A program made the translations under genes and the position numbers. A stretch of 20,000 nucleotides of DNA from an uncultured virus (IMG/VR IMGVR_UViG_3300036761_004198) (Duplodnaviria; Heunggongvirae; Uroviricota; Caudoviricetes), in the IMG/VR virus record IMGVR_UViG_3300036761_004198; one strand, 5' to 3'. The notes below the pieces were generated by a model. That model was given only the letters and a program-made list of their open reading frames with translations. It had not been told where the DNA came from and did not search any database. Shown here piece after piece: positions 1-20,000 of the stretch; the first letter of the stretch is position 1, and the number at the start of each line of letters is the position of its first letter.

Positions 1-1770
1 GTGCGCGCCGCTTCCCTGAATGAGCTTGTTCAGCGCCTTGTGCTCGTCACGGATCTCGCCGTTCTCGTCCAGCTCGAAGCGCACGCGGCGGTTGCCGAGC
101 GCGATGATGTACTTCTTGAACTTCGCGCTCTTGGTGCACATCCGCGCGAGCGCCTTGACGTACGGGACGCCGCGATCGAAGCGATCGATCTTGCCCTGCG
201 CCTCGGGCCCCGCCGCCTCGTAGGTGAACCCGGTGCGATCGTTCGTCTTCCACACCGTCGGCAGCTTGAGCTTCTTGGCGAGCTTGCCGCCGCCCATGCC
301 GTAGCAGCGACCGAGGTAGACCTCCTTGAGGTCATCGCGGAGCTGCTTGAGGTCCGTGTCCGTGGGCGTCTTGCACAGCTCGACCATGAGCTGGTACGGG
401 TCGAAGCACGGGTCATCGCGGAACGCGTTCCCCGCCTGCATCGATCCCGGCAGCTTGCACAGCTCCGCGAAGTGGACGGTCAGGCGCGGCTCCTGTTGTC
501 CGAGATCCGCCTTGAACCAGCGCTTCCCCTCGTCGGGAATGATCACCTTGCGCCAGCGCTTCTGGATCTCCTTGGAGCGCTTCATCTGTGCTTGGATGTT
601 CGGGTGCTTCGAGGCGCAACGCCCGAACCGCGCGCCGCTCGAGTCACCGTCCTCCTCACCGTTGTCCTCGTCCTCGTCGGAAGCGCCGACGAGCTGCTTG
701 AACGTCGGGTGGAGCCGATCCTTCACGAGGTGCTTGCGAAAACCTCCGACGTAGGTGCCGAGGAGCTTCGCGAACTCGCGGCCTACGATCACGGCCTTCG
801 AGACTTCGTCCGTCTGCTGCTGGAGCCACAGCTTGACGACCGAGAACATCTGCTTGCCCGTGCCGCCGTGCACCTTCGTCGGCACGTCGACGCCGTGCTT
901 CTTCAATGCACGGCCGACCTCGTCAGCGTTGCTGATCGATCCGATACGGATTCCCGTCAGCTCATGAATTCGATCGAGATACTCGCGTAGACGACCCTTC
1001 GCCCACGCCTCGACGCGATCCAACTCGTCGAGGTCGACACGAATCCCTCGACGTGTCATGCGCACGAGCGCCGGGGTCACCCTCGATTCGAGGTCGTACG
1101 TCTCGCGCAGGTTCTGCTCCTCGATCTCCTTCTCCTGCACGCGTAGAAGCGGCAGCGGTGCGAGCACGTCACCGATCGCGTAATTTCCGACCGCCCCGGC
1201 GTGCAGGCGCCAGAGGCCCGACTTCGGATCGATACCCCACGCCTTGGCGTGCTCACGGAGCTTGCTCTCGTCTTTGCCAACAAGGCCGCGCCGCGCGCAG
1301 ATCGCGTCGAGCCCGTACTTCTTCTGGAGCTCGTCGAGTAGCGGCTCGGCGACCTGCACGTCGCGGTGGAAGAGAACGTTGGTGAACTCGACCTTGTTCT
1401 CCCACAGGTAGTCGAGGTCGTAGGGCGCGGAGTTGAACACTGCCTCGCCGCCGAACGACTTCGCCTGGTCGTGGAGGTACGACCAGACGTGCTCGGCCGA
1501 CAGGTTGCCGCCACCCTCGTGCCGGATCGGCAGATAGTGTGCTGGACCATCCTCGATCGCGAACGCGACGCCGCACACGTAGCCGCCGCGGCGGACGCCG
1601 GGCCCCAGCTCGTAGATATGATCGTCTCGACACTCGACGTCGATGCAGATCCGCTTGGCATCAGTCCAAGCAGGCAGCTGCGAGACGGGCGTCGCCTTCC
1701 ACGTCAGCTCTGGCTCCCAGAGCGGCGCTTGAAGCCACCCGGAAGCCTTCTGGGCCTTCGTGGCGCTCAC
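1..1770 (-). CDS. polA: Phage family A DNA polymerase (3'-5' exonuclease + polymerase, no 5'-3' exonuclease); C-terminus runs off the left edge
   Basis: Hand translation, not in ORF track: open minus frame from GTG at 1770 to position 1 (590 codons). ExoI CIDVECRD, HYLPIRHEGGGNL, ExoII NSAPYDL, ExoIII YAIGD, RGIRVDL, GARFGRCASKHPNIQ, motif A ADLGQQEPR, motif B RDDLKEVYLGRCYGMG, HKALNKLIQGS. Confidence 0.96.
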   Translation of the reverse strand, partial: MSATKAQKASGWLQAPLWEPELTWKATPVSQLPAWTDAKRICIDVECRDDHIYELGPGVRRGGYVCGVAFAIEDGPAHYLPIRHEGGGNLSAEHVWSYLHDQAKSFGGEAVFNSAPYDLDYLWENKVEFTNVLFHRDVQVAEPLLDELQKKYGLDAICARRGLVGKDESKLREHAKAWGIDPKSGLWRLHAGAVGNYAIGDVLAPLPLLRVQEKEIEEQNLRETYDLESRVTPALVRMTRRGIRVDLDELDRVEAWAKGRLREYLDRIHELTGIRIGSISNADEVGRALKKHGVDVPTKVHGGTGKQMFSVVKLWLQQQTDEVSKAVIVGREFAKLLGTYVGGFRKHLVKDRLHPTFKQLVGASDEDEDNGEEDGDSSGARFGRCASKHPNIQAQMKRSKEIQKRWRKVIIPDEGKRWFKADLGQQEPRLTVHFAELCKLPGSMQAGNAFRDDPCFDPYQLMVELCKTPTDTDLKQLRDDLKEVYLGRCYGMGGGKLAKKLKLPTVWKTNDRTGFTYEAAGPEAQGKIDRFDRGVPYVKALARMCTKSAKFKKYIIALGNRRVRFELDENGEIRDEHKALNKLIQGSGAH

Positions 1771-1771
1771 G

Positions 1772-1960
1772 CTACGCCTCGCCTCCGAGGTCGATCCACG
1801 CGGCGTAGATCTCGCGCTCACGGCGATACAGCTCGCTTTGCAGCAGAGCGCGGATTCGCGCGGCGACCCGGCGGAGCGCGGGCTGCCCGTCGTACGTCGT
1901 GAGGACGGCGCGGATAGCCCGCGCGGTCTCCGCGCCGCTGCTCTGCTGCTGAGACGTCAC
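1772..1960 (-). CDS. Small hypothetical protein (62 aa, MTSQQQ...WIDLGGEA)
   Basis: GTG start overlaps the upstream TGA (GTGA); stop lies 1 nt before the polymerase start; its 3' end carries a GGAGG RBS for the polymerase. Confidence 0.7.
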   Translation of the reverse strand: MTSQQQSSGAETARAIRAVLTTYDGQPALRRVAARIRALLQSELYRREREIYAAWIDLGGEA

Positions 1961-2505
1961 GCCGCGGCCTCCTCGGCGTCGATGGAACCCCACGACACCG
2001 CGGGTGCCACTTCGCGCAGGATCTGCCGGGCGCGATCACGCGCCTTGGGATTCCAGAGCGCCGCGTTCCGGCCGCTTGGGTGCGGTAGTGACACGAGCGT
2101 CAGGCCCGGGCAGCACCCCCGCGTCGAGAACGGCACGATGTCCTCTTCGATCATCGCGGCGCGGCGCATCGCCTCGGTGACCTTGCGACCGAGCATGACG
2201 ATCACGGGGTGCGGAGAGAGCGGTACGAGCAGCTCGCTCGCGCGTGCTCGCGCACGCGGTGTGGACCACGTCCCGTCGCAAAGGTTCGCGCGGTGCAGAC
2301 CGAGGTACTGGTGCTGCGGCAGCCCGAGGATCCTGCGCAGGCGGTAACCAGCGCAGCCGACCGGGTAGCAGTAGAGCGAGAACGACGGATCTGATCCGTA
2401 CGGATTGTCTTCGCCGAGTAGAAGCACAGACGGTGGAACGTCTTCGCCGATAAGGGGCTCGCGCGAGACCCACTCGACCGTGGCGTCCTTGATCAGCTGC
2501 TCCAT
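1957..2505 (-). CDS. Uracil-DNA glycosylase superfamily protein
   Basis: Motifs LLLGEDNP, AGYRL, NLC, IVMLGRKV and LPHPSGRN in the UDG-superfamily order; ATG overlaps the upstream stop (TGATG). Confidence 0.8.
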   Translation of the reverse strand: MEQLIKDATVEWVSREPLIGEDVPPSVLLLGEDNPYGSDPSFSLYCYPVGCAGYRLRRILGLPQHQYLGLHRANLCDGTWSTPRARARASELLVPLSPHPVIVMLGRKVTEAMRRAAMIEEDIVPFSTRGCCPGLTLVSLPHPSGRNAALWNPKARDRARQILREVAPAVSWGSIDAEEAAA

Positions 2506-2771
2506 CACGACTTCCCTCCGTCCCACGAGTCGATCGCGCCGACGATCGCCTGCATCGCCGTGCTCGCGTCGATCTCATTGGATCGCCACTTGCCGACGAC
2601 CGCGAGCACCGCGCCCGCAGCCTCCAAGAGACGGCGGTGCGAGATCGTTCGTGCTTCGATCTCTGCGGCAAGCCTGGCGGCCAGATCCACGGGCAACTGC
2701 ATCAGCGCCTCACGACTCGCGGTCGCTTGCTGCACCGCGATCTTGAGACCTGCAACGTCAGCGTCTGTCAT
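2505..2771 (-). CDS. Hypothetical helical protein (88 aa, MTDADVAGLK...)
   Basis: TGATG coupling to the helicase stop and to the UDG start; the longer ORF-track version overlaps the helicase and is unlikely. Confidence 0.7.
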   Translation of the reverse strand: MTDADVAGLKIAVQQATASREALMQLPVDLAARLAAEIEARTISHRRLLEAAGAVLAVVGKWRSNEIDASTAMQAIVGAIDSWDGGKS

Positions 2772-4003
2772 CACACGACCACCGTCAGCGTCTTCGCCGC
2801 GCGCGTGATGGCGGTGTAGAGGTGCTTGGGCGCGTCCTTGCCGAACTGGCGGGACTCGTCGAAGATCAGGACGTCGTCGTACTGGGAGCCCTGCGCCGAG
2901 TGAGCAGTGATCGCCCACCCGTACGAAAACTCGTCGTGCTCTCGTCGATTGTGCCCGAGCAGCTCCTCCTCCCGCGCCATGAAGTGGTGCAGCCACGTCG
3001 AGCACTCGACGTGCTCGCGATCGTCCTCCGCGGAGCGGACCTCGATCTTGGCCGTCATCTTGTCCAGATCGGGCACGCAGTGATCGACCTTCCACGACGA
3101 GCCGTTGAGCAGGCCCAGCTCGTGGTTGTTGCGGCGACAGATCACGCGATCTCCCGGGACTGGCGAGGGCGACTCGCTGCGGCCGAGCAATCGCCGGATC
3201 TTCGTGTTCGACGCGTGACGCGTCCGGTTGCGGCCGACGATGATCATCTCGGCGTTGAGGGCGCGCTCTTCCAGCGACGGATCACCGTACCGGCGCACGT
3301 CGACGCCCTCGCCGGTGGGGCCGACCGGTAGCCGCTCGCCGCGACGTGCGAGGTCGGCGAGCCGCAAGATCGGGCTGTCGAGCGCCTGGCGGTGGATCTC
3401 GTCGATGTAGGCGTCCGGCTCGCGACCCGTGAAGTAGCCCGTGCCGTAGACCGGCGGCAACTGGTTCGGGTCGCCGATCACGAGGAGCTTGGTGCCGTAC
3501 GATTCCAGATCCTGGCCAACGTAGCGATCGACCATCGAGCACTCGTCGATGACGCCGACCGCTGCGCTCTTGAGATCACTCTCGAGGTTGAGCGAGAACC
3601 GCGGTCCCTTACGTTTGGACTCGTCCTCGGTGCGCTGGAGCTGCTCGACGAGCTTGTCGGCCGTCGCCTTGGCACCCGGCTCGTTCACCGCGTAAAGGCG
3701 CTTGATCTCCTCACGCAGCTTCTCGATCACTTCCGGCGACGGCGGATCACCCGCCGGCCGGTAGATCATCTGGTGGATCGTGCGGGCGGCGTTGCAGCCC
3801 TTGCGGCGCATGACGAGGGCCGCCTTGCCGGTTGGAGCGCCATATACGACGCGACCACGGACGTCGGCGACCGCGTACTTGGTGATCGTGCTCTTGCCGC
3901 TCCCCGCGGGGCCCGCGAGATAGAACGTCTGCTTACCGTTCGGATCGGCAAGCCACGCCGCGATCGCGTCGAGGGCCTTGGATTGTGTAGGAGAGAACTT
4001 CAC
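2771..4003 (-). CDS. Dda/RecD-like superfamily 1B DNA helicase
   Basis: Start GTG-KFSPTQSKA behind GAGGAGG; Walker A GPAGSGKS, APTGKAA, TIH, VIDECSMV, GDPNQLPPV, EIHRQ, AITAHSAQGSQYD, LYTAITRA. Confidence 0.95.
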   Translation of the reverse strand: MKFSPTQSKALDAIAAWLADPNGKQTFYLAGPAGSGKSTITKYAVADVRGRVVYGAPTGKAALVMRRKGCNAARTIHQMIYRPAGDPPSPEVIEKLREEIKRLYAVNEPGAKATADKLVEQLQRTEDESKRKGPRFSLNLESDLKSAAVGVIDECSMVDRYVGQDLESYGTKLLVIGDPNQLPPVYGTGYFTGREPDAYIDEIHRQALDSPILRLADLARRGERLPVGPTGEGVDVRRYGDPSLEERALNAEMIIVGRNRTRHASNTKIRRLLGRSESPSPVPGDRVICRRNNHELGLLNGSSWKVDHCVPDLDKMTAKIEVRSAEDDREHVECSTWLHHFMAREEELLGHNRREHDEFSYGWAITAHSAQGSQYDDVLIFDESRQFGKDAPKHLYTAITRAAKTLTVVV

Positions 4004-4251
4004 GCCACTCCCTCCTCGGGCGCTGAGGCGATCCGCTCGGCGTGCACGCCCTCGATCGGAGTCCCGATTGTCCCGACGCCAAGGAACGGCACCGTTGAAA
4101 CACAGGACTTGCCGATCCGCGCTCCGCAAGCTGGACACACAACGCCGGCCGCGGCGGGAAGACGCAAAGAGTGAACGGCGTCGCGTCCGCCTCCGCGCGC
4201 CCGCGGAGAATCGGCAGCTGACATCTTCGCTTGTTCGGGCGAAAACTTCAC
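4000..4251 (-). CDS. Small Zn-finger protein (CPACGA..G..C...H.ER); alternative start ATG at 4224
   Basis: CxxC...C...H pattern; GAGG RBS 5 nt before GTG at 4251; GTGA overlap with the helicase start. Confidence 0.7.
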   Translation of the reverse strand: MKFSPEQAKMSAADSPRARGGGRDAVHSLRLPAAAGVVCPACGARIGKSCVSTVPFLGVGTIGTPIEGVHAERIASAPEEGVA

Positions 4252-4256
4252 GAGCA

Positions 4257-4403
4257 CCTCAAGACAGGACTGAGGGCAACAGGAAAAGAAGAGGACCTCA
4301 CCGTCGACCTGTCACGACGGCAAGGCCCGCACGGCGGTATCGATCTCCTTTTCGCTACGCCGCCCTAGGGGCGGTATCGACGCCTTTGGAGATCTACGCC
4401 ACC
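4257..4403 (-). ncRNA. Candidate structured cis-regulatory RNA (leader of the Zn-finger/helicase/UDG/polymerase genes)
   Basis: 71-nt nested rod (4333..4403) with three helices and two identical CGUA/GAUA internal loops; hairpin 4301..4320; RBS-covering hairpin 4257..4275. G-U wobbles work on the minus strand only. Folded by eye. Confidence 0.5.
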
Positions 4404-4411
4404 AAAACGAA

Positions 4412-4624
4412 CTACGCCGCGAGCTTCGCGACCTCGTCGGCGGGCAAGCCCGCCTCGACGAGCTTCTTCTTGAGACGGTCGATCACTTCGTTGCGATCGC
4501 GGAGCTTGGCCTCGAGCACCTCGCGCGCGGCGTGGTGCTCCTTCTTCATCAGGTCATAGCCGGGAGAGCGCTGGAAGCGCTTGAGCTGCTTACGAGTGGC
4601 GGGATCGTACTTGGACGTATTCAC
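4412..4624 (-). CDS. Small basic coiled-coil hypothetical protein (70 aa)
   Basis: AAAAGGAA RBS before GTG; typical codon usage; heptad-like C-terminal half. Confidence 0.75.
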   Translation of the reverse strand: MNTSKYDPATRKQLKRFQRSPGYDLMKKEHHAAREVLEAKLRDRNEVIDRLKKKLVEAGLPADEVAKLAA

Positions 4625-4639
4625 GGGTCCGTTCCTTTT

Positions 4640-4725
4640 GCTCGATCGTCCTGCGATCGAGCGTCTCTATGTTTCAGGTGCCCGCACGATGGTCGATGCG
4701 GGAGGAGGGAGCAACTTTTTTGCTC
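4640..4725. promoter_or_regulatory. Three consecutive hairpins/inverted repeats downstream of the SSB gene
   Basis: GCTCGATCG-5nt-CGATCGAGC (4640..4662, perfect 9 bp); CCCGCACGA/TCGATGCGGG (4681..4702, one bulge); GAGCAA-5nt-TTGCTC (4709..4725). Confidence 0.45.
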
Positions 4726-4735
4726 GGGACGAGGC

Positions 4736-5635
4736 TCAGAACGGAACGCCGCTCTCGGGATCCTGACCGGGTTCCTGCTTGGTCGTCTCGTAGGCCGCCT
4801 TCGCGAGACCCGCGAGCACGTCGTCGTGGAGCTTCTTCGCCGCAACGTAGCGCGCGTCGTTCTTGGGCAGGAGCGAGTTCTTGAGATCGTCGCCGCCCTC
4901 GGCCGGCGAGAGTACCGGGACCTGGTACGTGTTCGTGGCCTTGGTCTCGGATTCCGAGGTCATCTTCACGCGGTGCGCGAAGATCGGGACCTGGCCCGGA
5001 TTGAGCTTCTTGCCGTTGATCGTCGGCGCGAAGTTACCGATCGCCGAGTTCCACGCGCGGTAGATCTTGATCTTCGTCGACACGAACGGGATCATCGCAA
5101 AGCCCTGGATCTCGCCGGTCTTGGCGTCGTACACGATGCCGTAGATCTCGAAGCTCTCGACCAGCTCGTGGGTGGGCTGGGGCTTCTGGGTCTTCGGATC
5201 GGGCGGCTGCGGCACGGCGAGCTTGCCGATCGCGCGACCGTCGTTGCGCGCGATCGCTTCGGCGACGATCTTGGCGTCCTTGCGGTGACGACCGCGGAAC
5301 CCGCCGCCGTCGTCGCGCGGGATCCACTCCGTCCAGCAGTGGTCGGTGATCGCCGGCACGAAGTAGACCTCTTCGTAGATCTCCTCGGTCACCGTGTTGC
5401 GGAACATGCCCGCCCACACCTTGCCCTTGCTCTCAGCGACCTCGGGCGAGTTCGACTGGAGCAGCTCGATGAGCGGCAGCTTCCGGTCGGACATGTCCTG
5501 GTTCTCGAAGCCCTGACCGGAGTCGTCGCCGTAGTCGAAAACCTCGATCGCCTGCGTCTCGGGCGGCGGCGTCATCGCCATCACCGGGGGCTGGTCCTTG
5601 CTTCCGTTCGCGCTTGCCTGTTGCTTGGTCGTCAT
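4736..5635 (-). CDS. Phage single-stranded DNA-binding protein (299 aa)
   Basis: ATG behind an A-rich leader with AAGGA; DYGDDSGQGFEN..D..LP.I.LLQSNSPEV N-terminal signature of SSB-like proteins in PolA/SNF2 phage modules; acidic-aromatic tail QDPESGVPF. Confidence 0.75.
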   Translation of the reverse strand: MTTKQQASANGSKDQPPVMAMTPPPETQAIEVFDYGDDSGQGFENQDMSDRKLPLIELLQSNSPEVAESKGKVWAGMFRNTVTEEIYEEVYFVPAITDHCWTEWIPRDDGGGFRGRHRKDAKIVAEAIARNDGRAIGKLAVPQPPDPKTQKPQPTHELVESFEIYGIVYDAKTGEIQGFAMIPFVSTKIKIYRAWNSAIGNFAPTINGKKLNPGQVPIFAHRVKMTSESETKATNTYQVPVLSPAEGGDDLKNSLLPKNDARYVAAKKLHDDVLAGLAKAAYETTKQEPGQDPESGVPF

Positions 5636-5672
5636 TTCCTTCGTTCCTTCCTTGTTCGTTGCTTCGTTTGTT

Positions 5673-5696
5673 AAAGGCCGCGCCGAAGCGCCGCCT
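5673..5696 (-). terminator. GC-rich hairpin with C(UUCG)G tetraloop and short U-run; weak terminator or mRNA-stabilising stem
   Basis: Minus strand AGGCGGCGC-TTCG-GCGCGGCCT-TT between two genes. Confidence 0.5.
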
Positions 5697-5708
5697 GAGA
5701 ACCGAGAG

Positions 5709-6335
5709 TTACTTTCGCGACAGCTTCGCGAGGCGCATGTCGAAGATGTTGAAATTCTCGCGCGGCACGATCGTGCCGTTGGCCACCAGCTCGCGGACGA
5801 GCGCGCCGAGCGTCGAGGCGTGCACATCCTTCTTGGCCTCGACCTCGAAGCCCTTGGCCCGCAGATCGACGACCAGCTCGTCGGCGCGGGTGTCCTCGCC
5901 ACGATCGAGCACGACCGAGACCTGGTTCTTGATCACGCCCCCGTGACCGTGCTCGATGAGCCAGCGCAGGGCGCCCATGCGCGCCTCGACGCGCTCGTGG
6001 CCGGGCAGTGACGCCTTGATCTCGCGCTTGACCTTGACCTGGATGCCAGAGGCCGTGGTGCACTCGTCGAGCCGCATCTTGCCGAGCAGCTCGGGGATGT
6101 CCTTGTTGAGGAGCTGCTCCTCGGCGGCCTTCAACTTCTGCGCGTGCTCCTCGGCCTTCTTGCGCTGCTCGGTGAGCCGCTCGGCCTGGAGCGTCAGCTT
6201 GTCCAGCTCGGCGAACGCGCGCGCGACCGCTTCCTGGTCCGGATCGGCATCGGCGCCGTAGTCGTAGAGGTCGGCCGTCGCAGTGGACGGGATAGCGATC
6301 TCGGCGAGGCGTGAGGTGTCAGCGGCGCGATCCAT
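5709..6335 (-). CDS. Conserved phage replication-module protein (coiled coil followed by DIPELL...ALRWL.EHGHGGVIKNQV...DVHASTL)
   Basis: Motif pattern I recognise from the uncharacterised gene usually found beside this SSB type in PolA/SNF2 phage modules; start uncertain (ATG 6335 chosen). Confidence 0.75.
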   Translation of the reverse strand: MDRAADTSRLAEIAIPSTATADLYDYGADADPDQEAVARAFAELDKLTLQAERLTEQRKKAEEHAQKLKAAEEQLLNKDIPELLGKMRLDECTTASGIQVKVKREIKASLPGHERVEARMGALRWLIEHGHGGVIKNQVSVVLDRGEDTRADELVVDLRAKGFEVEAKKDVHASTLGALVRELVANGTIVPRENFNIFDMRLAKLSRK

Positions 6336-6339
6336 GGAG

Positions 6340-6424
6340 AGACCCTCGCATGAGGGTCTGACGTCTTCGATCGACAGGTCCGACACGGGCTGCACCTGTA
6401 GCGAATTCGCGATCGATCCGTCAA
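6340..6424 (-). promoter_or_regulatory. Putative promoter and operator/hairpin for the replication operon
   Basis: TTGACG -35-like hexamer (6419..6424) with only a weak -10 (TACAGG, 18-nt spacer); perfect 8-bp inverted repeat AGACCCTC-4nt-GAGGGTCT (6340..6359) 4 nt before the ATG. Confidence 0.4.
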
Positions 6425-6501
6425 GCGGGAGCGTACGCGCACATCACGCGGTGATCGCGGAACTGATCGAGATCTCGCGGCTTCGCGCGCAGATCACAAC
6501 C

Positions 6502-6635
6502 TGTGGATGCCTGTGAACAAAGGCGCGTCCAAGGCGTTCGCGTCGTCGGGAGCACGCCCTGATTGCCTCGGGCAGATCCCGACCAGATCCCTGTGGAAAA
6601 GTCTGTGGACGGAGATCAAATCCCGGAGAGATCCC
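6502..6635 (-). repeat. Cluster of four DnaA-box-like 9-mers in two tandem pairs plus GGGATCT repeats
   Basis: Minus strand CCGTCCACA (6604..6612), TTTTCCACA (6592..6600, full match to TTWTNCACA), TTGTTCACA (6512..6520), GCATCCACA (6502..6510); GGGATCT at 6574, 6585 and 6629. Confidence 0.55.
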
Positions 6636-6705
6636 TGCCCTAACTTTTTCTGGCCGACTTCGATGCCCGTGCAGCCTCACGCGAATGTTTCACCGATCGC
6701 GCGTA

Positions 6706-8328
6706 CTAGCCCACCAAGGGGAAGTTGAGGAAGAAGGCCATCCCCGCATCGACCGCCGCGGGCGCGAGAGGCGTACCGGGCGGCGTGCCAGGCGCGGGAG
6801 AGCCGGAGAGAAACTTCGCTGCGAACGGGACCGCCGTTTCGCCGCCGTTGAAGAACACCGACTCCAAGATCTGATCGATCCGCAATCCCTCTTGATGAGC
6901 GCCGGCGACGAATAGCTCACCCGTGGTGAGACGTTCGCCCGCGCCCCACGAAAGACCCGCGAAGATCGGCTGCGGTCGCTGCGCGCCCGGGGGTTGAGGC
7001 ACCGACAACGGCAGGTCGGGACCTTGCCTCCACGTCTCGGTGATTGGATCCCACAGCTCGGTCATGTAGTTCCCAGGCGACCACAGCTCGTCGATGCCGC
7101 CGGCCGCGACGACGGTGCCGTCCGGGAGCTGAAACACGGCTGGGTAGCAACGACCCGCCGCCATCGATCCGCTTTGCCGCCACTGCGAGCCGGGCGCCTT
7201 GTTGATGTCGAATACCCAGCACGTCGCGCGCGGCCGACTGCAAACGAACGGAGGGCCGGCGACCGGCGTGTTGAGCGCGACGGGCCCTGAACCGCCGACG
7301 ATCAGAGCCTTACCAGGCCCGATGTTGAGAGCGCGACCGAACATGCGGCGAGCTTGGTAACCCGGCGGCGTGAGTGGAGGCGCAACGATCGGATACACGC
7401 CCGACATCTCGCCCGCGATCACGGGAAGCGGATCTACGACGGTCCACGTGTTCGCGTCCGCGTCGTAGACCTCGGCGGTTTCGGTCCATTGATCCGGACA
7501 CAGCGGCGCGAGAGCGTTGACCGAGTACGAGATGCCACCGACCACGAGCACCTTGCCGCCCCCGAGTGCGCATGCGCCCGCGATGTACGCCCGCGGGACG
7601 GACATCTGTGCGCACGAGACCCAGGTTTGGGTCACGAGATCGAAGCGGATCGCCGATCGCGTGCCGCCCCATCGAAAGAACGCAGCAGCCGCAGGATCCT
7701 CGAAGCCGGTACCACCGACGACGAACGGATCGCCGTCATGCAGACCGCCCTTGATGTAGATCTGCGGGAACCGTGCACCACCGTCGGCCGGAATGTAGTT
7801 GTTCGTCGCCGGGATCAGGCCAGTCGGCGTCCACGTGTTCGCGATCGGATCGTAGATCAACGACGACGTGAGACCGTTCGCGAAGAGGAACGGCGGCGGC
7901 GGACCGTTGAGCGCGGGGTTGTTGAAGAATGGCGTGAGGCCACCGCACACGAGGATCTTTCCGCCGGGCAAATGAAACACGACGGGGAAGACGCGCGGCG
8001 TCGGCATCGGTGCCGCCGTCATCCATGTTCCCGTCACCACGTCGAAGATCTCCGCACTCGCGAGCTGGCTCTGACCACCAGTCGCCGAGCCGCCGAGCAC
8101 GATCGCTCGACCGTTGGGGAGCAATCCCATGTGGTGCCAGGCGCGCCCCGTCGACATGTTCGCGACACGCGTCCAGTGCTCGGGCTGGACCGTCGGTCCC
8201 GTAGGTCCCGTAGGTCCCGCGGGTCCCGTCGCTCCGTCGTGGCCGTCATGACCTCGATGCCCGCGGTGCCCGCGCTCGCCACGCTCGCCGTCGCAGTCGT
8301 TACCGGCGCGCTTATTGATGTCGGCCAT
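6706..8328 (-). CDS. Kelch-repeat beta-propeller protein with N-terminal collagen-like segment (540 aa)
   Basis: AAGGAGAG RBS; 11 Gly-X-Y triplets; 6-7 Kelch units (W...M...R......L.DG.VLVVGG....E.YD...W). Confidence 0.9.
   Translation of the reverse strand: MADINKRAGNDCDGERGERGHRGHRGHDGHDGATGPAGPTGPTGPTVQPEHWTRVANMSTGRAWHHMGLLPNGRAIVLGGSATGGQSQLASAEIFDVVTGTWMTAAPMPTPRVFPVVFHLPGGKILVCGGLTPFFNNPALNGPPPPFLFANGLTSSLIYDPIANTWTPTGLIPATNNYIPADGGARFPQIYIKGGLHDGDPFVVGGTGFEDPAAAAFFRWGGTRSAIRFDLVTQTWVSCAQMSVPRAYIAGACALGGGKVLVVGGISYSVNALAPLCPDQWTETAEVYDADANTWTVVDPLPVIAGEMSGVYPIVAPPLTPPGYQARRMFGRALNIGPGKALIVGGSGPVALNTPVAGPPFVCSRPRATCWVFDINKAPGSQWRQSGSMAAGRCYPAVFQLPDGTVVAAGGIDELWSPGNYMTELWDPITETWRQGPDLPLSVPQPPGAQRPQPIFAGLSWGAGERLTTGELFVAGAHQEGLRIDQILESVFFNGGETAVPFAAKFLSGSPAPGTPPGTPLAPAAVDAGMAFFLNFPLVG
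8191..8289 (-). repeat. Collagen-like Gly-X-Y repeat
   Basis: GER GER GHR GHR GHD GHD GAT GPA GPT GPT GPT. Confidence 0.9.
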
Positions 8329-8332
8329 CAAA

Positions 8333-8376
8333 CTCTCCTTGTCCCCGAATATATAGTGAGCCAGATCCGAGGGCTA
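8333..8376 (-). promoter_or_regulatory. Putative promoter and RBS of the Kelch gene
   Basis: AT-rich CTATATATT with TATATT -10-like hexamer (8348..8353) in otherwise GC-rich DNA; RBS AAGGAGAG at 8333..8340; -35 poor. Confidence 0.45.
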
Positions 8377-8757
8377 ATTTTCGGTGATGTCCCCGTGCAT
8401 CTCGCCGACGAGTCGCTGGACGACCGCTTGCCGGACGTCGTCGCGGCGCGCGCCCGGCCGGTACGCCGTCGCCATGATCGCGTCAACAATCTGCACGGCC
8501 GGCAGCCGACCCGGCACGTACGGATCGAGGATCGATCCGTCGGAGAAGCGGAGCCAGCTGTGCTCGACCGGACCGCAGTGCCCGTCGACGACAGTGAGGG
8601 TGCTGTCCGCGAGCACACGACGGATGGCCCGCGCCAGCTCGTGACAGCGGAGTTCGTTGCCCCATGTGTCCGACACGCGCGCGACAAGCGTCTGGGTGCG
8701 GGCGAGAGTGCACGTGTGTGCCGAATGGAAGCACGCGCGCTCGGCGTACGTGATCAC
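8374..8757 (-). CDS. Small protein with transglutaminase/papain-like Cys-His-Asp pattern (127 aa)
   Basis: RCHELARA...VDGHCGPVEHSWLRF...ILDPY; GTGA overlap with the upstream gene. Confidence 0.6.
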   Translation of the reverse strand: MITYAERACFHSAHTCTLARTQTLVARVSDTWGNELRCHELARAIRRVLADSTLTVVDGHCGPVEHSWLRFSDGSILDPYVPGRLPAVQIVDAIMATAYRPGARRDDVRQAVVQRLVGEMHGDITEN

Positions 8758-9068
8758 GCGCTGCTCCTGATCGGATACGTCCACGAGCGGACGACGGCCG
8801 GCGTCACGCCGATCGCGGCAGCGATCGCTTGATACGTCACCACCGGCGAACGAAGGAGGACGGTGAGGCGTTGCTTGAAGTCCTCGGTCACGATGCACGC
8901 CGCGTGGCCGTCCAGCTTACTGCCGGCCCAGCGACGCCAGTGCCGACCGCAGTAACGGCAGGTGTTCAGATCGGCGCCCGGATCGTCCGGGCACCAGCGT
9001 GCTCCCTGCGACGCGATCATGTTGGAGAGACGGAACTCGTCTCGAAGAGCAACGGCGTCGAGCAACAT
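8754..9068 (-). CDS. Putative DNA-binding protein: CxxC/HxxC Zn motif plus C-terminal HTH
   Basis: TCRYCGR...HAAC and TYQAIAAAIGVTPAVVRSW. Confidence 0.7.
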   Translation of the reverse strand: MLLDAVALRDEFRLSNMIASQGARWCPDDPGADLNTCRYCGRHWRRWAGSKLDGHAACIVTEDFKQRLTVLLRSPVVTYQAIAAAIGVTPAVVRSWTYPIRSSA

Positions 9069-9073
9069 GCGGT

Positions 9074-9274
9074 TCAGCCTTCTCCGTGGTGCCGATCGCG
9101 CGCGCGCAGCCAGTCGAGGATCTCCTCAAGTTCGTGCTTGGCCGCAACCACGTGATCGTCGGTAGCGCACTCCTCCCAAACCTCCTTCATCAGTAGCTCG
9201 CCCCCTTTGAGGTCATCTTCGATCGCCATGATGATCTGTCGACGGACGAGCGATTGGATCTGCACCATCTTCAT
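9074..9274 (-). CDS. Small acidic hypothetical protein (66 aa, MKMVQIQ...)
   Basis: ATGA overlap with the upstream gene; GAGGA RBS. Confidence 0.7.
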   Translation of the reverse strand: MKMVQIQSLVRRQIIMAIEDDLKGGELLMKEVWEECATDDHVVAAKHELEEILDWLRARDRHHGEG

Positions 9275-9447
9275 CGCCGCGCTTCCTCTGCCGCGTGATC
9301 GCTGCCGTGACGACGCGCGACCTTGCTCGTCTCCACCCACGCGCCTTCCCAGCCACACGAGCACCGCGGCATGAACAGCTCGGGATACGCCGGTGACACG
9401 AGATGGACCGCGTAGCCTCCGCACACGACCTTGACGTGATGCTTCAC
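9271..9447 (-). CDS. Small putative Zn-binding protein (58 aa, MKHHVKVVCGG...RCSCGWEG...RRHGSDH)
   Basis: Hand translation, below the ORF-track length cut-off; CxCGW...HxxxH; fills the gap and overlaps the next gene by ATGA. Confidence 0.65.
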   Translation of the reverse strand: MKHHVKVVCGGYAVHLVSPAYPELFMPRCSCGWEGAWVETSKVARRHGSDHAAEEARR

Positions 9448-9460
9448 GCTGCGCCCATGA

Positions 9461-10168
9461 TTATTTTTCCCCGACGCGACGCCGGGAACTGGGCGTGCCG
9501 CCGAGTTCTTTCAGGAGCGACGCGTGGAGCCACCCGGCGATCGTCTCAACGTCGACCCCGAGGATCTTGGAGGCACCCTTGATGTGGTTAGGTGCCATGG
9601 GGTACGTGCCGTTTGCCCAGGCACTTACCGTCGGCTTGGACACACCCATCACCTTCGCAAACTGTGAGCGGTTCATATCGATGAAGGTCAGCGACGCGAC
9701 CAACTGTTCGCCAAAGCCCGTGCACCACACCGTTCTCGATGATCGAAGATCCCGCCTTCGCGAAGTCGTACGTTTCCGTCTAGTCCGTAAAACATGGGTG
9801 CGCAGCCTGTGACAGTTAGAGCAAACAACATCACACTTAGCGATCTCCGCAAGCAGTACATCGCGACCCATCTTGCGTGCCGCGATAGTAAACAACTTAA
9901 TTTCTCCAGGACGATGATCAAAATCCATGCAGACGGGATGAAACCGTTTGCGACAGTCCATGCACGGCACATTCTTGAAACTGAGGATCAAAGCGCGTAG
10001 TGCCGTAGACTTCTCCTTTGCACTATCTGTCTTACGATAACGCGCTCCACATCGAGCAGCGGACATACGCCCCTTGGCACTAGTCCGATATCTTTTTTGA
10101 GTAGTTCGTCCCTTTGCCGTTTGAAGATAACGGTGCTGAGCCTCGGCATAGTCTGCCTTGGTCCACAC
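9461..10168 (-). CDS. HNH endonuclease fused to a C-terminal XRE/Cro-like HTH
   Basis: Basic repeats YLQTAKGR/YRTSAKGR; CMDC...MDFDHR...EIAKCDVVCSNCHRLRT; then MNRSQFAKVMGVSKPTVSAWANG. Visibly AT-richer over ~9780..10170. Confidence 0.88.
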   Translation of the reverse strand: MWTKADYAEAQHRYLQTAKGRTTQKRYRTSAKGRMSAARCGARYRKTDSAKEKSTALRALILSFKNVPCMDCRKRFHPVCMDFDHRPGEIKLFTIAARKMGRDVLLAEIAKCDVVCSNCHRLRTHVLRTRRKRTTSRRRDLRSSRTVWCTGFGEQLVASLTFIDMNRSQFAKVMGVSKPTVSAWANGTYPMAPNHIKGASKILGVDVETIAGWLHASLLKELGGTPSSRRRVGEK

Positions 10169-10170
10169 GG

Positions 10171-10743
10171 CTAAGTCGCGGCTCCCATGATCTCGTCGTA
10201 GTTGAACTCCGTGCCAAGCGCGTCGTCGATCGTGATCAGCTCCTCGACGACGCGCTGGAGAGGCTCACCGTTGTAGATGTAGACGTGCGACGGAACCTTC
10301 ACCTGGCGCTTGACGAACTGGCGGCCGAGCGACGTCAGTTTCCAGTAGCCGACGCGAGGGCTGCCGTCCGCGCGGACGTCCGGCTTCTCCTCGATGAGGC
10401 CCCAGAACTTCAGCTTCGCCCAGTCGCCACGAACGGCCGCGGCGCGGCGGGGATGGTCGGACACCATCTCGGAGATGTAGCTCGGAACGTGCAGCCACTC
10501 CTCGACAGGATCCCCTTGGAAGTAGCACGCGATCAGGAGCAGTACGTAGGCCATCGATTTGTTGAAGGGTCGTTTGTACAATTTCACGAACTGGTTGCAG
10601 CACGGGCACGTAGCACCTTTGCCGAAGCGCGCGCGTAACCACTTCTTCGCCTCCGCCAGCGTTGTCTTCTGGTCCGCGACGAAGAATTCCTCTTTCACGT
10701 CGCGCTTCGGATCATTCTTTGCGGCGGTCTTTGCGGCGTTCAT
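10171..10743 (-). CDS. Phage hypothetical protein with CPCC Zn knuckle and winged-helix-like C-terminus (190 aa)
   Basis: ATG at 10743 just after the SNF2 stop; CPCCNQFVKLY, AKLKFWGLIE, GYWKLTSLGRQFV. Confidence 0.8.
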   Translation of the reverse strand: MNAAKTAAKNDPKRDVKEEFFVADQKTTLAEAKKWLRARFGKGATCPCCNQFVKLYKRPFNKSMAYVLLLIACYFQGDPVEEWLHVPSYISEMVSDHPRRAAAVRGDWAKLKFWGLIEEKPDVRADGSPRVGYWKLTSLGRQFVKRQVKVPSHVYIYNGEPLQRVVEELITIDDALGTEFNYDEIMGAAT

Positions 10744-10771
10744 GGCTTCACGATAGCGGGCGGCTCTGACA

Positions 10772-12436
10772 TCACTCTTCAACCAACCAGGATCTGTATT
10801 TATCGCCGGTAACTTTGTTGGCAACGTCAGCGCAATCCTGAAGGGAGCGTAAGATCTTCTCGTCGACCGTCTTGTACGCGACCATGTCGTAGTAGCAGAC
10901 CGCGCCCATACCGCCGCCGACGAGCCGGTGCGATCGGTCTTCGCTCTGGAGCCGATTGATGTAACTGAAGTCGTTCGAGTAGTAGAAGACGCTCTTGGCC
11001 ATCGGCAGCGAGTGCCCCATGCCCATCGACGACGCCTTCGCGACACAGAACTTCTTCTTCCCCTGCTTGAACTGATCGAGCCCCGCGTCGCGATCCTTCT
11101 GGCTAACGAGCCCGTCGTAGCGCGTGCACTTTGGCGGGCCGAGCGCGCGACAGATCGAGTCGACGTCCTCCGTGAAGCGCGCCCATACAATCGCCTGATG
11201 TGGCGTGTCTTCGAGTCTCTCGAGCAGGAGCTGAAGCCGCGGATTCTTACCGTCATCGTTGAAGAACCGCTTCGGCTCCGCCTCTGGATCCTCTGGGTTC
11301 GGCAAGTATCCGCACGCGATCTGCTGGAGGCGTAGTACCCGCACGAGCGCGAGCGGCGCCGTAATGAGCACCCCCGAATCCAGCTCGACCATGTACTCCT
11401 TGCGGAGCTGATCGTAGACCCGGCGCTGCTCGGGCAGTAGATCGAAGAGGAGCCGGCTATAGAGCTTCGGTGGCAACTCGACGCCCGCGTCCTCCTTCGT
11501 GAGGCGCGTCGAGACCGGCATGATCATCGCCTTGAGCTTGTCGAGCTCACGGAAACCGACAACAACCTCGATCGTGCGACCGACCGTCGCCTTCTTCGGG
11601 GCTGCCGTCGCTGCGGGTCGCGAGACCTGCTTCACCTCGTCAGGTTCCAGGACCTCGGAGAAGTCGAGCTGCTCGTACGCCGCGATTCCGGCCTCCGTCG
11701 CGTCGTGCGGAACGATCGGCTCCCAGCTGTGCTTCCCGCGCCCGGCGCGGTCGTCCTCACCGCCGACCGGGATCCTCCGCGTGATCGCGAACTGCGCCTT
11801 GAACGCGGTCCACGATCCGATGCCGTGTCGGATCCAGAACCGGTTGTCGAGGAGCTTCATCTGAGCGTAGACGTCAAGGGCGCTGTTGCCGATCGGCGTG
11901 CCGTTAAGGAGCCGCACGTGCGAGGCGAACTGCCGGAGTGCGTCCACCTTCTTGGTGCGCAGCGCCTCGGGATTACGCACCTTGCTCGCCTCGTCAATCA
12001 CGAGCAAGAAGCGCGGAAAACGCTCCTTGAACTTGAGCACCGCTGCCCGACCGCGCGCCGTCATCATCCCCTCGTACGTGATCGCGAGCCACGTCAGCTC
12101 GGTCCGCCGGCCCGGCGTCGGTGCGAGCAGCCGCTCGACCGCCTTGTCCTGGCCCTTGCCACGATCGGAGTGCCAATCCATGCCTCGCCACGGCAGGCCG
12201 GCGTGCCTGGGCAGCTCGTCGCTGATCCAGTTGCGGTGCACGCCGTTCGGGGCAACGACCATCGCCCCGTCGATCCGGTTCTGCCGATAGAGGTGCTCGA
12301 CGGTGCGGATCGTCGGAGCCGTCTTGCCGAGGCCCTGCTCAAACAAGACGGCCCACGCCACGGCGTCGCGCGTCTGATCGAACAGCTCCTGCTGGTGACG
12401 GAAGAGCGGGGGCGGCTCCTTCTCCGGCGTGATCAT
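10772..12436 (-). CDS. SNF2-family (SF2) helicase/translocase
   Basis: LFRHQ, EQGLGKT, VIDEAS, LLNGTPI, RLQQIACG, IVWARF, GMGHSL, RLQSEDRSHR. Confidence 0.95.
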   Translation of the reverse strand: MITPEKEPPPLFRHQQELFDQTRDAVAWAVLFEQGLGKTAPTIRTVEHLYRQNRIDGAMVVAPNGVHRNWISDELPRHAGLPWRGMDWHSDRGKGQDKAVERLLAPTPGRRTELTWLAITYEGMMTARGRAAVLKFKERFPRFLLVIDEASKVRNPEALRTKKVDALRQFASHVRLLNGTPIGNSALDVYAQMKLLDNRFWIRHGIGSWTAFKAQFAITRRIPVGGEDDRAGRGKHSWEPIVPHDATEAGIAAYEQLDFSEVLEPDEVKQVSRPAATAAPKKATVGRTIEVVVGFRELDKLKAMIMPVSTRLTKEDAGVELPPKLYSRLLFDLLPEQRRVYDQLRKEYMVELDSGVLITAPLALVRVLRLQQIACGYLPNPEDPEAEPKRFFNDDGKNPRLQLLLERLEDTPHQAIVWARFTEDVDSICRALGPPKCTRYDGLVSQKDRDAGLDQFKQGKKKFCVAKASSMGMGHSLPMAKSVFYYSNDFSYINRLQSEDRSHRLVGGGMGAVCYYDMVAYKTVDEKILRSLQDCADVANKVTGDKYRSWLVEE

Positions 12437-13083
12437 CGTGAACCTCGACGCAGCACCGATTGGTTCGCCCGCTTGCTCACGACGCGCAGCGACGCGAGTG
12501 GTCGGTGGAACTCGGCGAAGTCTCGGGACAGCTCCGCATCGGCGAAGCTGGACACCGTAACGTTGTCACCACCGACGTACTTGATCGCAGACGGATCGAT
12601 GGCGCGTGCGGCGATAAAAGCGTTTACGATCTTCTCAAACTCCCAGGGGGCCTCGTGGTGCACCTGGCAATTCTCCCGCGTGACCAGCTCGCTCGTCACC
12701 GGACATGGGAATTCTGTAACCTCCGCGAAGGCGGTCTGTTTGACAGCTAAGATCTGGTCGACGACCGCGGTACGACACGACTGACTAAACCAGAAATAAG
12801 GAGTAGACGGCGTCAGACACTCCTTGTAGCTGATGTCCGTGTGCGTCCCATCGAGGCGCTCGATCTGGAAGCCCGCCGTCCTGAACGGCAACACGCAAAC
12901 CACGCGGATACGCGCGATCCCGATGCCGATCTTCTCGGCAGCGCTTTGATGACGGGTGAACAGCGATCGAAGAAATTTCTCCTCCGGTCCGTCTATATTT
13001 CGGTAGCCGCGGCGCAAGATCTCCTGCACGCGACGACGAACGGCCTCCTTGCTCGCGAACTGCTCGTCTCCGACGATGATCAT
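12433..13083 (-). CDS. DCL/DUF3223-family protein with HNH-like C-terminal part
   Basis: RHQSAAEKIGIGI...F.IERLDGT..DISYKECL is the DUF3223 signature; then CPVT...VHHEAPWEF...FAEFH...LRVVSKRAN. Codon usage somewhat atypical. Confidence 0.8.
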   Translation of the reverse strand: MIIVGDEQFASKEAVRRRVQEILRRGYRNIDGPEEKFLRSLFTRHQSAAEKIGIGIARIRVVCVLPFRTAGFQIERLDGTHTDISYKECLTPSTPYFWFSQSCRTAVVDQILAVKQTAFAEVTEFPCPVTSELVTRENCQVHHEAPWEFEKIVNAFIAARAIDPSAIKYVGGDNVTVSSFADAELSRDFAEFHRPLASLRVVSKRANQSVLRRGSR

Positions 13084-13334
13084 CGGTAGTGCCTCGCCTC
13101 CCGCTCGACGATCAGCTCGCCCCGATCGTAGTCGACGTGCAAGATCGTGCCGCAGTTATGGAAGCGGTACGTGCCCCCCTCGCCGAGCTGACAGAGTCGC
13201 GCCGCTCGTGCGGCCTCGGCCGTCGGCACCACGGCAGCGGGAAGCCCCCCGAAACGACGATCCGTCCAGCCCCAGCGCCGCACCGGCACGAAAGAGCCGA
13301 TGAGCATCCCGCACAGCAGGGTGAACGTCGTCAC
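13080..13334 (-). CDS. Hypothetical protein (84 aa)
   Basis: GGAG RBS, ATGA overlap with the next gene, hydrophobic N-terminus. Confidence 0.6.
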   Translation of the reverse strand: MTTFTLLCGMLIGSFVPVRRWGWTDRRFGGLPAAVVPTAEAARAARLCQLGEGGTYRFHNCGTILHVDYDRGELIVEREARHYR

Positions 13335-13351
13335 GCGCGCACTCTCCGTGC

Positions 13352-13696
13352 TCAGGGTTTGCCGGCAGTGGGGTTGCCCGCGGCAGGCTTGCCGGCCGAA
13401 AGCGGCAGCGCGTTGGCGATCGTGTCGCTGACGTGCTTGAGTAACTCCTTGCGAGCAGCCTCGTCCCCAGACGTCGACGACGAGACCGCGTAGATGAGCG
13501 TCTCGGTCAGAAAGACGATCGGGTCCCTCTTCGCCGACGTGACCGCGTAGAAGAGGGACTCCGTCAAGAACGTGATCACCTGTCCCGCTGCCTGGCGATA
13601 ATCGCCCCTGGACTGCGTGGCCGCCGCGTTGAACAACTGTTCAACGAGTTGATCAGGACTGATAGCCTGGGTGTTGGGATCATTCGGAGTCGGCAT
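13352..13696 (-). CDS. Hypothetical helical protein with internal duplication (114 aa, MPTPNDPN...)
   Basis: ITFLTESLFYAVTS / IVFLTETLIYAVSS repeat; AGKP-AAGNP-TAGKP tail. Confidence 0.7.
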   Translation of the reverse strand: MPTPNDPNTQAISPDQLVEQLFNAAATQSRGDYRQAAGQVITFLTESLFYAVTSAKRDPIVFLTETLIYAVSSSTSGDEAARKELLKHVSDTIANALPLSAGKPAAGNPTAGKP

Positions 13697-13934
13697 GGTC
13701 TTCGTCTTCCCCTTCCTTGCAGGCGGCACGCGCCTGCGACAGCTCGTTGTGCATCTGCGCTGCGTCTCGCGCGGCGGCACTCCGGCCGCGCAGGTAACCC
13801 ATCTCGTACGCGAACAGCATCCGATCCGTGACGACGGCGGAGGGCTCCTCGCCCGTCTCGCGCGCCCACCGCGCTACGAACTCGCGCGCGGCGAACCGGC
13901 CCTGCTCGCTCACCTGGTCACTCACGTGAGTCAC
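13680..13934 (-). CDS. Hypothetical protein (84 aa)
   Basis: GTGA overlap with the HAD gene; AYEMGYLRG motif; typical codon usage. Confidence 0.65.
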   Translation of the reverse strand: MTHVSDQVSEQGRFAAREFVARWARETGEEPSAVVTDRMLFAYEMGYLRGRSAAARDAAQMHNELSQARAACKEGEDEDHADSE

Positions 13935-15172
13935 GCCTTCGTCTCCGACACGTCAATGATCATCCCGTCGACGGCATCGCTTCGAGGACCGCCCACGCAC
14001 GAGCACTCGGGACACGGCGACAGGCAGCGTGCGCACGCTAGAAGCTTGGTGACCACGTGCGTGGGGCACCACCACACAGAGTGCCAGACGCGCCAGCCCA
14101 ACGACACCGCCGCCGCGCTGTGCGCCGGTGAGAGTCGGTAGTAAGCATCCTCGTCCGTGACTGGCGTCAGCCTCGTACACGTGAGCGTGAGCGTCTCCAC
14201 GCACCCTTCCTCGTGACAGTGCATGCCCCAGGACGACTCTGGCGGAGTGACCGGCGACGGCAGCACGGAGACGTAGCCACCGATCGCCGCCTGCCGCTGT
14301 TGCGGCGTCATTTTCGCCGCAACCTCGATCGAGGACCGGAGCCGCGCTTCGAGACTGGCTCCCTCCTGCATGCAAGCAGTCCCCAGCCACGCCACGGGGA
14401 GCGATCCGCCACGGCAGAGATGTTCGTCGAGGTTCGCCGCCAGCTCGGCCACAGCGTGCCACTGGCCGTCAAGCATCGCGCGGCGAAGGCGGGAGAGCTC
14501 CTCATCGACGACGAAACCGTCGAAGTCTCGCCGCGCGTCCTCATCCGCGTTCGACCGCGTGCTCACGATCGCCTTCGAGCCTCCGACCAGATCGGCCTCC
14601 ATCTCATCCATCGGCGTCGGCAGACTCTTGCCGTCCCACGCCAGTACCCGGATCGCCAGCTCGACGTGCTCGTCGCACAGGCCGTCCTCGCAGTCGGTCT
14701 GCACGAGGCGGTTTCCGTGCATCGCCATGTCGGACCCGTCGTCGAGGATCACGAAGCGATCGACCTCGGGGTGCTTCCGCAGCCAGAAGTCGATCTCGTA
14801 GCCACGGTACATCCGTTCGAGGTGTCCGTACACGGTCACCATCTCAGGCTCGCCGTGGCCCTCGGGCGTTTCACCGATGATCTCGCCCATCAGTCCGTGC
14901 TCTTCGAGCATCCGGCGCAGCTCCGGCGGATCGAAGAGCTTGCGCCAGGTGCTGCTGACCACGATCTTCGCGCCGGTCGTCGCGACGAGACGATTCAGAC
15001 GGGCGACCGCGTCGCGATCGATCTGGTGGTAGAGCTTGAAGCAATCACACGTCGTCTCGCGCTTGGGACTCACGGGCTCGGTGTGCCCGAGCTGGCGGTG
15101 CTTCGCCTCGAGCTTGAGAGCGTAACTCTCGCTGTTGAGCACACCGTCAACATCTAGAAAAATCACATGCAC
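13931..15172 (-). CDS. HAD-superfamily phosphatase (Swiss-army-knife RNA-repair type) with long C-terminal extension
   Basis: IFLDVDGVLN, KIVVSSTWR, IIGETP, RGYEIDFWL, FVILDD, LVQTD..DGL; C-terminal ~230 aa with Cys/His clusters. Confidence 0.88.
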   Translation of the reverse strand: MHVIFLDVDGVLNSESYALKLEAKHRQLGHTEPVSPKRETTCDCFKLYHQIDRDAVARLNRLVATTGAKIVVSSTWRKLFDPPELRRMLEEHGLMGEIIGETPEGHGEPEMVTVYGHLERMYRGYEIDFWLRKHPEVDRFVILDDGSDMAMHGNRLVQTDCEDGLCDEHVELAIRVLAWDGKSLPTPMDEMEADLVGGSKAIVSTRSNADEDARRDFDGFVVDEELSRLRRAMLDGQWHAVAELAANLDEHLCRGGSLPVAWLGTACMQEGASLEARLRSSIEVAAKMTPQQRQAAIGGYVSVLPSPVTPPESSWGMHCHEEGCVETLTLTCTRLTPVTDEDAYYRLSPAHSAAAVSLGWRVWHSVWWCPTHVVTKLLACARCLSPCPECSCVGGPRSDAVDGMIIDVSETKA

Positions 15173-15195
15173 GCGGACCGCCTCACTGTCTCGCC

Positions 15196-15411
15196 TTACT
15201 CGTTGCCCGCGTTGTCCACGTTGTCCACGTTGCTCTCGTTGACGAACGCGAGCACGCGCTTGCGATCCGGCGGCGTCAGCTGATCGAGGATCTTGGTGAT
15301 CTTCGTGATCGCCTCGATCGCCGTCGGAGGCTTTACCTCGCGCTTACCGTTGCCGTTGGTCGAAGATCCGGGGGTGGTCGTCGTCTGTGCCGTCGTCTGT
15401 GCCTGTGCCAT
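15196..15411 (-). CDS. Small hypothetical protein (71 aa, MAQAQTTAQ...)
   Basis: AGGAG RBS with A/C-rich leader; helical core AIEAITKITKILDQLTPPDRKRVLAFV. Confidence 0.72.
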   Translation of the reverse strand: MAQAQTTAQTTTTPGSSTNGNGKREVKPPTAIEAITKITKILDQLTPPDRKRVLAFVNESNVDNVDNAGNE

Positions 15412-15529
15412 GGTGCTTGCTCCTGATTGGTTGTTGCTCGACGCCTCGACGAATGCCGTCAGGACGCCGTGAAGATCACGTGCACGATCGCTGCTGCGGC
15501 CCGCTGTGGGCCCTGACTGCATGAGTCCG

Positions 15530-15955
15530 TCAATGGCCTCGCGCAGCGCGATCGCCTCGTTGTGCCTCGCTGGTCGCATCGTACGCTTCGGGTTCCGTCG
15601 CCTCGCGGAACGAGAGACTGTCACGCGCGTCGACGCGATCGAGGAGGAAGATGAGCGCCTTGCGGATCCCCGCGAGCACGGACTCCTCGTCCTCGAGACG
15701 CACGTCAGCCGTGTTGAGAAGAATCTGCTCGATGCCCGCTCGAAGCTCCTCGGCCTCCTGCCCGTGAACCGCGCCACCGTGCCGATCGCACGGTAGCCCG
15801 ACCACGCACGCGGCGACGACCTGGACGACCACCTCAGCGAAGTTACGCGCCATCAGATCGGCGTCAGCACGGCTGTAGCCGCCCTGGAGGTACTCGCGTG
15901 CGGCCTCGACCGTCTCGGCAAGATCGTCCGGCGAGAGCTTCGCCACAGTGCTCAC
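15530..15955 (-). CDS. Hypothetical protein (141 aa)
   Basis: GTGA overlap with the upstream gene; typical codon usage. Confidence 0.7.
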   Translation of the reverse strand: MSTVAKLSPDDLAETVEAAREYLQGGYSRADADLMARNFAEVVVQVVAACVVGLPCDRHGGAVHGQEAEELRAGIEQILLNTADVRLEDEESVLAGIRKALIFLLDRVDARDSLSFREATEPEAYDATSEAQRGDRAARGH

Positions 15956-16590
15956 GTCTCGGTCTCCGAAGACGGCGCCGCTGGAGGGGCGGGTTCCGTC
16001 GATGCGCCCAGCGGCACGTCGTCGGTCACGATCAGCGGCGGCGGCACGGTCGCGGCCGTCGGCGGCGGCGGCGACGGCGACTGGACGTCCGTCGTACCGT
16101 TCGCCTCGGGCGCCGGAGGAGCGAACGACGGTGGCGGCGGAGGCGGCGGCGAAAACGACGACGGCGGAGCGAACGACGGCGGCGGGCCGAACGACGGCGG
16201 CGGACCGAACGACGGCGGCTGCGACGGCGGTTGCGCGAACGACGGCGGCGGACCGAACGACGGCTGCGACGGCGGTTGCGCGAACGACGGCGGTTGCGCG
16301 AACGACGGCGGTTGCGCGAACGACGGCGGTTGTGTGGGAACGTTCACGGGCGGAAGCTGCGGCTGCGAACTACCGTTCGGCACTCCTGGTAAGAGACCCT
16401 TCGCGCGGAAGATCTCCAGCAGGATCACTTGCCCCTCGCGGAGCTTGTCCTGGAGCACGAACACCAGCGTCTGGTCTTCGAGGTTGTGAGCCATCGCGTT
16501 GGCCACGGCGCGCTGCGCATCGTCCAGGTGCTGCGCCACCTTCCACCACCACAGGCGCTCGCTTCCTTCCTGATAGCCTGGCTGCGACAT
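15952..16590 (-). CDS. Proline-rich repeat protein with short helical N-terminal domain
   Basis: GGAGG RBS; ~70-aa helical N-terminus, then about 10 PPSF(A/G) units. Confidence 0.8.
   Translation of the reverse strand: MSQPGYQEGSERLWWWKVAQHLDDAQRAVANAMAHNLEDQTLVFVLQDKLREGQVILLEIFRAKGLLPGVPNGSSQPQLPPVNVPTQPPSFAQPPSFAQPPSFAQPPSQPSFGPPPSFAQPPSQPPSFGPPPSFGPPPSFAPPSSFSPPPPPPPSFAPPAPEANGTTDVQSPSPPPPTAATVPPPLIVTDDVPLGASTEPAPPAAPSSETET
16121..16332 (-). repeat. Coding minisatellite, mostly 18-bp units (PPSFAQ/PPPSFG)
   Basis: Recurrent GAACGACGGCGG on the plus strand. Confidence 0.9.
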
Positions 16591-16591
16591 C

Positions 16592-16963
16592 TTACGCCTC
16601 CGCCTTGGGAGCCGCGGCTGCGAGCGCGGGGGCCTGGATCGCGACTTCCCGAAGGACGCTCCACAACACCTCGGTCAGCGAGCGGAAGTGCGAGGGCATG
16701 TCTCCCAGCGGCTCGACGTCGAGCGGCGGCGAGGGCTGAACGACACGGCGGCCGAGGTCGGTTTCAACCTCGATGGAGTAGATCTTCATTCGTCGATCCT
16801 TTCTTTGATCTTTGACTGCGTCACCGAGAGCAACGACCGCACGCGCGTGATCTCGTCGCGGACGTTCGTCGTACCAGACGTGCTTGAGTCGACGCAGCGT
16901 AGCAAGTGTGCAGCCGATCGTCTCGAACACGGGCACGCCCTCACGCATCGTCGGAATGCTCAC
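16592..16963 (-). CDS. Hypothetical protein (123 aa from the coupled GTG, or 65 aa from ATG 16789)
   Basis: In-frame GTG overlaps the ATPase stop; internal ATG at 16789 has an AAAGGA RBS. Confidence 0.6.
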   Translation of the reverse strand: MSIPTMREGVPVFETIGCTLATLRRLKHVWYDERPRRDHARAVVALGDAVKDQRKDRRMKIYSIEVETDLGRRVVQPSPPLDVEPLGDMPSHFRSLTEVLWSVLREVAIQAPALAAAAPKAEA

Positions 16964-18900
16964 GACGCCTCCGGGAACAACAACTCCGTCGCGCGCACGA
17001 AACCCGTGCGCGGATACTCCGCCAGCCCTCGCGCGCGCAACCACGATCGGTTGTTGTCGAACGCGCTCGACGTGGTGCTCGTACCCGCCTGCTTCGCAAA
17101 GTCCTCCAGAGACATCTCGGTCGGGTACGCTTCGATGAGCACGCGGAGCATGCGGCCGTGCGCTGGCGTTACCTTCCCGAAAATGGCCTCGTGAAGCGCG
17201 TCATTCGTGGGAGGGAGGTCCGACGGCGGAGCGATCACACGGCCAGCCTCGGTCAGCTTCACCCGGCCGCTCGACGGGTAGTCGATGTAGCCGCTCGCGC
17301 GGAGTCGCGATCGGTTGTTGTCGAACGCGGAGGACTTCGTCGAGGTTCGCGCGATGAACGCGACGCCGCCGAGGTCCGGTGACGCCACGCCGATGCTCTC
17401 CCACCACGCGATCGCCGACAACAGGCGCAGGTGCGCCGGCTGAAGATCGTGAATGCCGTTCGTCGCGGTGCGCGCGCCGTCATGCCTCGCGCTGTCCTTC
17501 TTCACAGGGATTGGCTTTGCCGTGGTCTGCTCGCGCTTCGGCTTCGGCGTCGGCAGAGGCGCCACCAGTGACGGTGCCGTGTCCGACGCGAGGGCGAGGA
17601 CCTCGGCGACCAGCTTAGCGGAATCACCCTTCTTGGCGCGGAACTCGATCACACGTGTCGCGACGTCCTTGAGCTTGGTCGCCTCGGTGCGCAGACCGGT
17701 GAGGTGCAGCTCGAGATCAGCGTGGGTGCCGGTGATGCGCAGGATGAGCTTGTCGATCTTCTTCACGAGATCCTCCAGCCGTCGAAGATCCGCAGGCTTC
17801 ACGACCTCGACCTTCTTGACGACGATCTTCTCCTTGACCTTCCTGACCGCGGCGAGCTCCTTCTGGAGCGTGACGACCTGCGCGCGCAGCTCGGGGCTCT
17901 CGTTGATGACGCGCGTCTTGCTACCCCGATCCAGCTCCTTGCGAAGCGCGATGACCTGCTTCTTCAGCTCGCTCGGGTCGTTGTCCTTCTGACGCTGCAC
18001 CGCCGCGGCCATCGCCTGACCGAGGCGCTGAAGATCGACCGGCGCGAGCTTCTTGGGCGCCTTGATCTTCTGCCCAGGCTTGGGCGTCGCGCCGGAGTCA
18101 AACGTGCGCTTGTCGCGCGCGCGGAAGCGCTTGTGGATCTTGAGCCGCGGCGCCCACACCCAGGCGTCTCCACGCTGGAGAGAGTCAAGCGACTCGATCA
18201 TCTCCTCCTGGAGAGCAAACGCGGTGTTGTTGCCCTGCTTCTTCTTGCGCAGCCGAAGCCACCTCTCGACGGCGTCGATGTCGAGGTTGTGCGACATGCC
18301 GAGCACGAACAGCATGTCCACCATCGTCCGCACGCTCGCGTTCAGCTCGGCTGGGCGCTGCGTGATGAGCGTCGTGCCGATGCCCTTCTTACGACCGCGA
18401 CGCACGATGTGTGACATCGCGCGGATGCAACGATTGTCCTCGACGTCGAACGCTTTCTGCGGCGCGAACACATCGGCCTCGTCCACGAAAATGTGGATCG
18501 GCTTGCGGTTGCGTCGATAGATCGTGTCGAGAAACTCGCGCACGAACTTGGTCTCCGCCATGTCCGACATCCCGTCGGTGCAGATCACGCACGAGAAGCG
18601 CTCGGCGACGACGGCCTCGGCCAGCTGGACGGCTCCGCCGGGTTCGAGCTTGAGATCGCCGTGATCGCCGCCGATCACGACGACTGGATAGCCCTCGCTC
18701 TTGCCATCCGCGCTCGCGCGCAGGCCCCACCAGGCGTCGGTGGGATCGATCGCGACGATGACCTGCCCGTGCTCGAGCATCTCCTCGGCCGCGACCTGCG
18801 CGAGGTGACTCTTGCCGAGGCCCTTGGTCGCGAAGATGCCAGCCGTCGAGACGACGAGGTCGGCGCCGAGCATAAGGTCTTCCGAGATGCGTAGCTTCAT
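16960..18900 (-). CDS. HerA/FtsK-like (DUF87-type) P-loop ATPase with coiled coil and two C-terminal winged-helix-like repeats
   Basis: Walker A ATKGLGKS, AIDPTDAWWGLR, Walker B IFVDEADVFAPQ, RRGRKKGIG, LITQRPA; duplicated PAH.R.L...TST.SSAFDNNRS.LRA.G...YP..G.V. Confidence 0.9.
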   Translation of the reverse strand: MKLRISEDLMLGADLVVSTAGIFATKGLGKSHLAQVAAEEMLEHGQVIVAIDPTDAWWGLRASADGKSEGYPVVVIGGDHGDLKLEPGGAVQLAEAVVAERFSCVICTDGMSDMAETKFVREFLDTIYRRNRKPIHIFVDEADVFAPQKAFDVEDNRCIRAMSHIVRRGRKKGIGTTLITQRPAELNASVRTMVDMLFVLGMSHNLDIDAVERWLRLRKKKQGNNTAFALQEEMIESLDSLQRGDAWVWAPRLKIHKRFRARDKRTFDSGATPKPGQKIKAPKKLAPVDLQRLGQAMAAAVQRQKDNDPSELKKQVIALRKELDRGSKTRVINESPELRAQVVTLQKELAAVRKVKEKIVVKKVEVVKPADLRRLEDLVKKIDKLILRITGTHADLELHLTGLRTEATKLKDVATRVIEFRAKKGDSAKLVAEVLALASDTAPSLVAPLPTPKPKREQTTAKPIPVKKDSARHDGARTATNGIHDLQPAHLRLLSAIAWWESIGVASPDLGGVAFIARTSTKSSAFDNNRSRLRASGYIDYPSSGRVKLTEAGRVIAPPSDLPPTNDALHEAIFGKVTPAHGRMLRVLIEAYPTEMSLEDFAKQAGTSTTSSAFDNNRSWLRARGLAEYPRTGFVRATELLFPEAS

Positions 18901-19205
18901 TCGCCGGCCTTCCCGGTCTCCCAGTCAGCCACATGCTCGGGGCCAAACTCGACCAGCGCTCCCTCTTCGAGATCTCGGATCACGACCGGCATGTTTCGCA
19001 GCCGACCCCGGTAACGCCCGGCCTCTACGGCCACGACCTCCACCCACATCCGCTCGCCCCCCGCCGCGCCGTCCTCGGTCGGATCGACGAAGACGAGCTT
19101 GGCGAGATCGCGCTCGCGAAGGTCCTCACGATCGACACGGGACGGGATCTTGAACGAGGCGTGTGCGTTCGCGCGTGCCTCGGCGCTGGCTAGCGCATAC
19201 GTCAT
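18897..19205 (-). CDS. DUF2314-like small beta protein
   Basis: AKLVF...ERMWVEV...YRGRLRNMP...L..G..VEFGPEHV; ATGA overlaps at both ends. Confidence 0.65.
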   Translation of the reverse strand: MTYALASAEARANAHASFKIPSRVDREDLRERDLAKLVFVDPTEDGAAGGERMWVEVVAVEAGRYRGRLRNMPVVIRDLEEGALVEFGPEHVADWETGKAGE

Positions 19206-19453
19206 CGCGCCACCTTTCTCTTCCGCGGCTCAAGCTTCGACCAGCCCCCATCACGGATGCACAGAAAACCGATCGCGTTCGCGGCGTCGCGCCCGCACTC
19301 CTCGCAGAGCGCGATCGAGATCCCGACGTCACTCTGCCCGCGCCAGATGCTGAACACACCCGCAAGCGGCGCCCCCTTGGCGCCACCGCAACCCGCGCAG
19401 TCGGACGGCGCGGCGACGACGCCGGGCACGAAGGGTCTTGCCTCGATGGTCAT
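19202..19453 (-). CDS. Small Zn-finger protein (83 aa, CxxC...LCxxC)
   Basis: CAGC and LCEEC; ATGA overlaps; AAGGAG RBS. Confidence 0.72.
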   Translation of the reverse strand: MTIEARPFVPGVVAAPSDCAGCGGAKGAPLAGVFSIWRGQSDVGISIALCEECGRDAANAIGFLCIRDGGWSKLEPRKRKVAR

Positions 19454-19878
19454 CGCAGCCGCTCCTTCTTCGAGGTGATGATCCCGTCGATGATGTCGCG
19501 CGCCCTCACCATCTCGCCGATCTCGTGCGTCGGTCGCACGCGCTCGATCTCGGCGCGCTGGCTCTCGATCACGGACACCGCGTCTTGCTCGATCTTGTCG
19601 AGGTAGTCGAGCAACTCCAGCACGATCCGCGGCTGCGCCGCGACGAGGTAGTCGAGCACGCCCGGGGGCGCCAGGAGATCGGGGTGTCGATCGGACGGGT
19701 GCGTCGTCGCGCACAGGACGTCGCCGTCACCATGCGCGCCGATGCGACGAAACGAATTCGACGTCTGAAGCGCCCAGTCACCCGCCAGTGCCGTGCGACG
19801 CTCGCGCGTCTTCGCGCGCGTCGCATTCACCGCCGCGATCGCGGCGTCGCGGAGCTGCTGTCGCTGCTCCTTGATCAC
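19450..19878 (-). CDS. Ead/Ea22-like phage protein
   Basis: GDW..QTSNSFRRIG...SDRHPDL...YLVAAQPRIVLELLD resembles the Ead/Ea22 'GPW...FIAAANP..VLALLDE' pattern; GTG start behind GGAGG. Confidence 0.65.
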   Translation of the reverse strand: MIKEQRQQLRDAAIAAVNATRAKTRERRTALAGDWALQTSNSFRRIGAHGDGDVLCATTHPSDRHPDLLAPPGVLDYLVAAQPRIVLELLDYLDKIEQDAVSVIESQRAEIERVRPTHEIGEMVRARDIIDGIITSKKERLR

Positions 19879-20000
19879 GCGCGCGCCGCCTCCTGCCAAC
19901 AGCAGTGCTTCGCGTCGAGCCGGTTCACCTCCGCCTCGACCGCAACGGCGATCTCGTCGTACGCGGCATTCATGTCGCGAGAAAACACCCGAGACTTCAC
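19875..20000 (-). CDS. Probable 3' end of a hypothetical gene entering from the right edge
   Basis: Open frame VKSRVFSRDMNAAYDEIAVAVEAEVNRLDAKHCCWQEAARA* ending in a GTGA overlap. Confidence 0.55.
   Translation of the reverse strand: MKSRVFSRDMNAAYDEIAVAVEAEVNRLDAKHCCWQEAARA

Follow-up and report, generated by a model that had tools for sequence, protein, structure and literature searches.

What lies between a small conserved gene and the replication genes of this uncultured phage, and what might it do there? We started from one stretch of viral DNA, 20,000 nt in full (hereafter, the window), in which the first-pass annotation had singled out positions 4333..4403, read on the minus strand, as a candidate new RNA: a 71-nt rod with two identical loop-E-like internal loops, proposed to bind a dimeric regulator at two sites. 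Based on the analyses below, the claim of a structured RNA outside the described families held up, while the two-site, loop-E, and dimer parts of that interpretation did not. The conserved hairpin to which the rod belongs, here called H1, is probably a regulatory RNA structure of the phage cis-regulatory leader type.

The rod and its gene neighborhood

All genes are on the minus strand, and the rod follows the gene (4412..4624, minus) for P0001, a conserved, helical 70-aa protein with a basic N-terminus and 110 relatives (56-86% identity). Between the rod and the helicase gene is a small zinc-finger gene (4000..4257, minus; likely start GTG at 4251) that had not been listed before. It matches Pfam PF24623, Phage_zn_bind_8 (E 2.2e-8; 34.2 bits against a cut-off of 24), and its stop codon overlaps the helicase start as GUGA. 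The Dda-like helicase (2771..4003, minus; PHROG 325, E 5.8e-83; Pfam AAA_30 and UvrD_C_2) is the first large gene of the replication block and is followed by a gene with no family assignment and then by a family-A DNA polymerase. The "UDG" that had been placed in this block was not confirmed (Pfam UDG, E 0.11, 13 bits against a cut-off of 24.3). The neighborhood is phage-like, including an SNF2 helicase, HNH nucleases, and proteins resembling Pam3 gp33 and gp34.

The minus-strand letters from 4403 to 4333 agree exactly with those reported earlier, and RNAfold returns the nested helices proposed for them (GGUGG/CCGCC, GAUCUCC/GGAGAUC, and CCGCCC/GGGCGG) at -33.8 kcal/mol. On this strand, P1 pairs 4403-4399 with 4337-4333, the outer segment sets CGUA (4398-4395) opposite GAUA (4341-4338), P2 pairs 4394-4388 with 4348-4342, the inner copy sets GAUA (4378-4375) opposite CGUA (4359-4356), and an apical hairpin (4374-4360) completes the rod. 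Dinucleotide shuffles of the minus strand average -21.7 kcal/mol (sd 3.3), which places the rod at z -3.69, and none of 200 shuffles folds as stably. Folding is good on the plus strand too, nearly equal to the minus strand (-31.3 kcal/mol, z -3.21), but an outer pair is missing there because the U.G wobble (4401 with 4335), which had rightly been said to exist only on the transcribed strand, turns into C.A. With DNA parameters, the folding energies of the two strands of the rod are not separated (-16.0 vs -15.7). A refold into two smaller hairpins had been suggested as well; it exists, but at -9.1 plus -9.3 (-18.4) kcal/mol, it is about 15 kcal/mol weaker than the rod.

CGUA/GAUA does occur twice in opposite orientation, but not as an open 4x4 loop: RNAfold pairs the middle G.U and U-A, so that each "loop" of the window consists of two pairs between a C.A and an A.G mismatch. 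The direct repeat GGCGGTATCGA is exact at 4333-4343 and 4370-4380; with at most one mismatch, it is found three times in the window against 0.64 expected, and three matches were reached in 7 of 200 shuffles.

As had been supposed, the rod does not correspond to a described RNA family, in that a cmscan-type check against Rfam 15 gave no relevant match in the window or its relatives. At the gathering score, there were no matches in the whole window and none in 13 related loci. At E values up to 10, positions 3900-4900 gave a single match, ncS037, which is irrelevant: it lies on the opposite strand of a coding region (4406-4545) and scores 19.9 bits against a gathering score of 112. The Rfam models of C4 antisense RNA and 5S rRNA match neither the rod nor the leader, no tRNA or tmRNA was found, and our literature search found no report linking the loop E motif with phage intergenic hairpins.

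Conservation of H1 in related loci

A profile of 70 of the 110 relatives of the 70-aa protein led to 14 metagenome loci (L167-L180), which together with the window make up the 15 related sequences of our spacer comparison. Gene order is kept in all 14 loci, with the 70-aa gene, the spacer, and then either the zinc-finger gene (10/14) or the helicase gene directly, and the same spacer carries sequence related to that of the window in every one. A homologous H1 hairpin could be placed at the same spot in 12 of the 14; the L172 record breaks off inside H1, and L179 is without the 5' strand. H1 starts 8-25 nt past the stop codon of the 70-aa gene, ends about 1-11 bases before the next hairpin (H2, described below), and always stands beside the 70-aa gene, ahead of the helicase and polymerase genes.

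The usual H1 is one hairpin of about 35 nt (30-50 nt) with one CGUA/GAUA segment, in the order P1, CGUA opposite GAUA, P2, and a short loop. This simple form is found in seven of the 12 loci (L169, L170, L173, L175, L176, L178, and L180). L174 has two H1 hairpins in tandem, the form in L177 is 66 nt long and its P1 is weak, and long rods of 69-92 nt occur in the closest relatives of the window (L167, L168, and L171). Two full CGUA/GAUA copies are found in the window only; L171 has a partial inner copy, limited to a second CGUAG. The doubling of the rod is a local duplication, a lineage-specific enlargement of H1, and the H1 model (R1) scores the window as two weak halves (16.4 and 15.3 bits) that do not span the long apical insert. 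Across the loci, the apical part can be as small as a 4-nt loop or hold about 70 nt of inserted hairpins, and the spacing of the conserved strands goes from 14 nt (L173) to about 76 nt (L171). Since this spacing varies, it is only when a single strand folds that the conserved strands come together, and not in duplex DNA.

To assess covariation, we used 14 hairpin units from the window and the 12 loci, aligned without gaps around the CGUA segment, and shuffled the stem partners 1000 times. Stem cells are paired in 85.5% of cases compared to 75.9% (sd 2.0) in the shuffles, none of which reached this value, although pairing figures are inflated because the registers were chosen by hand for maximal pairing. 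Eight of the 11 stem pairs have changed on both sides (3/1000 shuffles), and the covariation score is 0.425 compared to 0.259 in the shuffles (0/1000). P1 position 3, for instance, may be G-C, C-G, U-A, or U.G, and P2 positions 2 and 4 alternate between U-A and C-G. In 11 of 12 homologous segments, H1 folds with z of -1.6 or lower, the exception being L175 (z -0.02). The stems hold 17 G.U pairs vs 7 A.C pairs, and therefore the gene-sense strand pairs better than its complement. Structural conservation and covariation are thus present in homologous loci, with folding above shuffles in most of them, and this conservation shows that the rod is more than chance. Over these 15 sequences and hand-chosen registers, H1 has what is generic to structured cis-regulatory RNAs: a fixed position, covarying helices, and a G.U strand bias.

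Bacterial loop E is a stack of sheared A.G, reverse-Hoogsteen U.A, and bifurcated G.U pairs, with a sub-motif that reads GUA opposite GAU. These letters do stand in the rod, as in the L25-bound loop E of 5S rRNA. Of the 14 units, 12 retain CGUA on the 5' strand and 12 retain the A.G mismatch, but only 6 have an exact GAUA on the 3' strand, and the middle two positions form standard pairs in 13 and 12 units, respectively. Five units (L173, L169, L167, L168, and L174u2) have swapped the 3' strand for Watson-Crick partners while the 5' strand is almost unchanged. The 3' strand reads UGCG in L173, GUCG in L169, UCCG in L167, and GAUG in L174u2, and the segment of L168 is UGUA/GACA. All five place C-G or U-A at the first position, and the second is G-C in four and G.U in L174u2; in L173, the segment is fully paired, and the hairpin reaches -21.6 kcal/mol (z -6.7). 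The loop E letters therefore fit only 6/14 units, and the changes are not isosteric; unlike in 5S rRNA, relatives have Watson-Crick pairs here, the flank is C.A rather than further non-canonical pairs, and the 5S model of Rfam does not match. Judging from these sequences, the segment acts like a helix that tolerates two mismatches and not like a fixed non-canonical stack. Because a single segment is usual and can be replaced by Watson-Crick pairs, the loop-E assignment is weak, and neither the two-site design (seven simple, one tandem, and one partial inner copy among 12 loci) nor binding by a dimer is supported. Conservation is instead one-sided: 5' GGCGUAG is fixed, and its 3' partner is free. 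Pairing alone cannot explain this.

Searches beyond this group were made with the sequence, the proteins, and the structure models. Positions 3800-5000 had no blastn match in the phages collection, and in viral contigs neither the 70-aa protein nor the zinc finger had a relative, with helicase relatives at only 40-45% identity. The 160 helicase loci taken from genomes (39-45% identity) are without the 70-aa gene and without the zinc finger; in 100 of these loci, a search with R1 returned nothing at E 0.1 or better, and the H2-leader model (R2) gave no convincing match in the 160. The best R2 match (L099, 24.3 bits) was an ordinary terminator followed by CCCTGTCGG, without a matching loop. The exact double-repeat pattern, searched for in viral contigs, appeared in six loci, and the three that were read (L081, L082, and L083) proved to be an unrelated tandem repeat and two coding repeats. 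The 70-aa profile gave one weak match among 401 sampled genomes of one class, in a 265-aa frame that is not a relative. Within 65.8 kb of the window and related loci, R1 matches this spacer only, plus a weaker copy in L178 (L178:859-895), and apart from that copy, no further H1 was found in the 20-kb window or the locus flanks. The L178 copy belongs to a second H1/H2-like pair after a different, preceding gene, consistent with a module tied to the ends of genes. Among the contigs of four DNA runs were identical same-strain pieces across the rod and a single diverged contig ending at the border of H1, and no RNA run with the stretch was found among the public runs searched.

The remainder of the leader and the 70-aa protein

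H1 is followed by H2 (4293..4328, minus), a 14-bp, GC-rich, terminator-like hairpin with the loop UGACAGGU (4314-4307). Folding alone gives an H2 of 12-16 bp in 12/14 sequences. Its pairs have changed on both sides in 10 of 14 cases, 81.7% of its cells are paired under the hand-chosen registers, and the covariation score of H2 together with the SD hairpin was reached in none of 500 shuffles. After H2 comes a pyrimidine/U-rich tail, UCUUCUUUU (4284..4292, minus). At least five U among the first eight bases after H2 are found in only 5/14 sequences, the others being C/U-rich, and with a clear U-tract in so few, termination at H2 is doubtful. Some loci may use H2 as an attenuator, and in others it may chiefly contribute to a pseudoknot.

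The conserved H2 loop, UUGACAGG, is complementary to a downstream CCUGUYG. In the window, this is site 1, CCUGUUGC (4276..4283, minus), a candidate pseudoknot partner or antisense target. The best complementary run between loop and downstream sequence is 7-11 nt in 12/14 sequences, and the distance from loop to site is 28-36 nt in 13 loci. Loop and site have changed together in L180 (GAACAGG with CCUGUUC), L179 (CAGAU with AUCUG), and L167, and flanking loop-site pairs also covary, e.g., from G-C to A-U in L180 and L179. L174 has the H2 loop but not the target site. H2 loops match their own sites over a mean of 8.07 nt vs 7.24 nt for the sites of other loci, and the complementarity fits an H-type pseudoknot, pairing in trans, or repeated DNA sites alike. 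Directly downstream, a hairpin of CCUCA (4275-4271) and UGAGG (4261-4257) spans 4257..4275 on the minus strand and buries the ribosome-binding site, and its loop contains site 2, CCUGUC (4268-4263). Seven loci have a second CUG[UC] site listed, and all six core pairs form in six of them, the exception being L179. H1, H2, and the hairpin that buries the ribosome-binding site together fill the spacer of about 150 nt before the replication genes.

Upstream of the 70-aa gene is a promoter-like motif, TTGCTC-N17-CATCGT (4686..4714, minus; TTGCYC in its conserved form), with A-rich sequence ahead of it. It has a single exact match in the 20-kb window and is exact at the syntenic place in six of 14 loci (L168, L170, L173, L175, L176, and L177), and from its sequence and position it is a putative promoter. 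The stretch from H2 to the next gene has no copy of the motif, and it is therefore plausible that expression of the replication genes relies on read-through. We also considered and rejected a promoter within H1 or within the H2 loop (TTGACA), since no plausible -10 occurs at a fixed spacing. Between the motif and the 70-aa gene, a leader hairpin, GCUCGAUCG-CAGGA-CGAUCGAGC (4639..4663, minus), precedes the ribosome-binding site of that gene, and similar hairpins occur at the same place in L167, L170, and L177. Two other candidates were set aside: codons 2-4 of the 70-aa gene could pair with GGCGUA over only 5-6 bp, and a stop-codon read-through signal is contradicted by an in-frame stop after five codons and a frame that varies among relatives.

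AlphaFold2, run with 70 sequences, models the 70-aa protein with a mean pLDDT of 92.6 and with helices at residues 8-18 (basic), 21-57 (long), and 62-69. The protein has no Pfam, PHROG, or NCBIfam family, Foldseek found no match in the PDB at E 0.001 or better, and its neighbors in the protein atlas are unnamed or coiled-coil-like, with chance-level scores. What links this protein to the hairpin is synteny alone. Its basic N-terminus is steady while H1 varies: between the window and L167, 2 of the first 24 residues differ, and the 3' strands differ completely. The protein cluster includes a 431-kb contig, which suggests that the element is probably integrated.

Weighing the explanations

The explanation that we favor, though tentatively and at a little short of even confidence, takes the rod to be H1 in a form enlarged in the window, and H1 to be the first of three conserved sense-strand structures gating, at transcription and translation alike, the passage from the small gene to the replication genes. 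Transcripts of the small gene would fold H1 and then H2. Part of them would end in the U/C-rich tail, with H1 and H2 protecting the 3' end, and in transcripts that read through, the H2 loop would pair with CCUGUYG beside the masked ribosome-binding site. As to the exact role of H1 within this leader, we infer that it is an accessory hairpin and that the 5' GGCGUAG with its A.G mismatch forms its conserved face. A trans factor or an RNase may read this face and set the level of expression into the replication genes (zinc finger, helicase, and polymerase A).

Two identical CGUA/GAUA segments in the window invite the earlier interpretation, in which the loop-E-like loops would bind a dimeric regulator (the 70-aa protein) or mimic a host RNA bound by L25, and control the replication genes. 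The frequent retention of 5' CGUA and of the A.G mismatch (12/14 units each) agrees with this, as does a 70-aa gene that adjoins in 14/14 loci, with neither the gene nor H1 found in the helicase loci outside the group; the modeled protein, with its confident long helix and basic N-terminal helix, has a shape that could dimerize. We nevertheless consider this unlikely, given that two full copies occur in the window only against one simple hairpin in 7/12 loci, that exact CGUA/GAUA is limited to 6/14 units with five Watson-Crick swaps not isosteric with a loop-E stack, that the basic region of the protein is constant while the loop changes between the window and L167, and that the protein is without a fold match. 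It is also rather improbable that H1 and H2 form a stable small RNA, released from the small-gene transcript by cutting or termination, with the H2 loop as an antisense seed on two CCUGUC sites and H1 as a stabilizing or processing hairpin. The H2 loop is complementary to site 1 in 12/14 sequences, all six core pairs with the second site form in six of the seven loci listed with one, and coordinated loop and site changes are seen in L180, L179, and L167. Its target would be the masked ribosome-binding site of the replication genes, and the element, by its 431-kb contig, looks integrated, a state requiring silent replication genes. There is a precedent: PMC4825925 describes the CI RNA of P4 as a processing product of the same transcript that base-pairs at two complementary sequences and blocks replication genes. 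As in P4 CI and P1 c4, the hairpin loop here is complementary to two sites on its own transcript, located where the replication genes are entered, but both sites are downstream, whereas P4 has one on each side, and neither C4 nor any other Rfam family matches. Moreover, L174 keeps the loop without a target, own sites are only slightly better matched than foreign ones, and the same complementarity suits an intramolecular pseudoknot or repeated DNA sites. Quite unlikely as a whole is a phage immunity-type small RNA, H1-H2, from the 3' end of the 70-aa message, whose H2 loop would pair with both sites at the masked ribosome-binding site and whose GGCGUAG/A.G face would be read by the 70-aa protein, which would stabilize or switch the RNA. 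This would be a previously undescribed RNA-protein switch, keeping or releasing replication in an integrated element.

The site immediately precedes the replication genes, folding is seen on both strands of the window, DNA hairpins would also tolerate G.T pairs, and the next gene downstream is a putative DNA-binding zinc finger. These points would suit a DNA-level element, either a single-strand hairpin or cruciform for replication start or for helicase or primase loading, or duplex operators, which we regard as very unlikely. The first-pass annotation had named dsDNA operators as the possible sole role of the GGCGGTATCGA repeats; these direct repeats are unique to the window, and with most relatives single-copy, this is unlikely as a general function. 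A duplex operator for a dimer calls for two half-sites at fixed spacing; such a site is ruled out here, where the conserved halves are 14 nt apart in L173 vs about 76 nt in L171. A cruciform is disfavored by the excess of G.U over A.C pairs, which makes pairing poorer on the antisense strand. The GC skew does not turn near 4.3 kb, and the surroundings read as mRNA, with a masked ribosome-binding site and a U/C-rich tail on the sense strand only. Lastly, H1 could have no regulatory role and be a palindromic passenger (extra terminator stem-loops or an RNase III-type cut site that only keeps two messages apart), with a neutral duplication in the window. Its apical part and copy number are very plastic, versions in L175, L177, and L179 are degraded, and a similar hairpin pair follows another gene in L178. 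We hold this to be highly improbable. GGCGUAG and the A.G mismatch are kept while the 70-aa proteins are only 50-60% identical and the surrounding stems change, which points to selection on specific bases, and helices of 14-17 bp are short for RNase III.

The favored leader with H1, H2, and a masked ribosome-binding site can be compared with several known systems. Like the T4 gene 32 and gene 43 operators, it has a structured leader and a candidate pseudoknot before a masked replication-gene ribosome-binding site, but there is no sequence relation. The lambda/P22 boxB-N sites and the HK022 put RNA (two hairpins, about 70 nt) are processive antitermination sites, and here too a hairpin stands just upstream of a terminator-like hairpin, with the gene of a small basic protein beside it and delayed genes ahead. 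By analogy, such an arrangement could allow regulated read-through; however, the conserved bases here are in the stem, not the apical loop, there is no sequence or Rfam similarity, and the protein is without a known family. Like T7-type RNase III hairpins, H1 is an irregular intergenic hairpin between messages, in a phage with a family-A polymerase, but its simple-form helix is only 14-17 bp. REP/BIME elements resemble it as imperfect palindromes of about 35 nt after genes, sometimes in inverse pairs and with GTAG. Such repeats are scattered in many intergenic copies through one genome, whereas the motif here shows no dispersal, beyond the weaker L178 copy, in the 65.8 kb and 100 helicase loci scanned, and occupies one syntenic site across diverged relatives.

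For the definition of a motif, two identical loop-E-like loops are unsuitable. If confirmed, the locus would represent an undescribed RNA motif family and a three-part leader, composed of H1, H2 with its loop pairing, and a masked ribosome-binding site. This leader would gate replication in uncultivated, high-GC, integrated phage-like elements of soils and sediments. It would then provide a compact system in which to test how phage replication is controlled at the RNA level, along with a candidate partner of the conserved orphan 70-aa protein.

Complementarity between the H2 loop and downstream sites

The GC-rich hairpin H2 (4293-4328, minus strand), in the spacer that follows the 70-aa gene, carries the loop UGACAGGU. 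This loop is complementary to two CCUGUY sites, both of which lie downstream on the minus strand of the window (4276-4283 and 4263-4268), and one of them falls inside the loop of a hairpin that masks the ribosome-binding site. Among the metagenome loci with a relative of the 70-aa gene, the H2 loop and the CCUGUY sites change in a coordinated manner in L180, L179, and L167. The complementarity could mark a pseudoknot or an antisense seed, or it could reflect sites repeated at the DNA level.

Hairpins resembling H1

The tip of H1, the conserved hairpin of the same spacer that forms a 71-nt rod in the window, recurs as CCCUAGGG or a near variant in the window (4360-4374), L167, L168, L172, and L178, although the stems beneath it differ between loci. 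L178 additionally has a second hairpin pair (859-940), one H1-like and one H2-like, after the gene that precedes the 70-aa gene. The H1-like copy reads UGCCGG-AUA-UUCC...GGGUU-GAU-CCGGCA and is followed by a GC hairpin and AUUUUUG; the pair occupies the position of a promoter-like motif in the other loci.

A pattern scan for the double repeat of the rod also returned the unrelated viral contig L081, where a tandem repeat of ~40 nt (2975-3055) contains GGCGGTATCGA. The sharing of this 11-mer is due to chance. L084-L086 match the same pattern as L081 with identical match length, at the pattern level only.

The 70-aa gene and its upstream motif

The promoter-like motif, TTGCTC-N17-CATCGT (4686-4714, minus strand), is preceded by CAAAAAAG, occurs once in the window, and keeps its position in at least six related loci. 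Near its start (4590-4640, minus strand; AAGGAACGGAC...ACGUCCAAGUACGA), the 70-aa gene is nearly invariant in nucleotides across 14 sequences. Synonymous positions are kept too, with the Ser codon being UCC in all 14, and the GGAC and GUCC flanking the start codon could pair.

Gene starts and possible insertions

The longest open frame of the helicase (2771-4138, minus strand) places the start 45 codons too far upstream, in overlap with the zinc-finger gene (4000-4257, minus strand). Alignments with helicase relatives begin at about residue 46 of this frame, and the GTG start at 4003 shares GUGA with the upstream stop codon. The N-terminus of the zinc-finger protein, (V)KFSPEQAK, compares with VKFSPTQSK at the start (3977-4003, minus strand) of the helicase just downstream, with six of nine residues identical (E 0.058); in loci that lack the zinc-finger gene, the helicase comes directly. 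The zinc-finger gene may be an insertion, accompanied by a duplicate of the beginning of the helicase gene. Elsewhere in the window, GC drops from ~0.65 to 0.58 at 9000-11500, a stretch that encodes an HNH-nuclease/HTH protein and a PHROG 2693 protein and that may be a mobile insertion.
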